DNA of 64,000 bases from NCBI GenBank assembly GCA_963785725.1, contig CAWAWS010000033.1, forward strand, positions 96,001-160,000, given 5' to 3'. Below are positions 1-64,000 of the stretch, piece after piece (positions within the stretch are counted from its first letter, which is position 1; each line of letters opens with the position of its first letter). The notes below the pieces were generated by a model. The model saw only the letters and a list, made by a program, of their open reading frames with translations, was not told the origin of the DNA and made no database searches. Position numbers and translations under genes: made by a program. This DNA comes from an uncultured delta proteobacterium. GTDB taxonomy: Bacteria; Myxococcota_A; Polyangia; Palsa-1104.

Positions 1-101
1 TGTGCGTCTCCGGCAGCTGCCAGCCGAGCTGGGGCGGCGACAGCGTGCTCGGGAATCTGCAGTCGCTCAAGATGCAGATGGACGCGCTGCACACGCAATA
101 G
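1..101 (+). CDS. C-terminal fragment of an upstream gene (partial, unknown product)
   Basis: Open frame from position 3 (CVSGSCQPSWGGDSVLGNLQSLKMQMDALHTQ) with GC3-rich codons, ending TAG at 99-101. Confidence 0.55.
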   Translation, partial: CVSGSCQPSWGGDSVLGNLQSLKMQMDALHTQ

Positions 102-242
102 CCGCGGCGCCGCCTGCTCGTCGGTTCAGTATCAGCCCAAATCGCGACTAGTTTCGCGCTCCAACGAAGGACGATTCGGCGACGTCTCGGTTACGAACGC
201 CACCGCTGACACGCCGCCGTTCGACTATACTCGCGCCCGAAT

Positions 243-1352
243 ATGCGCCCTCTGCCACGTGTTCCGCAGATCGACGTTCTGCGCGCCATCGCGATTTTGC
301 TCGTGCTGTTGCAGCACTTTGGCCCGCAAGGCATGTGGATTCATCAGGTCGGCTGGACCGGCGTCGACCTGTTCTTCGTTTTGAGCGGCTTCCTCGTCAG
401 CGGGTTGCTTTTCCGCGAGATGGATCGCTTCGGTGACGTCGAGCCCAAGCGCTTCCTCATTCGCCGCGGCTACAAAATCTATCCGACCTTCTGGATCATG
501 ATCACGGCCACGATCGTGTTGCGGCTCTGCTATCGCGAGCACATGACGTGGCAGGCGATCGTCTGCGAGCTCGTGTTCCTGCAGAACTATGGGCAGTCGC
601 TGTGGTCGCCGACGTGGTCGCTGGCCGTCGAAGAGCACTTCTATTTGCTGCTGGCGCTGGGCTTTTACTGGTACGGCAAGCGGCAGCCGCGTTTCAGCGA
701 GCGCAAAGGCCTGTTGCTCGCGGGCGCGTTCTTGCTGCTGATTCTCGCGGTGCGCACGGCGACGGTGCTGACGGTGAAATCGGGCGCGCGTTGGGTCACG
801 TGGGGCACGCACGTGCGGCTCGACTCGCTGGCGTTCGGTACGATCTTGGCGTACGTCCATCATCGCCATCGCAACGCGCTGCGCAGCTTCGTGCAGCGGC
901 ATTGGCTGTGGATGCTGCCGCTCGGCATCGCCATGGTCTGCCACGTCTTCGTGTTCGACATGGGCACCGTCTTCATGCGGACGATCGGCTACACGCTGCT
1001 CTATCTCGGCTACAGCGGCATCATGCTGACGACGCTGTTCATGCTGCCGGCGACGGACGCGGTCTCGCGCTTCTTGGCGGCGATCGGACGCAACTCCTAC
1101 GGCATCTATATCTGGCACATGCCGTTCTTCACGCTCGTCGTCGACAAGCTGGTCGGCTGGCACGTGTTGCCGAAGCCGCTGACGCGCACGCTGCCGTTTT
1201 ATCTCGTCGTCTGCATCGGCGCCGGCATCGTGCTGACGCGGCTCATCGAGGCGCCGTTCTTGGTCAAGCGCGATCGGCTGTGGCCCAATCGCAAGCCGGC
1301 GCCCGTGCCGGTGCCGATGGAAGCCGAGCCGCGCGAGCGCGCCGCCGTTTGA
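243..1352 (+). CDS. Acyltransferase family 3 (OafA/OatA-like) integral membrane O-acyltransferase
   Basis: IDVLRAIAILLV, GVDLFFVLSGFL, RRGYKIYP, TWSLAVEEHFYL and SYGIYIWH motifs; about 10 hydrophobic segments. Confidence 0.92.
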   Translation: MRPLPRVPQIDVLRAIAILLVLLQHFGPQGMWIHQVGWTGVDLFFVLSGFLVSGLLFREMDRFGDVEPKRFLIRRGYKIYPTFWIMITATIVLRLCYREHMTWQAIVCELVFLQNYGQSLWSPTWSLAVEEHFYLLLALGFYWYGKRQPRFSERKGLLLAGAFLLLILAVRTATVLTVKSGARWVTWGTHVRLDSLAFGTILAYVHHRHRNALRSFVQRHWLWMLPLGIAMVCHVFVFDMGTVFMRTIGYTLLYLGYSGIMLTTLFMLPATDAVSRFLAAIGRNSYGIYIWHMPFFTLVVDKLVGWHVLPKPLTRTLPFYLVVCIGAGIVLTRLIEAPFLVKRDRLWPNRKPAPVPVPMEAEPRERAAV

Positions 1353-4300
1353 TCAGCCGCTGAAACCGGGGACGAGGAGCGCGGTCATGCGCTCGGGCAC
1401 GCGGACGCCGAGCGCGGCCCAGCTGCGATCGGCGGCGTGCAGCGCGGTCGAGTCGCCGGCCAGCTGCGCGCGGGCGCGATCGGCGGCGACGGCGAAGTGG
1501 CCCATCGACGCGGCTCGCAAGCGGCCGCGCGCGTCGTCGAGCAGCGCCAGCGCGCGATCGGGCTGACCGCGGCGCCGGGCGACGGCGGCCAAGCCGAGCG
1601 TCGCCAGCGGCGACGACCAGGGCAGACGATGGCGCAAGATGCGGTTGGCGAGGCGCTCGGCGGCGGCGAGGCGCGCCGTCGTGCCCGCGCGACCGTCGGC
1701 GCAGGCGAGCGCGCAGCGCATCTTGAGCGTCAACAGATCGAGCCGGAGCGGATGCACCTCGAGCAAGAGCGAGCGACCGAGCGCCGGCCAATGCCGTTCG
1801 AGCAGCGCGTAGGCGGCGTCGCTGCGACCTTCGTAGAGCGCCAGCTGCGCGTGCGCGTGCAGGCCGAGCGCATGCTGCACGTGCATGCCGGCGTTGGGCC
1901 AGCCGGCGACGGCGGCCGCGACCGCGCGCCGCGTGGCCACCGGCTCGTCGGCGGCGAGGCCAGGCAGCACGTTCCAGCCGGTGCGCAGGACGCAGGCCGA
2001 GTAGCGGTCACCGCGCGCTTCGGCGGCGTCGAGCATGAGCGGCAGCCGGCGCGACAGCTCGGGCAGCTCGCCCAGCCAGCCCAGCGTCTGCAGCTGGAAG
2101 AAGCCGACGTTGGTCAGCTCCCAGGCCACGTGATCGCAGCGCGCGCGCAGCAGCCGCTCGGCCTCGTTCCACAGCGTGCGCGCGGCGATGAATTGACCGC
2201 TGAACTGCGTCTGAATCGCGCGCGACATGCAGAGGAGCGCGTCGAGATAGGGCGAGCCGAGGCGGCGCACGATCGGCTCGGCCTCGTCGGTGAGCCGGCG
2301 CGCCAAGCGCCGCGCCATGGCGCCGCGCGACGTCAACAGGAACGTCTCGACGAGCAGCGCGCGGGCGACGCGATAGGGCTCGCCGCCGCGCAACGCCAAG
2401 AGCAGGTGACGCTCTTGGAAGACCGCGCCTTGGATGTGATCGATCGTCGACAGGCCGACGCCGATGGACCAGCAGGTGTCGATGCGGGCGCGCTCGATCG
2501 GCGACAAGGTCGCGGCGTCGCGCTCGACGAAGCGGAAGCGTCGCAGCCGCAGCTGCGCCATGCGCGCCACCAGCTCGAACAGCGCCGCCGCCGGCGTCTC
2601 CGGCATGCGCAGCCCGACCGCGGACATGACCGAGCGCAACAGCGCCATCGCCTCGTCGAGACGGCCGACGCGCAAGAGCTGCTCGGCGGCGCGACGACGC
2701 AGATCGAGCGCGCCGAGGGGCGACGGCTCGGACGCGGCCGCCGCTTCGTAGGCGCGCGCCGCCGCTTCGCCGCGACCGCCGTTGGCGAGCGCGTCGCCGA
2801 GCTTGATCTGCAGCGCGCCCGCGTCGGCACCGCCACTGTCGCCGGCGAGCGCCAGGCACTCTTGAAACAGGCGGGCCGCGCGATCGAAGGCCAACACTTG
2901 CCGCGCGCGATCGGCGGCGAGCGCGAAATAGTGCGCGGCGCGCGCGCGCTGACCGGCGGCGCGAAAGTGCATGGCCAGCGTCTCGGCGTCGCCGCGCTCT
3001 TGCCGCTCGAAGGCGCGCGCCAGCTGCTCGTGCCAATGACGCTCGGCGCCGGCGACGAGCTTCGCCTTGACCGTCTCGCGCACGCGATCGTGATAGGTCT
3101 CGACGCGATCGCTCGGCCGCGCGCCCGTCGAACGCACCAAGAATGACGCGCGCAAGAAGGCCAATTGCCGCTCGAGCTCACTCCATCCGAGATCGACGGC
3201 GGCCGCGGCCACGTCCTGCTCGAGCGGACCGCCGGCGACGGCGACGAGCTCGAGCAGCCGGCGCGCGCCGTCGGGCAGGCGCGCAATGCGCGCGGCCAAG
3301 GCGTCCTCGAGCCGCGCCGGACCGCGGGCGCTGCCGACGGCCAGGCGATGTTGCACGAGCGCCTCGATGAACAGCGGATGGCCGGCCGCTTCGCGCGCGA
3401 CGTCGTCGGTGAGCGGCGGCAAGGACGAGTCGCGCAGGAGCTCGGCGGCGAGCAAGCGCGCTTCGTCGGGCGGCAAGAGGTCGAGCGACAGGCGGCGCAC
3501 GTCGCCGGGCAGACAGGCGGCCACTTCGTCGACGGGCACGCCGACGTCGCGGCGCAGCGTCGCCACCAGCAGCACCGGCGGCGCGTTCGGCGGATCGAGC
3601 AGCGCCTCCAGCAGCAAGAGGCTCTCTTCGTCGGCCCAGTGCAGATCGTCGATGTGCACGATCGTGAGGCGCTGCGCGGCCAAGCGGCGCAGGATTTCGC
3701 GCAGCGTGGCGAACACGGCGCGACGCAGCTGCTGCGGCTCGCCTTTCGGCACGTTCGCCGGCGCGTGCCCGTTGGCGAGCGGCGCCAGCACCGGGAAGAT
3801 CTGCGCCAGCGCGCCCATGTCCGACGGCAAGAAGTCGGCGGCGTCGGCGGGCGGCAGCGCCGACAAGTGGCGGCTGAGCGCGTCCACGATCTCGTCGAAC
3901 GCCTTGTAGGGCACGCTCTCGCGCTCGTAGCAGCGGCCGCGCAAGACGAGCGCGTCACCGGCGCCGCGCACGCGCTGACAGAACTCGTGCACGAGCGCCG
4001 TCTTGCCGACGCCCGATTCGCCATCGATGAGCAGCGACACGGTGTGGCCGTGCGCGACGTGGGCCAGCGCGCCGTGCAGCTGCTCGAGCGGCTGCTTGCG
4101 GCCGACGAAGCGCGGCGCGGCGTCCGGCGTCTCGGAGCTGGCCGGCGCCGGCGCGGCGGCGCGCAGCCACTGCAGGACTTGGCGACCGCTCGGCCGCGCT
4201 TCCGGCGCCCGCCGCAGCAAGGCCAGGCACAGCTCGTCGAGATCGGCCGGCACCGACGGAATCAGCGTGCGCGGCGCGATCGGATCGACCGAGCGCTTGA

Positions 4301-5204
4301 GCGTCAGCACCTCCGGCGGCGGCCCGGCGAACGGCACGCGACCGGTGAGCGCGAGGTAGAGCAGCATGCCGACCGAGTACCAATCGGCGGCCGGCGTAAT
4401 CGGCGCCACCGTGCCCTGCTCCGGCGCCATGAAGGCGACGGTGCCGGCCAGGTCGCCTTCGTCGCTGGGCGCGCGCGTCACGTCGGCGACGAGCCCGAAG
4501 TCCAAGATGGCGACGCGACCGGCCGGCGTGACCAGAATGTTCGACGGCTTGATATCGCGATGGACCTTGCCGGCGCGGTGCAGCGCCAGAAGGCCATGGA
4601 CGAGCTGCTCGAGGCTGGCGCGCAGCTTGGCTTCGTCGCAGCGGCCGGCGCGCGGCGGCGCCGCGTCGTCCACGAAACCGGTGAGGCGGCCGTCGTCGGT
4701 GTCGGCTTCGCCGAGCCGCATCCCGTCGCCGCGCACGTGCTCCAAGAAGTCGACGCCTTCGACGAGCTCCATCGTGAAGAACCAGCGCCCGGCGTCCTGC
4801 ATGAGCTCGCCCAAGCCGACCAAGTTGGGGTGCTCGATGCCGCGGAGGGCGCGGAACTCGTGCTTGAAGCGCAACAGCGAGCCGTTGCTGCGGGCGGCGA
4901 TCGTCTTCAAGGCCACGCGCGCGCCGCTGTCGCGATCGAGCGCTTCGTAGACGACGCCCATGCCGCCTTCGCCGAGCCGCTTGACGACGGCGAAGCGCGC
5001 CGTGCCCGTGAACTCCTCGTCGGCCATGCTGCCGTCGGCGGCGACGGGCATGACGAACGTCGAGCGCGCCTGCTCGAGCAGCGGGCGACAGGTCTGGCAC
5101 TGGCTGGCGTGGCGTTCGAGCTGCGCGCGTTCGTGGCTCGACAGCCAGCCACGCAGGCTGGCCGCCGCCCGATCGCCGTCGAAGCACGCCCCGTCCGCGT
5201 CCAT
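1353..5204 (-). CDS. Ser/Thr protein kinase with N-terminal HxxxCxxC zinc finger, AAA_16/STAND-like P-loop NTPase and C-terminal helical (TPR-like) region
   Basis: LGEGGMGVVY, VALK, HRDIKPSN, DFG, GTVAFMAPE; Walker A GESGVGKT; Walker B IDDLHWAD; N-terminal LERHASQCQTC; no TM segment; start codon uncertain (5204 or 5243). Confidence 0.9.
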   Translation of the reverse strand: MDADGACFDGDRAAASLRGWLSSHERAQLERHASQCQTCRPLLEQARSTFVMPVAADGSMADEEFTGTARFAVVKRLGEGGMGVVYEALDRDSGARVALKTIAARSNGSLLRFKHEFRALRGIEHPNLVGLGELMQDAGRWFFTMELVEGVDFLEHVRGDGMRLGEADTDDGRLTGFVDDAAPPRAGRCDEAKLRASLEQLVHGLLALHRAGKVHRDIKPSNILVTPAGRVAILDFGLVADVTRAPSDEGDLAGTVAFMAPEQGTVAPITPAADWYSVGMLLYLALTGRVPFAGPPPEVLTLKRSVDPIAPRTLIPSVPADLDELCLALLRRAPEARPSGRQVLQWLRAAAPAPASSETPDAAPRFVGRKQPLEQLHGALAHVAHGHTVSLLIDGESGVGKTALVHEFCQRVRGAGDALVLRGRCYERESVPYKAFDEIVDALSRHLSALPPADAADFLPSDMGALAQIFPVLAPLANGHAPANVPKGEPQQLRRAVFATLREILRRLAAQRLTIVHIDDLHWADEESLLLLEALLDPPNAPPVLLVATLRRDVGVPVDEVAACLPGDVRRLSLDLLPPDEARLLAAELLRDSSLPPLTDDVAREAAGHPLFIEALVQHRLAVGSARGPARLEDALAARIARLPDGARRLLELVAVAGGPLEQDVAAAAVDLGWSELERQLAFLRASFLVRSTGARPSDRVETYHDRVRETVKAKLVAGAERHWHEQLARAFERQERGDAETLAMHFRAAGQRARAAHYFALAADRARQVLAFDRAARLFQECLALAGDSGGADAGALQIKLGDALANGGRGEAAARAYEAAAASEPSPLGALDLRRRAAEQLLRVGRLDEAMALLRSVMSAVGLRMPETPAAALFELVARMAQLRLRRFRFVERDAATLSPIERARIDTCWSIGVGLSTIDHIQGAVFQERHLLLALRGGEPYRVARALLVETFLLTSRGAMARRLARRLTDEAEPIVRRLGSPYLDALLCMSRAIQTQFSGQFIAARTLWNEAERLLRARCDHVAWELTNVGFFQLQTLGWLGELPELSRRLPLMLDAAEARGDRYSACVLRTGWNVLPGLAADEPVATRRAVAAAVAGWPNAGMHVQHALGLHAHAQLALYEGRSDAAYALLERHWPALGRSLLLEVHPLRLDLLTLKMRCALACADGRAGTTARLAAAERLANRILRHRLPWSSPLATLGLAAVARRRGQPDRALALLDDARGRLRAASMGHFAVAADRARAQLAGDSTALHAADRSWAALGVRVPERMTALLVPGFSG

Positions 5205-5308
5205 CCCGGTCGGCAGACTACCCGCGCCGGCGCGCCAATTCAACGGCCGCGGCGGCGCCGCCGCCCGTCAGTGACCGGTGGTCATCGAGTCGGCAGAGCC
5301 GACCCCGA

Positions 5309-5518
5309 TCAGCGAGGCGTCGGCAGCGGCGCCAGCGGCACGCCGCCGATGGGCGTCACGCGGCGGATGCGCTGCTCGGCCACGCGCGCGGCAAAACAGG
5401 CGCCGCACAAGGTACAGCGCGTCGACAAGCCGTTCGTCTCGACGGCGATGAGCGCCGGAGCCGCGTGGCAGCTGCTGCAAATCGCCGGCAGCATGGGCGC
5501 GCTTTTCGTTCGCGACAT
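5309..5518 (-). CDS. Small Cys-rich putative zinc-binding protein (69 aa)
   Basis: CSSCH...RCTLCGAC; same strand as neighbours; preceded by an AT-rich promoter-like stretch. Confidence 0.45.
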   Translation of the reverse strand: MSRTKSAPMLPAICSSCHAAPALIAVETNGLSTRCTLCGACFAARVAEQRIRRVTPIGGVPLAPLPTPR

Positions 5519-5588
5519 CCATTTGGAATAGTCGCTCGGGAGGCGAATGTAAATACGGCTTAAGACCGACATATCGACCTGTAATCCC

Positions 5589-5604
5589 ATCATAAATGTA
5601 TGAT
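5589..5604. promoter_or_regulatory. Palindromic operator-like site ATCATA-N4-TATGAT
   Basis: atcataaatgtatgat in the AT-rich gap between the oxidase and the small ORF/kinase. Confidence 0.4.
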
Positions 5605-5648
5605 TGACCCGCTCTGAATTCAGGCGGCGAGAACGCCCATCGTCGGGT

Positions 5649-7001
5649 CTAGCGTTGGCCGAGCTGAAACACCGAGCTCTCGAGGAAATCGTTGAGGAAG
5701 ATGCGGTCGGGATCGAACTGCTGCCGAATTTCCAGGAAGCGATCCATCTGCGGATAGCGCGCCTTGATCTGCTCGGGACGCAGGATGTATTTGCCCCAGT
5801 GCGGCCGCGCCGTCGCGAACTGCAGCATCGTGTTCGTATAGTCGAGATAAAAGGGCTCGATGTTGGGCGTACCGGTGCAGGTCACGGCCTCGATGTCGCA
5901 GATCGGCCGACCATAAGCCGGCGACAGCAGCGCCTGCGACAGGCCGATGAAGCGCGAGTGAACGACCATGTTGACCGGATATTGCGGCGGCGAGCGGCGC
6001 GCGTAGGACGTGACCAGATCCATCGCCGCGCGCCACGCGTCCGCGGAATCCTCGAGCGGCACGCCCCACGACATGTCCCAATTCTTCGGATAGGCCTGCT
6101 GATAGTGGAACTCGACCGAGCTCGGCTCGACGCGCACGCCCGGCCGCACGGCGAAGAACGGCGCCACCTTCATGAACAGCGGCGTCAGCTGCGGAAGATA
6201 GCGCGCCGTCAGCGGCAAGATCACCTGGCCCGAGAACATCGTGGCGATGTAATCGAGCACGTTCTGCTCGATGCCGTGCAAGGTCGTGGCGTCCGACGGC
6301 TCGTTGGTGCGGTTCATGAGCTTGCACCACATGGTGTCGGCGCCGGGAAACCAGAAGAGCTCGACGAAATCGTAAGAGGCGAGCATGTCGTTCAACCCGC
6401 TCAGGACTTCGCGGCGCGAGATGAAGCGATCTTCGACGTGGACGTTGTAGGCCGGATGCATGCGCAGCTTGGCCGAGTAGATGATGCCCATCGAGCCGAG
6501 GGCGACGCGCGCGGCGTCGAGGACGTCGCCGTGATGCTGCTCGATGTAGTGCGGCGTCCCCGAGGCGTCGACGATCGTCATGGCGATGACTTCGTCGGAG
6601 ATCGTCGACGAATGCAGGCCCGTGCCGTGCGCGCCGACGCCGATGGCGCCGCCCATGGCCACGCCTTGGAAGATCGTGGGCGTGATGATCGACAGCTCGT
6701 GCGTCTCGGTGAACGACACGAGCTCGCGCATCGACACGCCGCACTCGACGGTCACCGACGGATTCGGCCCCGAATCATCGAGTGACAGGCAGCGCGTCAG
6801 CTTCGACAGGTCGATGATGCTGCCCGTCGTCGGCACGAGCGGGCTCCACGAGCAGCTGTTGCCGGCGACGCGCACGCGACCGTTCTTGGCCGCCGTCTTG
6901 ACGTCCTCGCACAGCTCGTCGAGGCCGCCCGGCTGATAGAGATCGGCGGTGCAGCTGAGGTTCTGGTTCCAGTTGGTCCACTGAAAGTTGGGCGTTGGCA
7001 T
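5649..7001 (-). CDS. FAD-linked aldonolactone oxidase family protein (L-gulonolactone/D-arabinono-1,4-lactone oxidase-like, VAO/PCMH fold)
   Basis: WTNWNQN start, GGAIGVGAHGTG, ALGSMGII, LLSPAYGR, ARPHWGK, FDPDRIFLN. Confidence 0.9.
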   Translation of the reverse strand: MPTPNFQWTNWNQNLSCTADLYQPGGLDELCEDVKTAAKNGRVRVAGNSCSWSPLVPTTGSIIDLSKLTRCLSLDDSGPNPSVTVECGVSMRELVSFTETHELSIITPTIFQGVAMGGAIGVGAHGTGLHSSTISDEVIAMTIVDASGTPHYIEQHHGDVLDAARVALGSMGIIYSAKLRMHPAYNVHVEDRFISRREVLSGLNDMLASYDFVELFWFPGADTMWCKLMNRTNEPSDATTLHGIEQNVLDYIATMFSGQVILPLTARYLPQLTPLFMKVAPFFAVRPGVRVEPSSVEFHYQQAYPKNWDMSWGVPLEDSADAWRAAMDLVTSYARRSPPQYPVNMVVHSRFIGLSQALLSPAYGRPICDIEAVTCTGTPNIEPFYLDYTNTMLQFATARPHWGKYILRPEQIKARYPQMDRFLEIRQQFDPDRIFLNDFLESSVFQLGQR

Positions 7002-7010
7002 CCGTCACCC

Positions 7011-8795
7011 TCAGATGTTGATCGAGTTGGGAACCAGCGACGGCAACAGATACTGATACGGCCGCGGTCGCGTGCGATTTCGTTCGGTGATGGTCGCCTG
7101 AATCTCCGCCAGCCCCGCGTGCAGCCGCGCGATGGCGTCTTTGGCGACCGCGACTTTGCCGAGCGGGTAGTGGTCGTACTCGCCGAAGCGATCGTAGCGA
7201 TAATTGGCGATCTGATTGTTCTCGAACTGATCGGCGGCGACGTCGATCGGCGGCAGCGTGTCGATGATTCGATGCGGCGTCACCGTCTCGGTCTCGGGCG
7301 GCGGCAGGATGGGCGCGCCCGGAAACGCCGGGATATACGTGAAGTAGTCGGTCTGCGGATAGTGCACCGCCGCGTGGCCGGGGCCGGCCATGAACAGGAA
7401 CTGCGTCAGCACGCGCGCCAGCTCGGGCACGCTCGACAAGCGGTCGCCGGCGAAGAGGCCGCGCAAGTTGCCGCCGTCGGGCGCTTGCAGCTCGCGCGCC
7501 CACGCTTGCAGCTCCCAGTCGCTCGGGATGTCGTTGATGCCGTGATAGAACTGCTGCAAGTAGTCGTTCACGAAGCGCTCGATCACCGGCAGCCACAAGC
7601 GCGCGTCGTCACGATAGGGATACTCGCGCGGCTGCTCGCCGACGCCGCGCGCGTCGAGGTCGTGCTCGAGCGCCAGGTCGTTCAGCGTCCACGTTTCATA
7701 GGACGTGATCATGATCTGGCGCGTCTCGCACAATTCGCCCGCGTAGATCTCGTCGAAGACGCTGCCCGGCGTGTTCATGAGCTGAAAGGCCTTGCCGTTG
7801 ACCGCCAGCGTGTAGGCGAGGTGCGGCTCGAGCAGCACGTAAATCGGATGCGTCGGCGACAGCTGCCGCCGCGTCGTGAGCGCGAACGGCTCCGCCGAAT
7901 AGTGGTGACGATAGAGGTGCACCGACATCGCCTGCAGGTTGAACTCGGCCGCCTCCACGAACGTCTTCGCGAGCAGCCAGCGCTCGTCCTTGTCCGAGCG
8001 CAGATAGAGCGGATTGGGCGCCGCCGCGTCCTTCTGATCGCAGGAGATGGCGACGGGCACGAGCTCGCAGAAGGCGTCGTCGCCGGGCCGCTGGCAAAAG
8101 AGCGCGACCGGGCAGGGCAGGTATTTGCCGCGCCAGCGCGAGTCGCGGCGGCTCGACGTCTGCGGAATGAGCGAGCGCTGCAGGATGCGATAGTCGGCAA
8201 TGAACAGATTGCCGGCGGCCAAGTCGTCGGCCATCGTGCGCGACGGGCCCATCACCGAGCGATATTGCTCTTCGGTGATCGGCATCGTCGCTTGCAGCTC
8301 GTCGATCGAGCGCACGCGCGCCAACAAGAGCGGATTGGGACCGTCGACGCGATTGCGCGCGAAGAAGCCGTCCTCGCGCCAGCGCTCCACTTCGGGCGGC
8401 GGCGGGAGATCGAAGAGGCGGCTGAAGAGGCGGCGAAACGCCTTCATCTTGTCGACGGGCGCGCCCAAAAACGCGCGCAAGCCCCACCAGGCCTTCTTCA
8501 GCTCGGTGTCGGCCAGGGCGCGCAAATAGGTCGGCAAAAAAGGCAGCGCCCAGCTCAGCCCATAGTTCTCCCAAATCGGGAATCGGTCGGCGATGGCGAT
8601 GGGCGCGAGCGAGTTGTAGCGGCGATCTTGCGGCAAATAGGAGTACAGCGAGCGGATGACGTCGAGCGCCAGCGCGCGCTTGTTGGGATGCGGATCGCGC
8701 TGCGGCAAACACGGCGCCGGCATCCCCGAACGACCGACCGGCAACTCGTAGCGGACCTTGAGCAAGAGCGCTTCCAGCGTCTGGACCAAAGGCAT
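7011..8795 (-). CDS. lox: Lipoxygenase (non-haem iron), no signal peptide
   Basis: WREDGFFARNRVDGPNP, WLLAK, VHLYRHH, HPIYVLLEPH, YPYRDDA, HAAVHY, C-terminal NSINI; SD AGGAGG. Confidence 0.95.
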   Translation of the reverse strand: MPLVQTLEALLLKVRYELPVGRSGMPAPCLPQRDPHPNKRALALDVIRSLYSYLPQDRRYNSLAPIAIADRFPIWENYGLSWALPFLPTYLRALADTELKKAWWGLRAFLGAPVDKMKAFRRLFSRLFDLPPPPEVERWREDGFFARNRVDGPNPLLLARVRSIDELQATMPITEEQYRSVMGPSRTMADDLAAGNLFIADYRILQRSLIPQTSSRRDSRWRGKYLPCPVALFCQRPGDDAFCELVPVAISCDQKDAAAPNPLYLRSDKDERWLLAKTFVEAAEFNLQAMSVHLYRHHYSAEPFALTTRRQLSPTHPIYVLLEPHLAYTLAVNGKAFQLMNTPGSVFDEIYAGELCETRQIMITSYETWTLNDLALEHDLDARGVGEQPREYPYRDDARLWLPVIERFVNDYLQQFYHGINDIPSDWELQAWARELQAPDGGNLRGLFAGDRLSSVPELARVLTQFLFMAGPGHAAVHYPQTDYFTYIPAFPGAPILPPPETETVTPHRIIDTLPPIDVAADQFENNQIANYRYDRFGEYDHYPLGKVAVAKDAIARLHAGLAEIQATITERNRTRPRPYQYLLPSLVPNSINI

Positions 8796-8827
8796 GCGCA
8801 GTCCTCCTGACGAGCGTTATCCAGCGT

Positions 8828-11800
8828 TCATTCGGGATATCCGGCGGCTTGCGAGCGCACCCACGGCGCCGGATTGACGACGCCGAGCGCGCGCATGGCC
8901 CCCTCCGCTTCGGCGACGAGCGCGCGGCCGGCGTTGCCGCCGAGGAGCTGCCCTTTGCGCCGGCGCGCGTAGGCGCTCTCGAGCGGCAGGGCGGCTTCGG
9001 CGAAGGCGGCCAGCGCGACGTCGACGGCGGCGAGCGCGGCGTCGCGCCGGCCGCGGCGGATGGCGATGGCCGCGCGCCACATGGCCGTCTGCCCGCTGGC
9101 GTAGGGATAGCCGGAGTCGCCGCAGACGTCGACGTCGGACTCGGCGGCGCTCAACGCCGACGGCTCGTGACCGCGCGCCGCCAAGAGGCAGCCGGCGCGC
9201 AGGCCGTGAAAGACGAGCCGGAAGTTGGCCGAGCGCATGAGGCCGGTCGCCTTCAACATCGGCCACGCGGCTTCGAGTCGGCGCAAGCCGTCGGCCGGGC
9301 GACCGGCGTAGAGATCGCTGTAGCACTCGAACTTGAGCGCCGTGGTCTTGATGTAGTGGTCGCCGATGGGCGCGCGCGCGAGCGCCTCGTCGATGCGCTC
9401 TTTGGCGACGGCCGGCTGATCGGCGGCCAGCGGCGGGATCGCCGAGTAGAGGCGCGCGCACACCTCGCTGTAGCGATTGCCCGACGCGCGCGCGTCGGCG
9501 GCGGCGCGCTCGGTACGGCGGGCCAGCTCGTCGAAGCGGCCGAGCAGCTGCAAGTCGAGGATGGCGTTGAGCTCGGCCTTCTGGATCTCGCTCTGCACAC
9601 CGCGGCACTGCCGGAGCAGCGTCTGCGCCTCCTCGAACGCCGCCAGCGCCTCGACCCAGCGGCCGCGCGTGTGCTCGACGAACGCCGTCCAAAAGCGCAA
9701 CAGGCCGAGCACGTAAGGCGTGCCGAGGCCGTCGGCGATGATGCGCGCGCGCTCGATCATCTTCTTGCCCATCGGCGAGCCGACGACCGAGAGGCCGCTG
9801 CCGACGGCGGCCATGCCTTCGACGACGCGCGACGGCTCGCCCGCGGTCAACGCCAAGACGAGCGCGCGGGCCGAGAAGCGCGTCGACGCGATCGGATCAC
9901 GCATAGTCAAGCTACGACTGGCCGAGTAGCAGAGATCGATGCGAAAGCGCGTCATGGCGTCGATCTCGCTCTCGGCGCGCTCCACGAAGTCGAGGCCACG
10001 CCAGCGCAGCCGCAACAAGTCGGCGCCGAAGCCGACCATGGCGCGCGCCGACGTCTTTGGGCGCGACAGGCCCACTTGCGCGCACAGCTCGTCGAGGAGG
10101 GCCAAGCCTTCGTCGCTGTGGCCGCCCATGAGGTACTGCTCGCAGGCCGAGCGACGCAGCAAGAGCGCGTCCAAGCCCGACGCTTGCGCGGCCGCTTCGA
10201 GGTAGCGCGGCGCGGCTTCGGCGCAGCGACCGGCGTTGGCGAGCGCGGCGGCATGCTTGGCCAGCGGCGAACAATCGTGCGGCCGCCAATCGAGCGCCTT
10301 GCCATACAGCTCGGCGGCTTCGTCGAAGGCGAGCGCGGCTTCGGCCTCGGCGGCGGCGCGCAGCGCGTAATCGGCGGCCCGATCGAGCTCGCCCGCTTCG
10401 TGCAAATGCTTGGCGACGAGGCCCGGCAGCACCGTGCGATTGGCGGCATAGGCCGAGGCCAACGCCAGATGCAGCCCACGCCGCTTCTCCGGCTCGAGCG
10501 CGCGGGCGACAATCTCGCGGATGCGGTCGTGATAAGGCGCCACTTGCTCGCGCCCGTCGGTGTGCCGGGTGCGCAACAGATGGCCGGCGCGCAGGCGGTT
10601 GAGCAGCGTGCGGTCGATGGAGTCGAGGCCGGCCGCGTGGCGCGCGATCTCGACGTCGACGGGACGACCGGCCAAGCCGACGACCGCCAAGAAGCGCTGC
10701 CACGGCTCGGGCAGCTCGTCGATGCGCTGCGCGACCATGTGCTCGAGCAGCGCCTGACGCTGCTCCAAGTCGGGCGTATGCGGCTGCGCCGCGCGGGTGT
10801 CGGCGTGCGTGAAGCGCACCAGCTCCTCGAGCAGGAGCGGGTTGCCGGCGGCCTCGCGCACCAGCTCGGCGACGACACCGGGACGCGTGCGGCGCCGCTG
10901 CAACAGCGCCGTCGCCAGCGCTTCGCAGTCGCTGGCCGGGATGCGCTCGAGCGCCAGGCGGCGGCGATCGGTCGTGTCCGCCGCCGTCGCCGCCAACGCG
11001 CGCAGCTCGCGCAAGAACGGGCTCGATTCGCCGTCTTCGTTGCGATAGGTCAGTAAGAGCAGCAGCGGCGGCGCGTTGGGCGGCTCGAGCAGCTGATGCA
11101 GCAGCACCGCCGAGTCGACGTCGCCCCAGTGCACGTCGTCGAGCAGCATGACCACGTGCTGCTCCTTGCCGAGGTCGCGCAGGAGCTCGCGCAAGGCTTC
11201 GACGGCGCTGCGGCGCACTTCGAGGGCGCTGCGGCCGTCGTCGGGCGCGTCGCCGGCGTTGGCGGTCACGAAGCCGGGCACGCGGCCGAGCACGGGAAAC
11301 AGCCGCGCCAAGTCGGCGACGGCGCGCGGCCAGGCGTTGGCGCTCGTCTGCCAGCGGCGCAAGAGCACACGGCTCAGCTCGTCGATGACGCCGTCGAACG
11401 CGCGATACGGCAGCGTCTCTTGCTCGTAGAATCGGCCGACCAGCACGAGCGCGTCCGGGCTGTCGACGAGGTTGCCGAGAAAATGCTCGCACAGCGCCGT
11501 CTTGCCCAGGCCCGACTCGCCCGACAGCTCGACGACGACCGGCCGACCCGGCTGCACCGCCTTGAACGCCGCACTCAGCTGCTGAAGCTCGGCCGTGCGG
11601 CTGATGAAGACGTGGCGCGGCCCCTGATCGCTGTGCACCTCGGCGATGTCGCGACCTTGCAAGCGGCGCAGGACTTCGGGCCCCGTCGGCCGCTGCTCGG
11701 CCGTCACTTGCAGCAAGTCCTGGCACAGCTGGCTCAGATGCTCGGGGATCGCCGGGTCGATGAGCTGCGGGCGAATCGGCCGGCGCGTGAAGATGGCGGT

Positions 11801-12556
11801 GCCGATCTGGCTCGGCGAGCCGTCGAACGGCGGCACGCCGACGAGCGCTTCGTAGAGCACGACGCCGAACGAGTACCAGTCGCTGGCTTCGGTCACCGGG
11901 CCCGCCGTCCACTGCTCGGGCGACATGTAGAGCGGCGTGCCCACGATCTCGCCCTCGACGTTCGCCGCCAGCGGTCGCGTCTCCGTCGCCAGCCCGAAGT
12001 CGAGCACGACGACGCGCGAGTCGGGGGTCACCAAAATGTTCGACGGCTTGACGTCGCGATGCAAGAGGCCGGCCTCGTGCAGCGCGCACAGCGCCTCGGC
12101 CAGCTGACCGAAGACGGCGCGCACGTGCGCCAGATCGAGCGCCGGCATCGGCACGCGCTCGCGCCGCGGCGCCCCGCCCCGCGCCGACATCGCCTCGACG
12201 GTGACCGCCTGCTCGACCGGCACCAGCTCGGGCCGCAAGTGCTCCAGCATCGTACGCCCGGGCACCAGCTCCATCGTGAAATACCAGGCGTCGTGCGACT
12301 GGAACAGCTCGTACAGCGACACCAAGTTCGGGTGCGCCATTTCCGCGAGGAGCCGAAACTCCTTCTTGAATCGATAGATCGACTCGGGGCTCTGCTGGCG
12401 CAGCTGCTTGAGCGCGACGGGGATGCCGAGCTCGCGATCGAACGCGGCATAGACGGTGCCGAAGCCGCCCTCGCCTAGTCGCTCGCGGACCTCGAATCGC
12501 TCCTGGCCCGTGAACCCTTCCATGCGGTGCGGCTCTAGCCTCCTCGGGAGTGCCAC
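8828..12556 (-). CDS. Ser/Thr protein kinase with AAA_16/STAND-like P-loop NTPase and C-terminal helical (TPR-like) region
   Basis: [30 protein letters not shown]; Walker A GESGLGKT; Walker [10 protein letters not shown]; paralogous to 1353..5204. Confidence 0.92.
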
Positions 12557-12736
12557 AGTATCAGGAGTTCACCGAGGGAGGCAATATCAGCACACCCGCG
12601 TCCCGGCTTACGGCCGCGATCCCGGCGACGGCAGCGGATTTGGGCGCGCGCGCGGCGACGGCCAAGTAGCGTAAAAAGATGCGGCAAATTGTCGCACTTC
12701 GAGAGCAGCTGCCCGGCGCTGCGGGCGCGATAGGAA

Positions 12737-14428
12737 TTACGAGATCGGGATCTGGAAGTTGTCCCACGCCGGCGTGTGATTGCCTTCCGTCGTCAGCTGG
12801 TTCCACAAATACAGGGCCGGATAGGTCTTCATGACACCGCTATCGATGACGACCGGCGTCACGAATAGCTGCGGCGTCGAGAGGTCATTGCGCTTGGACG
12901 AGAACGTCAACCAATAGAACGTGCGCGTTCCCACCGTCGTCGTATCGGGCGCCCATTTCGGCCAGCTATTGGTGAGCCCAGGACTGGCGACGCCGGTGCA
13001 CGCCGCCGGATCATTGGCCGCGAGCCGCGTCGGTATCGTCGACGAGCCGTCGGCGTTGACGATCGAGATCTCGGCCGGCGCGTTGGCCGGCGTGTAATTG
13101 TTGTTGCCCACCGGCATCGCCGTGAACGCGATGTACTTGTCGTCCGGCGAGAATGACGGGAAATACTCGTTGCGCCCGGAATTGGCCGCGCCGCCCAATG
13201 CCACTGACGTTCCGCCGGCGCCATTGGTGAATGCCACTTTGCGCAGATCGCCGTCCGTCATTTGATATCCGGATCCCGACGACGAGCCACTGGCATAGAC
13301 AATCGTCATGCCGTCGTGACTGAACGCCGGCGCGCCCGGAAATTTGCCGGTCGCTTCGCCGGTCGCGATGTTCGTCTGCGCGCCCGTCTCCAAGTTCGTC
13401 GAGATCATCGAATAGCCGGGGAAGTCGGAGTTGACCATCGGCCCCGTCGGCTTGAGCGACACCATCAAGCGATCGCCCGTCGTCCAATGCGCCTTCGAGA
13501 ACACCGGCATCGTCGAGCCATTGAACGCGAGATCGGCCTGCACCGCCGCCGACGCCGTGATGAAGCTCGGCACCGTCGCGTTGCCGTCCGTCGAGAAGAG
13601 CCCGATCTGCGCCGGCCGGCCGTCCTGATTCGTCGAGGTCCACGCCAGGCCGATATACAAACCATCGGGCGTCGACGCGTGGCAGGCGATGCAGCCGGTC
13701 TGACCGCCCGGCGACTGCGACTGAGTCATGACCACTTTCGGCGTCGAGTCGTCACCGAAGTTGAAGCCCTTCATCGACGTGTTGAGCGTGCCCGTCTGCT
13801 CCGCCCAATAGACAATCGCGCCCGGCGCGCTCGCCGGCGCGATCGTCAGGTCGCCCGTCGAGCCCAGCGACGGACCGGCCGTCAAGGCGCTGCCCGTCAA
13901 CACGGCGCCTCTGATCGTGACCGTGACCGGCTGATCGGTGTGCGTGCTCAGTCCTTGCCACATCGTCTGCGGCATGGCCCAGCTCTTCGACTGCGTATAA
14001 ACGAGCAAATCGTTTACTTCGCCCGCCGTGTGAATGCGGATTTCGAATATGTTTTGATTCCCGACCGGCGTCATATCGAAGCGCGGCCGCAGGAAGTTTT
14101 GCGGCAGCAAGGCGCCGATCGGCGGCTGCGTCAAGCACGGGCCGCCCGTCGCCGAGCCGCTGCCGGCGGCGCCGAAGAGGCCGGGCGCCGTCGTCGGCGT
14201 CGTGCCGTCGATGATGGGCGCGGCCGGGAAATCCGAGCCCGGCGTCGCGACCGCCATATCGGGCGACGAATCTCCGCCGCCACCGCCGCCGGTGCCACCG
14301 CCGCTGCCACCGCCACCGCCACCCGCGCCACCGTCGCTCTTGGTGCCCGAACGTCCCGAGCCGGCGGAGCCACAGCCACTGACGACCAGCGTCGCGGCTA
14401 AGAGAAGCGAAGACACTGAAAGACGCAT
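12737..14428 (-). CDS. Lipoprotein with TolB-like/PD40 beta-propeller repeats
   Basis: Lipobox VSGC, Gly-rich linker, PAFSHDG/PSFSPDD/PKWAPD repeats, one CIACH motif. Confidence 0.75.
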   Translation of the reverse strand: MRLSVSSLLLAATLVVSGCGSAGSGRSGTKSDGGAGGGGGGSGGGTGGGGGGDSSPDMAVATPGSDFPAAPIIDGTTPTTAPGLFGAAGSGSATGGPCLTQPPIGALLPQNFLRPRFDMTPVGNQNIFEIRIHTAGEVNDLLVYTQSKSWAMPQTMWQGLSTHTDQPVTVTIRGAVLTGSALTAGPSLGSTGDLTIAPASAPGAIVYWAEQTGTLNTSMKGFNFGDDSTPKVVMTQSQSPGGQTGCIACHASTPDGLYIGLAWTSTNQDGRPAQIGLFSTDGNATVPSFITASAAVQADLAFNGSTMPVFSKAHWTTGDRLMVSLKPTGPMVNSDFPGYSMISTNLETGAQTNIATGEATGKFPGAPAFSHDGMTIVYASGSSSGSGYQMTDGDLRKVAFTNGAGGTSVALGGAANSGRNEYFPSFSPDDKYIAFTAMPVGNNNYTPANAPAEISIVNADGSSTIPTRLAANDPAACTGVASPGLTNSWPKWAPDTTTVGTRTFYWLTFSSKRNDLSTPQLFVTPVVIDSGVMKTYPALYLWNQLTTEGNHTPAWDNFQIPIS

Positions 14429-14565
14429 GATTCACTCTATCGTGTCCGATCGACTGCGGCCACGCTTCAGAACGGCTAGGGCAAACCCTCTACAAATGCA
14501 GCGATGGGCGACGTGACAAGTTTCGTTGACGTATCGCGAGCGAGACGGTCGCTTAAGGGGTCGGC

Positions 14566-15723
14566 CTAACGAAGTTGGACGCTCACTTCCATATTCTCGC
14601 TCGCGATCCCCGACTGCACGAACTGCTTACCGGTCGTGTTACGGCCGAGCGCGTTATCGAAGAACGCCTGCGCCGCGGCTTTCGTCAGATCCTGCTGACG
14701 GCCGGCGTCGAGCGACGGCGTCGTCGGGATCGTCGTGCACGCCGCCGGGCACACGCTCGGATCCTGCGCGATGCCCTGCGCGGCCGTGCCCAGCGACGAG
14801 AACGAGCTGGCGTCGAGCATGCCCAGCGCTTTACAGCCGAAGGCGTCGTAGTTCGTCGCCGCGTCCAAGAACGCAGCCGCCGTCGCGAAGCCGGTGTGCG
14901 AGCCGGCGGCGAAGGCCATGAGCTCGCTGGGCGACTTCGTGAACGGGAAGATGCGCAGCTCGTTGGCCGCCGGATCGACGATCGCGTCCGAGCTGCCGTA
15001 CATCATCAAGAGCGGCAGCGCCGGCGCGTTGGCGAAATACTCGGCCGTGAACATGCACGACGGCGGCGCCATCGCCAGCACCGCCTTCAGCCGCGGATCG
15101 CGCATCGTCGGGTGGTAACCCAATAATAGAGTCGTCAGCCCGCCCAGCGACAAGCCGGACGCGACGATGCGGTCGGGGTCGATGCTGGCGGCGATGGCCG
15201 CCGTCGGTCCGCTCGCCGTGAGCAGCTGATCGATGACGAAGCTGTCGTCGAGCGGCTGATTGGCCGTGTCGTCGATGGTCGGGTTGCCGGGCGCGTTGGC
15301 CTGCGACAGCGGGAAATCGGGCGCGGCCACGATGTAGCCATAGCTCGCCAAATGCTCACCCAGATAGGACTCGCCATCATTGGAGTCCATGAAACCGTGA
15401 CTATGAATGACGAGCGGATAGTGGCCGGGCGCGAGCGGCGCGTCGGTCTCGGAGCCGCCAACCTGCGCCGTCGGGTACCAGACCTGCGTCACCAGCGTGC
15501 GGTTGGGCGCGCCGGCGTAGGTGCCGTTGGCGGGCGTCGGGCGCGAGTTGTCGACGAAGGTGAACGTCGTGAGGCCGATGCTCATGGGACCGTCCGCGAC
15601 CCATTGGGCCGTCGTCTTGGTCGTGTTGGTGGACTTGGCGGAGCCGCCGCAGCCGGCAAAGCCTGCGCAAAAGAGGCCGGCCGAGACGAAGCTAAGACAT
15701 CGTAGGGTTTTGGGCGTTCGCAT
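14566..15723 (-). CDS. Alpha/beta hydrolase lipoprotein (PAF-acetylhydrolase/chlorophyllase/dienelactone hydrolase-like)
   Basis: Lipobox FAGC; VWYP, PLVIHSHG, HLASYGYIVAAPDFP, nucleophile elbow GLSLGG, D-AIV and GSH. Confidence 0.82.
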   Translation of the reverse strand: MRTPKTLRCLSFVSAGLFCAGFAGCGGSAKSTNTTKTTAQWVADGPMSIGLTTFTFVDNSRPTPANGTYAGAPNRTLVTQVWYPTAQVGGSETDAPLAPGHYPLVIHSHGFMDSNDGESYLGEHLASYGYIVAAPDFPLSQANAPGNPTIDDTANQPLDDSFVIDQLLTASGPTAAIAASIDPDRIVASGLSLGGLTTLLLGYHPTMRDPRLKAVLAMAPPSCMFTAEYFANAPALPLLMMYGSSDAIVDPAANELRIFPFTKSPSELMAFAAGSHTGFATAAAFLDAATNYDAFGCKALGMLDASSFSSLGTAAQGIAQDPSVCPAACTTIPTTPSLDAGRQQDLTKAAAQAFFDNALGRNTTGKQFVQSGIASENMEVSVQLR

Positions 15724-15949
15724 GGCGCGCAGCATACGCCGAACGCCGTGAAAACCGCGATCGAGTGATCACGCGCACGCGATGGTGGCAAGAGCGGGAG
15801 TACAGTGGTCGCAGCGGCGAATTCACGACATTCGTGTCCGACGCTTGGCGAATTCCTGACGGATGGAGCGGCTCACACCCAAGCCGCACTTGGAAAATGA
15901 GCGAGCACGCCGCCTGCAAGGGCGTTCTCGCCGAGCGGAGGGGGAGATC

Positions 15950-17860
15950 ATGACGCGCGTCTCGAAGTTCGGATTCATGGTGCTGTGGGCGGTGGCAGGC
16001 TGCCATGCGCAGACCAGCAGCAACCCGCCGGTCGACTTCGGCAACGTCGTCGACCCGGGTCCGCCGATCGGGCCGCAGCCGCAGTTCGACGAGCCGGCGG
16101 TGACGTCGGCCAAAGCGCCGGCGCCGCTCATCGGCGGCACGGTGCTGATGCTGGCCGGCGGCACGACGGCGCTCGTCGCCGACCCCGACCGCGATCGCGT
16201 CAACATCGTCGACCTCGACAAGCAGGCCGTCCACTTTGCCATCGCGCTCAACGCCGGCGACGAGCCGGGCCGCGCGGTGCAAGACGCGGCCGGCCTCGTG
16301 CACGTCGCCGCCCGGCGCGGCGGCGCGCTCATCTCGATCGATCCCGTCGCCGGCACCATCACGACGCGGCGCGCGGTGTGCGCGGCGCCGCGCGGCGTCG
16401 CTTATGACGCGACTGCGAATTTGTTGCACGTCGCCTGCGCCGGCGGCGAGCTGGTCTCGCTGCCGGCGGGCGGCGGCGCGGCGGTGCGCACGGTGCAGCT
16501 CGAGCGCGACATCCGCGACGTCGTCGTCAGCAACGCGGGGCAGCTCATCGTCAGCACGTTCCGCACGGCGCAGCTGTTGATGCTCGCCGCCGATGGCTCG
16601 GTCGCGCAGCGCTTCGCCCTGCCCTCCAGCAACGACCCGTTCAGCGGACAGCCGTTCGCCGCCGCCGTCGCCTGGCGCATGCAGAAGCTGAGCGACGGCC
16701 GCATCCTCGTCACGCATCAGCTCGGCGCCGTCGGTGAGGTGCAGATCACGCAAGGCGGCTACGGCGGCGGCGGCGAAGGCTGCGGCAGCATCGTGCGCAC
16801 GTCGATGGCCGTGTTCGACCCGGCGACGCTGACGATGTCGGCGGCGTCGCCGCTGCCGGACGCCGTGCTCGCGGCCGACTTCAGCGTCGCGCCGCAGTCG
16901 CGTCAGCTCGCCGTGCTCAGCGCCGGCAACGCGCACACGCCCGGCCTCGACGCCGTGCCGACCTACCCGCTCGACGTCGTCGTCGGCCCGCCGGTCGCGC
17001 AACCGAGCGGCGACATGGCCGTCGGCGACATGGCCGACGCCGGCAGCGGCAACCCCGACCCCGGCGGCGGATTCACCGGCGGCTGCGGCATCACCGATGC
17101 CACGCCGGGCCACGCACCGGTGGCCGAGCCCATCGCCGTCGCATACGACCAGGCCGAGCATTTGTGGGTGCAAGAGCGTGAGCCGGCGCGGCTCGTGCGG
17201 CTCGACGGCCAAGCCACCATCACGCTCGCCACCGACTCGATGGCCGACACCGGCTGGGCCGTCTTCCACTCGAACTCGGGCGCCAACATCGCCTGCGCCA
17301 TGTGCCATCCCGAAGGCGGCGAGGACTCGCGCACCTGGAACTTCGCAGACGTCGGACCGCGCCGCACGCAGACGCTGCGCGGTCACGTCGGCGGCACCGA
17401 GCCGTTCCACTGGTCGGGCGACTTGCACGACTTCAGCGCCCTCGTCGGCGAGGTCTACATCAAGCGCATGTCGGGCCCGACGCTGCTCGGCGATCAGTCG
17501 TCGACGCTGTTCGCCTGGATCAACACCATTCCCGAGCTGCCGCAGTCGCCGCCCGCCGACTCCGCCGCCGCCGCCCGCGGCCAGACGCTGTTCAACGCGC
17601 CCGACGGCCCGCTCTGCTCCACCTGCCACATCGGCAGCCAGATGACGAACAACCTGACGCTCGACGTCGGCACCGGTGGCCAATTCCAGGTGCCGCGGCT
17701 CATCGGGGTCGCCTGGCGCTCGCCCTTCATGCACGACGGCTGCGCCGCGACGTTGGCCGATCGCTTCGGCGTCTGCGGCGGCGGCGACGCACACGGCGCG
17801 ACGTCCACGCTGTCGAGCGCGCAGATCTCCGATCTCGTCGCTTATCTGAACACGCTCTAA
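15950..17860 (+). CDS. Lipoprotein with YVTN/YncE-like beta-propeller and di-haem cytochrome c (CCP/MauG-like) domain
   Basis: Lipobox VAGC; two CxxCH motifs (CAMCH, CSTCH); PFHWSG, SPFMHDG, DLVAYLNTL. Confidence 0.85.
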   Translation: MTRVSKFGFMVLWAVAGCHAQTSSNPPVDFGNVVDPGPPIGPQPQFDEPAVTSAKAPAPLIGGTVLMLAGGTTALVADPDRDRVNIVDLDKQAVHFAIALNAGDEPGRAVQDAAGLVHVAARRGGALISIDPVAGTITTRRAVCAAPRGVAYDATANLLHVACAGGELVSLPAGGGAAVRTVQLERDIRDVVVSNAGQLIVSTFRTAQLLMLAADGSVAQRFALPSSNDPFSGQPFAAAVAWRMQKLSDGRILVTHQLGAVGEVQITQGGYGGGGEGCGSIVRTSMAVFDPATLTMSAASPLPDAVLAADFSVAPQSRQLAVLSAGNAHTPGLDAVPTYPLDVVVGPPVAQPSGDMAVGDMADAGSGNPDPGGGFTGGCGITDATPGHAPVAEPIAVAYDQAEHLWVQEREPARLVRLDGQATITLATDSMADTGWAVFHSNSGANIACAMCHPEGGEDSRTWNFADVGPRRTQTLRGHVGGTEPFHWSGDLHDFSALVGEVYIKRMSGPTLLGDQSSTLFAWINTIPELPQSPPADSAAAARGQTLFNAPDGPLCSTCHIGSQMTNNLTLDVGTGGQFQVPRLIGVAWRSPFMHDGCAATLADRFGVCGGGDAHGATSTLSSAQISDLVAYLNTL

Positions 17861-17995
17861 GTCGCTGTCGCTCTCCTTTCGCCACTTCCTTTCGCGCGTT
17901 GCCGCGACCGACATAACGACAGACTGACATTGCCGGCCGGCGCCCCCGTCGCTGCGTCAGTTGCGTATTTTCGCCAGATCCTTTACTTGTGACCA

Positions 17996-18349
17996 ATGGC
18001 CAAGACCACGCCGCTGACGCTTCAAGAGCTCAAAGAGCTGCTGCCTCGATTGCAGGCCACGGTCGAGATCCTCGTCGGACAAGCCGGCGCCGGCCGCAGC
18101 AGTGGCGGCGAAGTGACCAAAGGCAAGCGCGGCCCTAAAGCGCGTAACGGCGAAGCGACACAGGAGCTGCAAGACAAGCTCGTCAAGACGCTCAAGGGGA
18201 ACCCCAAAGGGCTGTCGCTCGGTCAAGTGATCGACAAAGTGGGCGCCGATCGCAATGCCATCAAGTATCACTTGCGGCAGCTGCGGGCGCAGAAGAAGGC
18301 GCGCGTCGCCGGCGATCGCAAATTCGCCCGCTGGTACGCGCAGAAGTAA
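17996..18349 (+). CDS. Small basic DNA-binding protein with C-terminal winged helix-turn-helix
   Basis: Lys/Arg-rich; GLSLGQVIDKVGADRNAIKYHLRQL helix-turn-helix followed by a wing ending GDRKFARWY. Confidence 0.7.
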   Translation: MAKTTPLTLQELKELLPRLQATVEILVGQAGAGRSSGGEVTKGKRGPKARNGEATQELQDKLVKTLKGNPKGLSLGQVIDKVGADRNAIKYHLRQLRAQKKARVAGDRKFARWYAQK

Positions 18350-18608
18350 CGCCGCCCGCTATCGCACCAGACTATCGAACCAAAGTAACGCTCGATAGGC
18401 GGATCTATGTGCGGCACGCTATGTCTCTCGATCGAGACATCCTTCAATCGCACGTGACTTAGAGCCGCACTGTCAACGATAGCCGCCTGATCCGCGCCGC
18501 GGCAGCTGGCTGTAAAAAGGCAGCCGAGGTCGCCTAGAATCCACCCATGAATGATGACAGGCGCAGAGCTCGCGACGCCGCGAGCCAGCCGGCAGGGCTG
18601 CGAAGCAG

Positions 18609-19118
18609 ATGATGGGTCCGCTCATCGCGTTCGCCGGATCGTGGACCGTCTTCTTCGGCGCCATCTATCAAGCGGCCTTGGAGATTCGAGAGCACGAGCT
18701 GACGCGGCGGCGCCTCGAGGCCATCGCCCTCGGTGTCGCCGCGCCGCCGCGCATTTCGCGCTGGTGGTGGCTCATTCCGCCGCTGCACGTCGTCCTCGCG
18801 CGTTTGCGGGCGCACAAGCTGCATCGCACCTTTGTCGCGGCCATCTCGCGCGACGACTACGCAATCCTGCTGGCGCTCGTCGCCAAGCTGCGCGGTTGGC
18901 TGTTCGTGGCGTCCGGGACGTACGCGCTGGCCGTCAAGGAGACGCTGGCATTCGCTCATGCCCCGCTCATCGTGTTGGGCGCCACGTGTGCCTGCGCGAT
19001 CGCGCTCGCGGCGTTCTTGTACGGCAGCCAACGCGCGCTCGAACGAAGGCGCGCCATGCCGAATCCGGCCCATGGCTCGGACCAGCAGCGCGCAACTGAG
19101 TCGGGAGAAACGGAATAG
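18609..19118 (+). CDS. Hypothetical membrane protein
   Basis: Three to four hydrophobic segments, GC3-rich frame. Confidence 0.65.
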   Translation: MMGPLIAFAGSWTVFFGAIYQAALEIREHELTRRRLEAIALGVAAPPRISRWWWLIPPLHVVLARLRAHKLHRTFVAAISRDDYAILLALVAKLRGWLFVASGTYALAVKETLAFAHAPLIVLGATCACAIALAAFLYGSQRALERRRAMPNPAHGSDQQRATESGETE

Positions 19119-19670
19119 CTACGGCGAGGGCGCGGGCGGATTCGGCGGCGGAACCGTCGGCTGCTCGCCGTCGGGCGGCATCGGCGCCGGCGTCGCGTCG
19201 TTGGTGTCGTGCTTGGCGCCGAAGAGGCTCATGCGCTCCTCGAGCTTCGTCAGCTTGACCCAGACGCCGTCGTTGCGAAACGTATAGGCCCGCGTGTGCA
19301 GCGGGAAATAGCCGTCGGCGCGCACGATCAGATCGACGGGCCCGCTGTCGCGCGGCCGCTCCAGCGTCACCGGCGTCGGCCCCAGCGGCTTCTTGCCCCA
19401 AAAGACGTTCGCTTTGGGCGGATTGGAGCGAATGACGATCTTGATCTTCTGCGGCCGCGGCTTCGGCGGCGCGACCGCCGTCCCCGGCGCCACCGTCCCG
19501 CCCGACGGCGCGACGATCGGCGTCGCCTCGGTCGCCTTCTGCGCCGCCGGCTCGGCCTCGACTTTGCCCGGCTGCGACGGCGGCGCCGTCTCCGCTTTGG
19601 GTGGCGTGCGCGAATGGCCGCAACCGATTACGAACGCGAATAACGATATGAATAACGCGCGTTTCATCAT
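19119..19670 (-). CDS. PEGA-domain lipoprotein
   Basis: Lipobox VIGC; IRSNPPKANVFWGKKPLGPTP...RADGY; start overlaps the upstream stop. Confidence 0.75.
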   Translation of the reverse strand: MMKRALFISLFAFVIGCGHSRTPPKAETAPPSQPGKVEAEPAAQKATEATPIVAPSGGTVAPGTAVAPPKPRPQKIKIVIRSNPPKANVFWGKKPLGPTPVTLERPRDSGPVDLIVRADGYFPLHTRAYTFRNDGVWVKLTKLEERMSLFGAKHDTNDATPAPMPPDGEQPTVPPPNPPAPSP

Positions 19671-21670
19671 TCACCACCGGCGCGCGATTCGGGCGTGTCT
19701 TTCGGTGTCGGCGGCGGTCCCGGCGGATACTGCACGCCCGGCTTCGGCACATAGGTCGTGATCGGCTTCTTTACTTTGCCCGCGATATTGCCTTCGAGGA
19801 CCATGACCGGCAGCGGCGGATCCAAGCGATACCAGAAGCCGCGCGACGGCAAGCGCAGCTCGAACACATCGTCTTTGAGCAGGAACTGACGCGCGAAATC
19901 GAGCGGCTTATCGCCTTCGACGACGACCGGGCGATGGCGCAGCACGAACGAGAACATACGCACCGCCAAATGATTCATGAGGCGATGGCAGCCGTGCGAA
20001 TAGGCGTCGGGGTTGCGAATCGACAGAATCTCCGACGAGCCGTGCACGCGCACGCCGTTGTCCCAATCGGGCCGGCCGTTCTTTCCCGGCACGACGTTAT
20101 AAGCGGCGACGAGCCCATAAGCGGACAGATAGCCGGGACCGACTTCGTCGTAATTGACCACTTGCTGGGTCGTTCCGTGCACGCGCTTGTATTTCACCAG
20201 CGTACGAACCGGCGTGGAGTTGGGCGCGATCCACACCGGTCCCGAGACGATGTTGCGCCACACGCGCGGGCCGACGTCGGAGCCTTTGTAACGATAATAT
20301 TCGTAGCCATTCGACGCCAAATCGCTGCGCCAGCCGCCGATGGTCGTGCGCCAACGGACCAAAGGAATCCATTGTCCGTTGTACTTGACGCGCAATGTGA
20401 ATGACGGAAAGTGGTGGCGATTTTGCGGGACCGCTTTGCCCTTCTCGTCATAAAGCGGATCGTAAAAGACGTCGCCTCGATCGATGAGGACGTGCAGGTC
20501 CATATTGGGCGTGTAGTACTCGGGCGGCGGCGGCAGCTTGACGGCGACGCGCATGACTTTGAAGTCGTCGGCCGAATGGCGACCAAAGAACGCCAGCGCC
20601 TGCTCGGGCGTCTTGAGCTGCAGCTGATCGAGCGCCGCCTCCAGCGCTTCGGCGACGAGGTTGCGCAGCGGCACCTTTTGGCCGGCGCCGTTCGTGTACG
20701 TCGCCGGCCCGGCTTTGGTGTCGGTGCTGCCGTCTTCGAGGATGTCGCCGGCCGCGACCAGCCGCTCGGTCAAGACGCGCACGAACGCCGCATAATCATT
20801 CTCGAGCAGCGGCCGACCGAGCGCCGCCATCGTATCGGGACGCAGCGCCGCCGCGTCATACAGCATGTGCTTGTGCTGAAAGCGAATGACCGCCTCGCGC
20901 ATCGGATCGTCGAACTGCCCGACCACGTGCTTATCGTTGGGCCCGCCGAGGATGCCTTCGCAGGTCAAGCGCTTCTCGACTTCCGGGAACGAGCCGCGCT
21001 GCGCCGAATAGCGCTGCACCAACGCGACGTCTTTGGCCAGCTTCGGATCGCGCTCGACGAGCTGATCGAGCGACTCGACCTGCGCCTGCGCGCGCAAGTC
21101 TTCCAAGTGCTTCGCCGTGGCCGCGATCTTGGCGGCGAACTTCTGCTCGGCCTTGCTGGTGCGCGGCGGAATCGACGGCGCCGCCTTGAGCTTCGCGAAA
21201 TCGACGCCGGCGCAGCTCGCTTGCCGCGTCTGGTCGTCGACGAAGCGCGCGCGCAAGACCGACATCGTCGGCGGCACACCATAGAGCTCGAGATAGTTGT
21301 GATCGCCCTCGACGAGCGGCTGACCATCGCGATCGCCGAAATCGCCGGCCAAACCCAAGTAGACCTGACGATAACGATTGGCCATGACGTTGCCGCTCGG
21401 GTCGGTCACTTCTTGGAAGATGAACGGCGTCCATTCATCGCCGAAGTCGACGATCGTGTAGCCGGCGGCGACGGCGTCGTTGGTCGCGACCCAGCGCTCG
21501 GCGCCGTTGACGATGACGAGCGCGCGTTCGGCCGGCGGCAGCTCGGGATGCGCGGCCAGCCCATCGGCCGACGCCGCGCCATTACCCGCTATCGCCGCGC
21601 GCGGCTCACCATGCGCGCGACAAGAGCAGGCCAAGACAACCACTGCGAAAAGACGGGCCCATTGGGGCAT
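19667..21670 (-). CDS. L,D-transpeptidase (YkuD-like) family protein with putative peptidoglycan-binding segment
   Basis: VHGS...YSHGCHRL catalytic motif; GQFDDPMREAVIRFQ PG-binding-like helix; signal/lipobox LACSC. Confidence 0.75.
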   Translation of the reverse strand: MPQWARLFAVVVLACSCRAHGEPRAAIAGNGAASADGLAAHPELPPAERALVIVNGAERWVATNDAVAAGYTIVDFGDEWTPFIFQEVTDPSGNVMANRYRQVYLGLAGDFGDRDGQPLVEGDHNYLELYGVPPTMSVLRARFVDDQTRQASCAGVDFAKLKAAPSIPPRTSKAEQKFAAKIAATAKHLEDLRAQAQVESLDQLVERDPKLAKDVALVQRYSAQRGSFPEVEKRLTCEGILGGPNDKHVVGQFDDPMREAVIRFQHKHMLYDAAALRPDTMAALGRPLLENDYAAFVRVLTERLVAAGDILEDGSTDTKAGPATYTNGAGQKVPLRNLVAEALEAALDQLQLKTPEQALAFFGRHSADDFKVMRVAVKLPPPPEYYTPNMDLHVLIDRGDVFYDPLYDEKGKAVPQNRHHFPSFTLRVKYNGQWIPLVRWRTTIGGWRSDLASNGYEYYRYKGSDVGPRVWRNIVSGPVWIAPNSTPVRTLVKYKRVHGTTQQVVNYDEVGPGYLSAYGLVAAYNVVPGKNGRPDWDNGVRVHGSSEILSIRNPDAYSHGCHRLMNHLAVRMFSFVLRHRPVVVEGDKPLDFARQFLLKDDVFELRLPSRGFWYRLDPPLPVMVLEGNIAGKVKKPITTYVPKPGVQYPPGPPPTPKDTPESRAGGE

Positions 21671-21839
21671 ACCCCTGTTTTACTCGATCCCAAGACGAAT
21701 CTCCCTCTCTTAAGAATCGAAAGGCCGACCTCACCGCGGCGACTGCTGTCGCCGCGACTGTCGCCAATAGCTCGATGGTGCGGATTCGAGCAGCTGCTTC
21801 ACGTGAGATGCGACTGACCGCGCACCGAAACTATCGCGA

Positions 21840-22712
21840 CTAAGATTTGGCGTTGGCGACGAGGGCGCGGACGTAGCGCGCGGGCGACGCCGGATCGGCC
21901 GGCAAGTACAAGTAGGGCTCGATCACTTCGACTTCCATGAGCAGCAGCTGATCGCCGCGACGAATGCCGTCGATGCGCGCGTAGAGCGGCGTAACCGGCA
22001 GCGCGGCCAGGACGGCGTCGGCTTGCGCGCGCAGGTGCGGCGGCGCGGTCACGGCGCGGAAGGTGCCGCCGAACTTCGGCTGCACGCGAAAGTCGCGCGC
22101 CGCCGGCGTCTTGACGACGACGTGGCTGAATTCGCCGCCGAAGAACAGGAACGACCACTCGCCTTCGTCGACGATCTCGCGCGCGAACGGCTGCACGAGC
22201 GCGCCGCCGGCGGGAATGATCGCGTCCAAGTCGGCCTGCAGCGACGGCGCGTCGGCGGCGGCGAAGCGATGGGTGCGCCACGACCCGCCGGAGATCGCCG
22301 GCTTCAAGATGGCGTCCGACCAGCCGGCGTCGGCGACGAGCGCGGCCAGCGACGCCGGCGCGTCGACGTAACGCGTGGGCACGACGGCCACGCCGCGCGC
22401 GGCCAGCTCGGCCAAGTAGTGCTTGTCGAGGTTCCAGCGCACCAGCGACGCCGGATTCCACAAGGGCACGCGCGCGGCCTGCAAGCGGTCGAGCCAGGCG
22501 CGAAACTCGGCGATGCGCGTGAAGTAGTCCCAGGTCGAGCGGATGATGACGCGATCGAAGCGCGCCCAGTCGACGGCCGGATCGCTCCAGATGACCGGCT
22601 CGGCGTCGACGCCGGCGGCGGCCAGCTGCGCCGGCAGCTGCTGCTCGTCGTCGAAGAGCGCGGGAAATTCGCTGCTGGTGCACAGCGCGAGACGGGGCCG
22701 ATCGGTCGCCAT
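21840..22712 (-). CDS. ATP-grasp ligase (RimK/glutathione synthetase-like)
   Basis: IRSTWDY, WNLDKHYL, ILKPAISGGS, LVQPF, YARID, LMEVEVIEP. Confidence 0.85.
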   Translation of the reverse strand: MATDRPRLALCTSSEFPALFDDEQQLPAQLAAAGVDAEPVIWSDPAVDWARFDRVIIRSTWDYFTRIAEFRAWLDRLQAARVPLWNPASLVRWNLDKHYLAELAARGVAVVPTRYVDAPASLAALVADAGWSDAILKPAISGGSWRTHRFAAADAPSLQADLDAIIPAGGALVQPFAREIVDEGEWSFLFFGGEFSHVVVKTPAARDFRVQPKFGGTFRAVTAPPHLRAQADAVLAALPVTPLYARIDGIRRGDQLLLMEVEVIEPYLYLPADPASPARYVRALVANAKS

Positions 22713-22790
22713 AATTATCTCCTCATCGCGATACGAAGATGACATTACCGAGAGGCGACGGCGCTGTCAATGTTGCGCTAGGTTGTCGTC

Positions 22791-23270
22791 ATGCGATCGC
22801 GACACTGGCGCGTCAAGACGTTCGACGAGCTGACGACGCGCGAGCTCTATGCGCTCATGCGGCTGCGGCAGGAGGTGTTCGTCGTCGAGCAGCGCTGCGC
22901 CTACCTCGACGCCGATGGGCTCGACCCGCAGGCGCGCCACCTGTTCGCGATCGAAGGCGAAGGCGACGGCGAGGCGCAAGGCGACGGCGAGCTGCGGCTC
23001 GGCGCCTGCGCGCGGCTGTTCGCGCCCGGCGTGCGCGGCGCCGAAGCCGTCATCGGGCGCGTCGTCTCGGCGCCGGCGCTGCGCAAAAGCGGCGTCGGTC
23101 GCGAGCTCATGACGCGCGCCATCGCCGCCTGCGGGGACGACGCGCCCATCCGCATCGGCGCGCAGCAGTACCTCGAGCGCTTCTACCGCAGCTTCGGCTT
23201 CGAACGCGCCGGCGACGACTATCTCGAGGACGACATTCCGCATCTGCCCATGCTGCGGCGTCCTAAATGA
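22791..23270 (+). CDS. elaA: GNAT acetyltransferase, ElaA family
   Basis: LRQEVFVVEQRCAYLDADGLD, IGRVV, GAQQYLERFYRSFGF, YLEDDIPHLPM. Confidence 0.9.
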   Translation: MRSRHWRVKTFDELTTRELYALMRLRQEVFVVEQRCAYLDADGLDPQARHLFAIEGEGDGEAQGDGELRLGACARLFAPGVRGAEAVIGRVVSAPALRKSGVGRELMTRAIAACGDDAPIRIGAQQYLERFYRSFGFERAGDDYLEDDIPHLPMLRRPK

Positions 23271-23499
23271 CCCAGCGCTGCGCGATCGAGCGCGCACAGC
23301 GCCCTCGGTCGATCGAGGCTAAATCGGCGTCAAGGCGGCGCTGCCAACGGCGGTGCAACCTCGCGCGCGCGGATTTTGGGGACGATGTCGCACGGGGGCT
23401 GACACCCTCATTCGGGGCGAATACCCCCGCCGTGCGCGCAATAATCGCCTGAAATCATGAGCAGCGAAGCTGGCCCCGCTTTTGATTATACGGTCAGCC

Positions 23500-24015
23500 A
23501 TGAAGCTCGATACGCGCACGGTGATCCACCTGGAGTACGCCATTCGCATCAAAGGCGGCGATGTCATCGAATCGTCGGTCGAGCGCGGACCTCTCGTGTT
23601 CGTCCCCGGCCGCCGTCGGCTCTTGCCGGCGCTGGAGAAGGTCATCGCCAAGATGGAAGTCGGCGAGACGCAGCGCGGCGAGCTGAGCGCGACCGAGGCG
23701 TTCGGCGACGAGTCGCTCTTGCCGCTGCGCGAGATTCCCAAGGCCGAGTTCTCGTCCGACGAGGCGCCCGAGCCGGGCCGCATTTACGAGGCGCGCTCGA
23801 CGGGCGAAGGCAAGCCGCTGCGCTTCAAGATCCAAGCGGTCGAAGGCGAGACGGTCACTGTCCGCTTCCTGCATCCGCTGAGCGACAAGGCGATCGAGTT
23901 CCACCTGCGCCTCTTGCGCGTCGAGTCGCTCGATCCGCCGCCGCCGCCGGCGCGCGCGTTCGGCATCGAGTCGGCGGCGATTCAGCTGCACGAGTCAAGC
24001 GCCATCCAGCTGTAA
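23500..24015 (+). CDS. FKBP-type peptidyl-prolyl isomerase, SlyD/SlpA-like
   Basis: VIHLEY, VIESS..GPLVFVPG, LLPALE, EAFG, HPLSDKAIEF; no His-rich tail. Confidence 0.75.
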   Translation: MKLDTRTVIHLEYAIRIKGGDVIESSVERGPLVFVPGRRRLLPALEKVIAKMEVGETQRGELSATEAFGDESLLPLREIPKAEFSSDEAPEPGRIYEARSTGEGKPLRFKIQAVEGETVTVRFLHPLSDKAIEFHLRLLRVESLDPPPPPARAFGIESAAIQLHESSAIQL

Positions 24016-24064
24016 CCATTCGTCTCTGCCGATTTTGCGGGTCGCGCCGTGGTAACATGCGGGC

Positions 24065-27000
24065 GTGGCATCGTCTGACTCGGGCGGCGACGATGGTGGT
24101 TCCGGCGGCGACGATCACCGCCGCGACGTCGGCGTCGCCGAGACGATGCAGTCGGGCGAGCGGCCGATTCCGCGCGCGCCGTCGCTGCTCACCATCGAGA
24201 CCGAGCGCTATCAGATCGTGCAGCTGCTCGGGCGCGGCGGCATGGGCGAGGTGCACAAAGCGTTCGACCCGCGCCTAGGCCGCTTCATCGCGCTCAAGGT
24301 CATGCGCCAAGCGAGCCCGGAGCTGGCGGCGCGGCTGGTCTACGAAGCGCGCGCGCAGGCTCGCGTCGACCACGAGCACGTCTGCAAAGTCTACGGCGTC
24401 GGCGAATTGGGCGGCTTGCCGTTCATCGCGCTGCAGTTCATCGACGGGCCGACGCTGCGGCAGCTGGCGCCCAAGCTGACGCGCGAGCAGAAGATCGCCA
24501 TCATGCGCGACGTCGCCGACGCGCTGCACGCCGCGCATCGCCAGGGGCTCGTCCATCGCGACGTCAAGCCCGGCAACGTGCTCGTCGAGAAGGGCGAGGA
24601 CGGCTTCAAGGCCTACGTCACCGACTTCGGCATCGCGCGCGAGGTCGACGGGCCGGGCGTGACCAAGACCGGCGTCGCGCAAGGCACGCCGCTATACATG
24701 GCGCCCGAGCAGGCGCGCGGCGAGGCGCAGAAGATCGATCGCCGCACCGACGTCTACGGCCTGGGCGCGACGCTGTATGACCTCTTGTCGGGCCGGCCGC
24801 CGTTCCAAGGCGACACGTCGCTCGGCGTCATGTTGAAGGTCCTGCACGACGATCCGCAGCCGCTGCGCACGATCGATCCCTCGATCCCCGTCGATCTCGA
24901 GACGATCACGATGAAGTGTCTGGAGAAAGATCCGGTGCGCCGCTACGACTCGGCGCGCGCGCTGGCGCAAGATCTCCAGGCCTGGCTCGACGGCGATCCG
25001 ATCGCGGCGCGGCGCGGCGGTTTCGGGTATCGGCTGGCCAAGCGCGCGCGCAAGAACTTGGCGGCCGTCGTCTCGGCGGCGATCGTCGTCGTGGCAGCGG
25101 TCGTGCTCGGCGGCTACGCGTGGCGCGAGCGGCGCACGGCGGACACGCGCGCGGCGTTGGCGCACGAGTTCGGTCAGGACGTCGAGCGCAACGACGCCAT
25201 CGCGCGCTACGCGTCGCTCTTGCCGCTGCACGACACGCGACGCGAACGGGCGATGATCGAAGCGCGCATGGCGAAGCTGACCGAGCGCATGGCCGAGCTC
25301 GGCTCGCTGGCCGAAGGTCCCGGCCGCTACGCGCTCGGTCGCGGCTGGCTGACGCTCGAGAAGCCCGACGACGCGCGCCGCGAGCTCGAGCGCGCCTGGC
25401 AGCTCGGCTACCGCGCGCCCGAAGTCTCGTACGCGCTCGGTCTGGCGCTGAGCCAGCAGTATCTGCACGCGCTCGCCGAGAGCGCGGCCGACGCCAGCGA
25501 CAAGCAGGAGCTCATCGCGCGCCGCGCCGAGCTCGAGCGCCGCTTTCGCGCGCCGGCGCTGGCCTATCTCAAGAGCGCGGTCGGCTTGCAGCTGGAGGCG
25601 CCGGAATATGCCGAAGGGCTCATCGCGCTGCACGAGCACAGCTACACGTTGGCGCTCGACAAGGCGCGGGCGGCGCAGGCGCGCGTGCCGTGGATGTTCG
25701 AAGCGCACACGCTCGAAGGCGACATTCGGCTGACGCTGGCCAAGGACGATTGGTCGCGCGGCGAGCCGGCGCAGGCCTTGGCCGAGCTCGAGCGCGCCGG
25801 CCTCGCCTATCGCACGGCCAGCGACATGGCGCACTCCAACGCCAGCGCGCTGCACGGCAGCTGCTTACGCTGGGCGCTCGCCGCCGAAATCGCGTCGCAT
25901 CGCGATCAGTCGCCCAAGGCCGCCACCGACGGCGCGCTCGCCGCCTGCGGCCAGGCGCTGCAAGCGTGGCCCGACGACGTCGCGCTCTACACCGATCAGG
26001 TCGAAGCGCTCTTGTCGCTGGCCCGTTACGACGCGACCCACAACGGCGATCCGATTCACGACTGGGATCGCGCCGATCAACTGGCCGGTGAAGCGCTGCG
26101 CCTCGACGCCAAGGACGTGCCGTCGCGGGTGGCGTTGGCGGCGATCGAAGACGCGCGCGCCGCCTGGGAGCTCGACCACGGCGGCGATCCGCGGCCGCGC
26201 ATCGAGCGCGCGATCGGCGCCATCGCCGAAGCCCTAGCCCGCGACCCGCGCAGCTACGACGCGCGGCTCCTCCAGTCGCACGTCTACATGGTGCGCGGCG
26301 ATTGGGAAGGCGGCCACGGCCTCGATCCACGCCGCTCGTACGAGACGTCGGCCGAGAGCGGCATGCAGGCGCGCGCGCTGTCGGCCGACGGCTGGCGCAC
26401 CTTCGCCGCCGTCGGCATGGCCGCCTTGTCGAAGGGCATGTGGGAGCTGGCCAACGGCGTCGACCCGCAGCCGAGCCTCGAGCAGGCGGTGCAGAGCTAC
26501 GGCATGGCGGCGCAGAAGAATCCCAACGTCGACTACGGCTACCTCAACGAATGCGCGGCCTGGCTGACGCTGGGCGAATATCAGCACCTGCGCAACGTCG
26601 ATCCGTTGCCGTCGTTCGACCGCGCCATCGCCGCCTGCGGACGCTCGGCGGCGGTCGATCCCGACTTCGCCGGCACGCACTACAACCTCGGCTACGCGCA
26701 CCTCGACCGCGCGTTGTGGCTGCGCGATCAAGGCCTCGATCCGACGCCCGATCTGACCAGCGCCGAAGGGTTCATGCGGCGGGCGCTGGCCGTCGAGCAC
26801 GAGTACACGCCGGCGTTCGCGTCGCGGGGCGAGATCGAGATGACGGCGGCGCGCTGGGCGGCCGATCACAACCGCACGCCGGCGGCGCATTTCTTGGCCG
26901 CGCGCGCCGCCATCGAGCACGCGCTCGAGCTCAACGGCAGCGATCCCGACACGCAGCGCGAGCTGGCCGAGCTCTATCGCCGGCAGGCCGAGTGGCACGC

Positions 27001-27265
27001 CGCGCGGCACGAGCCCATCGCCGCCGACGTGCGCGCCGGGCTCGAGCACGTCGCGCGCGCGCTGGCCGTCAACCCGCGGCTGGGCGCCGCGTCGCTGCAA
27101 GCGGGCGCGCTGCATCTGTTGACGGCGCGGGCGACGACGGGCGCGGCGCGACGCGACGCGGCCGTGCAGGCGCAGGCGGCGCTGGCCGAGGCGCTCGGCT
27201 TCAACGCCAACTTGGAGCGTGAGACGCGTCCGCTGCTCGACGAAGCCACGCGCCTGGTCCGCTGA
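24065..27265 (+). CDS. Membrane Ser/Thr protein kinase with TPR-rich C-terminal region
   Basis: LGRGGMGEV, HRDVKPGN, DFGIA, GTPLYMAPE; one TM segment; repeated DPxxS/TPR helices. Confidence 0.92.
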   Translation: MASSDSGGDDGGSGGDDHRRDVGVAETMQSGERPIPRAPSLLTIETERYQIVQLLGRGGMGEVHKAFDPRLGRFIALKVMRQASPELAARLVYEARAQARVDHEHVCKVYGVGELGGLPFIALQFIDGPTLRQLAPKLTREQKIAIMRDVADALHAAHRQGLVHRDVKPGNVLVEKGEDGFKAYVTDFGIAREVDGPGVTKTGVAQGTPLYMAPEQARGEAQKIDRRTDVYGLGATLYDLLSGRPPFQGDTSLGVMLKVLHDDPQPLRTIDPSIPVDLETITMKCLEKDPVRRYDSARALAQDLQAWLDGDPIAARRGGFGYRLAKRARKNLAAVVSAAIVVVAAVVLGGYAWRERRTADTRAALAHEFGQDVERNDAIARYASLLPLHDTRRERAMIEARMAKLTERMAELGSLAEGPGRYALGRGWLTLEKPDDARRELERAWQLGYRAPEVSYALGLALSQQYLHALAESAADASDKQELIARRAELERRFRAPALAYLKSAVGLQLEAPEYAEGLIALHEHSYTLALDKARAAQARVPWMFEAHTLEGDIRLTLAKDDWSRGEPAQALAELERAGLAYRTASDMAHSNASALHGSCLRWALAAEIASHRDQSPKAATDGALAACGQALQAWPDDVALYTDQVEALLSLARYDATHNGDPIHDWDRADQLAGEALRLDAKDVPSRVALAAIEDARAAWELDHGGDPRPRIERAIGAIAEALARDPRSYDARLLQSHVYMVRGDWEGGHGLDPRRSYETSAESGMQARALSADGWRTFAAVGMAALSKGMWELANGVDPQPSLEQAVQSYGMAAQKNPNVDYGYLNECAAWLTLGEYQHLRNVDPLPSFDRAIAACGRSAAVDPDFAGTHYNLGYAHLDRALWLRDQGLDPTPDLTSAEGFMRRALAVEHEYTPAFASRGEIEMTAARWAADHNRTPAAHFLAARAAIEHALELNGSDPDTQRELAELYRRQAEWHAARHEPIAADVRAGLEHVARALAVNPRLGAASLQAGALHLLTARATTGAARRDAAVQAQAALAEALGFNANLERETRPLLDEATRLVR

Positions 27266-27512
27266 CCGCATTCTCACGGCCGGCGCCGCTGATCCTTCGT
27301 CTCGCCATCGAGACAGCGCGGCGGATGTGAGGTCGATCGCAGCAGCGCCGTGACGACCGTAAACATTCTTTGTCACGTCGACCTATCGCACGTTCGATAG
27401 AGTCCAACAGACACAAACGGCAGCGACGGCAACTGTCGATTTCGTGACGGACGAAAAGCGTCGTTCCCAAACCCACTACGACGCCGAGCGAACGGCGCCA
27501 TGGAGGGTTCTC

Positions 27513-29114
27513 GTGACTCAGCGCATGCTTCGTGCGCGCCTGCTCGCAGCCGGCGTGCTATGGCTTTTCACCAACGCGTGTCTGTCGGTGCCTTTGGGAA
27601 CACCGACGACCACGACGTCGCAAGACACGCCCATTCACGTCAGCTTGAACCAGCAGAACAAGGTCGACGTGCTGTTCATGGTCGACAACTCGACGTCGAT
27701 GGCGGCGATGCAGGACGCGCTGACGCAGCGTTTCGGCCAGTTCCTGCAAGTGTTCTCCGATCTCGCGCATCCGACCGATGGCTCGACGCCGCAGTATGCC
27801 GACCTGCACATCGGCGTCGTCACGTCCGATTACGGCGCGGGCTCGAAAGCCTACGGCAACTGTCAGCCGACGCCGGGCGGGCAAAAGGGCGTGCTGCAGG
27901 CGACAGCTGCGGCGTCGTCGGCGAACGCCGGCTGCGCCGGGCCGACGTCGGGCCTGTTCATTCAGTATCAGTTCAACGCCGACGGCAACGACGTCTGCAA
28001 CCTGCCCGGCGGCAAATGCGATGCGCCGACGCTGAATTCGACGTTCACGTGCATGGCCTCGGTCGGCGACGCCGGCTGCGGCTTCGAGCATCAGCTGGAG
28101 TCGGTGTACGCGGCGCTGCACGACACCACCAACAACAGCGGCTTCTTGCGCGACGAGGCGCTCTTGGCCGTCGTCTTCGTCACCAACGAGGATGACGGCT
28201 CGGCGCCGGTCGGCTCGACGTTCTACGACAGCGACGCCAGCGGCGCCGGCGCGCTCGACACCTATCGCCAGACGCGCTTCGGCATCGAGTGCGGCTCGCC
28301 GCTCATGATGGCGCCCGAGAGCGCGTCCAACGGCATGCTCAGCTGCTCGCCGGCGACCGAAGCCAACGCCGAATTCCCGGTGTCGCGCTACATCGACTTC
28401 TTCACGAAGTCGGTCGCCCAAGGCGGTCTCAAAGACGATCCGTCGAGCATCATCCTCGTCGGCTTGGACGCGCCCGACAACGACATCGAGACCATCTCGG
28501 TCCAGCCCGACACCGGCTGCGGCGCCGTCTCCACGGATCCGAGCGCGCCCTGCCACAGCGCCACCTACGTCGGCTGCGCCGCCAACGAGACCGACTGCAT
28601 CATTCGCTTGAAGCACTCGTGCCAGAACACCGCCGATCCGCGCTTCTTCGGCGACCCGGCGTTGCGCATCAACAGCGTCATTCGCGCCGTCAATCCGCCG
28701 CCGGCACCGGCGCAGCCGGCCGTCTTCTCCATCTGCGGCCAAGATCAGACGGTGGCACCCGACTACACGAGCACGCTGCAAGCGGTCGCGCAGCGCATCG
28801 TGTCGCAGCTGAAGCCGCCGTGCATTCCGGCACCGCTGACGAATTTCGCCGAGCCCGACTGCGTCGTCGAGGACGTCACGACCGTCGCCGGCGTCGAGCA
28901 TCCGACGCAGTTCAAGCGCTGCGACACCGTCAACAACGTGGCGCCCTGCTACACCGTCGTCGAGGACGCGGCCGATTGCGCCTGCGTGCAAGGCGCGGAC
29001 GGCATGCAGCATCACCCGTCGATCCAGATCATGCGCAACGCGCCGGTGCCGGCGAACACGGTCGTCAGGGTCGACTGCGCGACCGAAGCCCTGCTCGACC
29101 AAAGCTGCCACTAA
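27513..29114 (+). CDS. Cys-rich VWA (MIDAS) domain lipoprotein, myxobacterial type
   Basis: Lipobox TNAC; VDVLFMVDNSTSM (DxSxS), IGVVTSD, GCGFEHQLES, FLRDEALLAVVFVTNEDD. Confidence 0.8.
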   Translation: MTQRMLRARLLAAGVLWLFTNACLSVPLGTPTTTTSQDTPIHVSLNQQNKVDVLFMVDNSTSMAAMQDALTQRFGQFLQVFSDLAHPTDGSTPQYADLHIGVVTSDYGAGSKAYGNCQPTPGGQKGVLQATAAASSANAGCAGPTSGLFIQYQFNADGNDVCNLPGGKCDAPTLNSTFTCMASVGDAGCGFEHQLESVYAALHDTTNNSGFLRDEALLAVVFVTNEDDGSAPVGSTFYDSDASGAGALDTYRQTRFGIECGSPLMMAPESASNGMLSCSPATEANAEFPVSRYIDFFTKSVAQGGLKDDPSSIILVGLDAPDNDIETISVQPDTGCGAVSTDPSAPCHSATYVGCAANETDCIIRLKHSCQNTADPRFFGDPALRINSVIRAVNPPPAPAQPAVFSICGQDQTVAPDYTSTLQAVAQRIVSQLKPPCIPAPLTNFAEPDCVVEDVTTVAGVEHPTQFKRCDTVNNVAPCYTVVEDAADCACVQGADGMQHHPSIQIMRNAPVPANTVVRVDCATEALLDQSCH

Positions 29115-29150
29115 CTTTCGCGAGCGCGCGTCGTCCACTAAGATGACGGC

Positions 29151-29633
29151 ATGCGCATCATCTTCGCCTTCACCTTCATCGCTGCCGCACTAACGTTTAC
29201 GTCGACGGCGCGCGCCGCCGGGCCCGACAAAGAGACCGGCGCCGAAATGCTGCGCGCGCTCAAGCTGCTCGATCAGTCGCTCGGCCTCGAGAGCTTGCCG
29301 CCGCCGCACTGTCTGACCTACGGCTTCGGCCACGAAATCACCGTCGACGAAATCAAGAAATGCGCCGACAAAGCGCTCGCCGGCCAAGCGCTGCCCGGCC
29401 TGGGCACGAAGTACACGATCGCGATCTTGATGGCGTCGATCGGCCCGCAAACGCTGGTCGCGGTGTCGCTCGACGATCCGACGTGGGCCGTGTTGTCGTG
29501 CGATCCGGGCCGGCCGTGCCCGCCGCGTCACGCCGGCAGCGACAAGATGGGCCTGCGCGTCATCGACGTCACCAAGCGCGCCTGCGCCAAAGACACGACG
29601 ATCTGGCTGTCGGGCAAGAAAGCCTGCCCCTGA
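29151..29633 (+). CDS. Secreted Cys-containing hypothetical protein
   Basis: Signal peptide ending ARA; six Cys residues. Confidence 0.7.
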   Translation: MRIIFAFTFIAAALTFTSTARAAGPDKETGAEMLRALKLLDQSLGLESLPPPHCLTYGFGHEITVDEIKKCADKALAGQALPGLGTKYTIAILMASIGPQTLVAVSLDDPTWAVLSCDPGRPCPPRHAGSDKMGLRVIDVTKRACAKDTTIWLSGKKACP

Positions 29634-29635
29634 TC

Positions 29636-30424
29636 TTACGAGTGCTTTTTACGCTTGGCGCGCGCCGGCAGCGACGAGGTCGCGCCCGAGCCGACGAGCT
29701 TGCGCAGCGTCCGCTCCATCTCCTGCGCGAACACGATGCTGACCGCTTCCAGTCCGTGCGGCCGTAGCGCGCGATAGGCGTCGCTCAAGTCCGTCGCCGT
29801 CAGATCGCGCCCGAAGCCTTTGCCGACATTTTTGTAGAAGAACGCCGCCAAATCCTCGGTCGCGCGGTGCATGTGCTTGCGCAGGATCGCCGAGGCGCCG
29901 ATCGCCGTCTCGAAGTCGATGCCGCCCGCTTCCAAGCGCAGCGACACATTGAGCAACGCGGGGCTCTTGATGAGATAGCTGTCGCCCATGCGCTCGATCT
30001 GGCCGGCGCGCAACAGCTCCGCCGCCGCGCCCGGCCGCGCGCCCAACAGCTCGGCCAATTCGGCCTCGTTGACGACGCGCGGGCGATCGTTGGCCCACGG
30101 CTCCTGCAGCTGCTGCTCGAGCCCCAGCCACTCGTTCAACGCCAGCTCGCCCTTATCCGCCTGCGTCAACAGATCGCGAATCGCCCGAATGCGCAGCCCG
30201 CGATCTTGCAGCGAGCCGATGAGCTTCAGCCGCTCGATGTGCTCGGGACCATAATAGGCCACGCGACCGCGAATCTTCGGCTTCGGCAGCGCGCCTTTGG
30301 CCTGATAGAAGCGAATGGTACGGCTCGGCACGCGCGCGGCCACGGCCAGCTCGTCGATGGTGTACTCGGTCGCGGCCGTTGCGTTCGCGTCGTCGGGCAC
30401 GGTGCTCGCGTCATCATCGAGCAT
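29636..30424 (-). CDS. MerR-family transcriptional regulator
   Basis: YTIDELAVAARVPSRTIRFYQAKGAL...YGPEHIERLKLIGSLQDRGLRIRAI; the longer 500-aa ORF in the track is read-through from the broken desaturase. Confidence 0.88.
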   Translation of the reverse strand: MLDDDASTVPDDANATAATEYTIDELAVAARVPSRTIRFYQAKGALPKPKIRGRVAYYGPEHIERLKLIGSLQDRGLRIRAIRDLLTQADKGELALNEWLGLEQQLQEPWANDRPRVVNEAELAELLGARPGAAAELLRAGQIERMGDSYLIKSPALLNVSLRLEAGGIDFETAIGASAILRKHMHRATEDLAAFFYKNVGKGFGRDLTATDLSDAYRALRPHGLEAVSIVFAQEMERTLRKLVGSGATSSLPARAKRKKHS

Positions 30425-30519
30425 CGGCCGCGTCGTCGCAAGTCCTCGCCCGCGCCCTTCGGCGGCGCCAGGATGGGCGAGCCTGACGTCGCCGGCCAAC
30501 GCCAGCGCGGTCATTCTCG

Positions 30520-31734
30520 TCACGTCATTTCTCGAGCAACCGCACGCGCGCCGCCGACACCGCCGCCGCCTTGGCTGAGCTTCTTGATGTGCGCGAAGGC
30601 GCCTTTGAGCGTCTTGCCCCAGCTCGCGGTGCGGTATGTGACGCCGTGACGCTCGCAGGCCGCGCGGACCTCGGGCGCGATCTCGCGCAGCCGCTCCGGC
30701 GGCAGCTTCGGGAACAGGTGGTGCTCGATCTGCCGGTCGAGACCGCCGCAGAGGATCGAGATCGGGCCGGCTGACCTCGAAGTCGTTGGTGGCCTCGACC
30801 TGCATCGCGTACCACTCGCCGCGCCCGTGGGCCCGGGTGCCCTCGGCGTAGGCTGCCGTCTCTTCGCCGACGTGGCCGCAGTAGATGGTCGCCGCCGAGT
30901 AGACGTCGCGCAGCGTCTCGGCCAGCCAGTTGCCGAGCAGCACCTTCCAGAAGCACGGGCCCGGCGAGCAGCGGGAAAAAGGACGTAGTTCTTCAGGTAG
31001 TACGGCACGTACTTGCGGAACGCGCGCTTGTGCGCCGCCATGCACGCTCTTCGCGAGCGATCGCGCGAGCAAGTCGAACTGCTCGGTGCGGCCGTTGCCG
31101 AAGTAGACGTCGATGAGCCCGGTGAAGTGCGCGTTCATGAAGAGCGCGAAGTTCGGGAAGATGACGCAGCACGATCAGCGCCGACTGGATGCGCGTTGCG
31201 CTGTGGACGTGCGGCGTGTGCTCGGTGAGCCGCACGGGGCCGAAGTGGATGTCGGGATCGCGCCCGGCGACGTTCGTGTACTGGTGGTGGCGGACGTTGT
31301 GCCCGCCGCGCCACGACTCCTCGTCGATGGGCAGGTCCCACTTGAACTTCTTGGACTCGAAGCGCCTCGGCGCCTTCGATGCCGTCGTAGGCGCCGTGCA
31401 GCGCCGTGTGGCCGATCTCGGTCGCCTGCAGCTGCTTGTGCAGCCACAGCGACACCACGCCGGCCGAGAACGTGAACGGATCGAGCGACACGTGCAAGAG
31501 CACGCGACCGCACACTTCGAACAGGCGCGACACGCGATCGAGCTTCTTCACGTAGCGCAGGTCTTCCTGGCCGATCTGCGCTTCGACGCGCTCGCGAATC
31601 TCGTCGATCGCCGCACCGAACGCGCGCAGCCGCTCGGCATCCGCGTCCGGCGCCACGCTCAGCTTCTTGGCCTTGGCGGCTTGGGGCGCGATCTCCGTAT
31701 CGATTTCGGGGGCGATGCGTTGCGGCTGCGTCAT
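30520..31734 (-). pseudogene. Acyl-CoA/fatty acid desaturase (DesA3-like), split by several frameshifts (probably sequence errors)
   Basis: His boxes GHTALHG, HNVRHH and QIEHHLFP lie in different frames; first shift near 31366. Confidence 0.85.
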
Positions 31735-31777
31735 CGGATTCACCTCAGCGAGCGATGCCTCATCGCCCAATGAGACA

Positions 31778-31832
31778 GTTATAAGCGTGACACCAAACGA
31801 TGTCAAGATCGATATGACAGTAAATAGTGTCA
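31778..31832 (-). promoter_or_regulatory. Sigma70-like promoter TTGACA-N17-TATAAC for desaturase-merR, with two TGACA-N8-TGTCA operators
   Basis: -35 at 31806-31801, -10 at 31783-31778; dyads at 31788-31805 and 31815-31832. Confidence 0.7.
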
Positions 31833-31866
31833 CGATCGAAACAGGGACCGATGTTAGGTTCGCGCC

Positions 31867-32247
31867 ATGGCCGACGGCTTCGTTCTCGCTCCCGAGCGCT
31901 ACATCAGCCTCGAGAGCTTCAAGAAAGACGGAATGGGCGTCAAAACTCCGGTGTGGGCGGCGCCGCTCGACGGCAAGCTCGTCATCGTCACCGACGGCAC
32001 GTCGTTCAAGGTCAAGCGGCTGCGCAACAACGCCAAGTGCCGCGCCGCCGCCTGCGACGTGCGCGGCAACGTCAAAGGGCCGTTCTACGACTTCACCTGC
32101 CGCGTCACGCAGGATCCGGGCGACGTGCAGCGCATGTATCGCGCGCTCGCCGACAAATACGGCTGGCAGGTCAAGGTGCTCAACTTCTTCGCCATGCTCG
32201 GCCGTCGCATCGGCCGCCGCGCCTACTTGGAGCTGACGCCGGTTTGA
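31867..32247 (+). CDS. PPOX-class (pyridoxamine 5'-phosphate oxidase-like, putatively F420-dependent) oxidoreductase
   Basis: YISLESFKKDG..VKTPVW, KVKRLRNN, CDVRG, LADKYG. Confidence 0.82.
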   Translation: MADGFVLAPERYISLESFKKDGMGVKTPVWAAPLDGKLVIVTDGTSFKVKRLRNNAKCRAAACDVRGNVKGPFYDFTCRVTQDPGDVQRMYRALADKYGWQVKVLNFFAMLGRRIGRRAYLELTPV

Positions 32248-32249
32248 CC

Positions 32250-33083
32250 TTACGGCGCCGGCGCGGGCGGTGCCGGCGGCTGGGCGACGTCTTCGATGAG
32301 CGCGCCGCACGACGGCGGCAGCTGCGGCTGCGCGCCCACTTTCGCTTTGTACGTCTGCTTGCCTTTGTCGCGATCGGCCGCCGCCGCCGGATTCAGCCAC
32401 CAGCCGAGCTGATCGCAGCCGTCGCCGGGCGGCAGCGGCGCCTGCGCCACGCACTCGGGGCTGTCGGCGGGACAGGCCAGCCGCACGTGGAAGTGATCGT
32501 CGTGTCCCCACCACGGACGAATCTTCTGCAGCCACTTGCGATCGCCCGTCGTCCGCTCGCACAGCGCGCGCTTGAGCAGCGGGTTCAGGAAGATGCGCTC
32601 GACCGCCACATTCTCGGCCGCCAGCTCGACCACGCGCGCGATCGCCGGCGTAAAACGCGACGACGGCTGCTGATGCGCCGAGTCGACCATCGACGCGCTC
32701 TCGGTGACGCTCGGCGCCGCGAACCACAAGTCGACGTCGAGGCCGGTCTGGTGGCTGGCGTGTCCCGTCGGCGCGGGTCCGCCGCGCGGCTGCCCCATGT
32801 CGCCGACGTACAAGGGCGGCTGCTTCAGCGTCGAGAGCCGCGTGCCCAGCGACTCGATCAGCGACACCAGCAGCGGATGGCCGAAGACGCGATTGCGCTC
32901 GGGCTTGACGACGCGAAAGCCATCGCCGCGCATCGGCAACGCCACGGCGCCCGCGATGCAGCCGGCGCTATAGCCGCCGATGGCGCGCGCCGGCCCCGTC
33001 GACGGCGTGCGCGCGCGGCTCCATGGCGTCGGCGGTGAAGCGGCCGCCGGCAGCGTCAACAGCACGAGCGCAGCCGCGAGCAT
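32250..33083 (-). CDS. mepA: Penicillin-insensitive murein endopeptidase (peptidase M74)
   Basis: AIGGYSAGCIAGA, GDMGQPRGGP, GHASHQTGLDVDLW, IRPWWGHDDHFHVRLACP. Confidence 0.92.
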   Translation of the reverse strand: MLAAALVLLTLPAAASPPTPWSRARTPSTGPARAIGGYSAGCIAGAVALPMRGDGFRVVKPERNRVFGHPLLVSLIESLGTRLSTLKQPPLYVGDMGQPRGGPAPTGHASHQTGLDVDLWFAAPSVTESASMVDSAHQQPSSRFTPAIARVVELAAENVAVERIFLNPLLKRALCERTTGDRKWLQKIRPWWGHDDHFHVRLACPADSPECVAQAPLPPGDGCDQLGWWLNPAAAADRDKGKQTYKAKVGAQPQLPPSCGALIEDVAQPPAPPAPAP

Positions 33084-33170
33084 CCCCTGCCCTCGGCCTC
33101 GCCTGGCGGCGCAACGAAGGCCGCGGGTCGGTCGCATCCGTCGATCGTAGCAGAGCGCCGCCGCGCGTCC

Positions 33171-34976
33171 TTATTCTTCGTCGGTCGCAGCCGATGCGGT
33201 CGGCGCACTGGCCACGGCCGCGTGATGATGATGGTGCGCCCCGCCGCGCGGCGTGCCTGCCGGCGCCTCCGCCGTCAGCCGCAGCGGATCGCCACCCGGC
33301 GCCGACACGCGCAGCGGCCACAGCGCGATCAGCGGCTCGGGATCGATGTAGCGCGAGTGATCGCCGTTCGGCTCTTGCACCGCGATCGTAAAATGCAGAT
33401 GCGGCGCCGAATGCTTGATGCCCGAGCGCCCGACCCAGCCGATGATGTCGCCCGCCTTGACCGTCTGCCCGACGTCGAGCGCCGGCGGAATCGCCGCCAA
33501 GTGGAAATACTGCGAGACGATCGTGCGGCCGCGATGCGTGATGCGCACGTAATGGCCGCCGTGATCGGCGTTGGCGGCGCGCTGGACGCGATCGATGACG
33601 CCGTCATGCACCGCGAACACCGCTTCGCCGTAGGCGCTGCCGATGTCGACGCCGCAGTGGCCGTTGACGCACTCGGAGGGTCGATCGCCGGCGCGCTCGG
33701 CGCCGAAGACGCGGCTGTCGCGGATCGGCATGCGTCGCGCCGGGCCCGGCAGCGGATGCACCCAGATGTCGCGCATGAGCTCGGCCAGCTGCGCCTTTTC
33801 CAGCGCGGCCGCGTCTTGCGGCGGGGCCGGCGCGACCGGCGTCTGCGGCTGCGACGGCGCCACGGCCGCGTTCACCATCGCCGCCGGCGGCAGCGCCGTC
33901 GTGCCGCGATCGCGATTCCACAGCGGGATCGACGCCACGAGGCCGACGAGGAGCCAGGCCGCGCCCGGCAGCGGCCGGCGCCGCGAGCTGAACGGCAGAT
34001 CGACGGCCGACGCGCCCGCCGTCGGCGTGGCGATGGCGTCGCGCGCGAACGTCGCCCGCGGGCGATTGCGCACGATCTGCGGCTTCAGTCGCGGCAGCTT
34101 CTGCGGCACCGCCGTCGCTTCCAGGCGCGGCTCGATGCGCGGCTTGCTCTTGGCGACGTTGGTCGGCGCCTGATCGCCCGCGTACAGCGACGACGCCGGC
34201 GCCGGCGCCGCGTCACCGCCATACAGCGACGACAGCCGCACCGGCGCCGGCGCGGCGATCAGCGGCGATTGCGCCGGCGGCACGAACGGCATCGTCGGCG
34301 TGCCCGTCGAAAACAGCCCCGAAATCGGCCGCTCCAAAGACGGCGCCGAGCCGAGCGGCATCTGCGGCGGCGGTGCCGAGACGATCGTGCGCAGCTCTTC
34401 GGCTTCGTAAAGCGGCGTCGGCGGATAGGACTGCGCCGGCGGCGAGACCAGCTGCGGCACCGAGAGGCGCGCGCTCAGCCGCGACTGCGCCGGCACCAGC
34501 AGCGGCGCCGCCTCCTCTTGCGCCGTCGCGCGCAACGCCGCCGCCGACGAATTGGGCGACGTGCGCTCGGGCGTCTTGGGCACCATCGGCACGTCGCTGA
34601 CGACGACCGCCGCCGGCCTCGGCTTCGCGCGCTCGGCGATCGCCGCGTTCGACGGCAGCGCCGAGAACGAACGCACCGCCGACGACGTCGCCACCGGTTG
34701 CCCCGCCGCCGCCGCCGCCGCCAAGCGCTCCTGCTCGGCGATGTCGGCCAGCGCCGCCTGCGCCGCCACGCACGACGGATCGACGAGCAGACACTCGCGC
34801 AGCTGCGCCGCGGCGTCTTTACGCTGATGTCGCGCCAACAGCGCGCGCGCCAAGAGCAGCCGCAGCGTCACACAGCGCGGCGACGCCGCCAGCTCGCGCA
34901 TGCAAAACGCGATGGCGTCGCCGTATCGCCGATCGACGATCAGTTGCTCGGCGGCTGCAAACATCCCGGACGTCAC
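33171..34976 (-). CDS. M23 metallopeptidase with N-terminal TPR, Pro-rich linker and TM segment
   Basis: HCGVDI (HxxxD), YFHL, VKAGDIIGWVGRSG, PHLHF. Confidence 0.82.
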   Translation of the reverse strand: MTSGMFAAAEQLIVDRRYGDAIAFCMRELAASPRCVTLRLLLARALLARHQRKDAAAQLRECLLVDPSCVAAQAALADIAEQERLAAAAAAGQPVATSSAVRSFSALPSNAAIAERAKPRPAAVVVSDVPMVPKTPERTSPNSSAAALRATAQEEAAPLLVPAQSRLSARLSVPQLVSPPAQSYPPTPLYEAEELRTIVSAPPPQMPLGSAPSLERPISGLFSTGTPTMPFVPPAQSPLIAAPAPVRLSSLYGGDAAPAPASSLYAGDQAPTNVAKSKPRIEPRLEATAVPQKLPRLKPQIVRNRPRATFARDAIATPTAGASAVDLPFSSRRRPLPGAAWLLVGLVASIPLWNRDRGTTALPPAAMVNAAVAPSQPQTPVAPAPPQDAAALEKAQLAELMRDIWVHPLPGPARRMPIRDSRVFGAERAGDRPSECVNGHCGVDIGSAYGEAVFAVHDGVIDRVQRAANADHGGHYVRITHRGRTIVSQYFHLAAIPPALDVGQTVKAGDIIGWVGRSGIKHSAPHLHFTIAVQEPNGDHSRYIDPEPLIALWPLRVSAPGGDPLRLTAEAPAGTPRGGAHHHHHAAVASAPTASAATDEE

Positions 34977-35159
34977 ACACCTCCGCTGACGCTCGATCGC
35001 AAGTTGCGGGCCTAATTCGCGATCGCAGTTTCAAGCGTTTGCCTCGCCGTCGATCGCCGATCTGGGCCTGTGCGGTTGACAAACTGGGGCGGCGACTCCC
35101 AGCTGCAACATCGTCAGCGCAATTGAAAGACCGCGCCGGCGCGTTCATGCTCGGCGACC

Positions 35160-35483
35160 ATGGCCAAGAAGCCGAAGGCGCCCGTGCGCGCCCGCACCGC
35201 CGACCGCATCCGCGAGCGCGACACGCGCCGCCTCGTGCGCGACAAGCAGAAGCTGGCGCTGCTCGAGCCTGGCGGCTCGGCGGAGCGGCCGATCGCGGTC
35301 ACGTCGTCGTCGGTGATCGCGGTGCGCGCGCGCGCGACGCCCTGTCCGCTGTGCGCCGGCGAGCTGCGCCTCGACGAGGAATTGGCCCAATCGGCGACCT
35401 TGCGGGCGGCGCAGATGACGTGCGTGCGCTGCGGCGTGCATCGATCTTTATGGTTCCTCATCGGCTCGCCGCTGCTCAATTGA
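35160..35483 (+). CDS. Small zinc-ribbon protein
   Basis: CPLC...CVRC, basic N-terminus. Confidence 0.7.
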   Translation: MAKKPKAPVRARTADRIRERDTRRLVRDKQKLALLEPGGSAERPIAVTSSSVIAVRARATPCPLCAGELRLDEELAQSATLRAAQMTCVRCGVHRSLWFLIGSPLLN

Positions 35484-35688
35484 CGCAAAGCCCGCGCTCG
35501 CTCGGCCTGGCGGCGCGATGACGGGCGAGGCTGGCAGCACCACGCGTGGCGGGGGGTCGAGTCGCCGCTGTGGAGCACACACCCCGCGGCCGGCGGCGAT
35601 CTCCGCGCGAAAACGCACGCCAGCATGCGGATTTCCCGCGCGTCGCAAGCGGCACGAATCTGGCACCGCTGAGGCCGAGAGAGTCCTC

Positions 35689-35964
35689 ATGCGAACAATG
35701 ATCCTGCTCGCGCTCGCGCTCCTGCTGCCACTGGCGTCGTCGTCGACGGCGTTGGCCGACGTCTTCATGCAGGCGCGCTGCCCGCAGCATCGCGTCGAAT
35801 GGCGCGGCCCCAAGCGCAGCTCGCACGCCGCCTTCCGCGACGCCGACGCGCACAACCGCGCGCACCGCGGCCACGACGCGCGGGTCGTCATGGTCGACCA
35901 CGAAGACCCGGCGCCGGCGCAAACGTCGCAGGCGTCCATCGAGCCGACGACCAAGATGCAATAG
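35689..35964 (+). CDS. Small secreted hypothetical protein
   Basis: Signal peptide MRTMILLALALLLPLASSSTALA. Confidence 0.6.
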   Translation: MRTMILLALALLLPLASSSTALADVFMQARCPQHRVEWRGPKRSSHAAFRDADAHNRAHRGHDARVVMVDHEDPAPAQTSQASIEPTTKMQ

Positions 35965-36062
35965 CGTTAGACGCTCGCCTGCGAGACGCCCGAAACTTCT
36001 TTGAGAGCGCGGCGCGTTGATCGTCGTACAGGCGCCCGATTATTCACGTACTATCCGCGCTC

Positions 36063-37691
36063 GTGAGCGCCTCTGGAAACCTTGCGGCCGACGTCATCAT
36101 CGCGGGCGGCGGTCTCGCCGGCCTCGTCGCCGCCTATGAGCTGATCGAGCACGGCAAAAAAGTCCTCCTCATCGACAAGGACAAGCCCGAGAAGCTGGGC
36201 GGCCTGGCCAAGGAGTCGTTCGGCGGCGTGCACCTCATCGGCACGCCGCACCAAAAGCGCGGCGGCATCAAAGACTCGCCCGAGCTCGCCTGGCGCGACT
36301 GGCAGAGCTACGCCGCGTTTTCGCCCGACGCCGACTGGCCGCGCAAGTGGGCGCAGTTCTACTGCGAGAACTCGTACGAGCTCATCTACGAGTTCATGGA
36401 CCACAAGAAGATCTCGTTCCTACCCGTCGTCAACTGGCCCGAGCGCGGCGTCTTCGTCCCCGGCAACAGCGTCCCGCGCTGGCACATCACCTGGGGCACC
36501 GGCTACGAGATCATCTTCCGCCTCTTGGCCGCGCTCGACGCCCATCCGAAGCGCGCGCAGCTCGAGATCCTCTTCGACACCGAGGTGTCCGACTTCGAGG
36601 TGCAGAACGGCCGCGCCGTCGGCGTCACCGGCAAGCGCATGGCCGACGGCAGCGCCTTCTCCGCGCGCGCCGAGCACGTCATCCTCGCCACCGGCGGCAT
36701 CTGCGGCGGCGATCTGTCGAAGCTGCGCCAGCATTGGCTGGCCGATTGGGGCGCGCCGCCCAAGAAGATCCTCAACGGCGCGCACATCTACGCCGACGGC
36801 CTGATGCACGATCGCGTCGTCGAGCACGGCGGCAACGTCACGCACCTCGAGAACCAATGGCACTACGCCGCCGGCGTGCACCATCCGGCCAAGCGCAAGC
36901 CCGACGACGGCTTGAGCCTCGTGCCGCCGCGCTCGGCCTTGTGGCTCAACGCGCTCGGCCAGCGCATCGGCCCGCAGCCGCTCGTCGGCTACACCGACAC
37001 GCGCTTCCTCGTCGAGAACATCGTCAAGCAGCCGGGCCAATATTCGTGGCAGCTCATGAACTGGAAGATCGCGACCAAAGAGCTCGCGGTCTCCGGCTCC
37101 GATTACATGACCGCCTTTCGCAACAAGAAGCGGCTCTTACTGTTGAAGCATTTGATCTTCGGTAATCGCGAGTTGATCGATCGCCTCATTCGCGAGTGTC
37201 CCGACGACTTCGCGGTCGCGACGACGCTGCCCGAGCTCGTCGACAAGATGAACGCGCGCAGCCTCTTCGGCTTGAAAGTCGACCAGCAAGCGGTCACCGA
37301 CGCGACGCGCGACTACGACGATCAAATCGCGCGCGGCCCCGCCTATCACAACGACGATCAACTGCGCCGCATCGCCGGCTTTCGCACCTATCGCGGCGAC
37401 AAAATCCGCATCTGCAAGTTTCAAAAGATCGTCGACGACAAAGCCATGCCGCTCATCGCCGTGCGCGAGTTCATCTTGTCGCGCAAGAGCCTGGGCGGCA
37501 TTCAGACCGACTTGCAATGCCGCGTCCTTACGCCCGACGGCACGCCGATCTCCGGCTTGTACGCCGTCGGCGAGGCGGCCGGCTTCGGCGGCGGCGGCAT
37601 CCACGGACGCGGCTCGCTCGAGGGCACATTCTTGGGCGGCTGCGTGCTCACCGGCCGCGTCGCCGGCAAAACCATCGCACGAGGAGTGTAA
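36063..37691 (+). CDS. FAD-binding dehydrogenase (FAD_binding_2; 3-ketosteroid dehydrogenase/fumarate reductase-like)
   Basis: GGGLAGLVAA, LGGLAKESFGG, RWHITWGTG, KSLGGIQTD, GLYAVGEAAGFGGGGIHG..SLEGTFLGGC. Confidence 0.9.
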   Translation: MSASGNLAADVIIAGGGLAGLVAAYELIEHGKKVLLIDKDKPEKLGGLAKESFGGVHLIGTPHQKRGGIKDSPELAWRDWQSYAAFSPDADWPRKWAQFYCENSYELIYEFMDHKKISFLPVVNWPERGVFVPGNSVPRWHITWGTGYEIIFRLLAALDAHPKRAQLEILFDTEVSDFEVQNGRAVGVTGKRMADGSAFSARAEHVILATGGICGGDLSKLRQHWLADWGAPPKKILNGAHIYADGLMHDRVVEHGGNVTHLENQWHYAAGVHHPAKRKPDDGLSLVPPRSALWLNALGQRIGPQPLVGYTDTRFLVENIVKQPGQYSWQLMNWKIATKELAVSGSDYMTAFRNKKRLLLLKHLIFGNRELIDRLIRECPDDFAVATTLPELVDKMNARSLFGLKVDQQAVTDATRDYDDQIARGPAYHNDDQLRRIAGFRTYRGDKIRICKFQKIVDDKAMPLIAVREFILSRKSLGGIQTDLQCRVLTPDGTPISGLYAVGEAAGFGGGGIHGRGSLEGTFLGGCVLTGRVAGKTIARGV

Positions 37692-37782
37692 TGAGCGAGC
37701 GTAAGCGAGCGAATGTGAGCGTCCGGCCCGTAGGGCCAGCGGATCGATTGTCTCGGAGCGCCTGCAAGGTGCTCCCATGAGC
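37691..37782 (+). repeat. 86-bp REP/MITE-like insert flanked by ATGAGC direct repeats, encoding a 29-aa coupling mini-ORF
   Basis: ATGAGC at 37691 and 37777; TAATG overlap upstream and ATGA overlap downstream; internal short hairpins. Confidence 0.55.
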
Positions 37783-39538
37783 TCGACGGTTCGTATCGGC
37801 GGCAAGAAGAGCGGCGCCTGGTTGGCGCGCTGGGCGATGGAGCAGCTCCCGATCTCGCACACGTTCGGCATCCCCGGCGTGCACAACACCGAAATCTACG
37901 ACGAGCTCAACAAGTCCGAGCGCATTCACCCGGTGCTCGTCACGCATGAAGCGGGCGCGTCGTTCATCGCCGACGGCATCAGCCGCACGTCCAAAGGCGA
38001 GATCGGCTGCTGCCTCATCGTCCCCGCCGCCGGCTTGACGCACGCCATGTCCGGCATCGGCGAAGCGTTCCTCGACGGCATCGCCATGCTCGTCATCTCC
38101 GGCGGCACGCGCACCGACGTCGAGTTCGGCTATCAGCTGCACGAGCTCGATCAGCACGCGATCTTGAAGGGCCTGACCAAAGGCTCGTGGCTCGTCAAAG
38201 AGCACAAAGACATCGTGCCCACGATCTTCGAGGCCTATCGCACCGCCGTCACCGGCACGCCCGGCCCCGTCTTCGTCGAGATCCCCGTCAATCTGCAGCT
38301 GTTCCAAGGCGACGTCGGCGACGTGCCCGCGTTCGTGCCGCCGCCGGCCGCGCCGCCCGCGCCCGACGGTCTCCTCGACGAAGCCGTCGCGCTCTTGGCC
38401 GACTCGAAGTCGCCCGGCCTGTTCGTCGGCTGGGGCGCCGTCGACGTCTTGCCGCAGCTGCAACAGATCGCCGATCGCTTGGGCGCGCCCGTCGCCACGA
38501 CGCTGCAAGGCTTGAGCGCCTTCCCCGGCAATCATCCGCTCTCGGTCGGCATGGGCTTCTCGCGCGCCGCCGTTCCCGCCGGCGAAAACGCGTTCAAGAA
38601 CTGCGACTGCCTGCTCGCCATCGGCACGCGCTTCGGCGAAATCCCGACCGGCAGCTTCGGCTGCAAAGTGCCCGAGCGGCTCATCCACATCGACATCGAT
38701 CCCAACGTCCTCAATCGCAACTTCAAAGCCAAGGTGGCGATCGCCGGCGATGCGCGCGTGGTCGTGCCACAGCTGTTGGCGAAGCTGGAAGCCAAGAACG
38801 TCAGCCAGCCCGAGCGCAAACAGAAAGTGGCCGCGCAGATCGCCGAGGACAAAGCGGCCTACAAGAAGGAATGGGCGGCGCACCTCAACGAGCGCGTCAA
38901 CCCGTCGCTCTTCTTCGACGAGCTGCGCCGCCAGCTGCGCGACGATGCCTTGTGCGTCGTCGACGACGGCAACCACACGTTCTTGGCCGCCGAGCTCTTC
39001 GAGGTGCGCGGCGCGCGCGGCTTCATCTCGCCCACCGACTTCAACTGCATGGGCTACTGCGTCCCCGCCGCCATCGGCGCCAAGCTCGTCAACAAGACGC
39101 GCCAGGTCGTCGGCATCGTCGGTGACGGCGCCTTCCTCATGACCGGCCTCGAGATCCTGACGGCCACGACCGAAGGCTGCGGCATCGTCTACTTCGTCTT
39201 CTACGACGGCGAGCTGTCGCAGATTCTCGCAGGCGCAGGCCATCCCGTACAACCGCAAGACTTGTACGATCGTCGGCAAGGTGCAGCTCGAAGGCGTCGC
39301 CATGGCCACGGGCGCGCGCTACTTGAAAATCGACAGCAACAGCGGCATCGCCGAGGGCATCAAGTCGGCGCTGGCGACGGCCGACAGCGGTCAGCCGGTC
39401 ATCGTCGACGTCAAGGTCGACTACTCCAAGCGCACGCGGTTCACGCAAGGCGTGGTCACGACGAACCTCAAGCGCTTTCCGTTGGGCGACAAGATTCGCT
39501 TCATCGGCCGCGCCGTCGTCCGCAAAGTCACGGGTTAA
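37777..39538 (+). CDS. Thiamine pyrophosphate-binding enzyme (acetolactate synthase large subunit-like); one +1 frameshift near 39225
   Basis: FGIPGVHN, THEAGASFIADG, GPVFVEIP, MGYCVPAAIGAK, GDGAFLM; C-terminus continues in ORF 39281..39538. Confidence 0.88.
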
Positions 39539-39634
39539 CCGCTAGTTACGATTTTCTCGCGCCCACCCCTCAAGACTTTTTCAGCGCGGTCGAAGCAATA
39601 GAGTGCGGGTCCTTCCGAGCCCGCAGGTAAGCAC

Positions 39635-40114
39635 ATGAGAGCAAGTCTACATTCGATGCAGAGCCAGCTCGTCCAGTCCGACCTGGCCGCGAAGCGCGCC
39701 AGCGCGACGACGGCGACGAGCAGCGTCAGCGGTCTCGCGACGCCGACGAGCACCACGACCGGCAGCGGCAACGCCCTCGGCTCGGCGGCGATCTCGTCGT
39801 TCGCGCAGTTCCTGTCGAAGCTGCAGAACTTGGCGCAGACGAACCCGACGAAAGAGAAGTCGGTGCTGAACGACATCGCCTCCAAGCTGCAGACGCAGGC
39901 GCAGGCGACGGGCGGAGACGCCGGGCAGCGCTTGTCGCAGATGGCCGATCGCTTCGCGCAGGCGGCGCAGACGGGCGACCTGTCGGCGCTGCAGTCGAAG
40001 ACGCCGTCGGCGAACGGCGCGGGTGGCGCCACGTCACGCGCGCTGTCGGCCTACCAGCAGAACAGCGGCGTCGACCAGTCGGTCATGGACGTCTTGAACG
40101 GCGAACAGCTGTAA
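39635..40114 (+). CDS. Hypothetical Ser/Thr/Ala/Gln-rich helical protein
   Basis: Clean GC3-biased ORF; no motif recognised. Confidence 0.7.
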   Translation: MRASLHSMQSQLVQSDLAAKRASATTATSSVSGLATPTSTTTGSGNALGSAAISSFAQFLSKLQNLAQTNPTKEKSVLNDIASKLQTQAQATGGDAGQRLSQMADRFAQAAQTGDLSALQSKTPSANGAGGATSRALSAYQQNSGVDQSVMDVLNGEQL

Positions 40115-40129
40115 CGACGCGCGCCAACG

Positions 40130-40210
40130 CTGAAGCAGCCGCTTCACTATCCTCGTCAGTCCATACTGAAGCAGTCGCTTCAGCATCAAACACTAAAGTA
40201 GTTACTTCAG
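40130..40210. repeat. Three 18-bp palindromic boxes CTGAAG-N6-CTTCAG
   Basis: ctgaagcagccgcttcac (40130-40147), ctgaagcagtcgcttcag (40166-40183), ctaaagtagttacttcag (40193-40210). Confidence 0.75.
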
Positions 40211-40276
40211 TATCGTTCGTGCGGGCGCGACTTCGGTTGCGACGATTGGGCGCGCGCACGCCGGGCGCAGTAATCG

Positions 40277-41921
40277 TCAGCCCTGCAAATAGAGCTGCAG
40301 CGACGCCGGATCGTTGGCCGCCGCCACCGCTTGCTGACGGTCGATCTGATCGGCGCGCACCATGTCGGCCAGGCAGCGTTCGAGCGGCAGCATGCCGTCC
40401 TTCTTGCCCGACTGGATCGCCGTCACGATCTGCGCCGTCTTGCCTTCGCGGATGAGGCTGGCCACGTTCTGATTCACGCGCAACAGCTCGATCGCGGGCA
40501 GCCGACCGGCGCCATGCGCGCGCGGCAGTAAGCGCTGCGCGACGACGGCGCGCAGCGAATCGGCGAGCTGCAGGCGCACCTGCTGCTGACGCGCGCCGAC
40601 GTAGCTGTCGACGATGCGCTCGACGCTCGACGCCGCCGAACGGCTGTGCAAGCTGGCGAGCACGAGATGTCCGGTCTCGGCCGCCGTCAACGCCAGGCCG
40701 ATCGTGTCGGCGTCGCGCATCTCGCCGATGAGCAGGATGTCGGGATCTTCGCGCAAGGCGTCGCGCAGGCCGGTGGCGAAGTCGACGACGTCGCTGCCGA
40801 TCTGCCGCTGCCGCACGAGGCTGCCGCGCTCGGCGACGATGCCGTATTCGACCGGATCTTCGAGGCTGACCAGCAGCCCGCCGCGGCGCTGCAACGCCGC
40901 TTGCGCCAAGGCCGACAACGTCGCGCTCTTGCCCGAGCCGGTGGCGCCGCTGACGATGATGAGGCCGTGCGGCACGGCCACCAAATCCTCGAGCGTCGCC
41001 GTCACCGGCAAGCTCAGCTCGGCGAGCGCGGGCGCTTGCCGCGGCAAGACGCGCAGCGCCGCCGCCAGCCGCTCGGACGCGCGATAGACGTTGATGCGAA
41101 AGCGGCCGAGGCCGGGCAGATTCGAAGCCGGCGTCGGCGGATCGGCCGGCGAAGGCGCGCGGCCAGACGTCGTCGTCGAGGGCGCCGGCGAGCAGCTCCT
41201 CGACGATGACCGGCGGCTCGTCGTGCAAGCTGCGCAGCTTACCGTCGACGCGTACGGTCGGCGGCTCGCCGGTCATGAGGTGGACATCGCTGGCGCCGAG
41301 CTGAATCGCGCGTCGCAAGAGCGCGGCCAACGCTGGACCAACGCCGGTCGCGCGACCGGCTGGCGCCGTCGAGCTGCCGGCGGCAGGCGCGTTGACGGCG
41401 GCCCACGACGGGCCGGCTGCCTCCACTGACGCAGCCGCGAACGACGGTGCGGGTGCGCGCGCTGACGACGGCGGCGGCGACGATGGCGGCGACGACGCGG
41501 GCGCGGCGACGCCGGCGACGCCCGGCGGCGGGTGCGCGCCAAAGCGCGGCGGCGGAACCGCGTGCAGCGCGGGCGCGGCCGGCGCGACCTTGCCCGGCGC
41601 GCCGGTCGCCGTCGCGCCGCCGGCGCGGAAGGTCGCCTCCAGCTTGCCGCCGCGCGACTGCAGCGTGACCGCGAACGTGGCGCCGCCGCTCTCGGGCCGA
41701 TAGGTCGCTTCCAGCCGACCGGCGTCGCGCAGCTCGGCCTCGCGCTCGGGCGGCAACAGCGGCTCCAACAAATGACGCAGGATCTCGACGCCCGTCGGCG
41801 GAATCGACAGGCGGACGGGCGCGCCGCGCTTGGACATGCGCGGCGCCTCGTCGGTCGCGAGCCGGAGCTCGTCGGCGCCATGCTCGGCCAGCATGCGCAG
41901 CAGGCTATCGACACCGGCCAT
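40277..41921 (-). CDS. pilT: PilT/PilU-family type IV pilus ATPase with extra N-terminal PilT-like subdomain; one frameshift near 41121
   Basis: GASDVHL..GEPP..RVDGKL, GRFRINVYR, GATGSGKS, LEDPVEY, ALREDPDILLIGEMRD, AAETGHLV, NVASLIRE. Confidence 0.85.
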
Positions 41922-41958
41922 GAGATGCTCAACGCCGTTTGTAAGCCGACATTCCCGC

Positions 41959-41981
41959 GCTGTCATCTGGTCGTTGACAGC
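41959..41981. promoter_or_regulatory. Dyad GCTGTCA-N9-TGACAGC in the divergent pilT/kinase gap
   Basis: Perfect 7-bp inverted repeat about 40 bp upstream of the pilT start. Confidence 0.4.
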
Positions 41982-42061
41982 TGGGGATCCGAGGGCTCGT
42001 CACCCCACGCTGAGGGAAGCTAAGTAGGCGGTAGCTGTGGGTTTGGCCGCTGGTCCAGGAG

Positions 42062-43852
42062 TTGCGTATTCGGCTAATGCAAATGGGTAACGCGAAGTAC
42101 GAAATGCCACCGAGAGAAACCGAAGCGCTGACGTTCGGGCGCTACGAGCTCACGCGCAAGCTGTCGCAAGGCGGCATGGCCGAGATCTTCTTGGCGCGCC
42201 AGAGCGGCATCGGCAACTTCGAGAAGCAGGTCGTCGTCAAGATCGTGCTGCCGCAGCTGGCCGAGGACGCCGATTACGAGGACATGCTGCGCGACGAAGC
42301 GCGCATGGCGGCGCGGCTGAATCATCCTAACATCGTGCAAATCCTGGACTTAGGGAAGCTCGATGGGCGCTTCTTCATCGCCATGGAGTATCTCGAAGGG
42401 CAGAACCTGCACTCGATCGCGCAGCGGGCCTTTCAGCTCAAGAAGCAGCTGCCGATCGGCTTCGTGTGCCGCGTCGTCGCCGATATCTTGAGCGGCCTCG
42501 AGCACGCCCACGCGCAGCTCGACGAGAACGGCAGCTCGCTCGGCATCATCCATCGCGACGTGTCGCCGCCGAACGTCATCGTCACCTGGGCGGGCACGAC
42601 CAAGATCGTCGACTTCGGCATCGCCAAGGCCACCCGCGCCGTCGACGGCAACGTCACCAACGCCGGGCAGTTCAAGGGCAAGCTCGGCTACATGTCGCCC
42701 GAGCAAGTGCGTCGCCAGCCGCTCGACGCGCGCACCGACATCTTCTCGACCGGCGTCATCTTGTGGGAGCTCATCACCGGCAAGCGGCTGTTTCGGCGCG
42801 CGGGCGATGTGGAGACGGTGCGCGCGGTGCTGGAGCAGGACGTATTGCCGCCGAGCGTGCACAACACCGAGTGTCCGCCCGAGCTGGATGCGATCGTGCT
42901 GCGCGCGCTGCAGCGGCCGACACAGGCGCGTTACGCGACGGCGCGGGCGATGCGCAAGGCGGTCGAAGAGCTGATCCGCGAGCAGGCGTGGCCGTCGGAC
43001 TCGCTGACGACGCAGCGTGTGCTCGGCGGGCTGTTCCGCGAGGAGCAGGCGTCGCGGCCGATTCGGCTGCGGCCGGTGCCGGTGGTGACGGACGAGCCGC
43101 TGTCGGAGGACAACGAGACGACGCGGCGGAACTTGCGCGCCGATCCGACCGAGCCCGATCCGGTGGTCATCGAGCTGACGGCGCCGTTCGAGCTGTCGCC
43201 GCCGGTGACGCCGAAGCCGTTCGCGTCGACGGGACGATTGACGGCGATGAAGCCGCGGCCGCCGGCGCTGTTTCGGCGGCGCTTTCCGATCGCGCTCGGC
43301 ATCGCCATCGGCTTGGCCGGCTGCGCGCTGGTGACGTCGGTCGGTCGGCGTGAGCCGTCGGCGGCGCTGTTGGCGCCGAGCGGATTCGCCGCCATGACGG
43401 CGACGAGCGTGACGCCCATCGGCGTGGCCGGCGCCGCGGAGGTCGCACCCGGGCTGGCGGTGCCGAGCGTGTCGGACACGACGACGACGACGACGAAGGT
43501 GGCCCACGCCAAAGTGCAGGTGCGCGTCGACGCCAAGGCGATCGTCAAGCTGGACGGCGCGACCATCGACGCCGATCAGCCGGTGGAAGTCGATATCACC
43601 GGGCATCATACGATTACGGTGCAGCGCGTCGGGCATCGCTCGGTGCGGACGATCGAGCTGCCGACGCTGGAGCCAGGGCAGCTGATGGTCGTCGGGCTCT
43701 ACTTGCGCGGGCAGCCGGACGCGCCGCGCGACGACGGCGCGACGGCGGCCGCGGCCACCGACGAGCCGCAGCCGCGCGCCGACGTCGCGGCCGAGCCGGC
43801 CGGCGGCGCGGTGGAAACGGCTGCGGCCACCGCCGGCTCCGTCGTCCGCTGA
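42062..43852 (+). CDS. Membrane Ser/Thr protein kinase (myxobacterial HRDVSPxN type) with PEGA-like tail
   Basis: FGRYEL, QGGMAEIF, HRDVSPPN, DFGIAK, KGKLGYMSPEQ; one TM segment; start uncertain. Confidence 0.92.
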   Translation: MRIRLMQMGNAKYEMPPRETEALTFGRYELTRKLSQGGMAEIFLARQSGIGNFEKQVVVKIVLPQLAEDADYEDMLRDEARMAARLNHPNIVQILDLGKLDGRFFIAMEYLEGQNLHSIAQRAFQLKKQLPIGFVCRVVADILSGLEHAHAQLDENGSSLGIIHRDVSPPNVIVTWAGTTKIVDFGIAKATRAVDGNVTNAGQFKGKLGYMSPEQVRRQPLDARTDIFSTGVILWELITGKRLFRRAGDVETVRAVLEQDVLPPSVHNTECPPELDAIVLRALQRPTQARYATARAMRKAVEELIREQAWPSDSLTTQRVLGGLFREEQASRPIRLRPVPVVTDEPLSEDNETTRRNLRADPTEPDPVVIELTAPFELSPPVTPKPFASTGRLTAMKPRPPALFRRRFPIALGIAIGLAGCALVTSVGRREPSAALLAPSGFAAMTATSVTPIGVAGAAEVAPGLAVPSVSDTTTTTTKVAHAKVQVRVDAKAIVKLDGATIDADQPVEVDITGHHTITVQRVGHRSVRTIELPTLEPGQLMVVGLYLRGQPDAPRDDGATAAAATDEPQPRADVAAEPAGGAVETAAATAGSVVR

Positions 43853-43865
43853 CCTCGCGTTACCG

Positions 43866-44023
43866 CAGGGCCGTTCTCAACTGGCGGACCGAGCCAAGCG
43901 CCGCGAGGAGTCGCGGCAGCGAGGCGCGAAGGGCGCAGCTACTGGCGCTAACTGAGCGATGAGAAACGAAGCAGACGCGGCCCGCAGCAAGCAGCTTGGC
44001 GACGGGAGCTGAACAGCTCCTAG
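43866..44023. repeat. Structured MITE/REP-like intergenic element
   Basis: Nested inverted repeats (gccaagc/gcttggc, ccgcg/cgcgg), hairpin GGAGCT-GAAC-AGCTCC, degenerate terminal IRs, ends in CTAG. Confidence 0.4.
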
Positions 44024-44144
44024 CCTTTGACCGTCAGTAGCAACCACAGTCGCGCCACGCGACGAGCGATGCCCGCCTCTTCCACCGTTTCCACCTTGGG
44101 GCTGATGATGGTTCGCTGTCCGCGCGCGCCGAGACTATCGACGG

Positions 44145-45972
44145 TCAGCAGCTGCTGTTGGCGATGAGCGGACAGGGGTCGCAGGCGTCGCCGGTGCCGT
44201 CGCTGTCGGCGTCGGCTTGTTTGCCATTGTCGACGGGGCGGATGGGGTTGAACACGTGCGGGCAGTCGTCGCTGGCGTCGGGGATGCCGTCGCCGTCGCT
44301 GTCACTGGCCGACGGGACGCCGGTGTAGATCGTCGAGCCGTTGACCGACGCCGGCCGCGACGGCACGCACGTCGGCTCGCCGGTGGGCGTGCCACAGAAG
44401 AACGCGGCGTAGTCGTTGGCCGCCGTCTGCAGCGCGCTGTAGGTCGTGGCGACCTCGCTCTGCACGCAGGCGGCCTTGTTCGCGCCGCAAACGCTGACGG
44501 CGTCGCACGTCGTGCCGCCGAGCGCGGTGATGACGTCAGCGTCGCCGTACAACGGCGTGCCGGCGCGCATGACGAGGACGACGTCTTGCGGCTGCGCGCC
44601 GATGACCGCGCGATGATCGGCGCGCTGGCTGCCGTCGAAGATGGCGATGTCGCCGAATTTGCCGACGGCGAGCGAGCCCAACACGTCGTCGACGCCGGCG
44701 ACGGTCGCGGCGCGATCGGTGACCATGAGCCACAAGGACTCGTCGTTGAAGAAGCTGCCGAGGTACGTCTGGTTGAAGCTGTCGGCGCAGGAGAGCTCGC
44801 GCAACAGGTTCATCGAACCCGACGCCAGCCAGTCGCTGCCGAGCGCGATCGTGACGCCCAGCCGCGCCGCGACCGTCACCGGCGCCGTGTTGCCGTACAG
44901 CCGAATGTTCGAGCGCGGCGACCAAATGAGCTTGGTCTGCGCGCCCGCCATCGCCTGCCAGTCGCCGGCCTCGAGGGACGCGGCGTGGATGAACGAGCTC
45001 GTGGCGATCATCAGGTCGTCGGCGTTCGCCTTGCTCACGCAGAGGAACTCGTTGCGCGCCACGACGTCGACGCCCTCGCCGATGTGCGGCTCGTACGCCG
45101 GATAGCTCGCGGCCTCCGCTTCGGTCTCTTCGGTGCTGCCGTAGGCGCAACCCGAGGTCAGCTGAATTCCCGAGGAGTCATCGAGCGGGAAGGTGTCGAA
45201 GTCGACGTAGTGCGCGGTGCCCGAGCGTCGGCCGAGTCGGCGGCAATGTCGAGGTTGCGCACGAGACCGGCGGCGCCGCCCGAGCCGACCGTCGACGTCG
45301 CGCCGCCCATGAGAAAGCGCAGCTCGCCCCATTCGATCTGCGCGGCGGTGGCGCCGCCGGGCACGGTGATCTTCGGTGTGGCCGCGCAGGCCTTCGCGCC
45401 AGTCGTGGCGCTGCTCGTAGCGCTCGCCGGTGTCCGGCCGCCGGCGAATCTTGCGTATAGGTGATGTGATCGTGCGGGTTGATGAGGCCGGGCGACACGA
45501 CGCCGGTGGGACAGTCGATCGTCGTCGCGCCGGCGCGCCATGGCCGAGCAGTCGCAGCCGACGCAGCTGATCTTGCCGGTCGTGTCGACGAGGACTTGGC
45601 CGCCGCGCATAGACCTGACCGGGCGTCAGGATCGTGCCGGTGATGAGGCGCGCGGCGCTGCCAGCGGTAACGGCGCACGTGCCGGACGCCAAGCGGCGGC
45701 GCGCTGGCCGCCGGACACATCGTGACGACGGGCGGGCTGCCGCCGGGCGGGCCCATGTCGACCGTGCCGCCGCCGCCGGCGCTGCCGCGGCCGCCGGCCG
45801 TGCCGCTGCCGCCGGCCGTGCCGCTGCCGCCGGCCGTGCCGCTGCCGCCGCCGTTGCCGCCGGTGCCGGTGCCACCGGCGGTGCCGCTGCCGCCGCCCGT
45901 GCCGTTCGAGCTCGCCGGACCACAGCCCACAAAAAGCAGCACTCCCAAGGACAGCCACATGGATGAACGCAT
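44145..45972 (-). pseudogene. Amidohydrolase-family lipoprotein with C-terminal thrombospondin type-3 repeats; several frameshifts at 45.2-45.7 kb
   Basis: Lipobox FVGC, GGSGTA repeats, SPGLINPHDH, EPHIGEG, LIWSPRSN, ALGSDW, GSLAVGKFGDIAIFD, DSDGDGIPDASDDCP. Confidence 0.82.
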
Positions 45973-46040
45973 TCGAAGCTGTATGTCGTGACCGCCATCG
46001 AGCCTTCGCGAAATGTTCATCTGTGACGGCATGGCAACAC

Positions 46041-46958
46041 CTAGCGGCACACGGCTTTGACTCGACCGATGGCGCCGAGCGGCACGTCGGCCGGGAAGCG
46101 CGTCAGCGTGACCGTGCGGCTGCCGGCGTCGGCGACGGTCGGAATCAGCGTGCCGTCGACGACCGCGCGGCCGCGATCGTAGAGCGCGACGCGACAATCG
46201 GCGCCGTCGCCCTCGACGTCGCGCGCCGGCACGACGAGCTGCACCGACGCGGCAACGCGCGCGAGCTCGGCGCCGGCCGCGACTGCTTCGCCGATGCGCG
46301 GCGGCGTGCCGACGACGATGCCGGCCGCCGGCGCGCGCACCACCGCGGCGTCGCGACTGTCGGCCACGGCGCGTTCGTAGGCCACGCGCGCCCGTTCGAT
46401 CGCCACTGCCGGCGCTGATGCCAGCTTGCCTGCCGCCGTCGATGCCGCCGCGCTCGCCGGCGCCGCTGCTGCCGCTGGGGCGGGCGCGGCCGGGCTCGAC
46501 TCGTCGTACTGCTCGAGCAGCGCGTCGAGCTCGGCCAGACGTCGTGCCGGCTCGGGATCGGCGCGGCCGAGCGTCACGAGCGCCGAGCCGCGCGCAACCG
46601 GGGTTCCGCGCGCGATGGCTCGCCGCACCTGGCCGGCGGTCGCATCGGTCGCGCGCACCGTGGTGACGTCCACCGCTTCGAGCACCGCCGCCAAATCAGC
46701 AGCGCTCGACGAGGCGACGAGCACGAGCGGAGCCAATCGAATCGGGACGCGTGGACCATTCGTCGTTGAAGACGGTGCGCGCGCCCAGCCGACGAAGCCG
46801 GCCATCGAGCTGGCGGCAGCGACGACGATGGCGGCGGAGAATGCGTACGTTCGTCGTCGTCGCGGTCGATCGGGCGCGACCAGCGGCAGCGACGGACGCC
46901 AAAAGACGGTCGTCTCGCCTTCGTGCACCACTTCGTGCGGATTTGGCTCGCGTTTCAT
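46041..46958 (-). CDS. Membrane-anchored protein with HlyD/biotinyl-lipoyl-like hairpin segments
   Basis: One TM segment; GQV...RGTPVARG and VRAPAAGIV...IGEAVAAGAELARV. Confidence 0.55.
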   Translation of the reverse strand: MKREPNPHEVVHEGETTVFWRPSLPLVAPDRPRRRRTYAFSAAIVVAAASSMAGFVGWARAPSSTTNGPRVPIRLAPLVLVASSSAADLAAVLEAVDVTTVRATDATAGQVRRAIARGTPVARGSALVTLGRADPEPARRLAELDALLEQYDESSPAAPAPAAAAAPASAAASTAAGKLASAPAVAIERARVAYERAVADSRDAAVVRAPAAGIVVGTPPRIGEAVAAGAELARVAASVQLVVPARDVEGDGADCRVALYDRGRAVVDGTLIPTVADAGSRTVTLTRFPADVPLGAIGRVKAVCR

Positions 46959-47024
46959 GACGCTGGTGAGATACGAGCGCCGCGAAAAAACCTTGCACGA
47001 AAAATCGAAAAAAGAGCGGGCGGG

Positions 47025-49079
47025 CTATTTTGTCGTCGCTGTGTGCACGCCATTCCAATCGGGCGGCGGCGGATCGTCGCGCAAGAGGAGACAGCGTTCG
47101 CGCAGATGCCTGCTCGGCGGATCGTCGGTCGCCGCGTCGAGCATCGCGAGCGCGGCCGCAAAATCGCGGGCGAAGTAGGCGTCGAGCGCCGCTTCGTAGC
47201 GGCGGGCGCGCGCGACGTTTGGCGCATCGGCGGCGTAGCCGAGGAGCTCGAAGACCTCGACGCCTTGCGACTTGCCTTTGACGGCGACGCGATCGAGCCG
47301 CCGCAACGCGAATTCGTCGCCGATCGCGGCCGCGACGGCGCCGCTGACGAGGATGGTCGTGCCGTACTGTTTGTTGAGCGCTTCCAAGCGGGCGGCGAGG
47401 TTCACGCCGTCGCCGAGCGCGGTGTAGCTAAAGCGCTCGGGCGCGCCGAAGTGGCCGACCATGACCTCGCCGCTGTGAATGCCGAAGCGCGTGTGCAAGG
47501 GCGGCATGCCGGACCACTCGGGCGAGGCGAACAGCGCGCGGCCGGCGTCGAGGCAGGCGAGCGCGGCGCGACAGGCGCGCGCCGGATGGTCGGCGCAAGC
47601 GGTGGGCGCGTTCCACAGCACCATGAGCGCGTCACCGATGTATTTGTCGACGGTGCCGCCGGTCGCCGTGACCGCCGCCGTCATGGCTGCGAAGTAGTGG
47701 CCGAGCAGCTGCGCCAAGCGCTCGGGCGGCAGCGTCTCGGCGAAGCTGGTGAAGCCTTCGACGTCGGTGAAGAGCAACGTCACGAGGCGCAGCTCGCCGC
47801 CCAGCTTCGGCTCGCGATTGTCGGCATAGAGGCGGCGCACGAGATCGACCGGCGCGTAGCGAGCCAAGCCGCGCAAGGCCGTCTTCGCGCGCTCGAGATC
47901 GACCAAGACGGCGCGAATGTCGGCGAAGGCGCTCGTCGCGGTCGACGGCTCGAACTCGAAGCGGCGCATGCGCTCCGACTCGGCGACGACGCGCTCGAGT
48001 CCGCGCCGGGCGGCCGCCGCCGCGAACGCCAGGAGCATGCCGACGAGGCACAACAAGAGCGCCGCGGCGACGGAGACGAGCTGCCGCACGCGACGGGGCG
48101 CGGCCAAATAATAGTCCTCGGGGCCGATGACGCCGACGCGCCAGTCTTGCGTGTCGGGGAGCGAGGCGAAGCTGACCAAGTAGCGCATGCCGTCGCTGGT
48201 GACGACCGCCGGCCCGTCGTCGCCGCGCGCCAATGCGGCGGCTACTTCGAGCGGGACGTCGGCGGGCGCGATGCGGAGCGCCTCGTCGCCCTGCTCGCGC
48301 AGCCGATCGCGCGCATGAAAACGCGTCACCAAGCGGCCCTGGTCGTCGGCCAAGAAGACGCGAAAGGGATCGTGCTCGTCGTCGTCGTGCACGCGAATGC
48401 GAGCGATGGCCTCGTCGAGCTGCGGCTCGAGCAGCGCCACGCGCAAGACGCCGACGAGCTGGTCGCCGTCGCGAATCGCGCGCAGCACGTGCACGACCAC
48501 GCGCCGCTTGGCTTCCGGCAGCTCGTCGTCGAGCATGGAGTAGCTGAGATCGCTCCAGATCAGCCGATCGCCGAGCCGCGGATTGGACAGCGTCTCGTAG
48601 GTCGTCTGCGTGCGCGGATCGGGCGCGGACGCGCTCGCCGCCGGGCCGCCGCAATGGCGCGTTCGCGTCCAACCGCTCGCCGCTCGTACGGTTTCGCCGC
48701 TGCAGGGCAACGCGCGGCCGGCTTCGCGATAGACCGACGCCTGCCAGCCGGCGGCGCTCGTGAACGTGGCCTCGGCAAGCGCGTCGTCGGCGGCGATGCT
48801 GCCGAGCAGGCAGTCGCGCGCCGCGCCCACGTCGTCGAGCCGGCAGACGCCGACCGAGCGCCGATGCTCGACGTCGGACACGACGCGGCGCAGTCGATCG
48901 AGCCAATGATCGACGAGATCTTGCGCGCGTGATGCCGTCGCCGCTTGCAGCGTCGCGGCCGCGGCGCCGAGCGAGCGCTCCCATTGCGACAACAGCACCC
49001 ACACCAAGCCGGCGATGATGAGGCCGGTGCCCAACAGGCCTGCCGCCATGGCGCGTGTCAACGTCAGCCGCGGTCGCAT
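47025..49079 (-). CDS. Class III adenylate/guanylate cyclase with periplasmic Cache-like sensor
   Basis: [47 protein letters not shown]; two TM segments. Confidence 0.92.
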
Positions 49080-49235
49080 CGCCTTCTATTATTACTACTA
49101 CGCCCGAGGCGGCGCTTCGTTACGGCCGGCGTAACCGAAATGACGCGAGCGACGTATACCCGACGAATGGAGATGCAGCTGCAGCCGCGGCGCTGGCCGT
49201 CACGCGTGCGGTTGGCGTTCCCCAAGCGATCCGCT

Positions 49236-49841
49236 ATGGTCGGGTCTCGAGGTGAGCGTCTGACCGGCGACGATGAGAACACGGCCGCAGCGGCCTGGAT
49301 GGCGCGCTATTGCGATGGCGACGCCGCCGCGTTCGACGCCCTGTACGAGCTGGTCGCGCCGCGCCTGCTCGGCTATCTCACCAGTCTCATTGGCGAGCGT
49401 GCCGCGGCCGAGGATCTGTTGCAGCTGACGTTCATGAAGCTCCACGAGGCGCGCGCCTTGTATGTCCGTGACGCCGATCCGGTGCCGTGGCTCTACACCA
49501 TCGCCCATCGCACGTTCCTCGACGAGGCGCGGCGACGGAAACGGGCGCGCGTGCGCTTGACGGAGGATGGTCAGCAGGCCGAGGTCGAGCACGCCGATCT
49601 GTCGGGCGCGCGCGAGCACGGCGAGCCCGAAGCCGATCCCGAGCTGACGCAGCTGACGCTGGCGGCGCTGGCGCAGCTGCCGTCGAGCCAGCGGGAAGCG
49701 TTGGTGCTGACGAAGCTGCACGGTCGCAGCCACGCCGAAGCGGCGGCGATCGTCGGCACGACGCCGTCGGCCATCAAGCTGCGGGCGCATCGCGCGTACG
49801 TGGCGTTGCGGCGCATTCTCGGCCGCGCGGGGAAATCGTGA
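49236..49841 (+). CDS. ECF RNA polymerase sigma factor
   Basis: [51 protein letters not shown]; start uncertain. Confidence 0.9.
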
Positions 49842-50524
49842 GCGGGCCCGACATGCCCGAGCTGCCGACGCCGCCGCCGCCATCACCGGCGCTGCGGGCC
49901 ATCGTCGCGGGCGCGCAGCCGGTGCGGCTGCGACGACCGTTGCGCGCGTTCGCGCTGCTGGTCGGCGCCTCGCTGGTCTATTTGGCGCTGTGGCTGACGC
50001 GCTTTCACCATCGCCGCGATCTCGGCTATCTGCCGTTCGCGTGGTGGCTGATGCTCGGCGTCGCCTGGATCGGCGGCTTCGTCCTGCCGTTGGCGATGGC
50101 CGTCCTGCCGCGGCGGGGCGCCGTGTTGCCCGACGGCGCGCGCGCCAGCACGTCGTCGTTCGCGGTCGCGGCCGGGCTGCTCGTGCTCGCCTTCGCGTTC
50201 ACGCCGACGGCGCCGCCGCACACCTATATCCCCGTCGGCATGACCGATTCGATGGCGATGATCCGGCACTGCATGTCGTTCGGCCTGGCCTTCGCGATCG
50301 GTCCGCTGGCGATCGGCTTATTGGCGCTGCGGCCGCTCTTGATGGTCGGTGGCGCGCGGCTGATGGGCGCGGTCGGCGCCGCCGCCGGCGCGCTCGGCGG
50401 CTTCATGTTGCACGTCATCTGCCCCATGGGCGGCGCGATACACGTCGGCTTCGGTCACGGCGGTGTCGTCGTCGTGGCGGGCCTCATCGGCGCCGCGATC
50501 GGCTACGTCGTCGGCCGTCGCTAG
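49838..50524 (+). CDS. NrsF/DUF1109-like membrane anti-sigma factor
   Basis: GTGA overlap with the sigma gene; about six TM segments; [15 protein letters not shown]...HVGFGH. Confidence 0.8.
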
Positions 50525-50527
50525 GGA

Positions 50528-50938
50528 TTACGCGAGCAGACGGGCGGAGGGCTGCGTGGCCGCGACCAGCTGACGCAGCTTCTGCGCGCTGCGCGTGAAG
50601 TGGCGATCGGGCACGAAGATGCTGTCGAACGCCTCGGTCTCGTCTTCGGTCGGCTCTTCGTCGCGGCCGAGCACGAGCACGAGATGCGGCGCCGACAGCT
50701 GATACGCGCGGCGCAACGCCAACCGGCGCAGCTCGTTGTCACCGAGGCAGCCGCGCTCGACGACGGCCACGCGCGGCGTGCGGCGCAAGAAGTCGTCCTT
50801 CGTGCGCGCCATCGCCAGCGGCACGCGCGGCCCACCGGCGTGCAGCAGCGACAGCACCAGCGCGGTCGGGCTCACCAAAACGGAAGCATCAGGAGGCATC
50901 GGTCGAGAGGCGATCATGGTGACTCGCGTCCAATACAC
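50528..50938 (-). CDS. Hypothetical protein (possibly a degenerate receiver-like fold)
   Basis: Alternating beta/alpha pattern, GC3 bias. Confidence 0.5.
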   Translation of the reverse strand: MYWTRVTMIASRPMPPDASVLVSPTALVLSLLHAGGPRVPLAMARTKDDFLRRTPRVAVVERGCLGDNELRRLALRRAYQLSAPHLVLVLGRDEEPTEDETEAFDSIFVPDRHFTRSAQKLRQLVAATQPSARLLA

Positions 50939-51084
50939 ATTCTATGCCGCGCTGTGTCGACTGAGCCGCAAGGGTTTCGCGCGCCGTGGAGTTTCCGAAA
51001 AGACTACGAATGTGGGGACAGTGGCCACTCACGCATTCACGTGACCAGCTGATGAACCAATCGGCCAACTAGTCGAAAGCCGTG

Positions 51085-52128
51085 CTAGTTCGCTTCTTTG
51101 AGCTTCGCCAGCGTCTTGGTCAGGCGCTTCTTGGTGGGGTCATCTTTCGCCAGCGTCAGCGCCTTCGAGAAGGCGTCGGTCGCCGACTTGCGGTCGTTCT
51201 TGGCCAAGAAGGCGTCGCCCAAGCTGTCGTACGTGTTCCCCGACTCGGGATGCTGCTTCACGTTGAGCTGGAAGATGGCGATGGCGTCGTCGATGCGCTT
51301 CTCGCCGAGCAGACCGTAGCCGTAGTTGTTGAGCTCGTTCTCGTTGGCGACTTTGGTGGCCTTGTCGCGCAGCGTGGCCGCGAGCTTGGCGTTGCCCTTC
51401 TTGTCGGCGACCTCGGAGCTGGCGTAGAGGGTGGTGAAGTTCTCGTTCATCTTGAGGCCGCGGTCGGCGAAGCGCTGCGCCTCGTCGAGCTTGCCGCCGT
51501 GCGTGGCCCAATAGTCGGCCGCCTGCGCCCAGGCGCGCCAGCCGAACTGCGCCTCGCCGCGCAGCTCCGCGCGCATGCTCGTCATCACCACCGCCGGCGT
51601 GTCGATCTCGACGGCGAACGGCACTTTGAGCTTCTCCCAATGCAGCGTCACCGTCACCGAATGATCGGTCGGATCGTCGAAGGTGTAGGCCAGCCGCTCG
51701 ACGGAATCGCTCGTCGTCGTAGGCGTTACCGTGGTGCGCAAGGCGTCCTCTTTGACGTCGTAGCTGTAGCTGCCCCAGCCGACGGAGAGCGTGTTGAAGA
51801 TGATGGTCCAGCTCTTCGCCGTCGGGATCATGTGCAGGCCGTAGATGCCGGCGGCGAGCGGCTTGCCACCGATCTTGACCGGCGTCGAGAACTTGATGGT
51901 CGTGTTCTCGTTGGCGCCGGCGCGCCAGACTTCGCCGAAGGGCACGAGATCGCCCCATACTTTGCGGCCGTTGATCGCCGGTCGGTGGTAGCTGATGGCG
52001 ATGTCGGTGAGGCCGACGGTTTGGCTGACGCTCGCGGCCGGGCTCGCTTGCGGAGTCTTGAGCCCTTCTTGAGCGACGGCGGCAGAGCCTAGTGCGACAA
52101 CACTTATGATCGACATGAGGATGCGCAT
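51085..52128 (-). CDS. DUF2911 domain protein with C-terminal TPR
   Basis: SPAASVSQTVGLTDIAISYHRP, LVPFGEVWRAGANENT, LNNYGY, NTYDSLGDA. Confidence 0.88.
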   Translation of the reverse strand: MRILMSIISVVALGSAAVAQEGLKTPQASPAASVSQTVGLTDIAISYHRPAINGRKVWGDLVPFGEVWRAGANENTTIKFSTPVKIGGKPLAAGIYGLHMIPTAKSWTIIFNTLSVGWGSYSYDVKEDALRTTVTPTTTSDSVERLAYTFDDPTDHSVTVTLHWEKLKVPFAVEIDTPAVVMTSMRAELRGEAQFGWRAWAQAADYWATHGGKLDEAQRFADRGLKMNENFTTLYASSEVADKKGNAKLAATLRDKATKVANENELNNYGYGLLGEKRIDDAIAIFQLNVKQHPESGNTYDSLGDAFLAKNDRKSATDAFSKALTLAKDDPTKKRLTKTLAKLKEAN

Positions 52129-52185
52129 GCGCGAAATGCAAACACCGCGCGCAAGAAGCGTCAAGCCGGCGAGGCTAAACAGTCT

Positions 52186-53181
52186 TCAATGGCCGGAATG
52201 GAGCGCGCGGAAGTCGGCCAGCCAGCCCAGCACTTGCGCCAGCGTCTCGTCGGAGACGACGCGCGCCGCCGGTCGCATCGCCTGCGCGGCGTCGTAGAAT
52301 TCGGCGCGCAGGTGCGGGTTGTCCGGCAGCGTCGTCACGCCCTGCTTTTGTAGGAGGCCGCCGAGCAGCGCTTCGTCTTCGCGGCGGCCGATCTCTTCGA
52401 TGCGGTGGTTGAGCTTGCCGCTGACCGACTTCACCTGGCGCTGCACGTCGGCGGGCAAGGCGTCGAAGGCGCGCGCGGCGACGATGAAGCAGCCCGAACG
52501 AAAGCTCAACCGCAGCGGCATGACGTAGCGAACTTGGGCCGACCACTGAAACGCCAAGGCGGCGCTGGGGATGGTGATGAAGCCGTCGAATTTGTGCTCG
52601 TCGTAGGCGCGCGCGGCGTCGGCCAGCGACGTGCGCACGATGGTGAGGCCGAGCGCCTTCGCTTGCATCGGCAGGACGTCATCGCTGGCCCAGATCCACC
52701 AGCGCATGCGCCGCATCGTCGCCAAGTCGCGCACCGGCTCGCGCGAGAACAGCTGCTCGGCGCCGAGGCCGGCTTCGCCGAAGTTGATGAAGCCGGCGCG
52801 CAGGAACTCGGCGTCGACGGTCTGGCGCAGCATGCCGAGCACGTGCGCGTTCTCCTGCCGATTCTGGAAGACGCCGATGACGCGGCCGACCTTGAGCGTC
52901 GGCGCCAGCTGCGTGCACAGCTCGGAGCCGATGGCGCCGTCGAGCTGGTCGCGGCGGATGCGATCGAGCACCGTCGCCTCGTCGCCGGCGATGCCGCCGA
53001 AGTACAGCTTCACGCGCAGCGCGCCTTCGGTGACCTCCTCGACGTCGCGCGCCCAGGCGCGCAGCTCGCGTGCCCAGCTCGTGCCTTCGGGCGCGACGGT
53101 GGCGATGCGCAAGACCGCCGGCTCGGCCGCGGCGTTCGTCGTCGCCAGCGTCGCCAGTGCGACGAGAAGGCCGAGGCGCAT
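52186..53181 (-). CDS. dctP: TRAP transporter substrate-binding protein (DctP family)
   Basis: Signal peptide; LRIATVAPEGTSW, KLYFGGIAGDE, ALAFQW. Confidence 0.82.
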   Translation of the reverse strand: MRLGLLVALATLATTNAAAEPAVLRIATVAPEGTSWARELRAWARDVEEVTEGALRVKLYFGGIAGDEATVLDRIRRDQLDGAIGSELCTQLAPTLKVGRVIGVFQNRQENAHVLGMLRQTVDAEFLRAGFINFGEAGLGAEQLFSREPVRDLATMRRMRWWIWASDDVLPMQAKALGLTIVRTSLADAARAYDEHKFDGFITIPSAALAFQWSAQVRYVMPLRLSFRSGCFIVAARAFDALPADVQRQVKSVSGKLNHRIEEIGRREDEALLGGLLQKQGVTTLPDNPHLRAEFYDAAQAMRPAARVVSDETLAQVLGWLADFRALHSGH

Positions 53182-53259
53182 GGACTTCGATTGTAACGGA
53201 TCGCGCGTGGCGTTGCCGCAGCATTTGACAGCACGGCGAAGCGGTCTCATCGTGGGCGC

Positions 53260-53958
53260 ATGGCCACCGACGACGCGCCCAAGCCGACGGCGCTCTTGCA
53301 CTTGCGCGACGAGCGGGAGCGGGTGATCGCCCGGCTCTCCGATGCGTTCGCGCGCGATCTGCTGACCGTCGAAGACTTCGAAGAGCGGCTCGGCCTGGCC
53401 CATCGCGCGATGACGACGGCGGAGCTGGTGCCGCTCGAGCGCGACTTGGGCGACCTCGTGCCCGCGGCCAAGCCCGCGCCCACGACGGCGCTGGTGCCGG
53501 CGGCCGACGTCCGCGATCAGCGCACCCTCGTCGCCATCATGGGCGGCGTCAGCCGTTCCGGCGGCTGGGTGCCCGCTCGTCACACCAAAATCTACACCTG
53601 CATGGGCGGCGTCGAGCTCGACTTCCGCGACGCCATGATGCCGCCCGGCGTCACCGAGATCACGGTCTACGCGATGTGGGGCGGCGTCTCGATCATCGTG
53701 CCGCCGCAGCTCGCCGTCGAGATCGAAGGCATCGCCATCATGGGCGGCTTCGATCATACGTTGCGCGCGCCGGCGCAGCTCGATCCCGATCGGCCGCGGC
53801 TGCGCATCGGCGGCGTCGTCGTCATGGGCGGCGTGCAGATCGAGACGCGCTTGCCCGGCGAGACCGAAGGGGACGCGCGGCGGCGCCGTCGCCACGAGCG
53901 CCGCGCCCTGCGCAAAGCGGCGCGCCAGGGGCTGTTGCCGCCGGGCACGCCGCAGTAA
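53260..53958 (+). CDS. DUF1707 (SHOCT-like) plus LiaF/DUF2154-like domain protein
   Basis: ERERVIARLSDAFARDLL..EDFEERL; repeated MGGV/WGGV beta motifs. Confidence 0.82.
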   Translation: MATDDAPKPTALLHLRDERERVIARLSDAFARDLLTVEDFEERLGLAHRAMTTAELVPLERDLGDLVPAAKPAPTTALVPAADVRDQRTLVAIMGGVSRSGGWVPARHTKIYTCMGGVELDFRDAMMPPGVTEITVYAMWGGVSIIVPPQLAVEIEGIAIMGGFDHTLRAPAQLDPDRPRLRIGGVVVMGGVQIETRLPGETEGDARRRRRHERRALRKAARQGLLPPGTPQ

Positions 53959-53973
53959 CGGCGACCGCGGCGC

Positions 53974-54136
53974 GCTAAATCAGGGTGCGCGATTTTCGAT
54001 CGCTTCGCGCTCGAGAATCGCGCCCTGATTTAGCCTCGATCAATGAGGGCGTGCCGCCCTCCCCGAATGGGCAGAGCCCATTCGGGTCCTCTCCCTCTAC
54101 CCGGCGCAACTCCGCGCCGACGCGAGCTTCGCTCGC
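53974..54136. repeat. Multi-hairpin REP-like element / bidirectional terminator between convergent genes
   Basis: Long near-perfect stem 53974-54034; CCCGAATGGGC-AGA-GCCCATTCGGG 54062-54086; GCGAGC-TTC-GCTCGC 54122-54136. Confidence 0.65.
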
Positions 54137-54174
54137 TCGAAAGTCGCAGCCTATCGGGAATGACGATCGGCCAT

Positions 54175-54489
54175 TTAGCCGGTGGCGGCGGCCGGCGCGT
54201 CGAGCGTCGCCAAGAGCTCCATGAAGCGCGATGGTCCGCAGCGGCGCACGATCGTGAGCGTGATGCCGCGCGCGCGCACGAGGCGGCGCGCCAAGAGCAC
54301 GGCGCCGTGGCTGTTGACGTCCGTGGCGATGATGAGCATGTCGACGCGGTTGATGAGGTTCTCCAAAGAGATGTTGCCGCGCGCGCCGACGTGGCCGGTG
54401 TGGAACTCGACCTCGTGCCCGGCTTGCTGCGCCATCTGCTTGTAGGACCACTCGTTGCGATCGAGCCCGCCAACCATTCCAATGCGCAT
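54175..54489 (-). CDS. DUF2325 domain protein
   Basis: MRIGMVGG...EFHTG...DMLIIATDVNSH. Confidence 0.8.
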   Translation of the reverse strand: MRIGMVGGLDRNEWSYKQMAQQAGHEVEFHTGHVGARGNISLENLINRVDMLIIATDVNSHGAVLLARRLVRARGITLTIVRRCGPSRFMELLATLDAPAAATG

Positions 54490-54743
54490 TCGGACCTCGC
54501 CTGCACCGTATTATTTCGGCGCATTCCCAGTATGCGAGACGCAATGTTTCCGACGGGGGAACTCGGTGGATAATGTTTATTTCCGGCGCGAATCGAATAG
54601 TCACGAAACACAAAAAATAGCGTCTCGAAGGGATTGACAAGCTGCGTCATTGCACTTAGTTAGGGGTTGTTGTCTCGCCCAAGTGACAGTCAGCGCCACT
54701 GTCGCGTCGATTTTTCCCGCCCGTCATGCTCGACTGAGCGCAG

Positions 54744-55076
54744 ATGCCGATGACGACAGACGAGCCGCTCTTCGTCGACGTGATGGTGACGCCGAATCCG
54801 TCGAGCGGCGACGAGGAGCTGCTGTTGCGCTTCAAGTCCGAAGAGCCGGCGCGCAGCATCGGCGAGGTCTTTCTCGACGGTCGTTGGTGCGCGGTCAGCG
54901 GCTGGGACGAAGGCGGAGTGGCCGTCGGAGCGCAGGCGCTGCTGGTCGAGGATTCGGGCAGCGGCACAGCGCTGCTGGTCTGCGGCGCGCGTTGGGGCGT
55001 GCGTATCTCGCCGCCGGATGCGTCGCCTTATGGTGAGACGCATTTGCTGCTCGATCCGACGACGCCAATTCGTTGA
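54744..55076 (+). CDS. Hypothetical protein
   Basis: Acidic beta-rich ORF with GC3 bias. Confidence 0.6.
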   Translation: MPMTTDEPLFVDVMVTPNPSSGDEELLLRFKSEEPARSIGEVFLDGRWCAVSGWDEGGVAVGAQALLVEDSGSGTALLVCGARWGVRISPPDASPYGETHLLLDPTTPIR

Positions 55077-55218
55077 CGCCGCGCTGACCTGCACCGCCGT
55101 ACAAAGGCGATGCCCGACGACAATCGACGACGCTGACGGCCCCACGCCTGACGACGCCCCGGAAATGGCGCGGCGGAGGCGGTGCTCGCTGTGATAAGAT
55201 TGCGCTCGGGGGAACTGT

Positions 55219-58272
<3,054 letters not shown>

Positions 58273-58369
58273 CGATCGGTCGCGCGCGCATGTTCACGGC
58301 ATCTCCCGACGAACGACTGCGACCAGCCGCTTCGTTGGCTGCGGCAGTCGTTCGCCGCCGCAACGCGCG

Positions 58370-58789
58370 CTACTTGTCGACCGCGACCAGCTCGACGTCG
58401 AAGATGAGGTCGGAGTTGGGCGGGATGCCGCCGGTGCCTTTTTCGCCGTACCCGAGCTTCGACGGGATGTGCAGCTGCCGCCGCTCGCCCACTTTCATGC
58501 CGGTGATGCCCTCGTCCCAGCCGGCGATGACTTGGCCCTTGCCGAGCCAAAAGCGCAGCGGCTGACCGCGATCGACCGAGCTGTCGAACTTGCTGCCGTC
58601 GGTGAGCCAGCCCGTGTAGTGGACGTGGACGATGTCGCCTTTGGCCGCGACGGCGCCGCTGCCGGCTTTGACCGGGAAATACTGCAGGCCCGACTTCGTC
58701 GTGATCGGCTTGCCGGTGACCGGCGTGGGATCGGCGAAAGCAACGGGCATCAAGAGCGCGAAAGCCAGAGCGGCACAAATCGAACGCAT
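58370..58789 (-). CDS. Exported FKBP-type peptidyl-prolyl cis-trans isomerase
   Basis: VHYTGWLTDGSKFDSS, GQVIAGWDEG, LGYG, IPPNSDLIFDVEL; signal peptide. Confidence 0.95.
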   Translation of the reverse strand: MRSICAALAFALLMPVAFADPTPVTGKPITTKSGLQYFPVKAGSGAVAAKGDIVHVHYTGWLTDGSKFDSSVDRGQPLRFWLGKGQVIAGWDEGITGMKVGERRQLHIPSKLGYGEKGTGGIPPNSDLIFDVELVAVDK

Positions 58790-58972
58790 GCGATTCCTCT
58801 CCTGAAAGTGGACCAAAAACCGAGGCCCGGGATGCTATCACGCGACGCCCGCATTGACCGGCGCGGCCCAAGCGGTGCCCAAAACGAGAGCCGAGACGAG
58901 CCCCAAAACGAGGCGGTTTTCCGACGCTGCGCCTTGATGCGTGTGGCACCCAATGATACGTTGCTGACGCAA

Positions 58973-59677
58973 ATGGCTGCGACCAAGCGATACGCGATGG
59001 TGCTAGTGGCTTTACTCGGGTCGATGGCGATCCCGGTCTTGGCGCGAGCGCAAACGCCGCGGGCGTCGTCGGCGAAGATTCAGTTCGACAAGGGCCAGAC
59101 GTTCTTCGATATGGGCCAGTACGAGCGCGCCATTCACGAGTTCGAGATTGGCTATCGCTTGCAGCCGCTGCCGCTGTTCTTGTTCGATATCGCCAACGTC
59201 GCGCGCGTCGCCGGATTGAACGACAAGGCGATCGAATATTTCCGCAAGTATCTGCAGGCGACGCAGGGCGCCGACGAGGCCGACGCGCCCGAGCGCGGCG
59301 AGGCGCGGCGTCGCTTGGCCGAGCTGAAGTCGCAGCCGGGCGGCCACGGCGGCAAGCCCAACGCGGCCAAGCGCGCCGACGTCCATCGGCTCGTCGACGA
59401 GATGGACGCCGCGCTCGACGCGCCGGAGAAGACGGCCGCGCCCGCGCCGGCGACCACGACCGAGCCGGCGCCGGCCGCGGCGGCGCCCGTGCTCGTCGCA
59501 GCGCCCGCGCCCGCCAGCGAAAAGCCGGCGACGCCGGTCTACAAGAAGTGGTGGCTGTGGACGATCGTCGGCGTCGTGGCCGTCGGCGCCGGCGTCGGTC
59601 TCGGCGTCGGGCTCACGGCTTCCAAGCCTTACACGTATCCCAACCTCAAGACCTCGCTCGGCAGCTTTCGCTTCTGA
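58973..59677 (+). CDS. Exported TPR protein with C-terminal hydrophobic anchor
   Basis: FDKGQTFFDMGQYERAIHEF...LFDIA...AIEYFRKYL; PVYKKWWLWT followed by a TM segment. Confidence 0.8.
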   Translation: MAATKRYAMVLVALLGSMAIPVLARAQTPRASSAKIQFDKGQTFFDMGQYERAIHEFEIGYRLQPLPLFLFDIANVARVAGLNDKAIEYFRKYLQATQGADEADAPERGEARRRLAELKSQPGGHGGKPNAAKRADVHRLVDEMDAALDAPEKTAAPAPATTTEPAPAAAAPVLVAAPAPASEKPATPVYKKWWLWTIVGVVAVGAGVGLGVGLTASKPYTYPNLKTSLGSFRF

Positions 59678-59692
59678 GCGACGGGAGGATTC

Positions 59693-60694
59693 TTGCGGAT
59701 CGCTTACTGCGCCCTCGCTTTGTTGACCGCCATCGGCTGCTCGTCGTCGGGCGAGCTCGTGCACGTCACCGTCATGGACGGCTCGTTGCCGGCGACGACC
59801 AAGATCATCGCCGCCACCATCCTCATCAACGGCAAGACCGAGCTGCATGATTTCCCGGTGGCCGCCGGCGCGACCACGCTCGACTTCGGCGTCGGCGTGC
59901 CGTCCAAGGACGTGGGCTCGATAGTCACCGTCACCGTGCAGCTCGAGGACGCGACCAATCAGTCGCTCGGCAGCGGCACCGGCAGCGCCACGATCGTCAA
60001 GGGCATCACCGAGCTCACCGTCACCATCGGCGGCGGCGGCGGCGACACGCTGTGCGGCAACATCACGGCGCCCGCGCTCTGCGACGGCTTCGAGACTGGC
60101 CCGGCCGCGTTCTGGAACGCGCCCTTGAGCGCGGGCGCCACGTCGAGCACGACCACCGACACGACGCACGCCTTCCGCGGCACGCACTCCTTGCACGTCA
60201 CCAACGACGCCGTCGACGCGGCCGGCGAGCTCGTCTTCGCGACGCTCGACGAGACCAAGTTCTTGCCGACGAGCCTCTTCGTGCGCGCCTATTTGTACGT
60301 TCCGTCGGGCTTTCCGACCCAGCCGGGCGGCATCTTCAATTACGAGCAGGCCGCTTCGCCGTTCCAGCAGATCGTGCTCGATCTCGACTCGCAGTCGTTC
60401 ACGGTCTTCGACAGCATCGACTCGTCGTCGCAGCACGCGACGGGCGAGGTCATCCCCTATGACCAGTGGTTCTGCGTCGAGTGGTCGGTCGTCGAGGGAC
60501 AAAAAGGCGCGACCTCGGTCAAGGTCAACGACACGCCGCTGGCCGGGCTCGACCTGGCCGTGAACACGATGGCGTCGCCGGCGTACGATCAGCTGGCGCT
60601 CGGCCTCATCAGCACCGTCGCCAACACGCCGGCGCGCGAGCTGTGGATCGACGAAGTCATCATCGACAGCTCGGCGATCGGCTGCGCGAAGTAA
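59693..60694 (+). CDS. Lipoprotein with C-terminal beta-jelly-roll (polysaccharide lyase/LamG-like) domain
   Basis: TTG start with GGAGG; lipobox AIGC; LCDGFE, WFCVEW, LWIDEVIID..IGC. Confidence 0.7.
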   Translation: MRIAYCALALLTAIGCSSSGELVHVTVMDGSLPATTKIIAATILINGKTELHDFPVAAGATTLDFGVGVPSKDVGSIVTVTVQLEDATNQSLGSGTGSATIVKGITELTVTIGGGGGDTLCGNITAPALCDGFETGPAAFWNAPLSAGATSSTTTDTTHAFRGTHSLHVTNDAVDAAGELVFATLDETKFLPTSLFVRAYLYVPSGFPTQPGGIFNYEQAASPFQQIVLDLDSQSFTVFDSIDSSSQHATGEVIPYDQWFCVEWSVVEGQKGATSVKVNDTPLAGLDLAVNTMASPAYDQLALGLISTVANTPARELWIDEVIIDSSAIGCAK

Positions 60695-60723
60695 TCGTCC
60701 ATTTCATGCGATAATAGGGGCCG

Positions 60724-62328
60724 ATGAAGTTCGGGCGCTATCGGCTGATCGAACGCATAGGCGAAGGCGGCATGGCCGACGTCTATCGCGCCGAGGTGCT
60801 GGGCCCGAAGGGCTTCTCGCGCCAGCTGGCCATCAAGCGCATCCACACGCTGTTCGCGCGCGAGCTCGACTTCATCAACATGCTGGGCACCGAAGCGCGG
60901 GTGACGGCGCTCTTGAATCATCCGGCGATCGTGCAGGTCTACGAGTTCGGTCACGTCGACGACGAGCTCTACCTGGCGATGGAGCTGGCCGAAGGTCCCG
61001 ACTTGGGACGGCTGTTGATGGCCGCCGAAGAGCGCAAGATCGCCATGCCCGTGGGCGTGGCCTGCTACATCATCGGGCAGCTCGCCGACGCGCTCGCGTA
61101 TGCGCACGCGCTGCACGACAGCGACGGGCGGCCGCTCAACATCATCCATCGCGACGTGACGCCCTCGAACATCGTCATCAGCCACGTCGGCGGCGTCAAG
61201 CTGCTCGACTTCGGCATCGCGCGCGCCGCCTCGCACCTGCGCAACGAGCGCACGCGCACCGGCGTCTTGAAGGGCAAGATCAGCTACCTGTCGCCGGAGC
61301 AGATCGACGCGCAGGAGATCGATCATCGCACCGACGAGTTCGCGCTCGGCATCGTGTTCTACGAGTGCCTGACGTTGGCGCGGCCGTACAAAGGCGTCAT
61401 TCGCCAGGAGAGCTTGGCGGCGCCGTCGTCGCTGCGGCCGGACGTCGACAGCGACGTCGACGCCGTGGTCATGAAGATGCTGTCGGCGGCGCCGAACGAC
61501 CGCTTCGCCGATTGCGCCGAGGTGGCGACGGCGCTGTCGCCGCTGTCGCGCCGGCTCGGCGGTGACGCGCTGGCGCTGCGCGATTGGCTGACGACGCTGG
61601 GCCCACTGCCGAGCAAGGCCGAGCCGATGCCGTCGGAGCCGGTCGAGCCGACGCGCCCGGCCGAGACGGTGCCGAGCGTGCGGCGCAATCAGGCGGGCAG
61701 CTCGGTGACCGATCCGTCGGGCGAGATTCGCGGCGTCGAGCCGAAGCCGTCGTCGCGCATGCGGCCGCTGACGTGGCTCATGCTGGCGGCGACGGTGGGC
61801 TTGGCGATCGGCGTCACCGCGCACTTTTGGCTGCGCGCGCCGGCGATCGTGCCGGCGACGCCGAGCATTGGGCCCGTGGTCGCCAGCGCGCCGACGGGCG
61901 CGACGCAGCGGCCGCCGACGCCGACCAGCGCGCCGACGACTGTTCCGACGATCGCGCCGCCGACCGTCGCGCCCACGCCGCCGGTCGCCGCGCCGCAGCC
62001 GGTCGCGCCGCAGCCGGTCGCGGTCGAGCCGCCGCAGCCGGTCGCGCCGGCGGAAGTGCGGCTCGCCGTCGACGGGACGGCCGGCGCCGAGGCGCTCATC
62101 GACGGTCACTTGATCGGGCAGCTGCCGCTCGACGTGCGCTTGCCGCGGGCCGATTCGGAGCGCCACCTCGTCGTGCGCAAGAATGGCTACAAGCCGTGGT
62201 CGCGCTCGCTGGCGTCGAACACCGATGTCACCTTGCGCGCGATCTTGAAGCCGATCGGTCGCGCGCACGAGCCGCCCCGCGAGCGCGAATCGGCGCCGCC
62301 GGTCGTCCGCAATCCCTTCAGCCGCTAA
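60724..62328 (+). CDS. Membrane Ser/Thr protein kinase with PEGA domain
   Basis: FGRYRL, GEGGMADVY, HRDVTPSN, DFGIAR, KGKISYLSPE; TM segment; GAEALIDG..IGQLP...KNGY. Confidence 0.92.
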   Translation: MKFGRYRLIERIGEGGMADVYRAEVLGPKGFSRQLAIKRIHTLFARELDFINMLGTEARVTALLNHPAIVQVYEFGHVDDELYLAMELAEGPDLGRLLMAAEERKIAMPVGVACYIIGQLADALAYAHALHDSDGRPLNIIHRDVTPSNIVISHVGGVKLLDFGIARAASHLRNERTRTGVLKGKISYLSPEQIDAQEIDHRTDEFALGIVFYECLTLARPYKGVIRQESLAAPSSLRPDVDSDVDAVVMKMLSAAPNDRFADCAEVATALSPLSRRLGGDALALRDWLTTLGPLPSKAEPMPSEPVEPTRPAETVPSVRRNQAGSSVTDPSGEIRGVEPKPSSRMRPLTWLMLAATVGLAIGVTAHFWLRAPAIVPATPSIGPVVASAPTGATQRPPTPTSAPTTVPTIAPPTVAPTPPVAAPQPVAPQPVAVEPPQPVAPAEVRLAVDGTAGAEALIDGHLIGQLPLDVRLPRADSERHLVVRKNGYKPWSRSLASNTDVTLRAILKPIGRAHEPPRERESAPPVVRNPFSR

Positions 62329-62348
62329 GCATTACTCATTCGTGTCGA

Positions 62349-63398
62349 TTATGAGGTCGTAGCCCAGTAGCGGGCCCAATCGATCTGCATCGTGGCGTCT
62401 TTGGCCGGGTAATTCGCGGCGCCGCCGTTGCCGAACCAGTGTGTGCTGGGATGCCAGACGTTGAACAGCCACTGCGTGGCCAACTTCGGAATGAGCGCTT
62501 TATTGGTGAACGTCCAGAGCGTGATCTCTTTGTTATCGAGGACGATGAAATAGCGGATCGAGTCGCTGTGCCATTCGAAGCCCATTTCGTAGAACGCGTT
62601 GGGATCGAAGAAGCCGGGGTACATGAAGTCGGGGTCGCTGACGCTGGGGCCGAGGTCGTAGCTGTTGTCGGCGGTCGATTCCTGGTAGCTGCCGGTGGCC
62701 AGGTCGACGGCGCGCGTCCACTTGCGGAAGTTGCCGTTGTCGTCGGTGTATTCGGACCAAATCGTCAACGACAGGACGCTCGGCGTGCCGCACAAGATCT
62801 CGATGTCGATCTCGGAGTTGTCGATGAGGCCGTCGCCGTCGTGGTCGGTGCCGTCGTTGAAGTAGGTGAAGTTGCCGTTGACGACGTCTTCGGTGGACGC
62901 GCAGGCGGCGAGGCGGACGCGCGAGCGATATTGGCCGTACTGGAAGTTGGTGGCTTTGGCGTCGATCTCGGTGGCGAAGTCGGTGCCGGCGTGATCGGTG
63001 GGGCCGTAGGTCGTCGAGCCGGGGAAGACGAGCTGGCCGACGAGCTGGTCGACGGCGTTGGCGCTGGCGAGGCCGAACGTAATCTGCGATGCCGCCGTGT
63101 CTTGGGTCGTGAAGAGGCTGCTGTCGGCGGCGATGAGCTGCGTCGACCAGGTCGGCGCGCCGGTGGGCGTCGTGTCGCCGGCGATGCCGCCGTCGGTCGT
63201 CGTGCCGCCGTCGGTCGTCGTGCCGGTGCCGCCGGCGTTGCCGGTGCCGCCGGCGTTGCCGGTGCCGCCGGCGTTGCCGCTGCCGCCGGCGCTGCCGCTG
63301 CTCATGTCGTTGCCGTCGACGTGGTGACCGGCGCTGCCGCCGCAGCCGACGCTACAGCTGACGACGAGCGGAATCAGCCACGTACGCGCAAATCGCAA
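62349..63398 (-). CDS. Glycoside hydrolase family 16 lipoprotein
   Basis: Catalytic EIDIE motif, FQYGQY, GFEWHSDSIRY, MQIDW; lipobox SVGC; TTG start with GGAGG. Confidence 0.85.
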   Translation of the reverse strand: MRFARTWLIPLVVSCSVGCGGSAGHHVDGNDMSSGSAGGSGNAGGTGNAGGTGNAGGTGTTTDGGTTTDGGIAGDTTPTGAPTWSTQLIAADSSLFTTQDTAASQITFGLASANAVDQLVGQLVFPGSTTYGPTDHAGTDFATEIDAKATNFQYGQYRSRVRLAACASTEDVVNGNFTYFNDGTDHDGDGLIDNSEIDIEILCGTPSVLSLTIWSEYTDDNGNFRKWTRAVDLATGSYQESTADNSYDLGPSVSDPDFMYPGFFDPNAFYEMGFEWHSDSIRYFIVLDNKEITLWTFTNKALIPKLATQWLFNVWHPSTHWFGNGGAANYPAKDATMQIDWARYWATTS

Positions 63399-63571
63399 GA
63401 TCGAGCCTCCACGCACGCCAGGCTCAGCAAACGGCGGTCCAGCGGCGCGCCCACTTCGTGCATTGCACAACCGTGCGGCGCAGCGACTTCCGCGCGCACC
63501 CAGGCGTGACGCTGGGAGCGCGCGCCCCGATTGTCTCACCAGCGGGACAATCGCTGGCCTGCGCGCGCGCC

Positions 63572-64000
63572 TCAATCGGCCAGCACGATGACGTTCTCGT
63601 CCCACGACGTCACCACCAGCTCGCCGGCGGTCAGGATGGCGAGACCGCGCGGCGTGTTGAGCCCGGCCGGCGCCGGGCCCGCGAGCACGCCGACGACGTT
63701 GGGCACGCCGAGCACGGTGCTCATCTCCTGCGTCGCCGGATCGTAGACGCGCACGACCTGGTTGAACTCGTCGGCGAGCAGGATCTGCTGCGCGGGCGTC
63801 CAGATGATGTGGAACGGCGTCGCCATTTGCGCCGTCGCCGCCGCGCCGTCGACGTAGCCGGGCTGCCCCATGGTGTTGACGATCGTCGTCACGCTGCCGT
63901 CGCTCAAGCTGACTTTGCGCAGCGCGCTGTTGCCGGAGTCGCCGACGTAGAGGAAGCCGCTCGCGTCGTAGAGGATGCCGCCGGGGCTGGAAAAGCGCGC
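63572..64000 (-). CDS. NHL-repeat protein, C-terminal part (partial)
   Basis: ARFSSPGGI...LYVGDSGNSALRK, GQPGYVDG, LNTPRGLA; runs off the window end. Confidence 0.82.
   Translation of the reverse strand, partial: ARFSSPGGILYDASGFLYVGDSGNSALRKVSLSDGSVTTIVNTMGQPGYVDGAAATAQMATPFHIIWTPAQQILLADEFNQVVRVYDPATQEMSTVLGVPNVVGVLAGPAPAGLNTPRGLAILTAGELVVTSWDENVIVLAD

What the first reader, a model, noticed from the sequence alone, without database searches (positions are those of the whole stretch)
1353..12556. Lipoxygenase and aldonolactone oxidase bracketed by two kinase-NTPase-TPR sensors: candidate kinase-gated oxylipin / lipid-peroxidation system
Seen: five co-oriented genes. Kinase-NTPase (12556-8828) lies 32 nt from lox, lox lies 9 nt from the FAD oxidase (whose SD overlaps the lox stop), then a small Cys ORF and a second paralogous kinase-NTPase follow. 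None has a signal peptide or obvious TM segment. Known: effector-STAND NTPase-TPR is the architecture of NLR-like sensors, lipoxygenases make fatty-acid hydroperoxides and need oxidation to Fe(III) to start, and GULO/ALO oxidases make ascorbate analogues plus H2O2. Inference: a cytoplasmic sensor kinase controls LOX output, either an oxylipin signal for multicellular behaviour or membrane peroxidation as a defence or death effector. The oxidase could prime LOX, tailor its product or supply an antioxidant. I know of no description of this combination.
Basis: partly seen in the sequence, partly recalled or inferred. Interest (0 to 1): 0.85.

Follow-up and report, generated by a model that had tools for sequence, protein, structure and literature searches.

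The report
Lipoxygenase, flavoenzyme and sensor-kinase cassette
In myxobacteria-like soil bacteria a fatty-acid-oxidising enzyme (lipoxygenase) travels with its own dedicated flavin enzyme and, in some lineages, with a large ATP-switched protein kinase, which likely form an undescribed unit that makes and senses an oxidised-lipid signal.

Summary
The five genes and spacings are as described, but they are two modules. Kinase-NTPase K1, lipoxygenase (LOX) and the FAD enzyme form a conserved cassette. The Cys ORF and second kinase K2 form a separate pair, also found in two genomes where this LOX was not found. The FAD gene lies directly behind LOX in 21 of 22 loci of one LOX clade and beside none of 29 other LOX loci. 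K1 orthologues precede LOX in 5 of 20 loci, in two orders. A different kinase-STAND subfamily, often with cyclase or histidine-kinase outputs, lies within 6 kb of other LOX genes in 15 of 35 LOX-bearing genomes (crude chance under 3%), so the LOX-STAND link recurs. The FAD enzyme fails the aldonolactone-oxidase tests: no flavinylation His, Thr at the oxygen gate, sugar-binding Glu lost. It keeps the Arg-Lys pair for alcohol oxidation, so ascorbate or H2O2 supply is unlikely. Best reading: LOX plus a dehydrogenase make an oxo-oxylipin that K1 senses; the direction of control is untested. No defence context. Not found in nine paper searches; this scan noted a like module on other DNA (e1-2168204).

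The parts
8828..12556 (-). K1: Ser/Thr kinase + STAND-type NTPase (AAA_16) + helical TPR-like tail; the start may be the ATG at 12523. Member of the cassette.
   Evidence: Pfam; kinase, Walker A/B, GNP and HD motifs intact; orthologues upstream of LOX in L011, L012, L114, L115; tail
7011..8795 (-). Lipoxygenase, 594 aa, catalytic domain with a short N-terminal extension; iron ligands H293, H298, H474, H478 and C-terminal I594. Core of the cassette.
   Evidence: Pfam E 1e-38; closest solved chain 5med, E 1e-81; ligand conservation in 58 rows; single copy in the genome
5649..7001 (-). FAD-linked oxidoreductase of the VAO/ALO fold, 450 aa, a LOX-linked subfamily; predicted alcohol dehydrogenase, not an aldonolactone oxidase. 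Core of the cassette.
   Evidence: Pfam; below all NCBIfam cut-offs; residue mapping; synteny and tree
8796..8827 (-). 32-nt K1-LOX spacer with AGGAGG ribosome-binding site
7002..7013 (-). LOX stop overlapping the GAGGG site of the FAD gene, 9-nt spacer
   Evidence: equally tight spacing in 17 of 18 other loci
5309..5593 (-). Small Cys-rich ORF (two CxxC motifs, conserved tail); belongs with K2, not with the LOX cassette
   Evidence: 55% and 69% identical copies directly before K2 orthologues in G004 and G002; no hit in 51 LOX loci
1353..5243 (-). K2: paralogous kinase-NTPase; neighbour here, not a conserved member
   Evidence: outside the K1 clade; orthologues of 64-66% in G004 and G002, where this LOX was not found

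Best explanation
K1, the lipoxygenase and the FAD enzyme form a conserved cassette that likely makes and reads an oxylipin signal: LOX is predicted to peroxidise a polyunsaturated fatty acid, the FAD enzyme would oxidise the derived alcohol to an oxo fatty acid, and K1 likely binds the product through its helical tail, switches on its NTPase and signals by phosphorylation. Shown: gene order, co-inheritance, intact catalytic motifs. From family knowledge: LOX chemistry; Arg-Lys-assisted hydride transfer from a secondary alcohol. Inferred: that the LOX product is the FAD enzyme's substrate (a reduction or rearrangement step lies between hydroperoxide and alcohol), the oxo product, a possible LOX-FAD enzyme complex, and K1 as receptor. 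K2 and the Cys ORF are a separate unit.
For: LOX then FAD gene in 21 of 22 clade loci, none in 29 other LOX loci. The label needs 2 changes on a 56-row tree against 16 when shuffled; pairwise identities of the two proteins track each other, Spearman 0.91 over 19 loci and 26-95% identity (kin are not independent). Reverse search: 5 of 6 FAD-profile matches in 401 genomes lie beside LOX, and the sixth is outside the clade. R350 and K404, the equivalents of GalDH Arg388 and Lys456, are invariant in 45 rows (PMC11099136 passages). LOX-FAD enzyme complex: weak support, 0.44 against best control 0.00, runs 0.56/0.02/0.44, at least 56% of contacts shared, partner pLDDT at least 80; the mark was reached by 116 of 157 solved and 2 of 215 mismatched pairs, but at 0.60 or under by only 18 solved pairs and by both mismatches. 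K1: five LOX-linked proteins fall in one 7-row clade, support 100; full-length matches of 55% or more occur in just the 3 of 42 genomes of the order that have this LOX; in G477 and G480 the LOX-adjacent copy is the best K1 match of 10 and 12. A second kinase-STAND subfamily lies within 6 kb of LOX in 15 of 35 genomes; 6 of 9 examined end in GAF plus cyclase or histidine kinase. Precedent for oxylipin synthase plus receptor: the ODS system (PMC6377657 passages).
Against: No activity, substrate, product or expression data. K1 is upstream in only 5 of 20 loci with visible upstream DNA, in two lineages, and two members of the K1 clade (L186, L187) have no LOX or FAD gene nearby. No K1-clade member was seen in the two Nannocystis-type genomes searched that keep LOX-FAD (G454, G490). 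No PfaD above cut-off in the genome, though 8 desaturase matches, so the substrate source is open. One of three complex runs scored 0.02. No structure model could be made. The LOX has unusual residues beside the first two His ligands (A289, H297, Y299), so its substrate may be atypical.
Confidence: 0.42

Rival explanations
1. Kinase upstream: K1 senses another cue and phosphorylates LOX or the FAD enzyme to gate oxylipin output.
For: K1 is first in the unit, has intact kinase motifs and no output domain other than the kinase; co-inheritance as above.
Against: 15 of 20 loci lack K1 upstream; the second LOX-linked STAND subfamily carries cyclase or histidine-kinase outputs that point to the rest of the cell.
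Confidence: 0.2
2. Lipid tailoring or detoxification, possibly of sterols or prey-derived lipids, with K1 as a regulator and no signal molecule.
For: EXPERA (sterol-isomerase-like) domain fused to LOX (L012, P0016, P0018, P0039) or encoded behind the FAD gene (L011); ERG2/sigma-1 domain fused to a related FAD enzyme (P0122); cholesterol-oxidase substrate-domain hits over cut-off in two FAD homologues; P450 beside the cassette in L114, L115, L117; the genome has an oxidosqualene cyclase.
Against: No cyclase match in 3 of the 16 other LOX-FAD genomes searched (G176, G234, G433; 96, 90, 81% complete), and it is present in many genomes without the pair; this window's cassette has neither EXPERA nor P450.
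Confidence: 0.17
3. Anti-phage or cell-death system: K1 detects infection and unleashes membrane peroxidation.
For: STAND-TPR architecture as in NLR-like sensors (recalled); patchy presence, 3 of 15 genomes of the family.
Against: The 25 PADLOC families shown of 32 match only the kinase domain; LOX and the FAD enzyme match none. No defence families among 47 window proteins scanned with Pfam; among flanking genes scanned, a restriction methylase appeared only at L120, the locus with a broken LOX and no FAD gene. Myxococcus fulvus LOX1 has no significant membrane oxygenase activity (PMC6612559 abstract), though it is another LOX.
Confidence: 0.1
4. The FAD enzyme is a true sugar-lactone oxidase that supplies H2O2 to prime LOX or an ascorbate analogue to restrain it.
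For: Pfam ALO label; nearest solved chains are galactonolactone dehydrogenase and alditol oxidases.
Against: Flavinylation His replaced (C50; His in none of the six commonest-residue counts shown for 45 rows), Thr at the Ala113/Gly oxygen gate (39 of 45; no Gly), Glu of the E-x-R motif replaced by His, Val or Tyr; 179 against 397 bits for the lactone-oxidase model.
Confidence: 0.07
5. K1 is a chance neighbour and only LOX-FAD is a unit.
For: 174 kinase matches and 10 strong family members in the genome; most loci lack K1.
Against: Orthologous K1 directly upstream in two orders although flanking genes differ; about 10 family members among about 7,750 genes.
Confidence: 0.04

Closest known systems
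Cyanobacterial mini-lipoxygenase, PDB 5med (named CspLOX2 in finding e1-4768710 and from recall), and Pseudomonas aeruginosa LOX, PDB 4g32
   Same: Catalytic domain, iron ligands, Ala at the position recalled as the Coffa site (A336 = A300 of 5med).
   Different: About 35% identity; His as fifth ligand; clade-specific RDSRWR insert and A289/H297/Y299; no signal peptide; fixed FAD partner.
Aldonolactone oxidoreductases (GULO, ALO, GalDH; PDB 8qnr) and alditol oxidase (2vfr, 8ot8)
   Same: VAO fold, Arg-Lys catalytic pair, HWxK motif.
   Different: No flavinylation His, Thr at the oxygen gate, Glu lost, below family cut-offs, own clade.
LOX plus tailoring-enzyme pairs: catalase-like allene oxide synthase-LOX fusions (PDB 3dy5), LOX-P450 units
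   Same: LOX encoded with or fused to an enzyme that presumably takes its product.
   Different: The partner is a flavin alcohol oxidoreductase, not a haem peroxide-rearranging enzyme.
Pseudomonas aeruginosa ODS oxylipin quorum sensing (diol synthase operon + OdsR; PMC6377657)
   Same: Oxylipin-making enzymes encoded with a candidate receptor.
   Different: Haem diol synthase and LysR regulator there; LOX, flavoenzyme and kinase-STAND here; receptor role untested here.
Kinase-fused STAND NTPases (AAA_16 type; TOMM kinase/cyclase model TIGR03903; NLR-like Avs sensors, recalled)
   Same: Kinase, NTPase and helical repeat order; TIGR03903 matches over residues 298-747.
   Different: 165 against 706 bits; no Avs model among PADLOC hits shown; linked to lipid-oxidising enzymes, not to defence islands.

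Membership tests
Lipoxygenase (PF00305) | Profile score above cut-off | tested here: met
   133 against 23.6 bits
Lipoxygenase (PF00305) | Three His, His/Asn and C-terminal Ile iron ligands | tested here: met
   H293, H298, H474 in 58 of 58; H478 in 56; I594
Lipoxygenase (PF00305) | Dioxygenation of a 1,4-pentadiene fatty acid | not testable with these tools
   needs assay
GULO/ALO aldonolactone oxidase | His for covalent FAD | tested here: not met
   C50; column is C, Y, A, N, F, G (PMC11099136)
GULO/ALO aldonolactone oxidase | Gly at the position-113 oxygen gate | tested here: not met
   T109; T 39, A 3, P 2, S 1 of 45
GULO/ALO aldonolactone oxidase | Substrate-binding Glu of E-x-R | tested here: not met
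   H348; H 37, V 7, Y 1; mapped through the 8ot8 alignment, not directly on GalDH
GULO/ALO aldonolactone oxidase | Catalytic Arg388-Lys456 pair | tested here: met
   R350, K404 in 45 of 45
GULO/ALO aldonolactone oxidase | NCBIfam TIGR01678/01679/01676 cut-offs | tested here: not met
   179/397, 189/292, 58/458 bits
STAND NTPase (AAA_16 type) | Walker A, Walker B with DD, GxP and HD motifs (motif list recalled) | tested here: met
   GESGLGKT 346, LLDDVHW 471, GNP 571, HDRIR 676; AAA_16 81 against 32.6 bits
STAND NTPase (AAA_16 type) | C-terminal TPR-type repeats | tested here: inconclusive
   no Pfam TPR; 0.92 to TPR clusters; only designed helical proteins in PDB search
Avs/NLR-like anti-phage system | Match to defence models beyond the kinase domain, defence-island context | tested here: not met
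   (25 of 32 families shown)
Avs/NLR-like anti-phage system | Phage protection | not testable with these tools
   needs plating
Oxylipin autoinducer system (ODS-like) | Synthase and receptor genes linked | tested here: inconclusive
   linkage shown; receptor role not shown
Oxylipin autoinducer system (ODS-like) | Product binds the receptor and changes behaviour | not testable with these tools
   needs binding and phenotype data

The most novel reading that the evidence does not exclude
Myxobacteria and their relatives run lipoxygenase-based lipid signalling in which kinase-STAND (NLR-like) proteins are the oxylipin receptors, recruited at least twice: K1 with a new flavin dehydrogenase that makes a reactive oxo-oxylipin, and a second subfamily wired to cyclase or histidine-kinase outputs. 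This would be a bacterial counterpart of eicosanoid/jasmonate signalling with a small-lipid ligand for an NLR-like protein.
Probability: 0.3. Interest if true: 0.9.

Novelty: new variant of a known kind. Interest (0 to 1): 0.7.

Why it matters
What bacterial lipoxygenases do is open: they have been linked to multicellularity by distribution only (10.1101/2022.06.21.497025, passages). This cassette names a downstream enzyme and a candidate receptor, and named Nannocystis strains carry the LOX-FAD core (L013, L014), so product and function can be tested directly. The repeated pairing with kinase-STAND proteins also offers a candidate ligand class for a large, uncharacterised myxobacterial kinase family, and the flavoenzyme is an unstudied VAO-fold subfamily that databases label as a lactone oxidase.

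Tried and rejected
Structure prediction of LOX and the FAD enzyme: the machine was busy at all nine tries, so no model and no fold search. RNA runs: no RNA holder listed. Promoter/terminator scan: one promoter-like site between the FAD gene and the Cys ORF, against 0.5 +/- 0.7 by chance, so no evidence. PDB search with the K1 NTPase and tail: only designed helical proteins and RuvB-like at E > 0.001. Cys ORF: no family in Pfam, NCBIfam, PADLOC; only unnamed Atlas clusters. Plasmids: 8 distant LOX matches under 34%. The careful kinase tree timed out; FastTree was used. Five-gene system: rejected. Obligate sterol link: weakened. The 84-aa alternative small ORF 5522-5268: negative coding score. 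The 1,300-aa gene upstream of LOX in six Nannocystis-type loci is no kinase and has no Pfam family. Paper searches with no description of the combination: (listings only), and term searches in the 2026 review PMC13319228 ('operon' 0, 'kinase' 0); most subscription journals and all supplements were not seen.
Full report
Observation. LOX and the FAD gene are single-copy in the 8.9-Mb genome; kinases are not: 174 kinase matches and 10 strong kinase-NTPase family members among about 7,750 genes. The nearest named homologues are from Polyangia and Myxococcales records and Nannocystis, so the host is inferred to be a myxobacterium-like organism.

LOX-FAD core. I gathered LOX loci from 61 relatives, 42 genomes of the order, 401 of the class, 401 of the phylum, 73 of the Nannocystis order, and two contig scans, and read up to 9-10 kb on each side of 51 of them; 40 of these were picked from longer match lists, best scores first, and some end at contig breaks. 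L003 and L004 repeat L011 and L012 and were counted once. LOX genes with the FAD gene behind them form one clade (support 99; 20 rows, 19 with the gene). With L020 and G358 (broken or split over contigs, left out of the tree) the count is 21 of 22; the exception, L120, has a frameshifted LOX. None of the 36 other rows, from 29 loci, has it. The label needs 2 changes against 16 in shuffles, the spacing is tight in 17 of 18 other loci, and identities of the two proteins correlate at 0.91. Six Nannocystis-type loci and two further pairs are near kin, so the independent count is lower. The reverse search with a FAD-clade profile found 6 of 401 genomes: five beside LOX, one outside the clade with no LOX in 19 kb. 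A complex prediction gave weak support for direct binding (0.44, best control 0.00; one run 0.02), which on the tool's counts is more often wrong than right unless likely beforehand.

K1. An orthologue lies directly upstream of LOX in L011 (65%), L012 (54%), L114 and L115 (41-42%), 5 of 20 loci with upstream DNA. These five fall in a 7-row clade (support 100, FastTree, 66 rows) with two unlinked paralogues from G477 and G480. In the window's order, full-length matches of 55% or more occur only in the three genomes with this LOX (16 candidates scored per genome). On the LOX tree L114/L115 branch below the window's group and the Nannocystis group, which suggests an old link lost in the latter (inference). 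Flanking genes differ between the loci, so this is not bulk synteny.

K2 and the Cys ORF. K2 lies outside the K1 clade. Its orthologues (64-66%) are in G004 and G002, where this LOX was not found (92% and 53% complete), each directly behind a copy of the Cys ORF. The Cys ORF had no hit in the 51 LOX loci and no K1/K2-family NTPase follows the FAD gene elsewhere. Paralogues of this family also sit side by side in a relative (G010:C108). The bracket is therefore a local join of two units; a role for K2 here is not excluded.

A second STAND link. Among 17 phylum-sample LOX loci without the FAD gene, 9 have a 1,300-1,900-aa kinase-STAND directly or nearly beside LOX; none of 9 such Nannocystis-order loci do. 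The nine form their own clade (support 100) apart from K1; five end in GAF plus cyclase, one in GAF plus histidine kinase and receiver, three have neither. Searching the same 401 genomes with one such NTPase found 81 genomes; 22 of the 35 LOX genomes are among them, and in 15 the match lies within 6 kb of LOX, against a crude chance of 0.4-2.6% per genome. In G110, G294 and G376 the LOX-adjacent copy was the only match. The query came from a LOX-adjacent protein and only four candidates per genome were scored, which favours finding linked copies, and kin inflate the count. Still, LOX is paired with kinase-STAND proteins of two subfamilies.

The enzymes. LOX keeps all iron ligands and has Ala where 5med has A300 (Coffa site, recalled; S-type products are the usual rule, with exceptions noted in PMC6612559 passages). 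The FAD enzyme aligns best with galactonolactone dehydrogenase and alditol oxidases. PMC11099136 (passages) states that GULO/ALO oxidases have a flavinylation His and Gly113, that Ala113 blocks oxygen, and that Arg388 and Lys456 stabilise the substrate alkoxide. Here the His position is Cys50 and variable, position 113 is Thr109, the Glu is His348, while R350 and K404 are invariant. I read this as a probably non-covalent flavin dehydrogenase for a non-sugar secondary alcohol. A caveat: the alditol-oxidase-type chain 8ot8 shows Ala at the gate position, and such enzymes are oxidases (recalled), so the gate rule is not absolute. Optional partners point to lipids: EXPERA fused to LOX or following the FAD gene, ERG2/sigma-1 fused to a related FAD enzyme, P450s. 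The L115 P450 keeps the ordinary acid-alcohol pair (AGHETT), unlike the P450s in finding e1-3079154. The genome makes sterols, but no cyclase was found in three LOX-FAD genomes.

Mechanism. I commit to LOX, then flavin dehydrogenase, giving an oxo-oxylipin that K1 senses (0.42). The cassette as a functional unit is much surer (about 0.9) than its direction. Receptor is preferred to gate because the enzymes persist without K1 and the parallel subfamily carries outward-pointing outputs; ODS (PMC6377657 passages) is a precedent for the logic. Defence lacks context.

Novelty. Nine paper searches (listings only) and passages of five papers showed no LOX-flavoenzyme or LOX-STAND unit; subscription papers and supplements were not seen. 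This scan noted a LOX-flavin oxidase-STAND module in another genome (e1-2168204, two-line note); my reading was recorded before I saw it and it is not independent support. Its 'usually next to a STAND' is stronger than my 5 of 20. Verdict: real, conserved, undescribed variant of a LOX-plus-tailoring-enzyme unit with a candidate receptor; interest 0.7.

Noticed in passing
L136, L138, L139, L141, L143, L144, L146, L149, L150; further genomes: A second kinase-STAND subfamily (often GAF + cyclase or histidine kinase) lies beside LOX genes, often tandem LOX pairs, in 15 of 35 LOX-bearing genomes of the phylum sample.
   Followed up: partly
window 5309-5593 and 1353-5243; L226:9317-13535; L228:15604-19693: The Cys-rich ORF and K2 form a conserved pair in three genomes of the genus; the ORF has a conserved tail and might be a K2 partner. 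The window's K2 frame also has an HxxxCxxC stretch ahead of the kinase (zinc-finger-like, recalled).
   Followed up: partly
L012:9572-11737; L011:13146-13577; P0016, P0018, P0039; P0122: EXPERA domain fused to LOX or encoded behind the FAD gene; ERG2/sigma-1 domain fused to a related FAD enzyme: two unrelated sterol-isomerase-like folds around one pathway.
   Followed up: partly
L013:5766-9653 and five other Nannocystis-type loci: A conserved 1,300-aa protein with no Pfam family lies upstream of LOX where K1 lies elsewhere.
   Followed up: no
G000:C9:9591-16400 and C39:384547-387652: Sterol gene clusters: oxidosqualene cyclase (DCTAE) with neighbours that look like sterol-modifying genes by eye, and an EXPERA gene among reductase-like genes.
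   Followed up: partly
G000:C33:249332-253331: Another K1-family NTPase gene lies directly before a fatty-acid desaturase match.
   Followed up: no
P0081; P0073, P0076; L143:7702-8877: LOX fused to a cyclase domain, LOX fused to or followed by catalase-like domains.
   Followed up: no
window 32253-33083; L011:13651-14403: A murein endopeptidase (M74) gene 61% identical lies just behind the cassette in L011 and 20 kb from it here.
   Followed up: no
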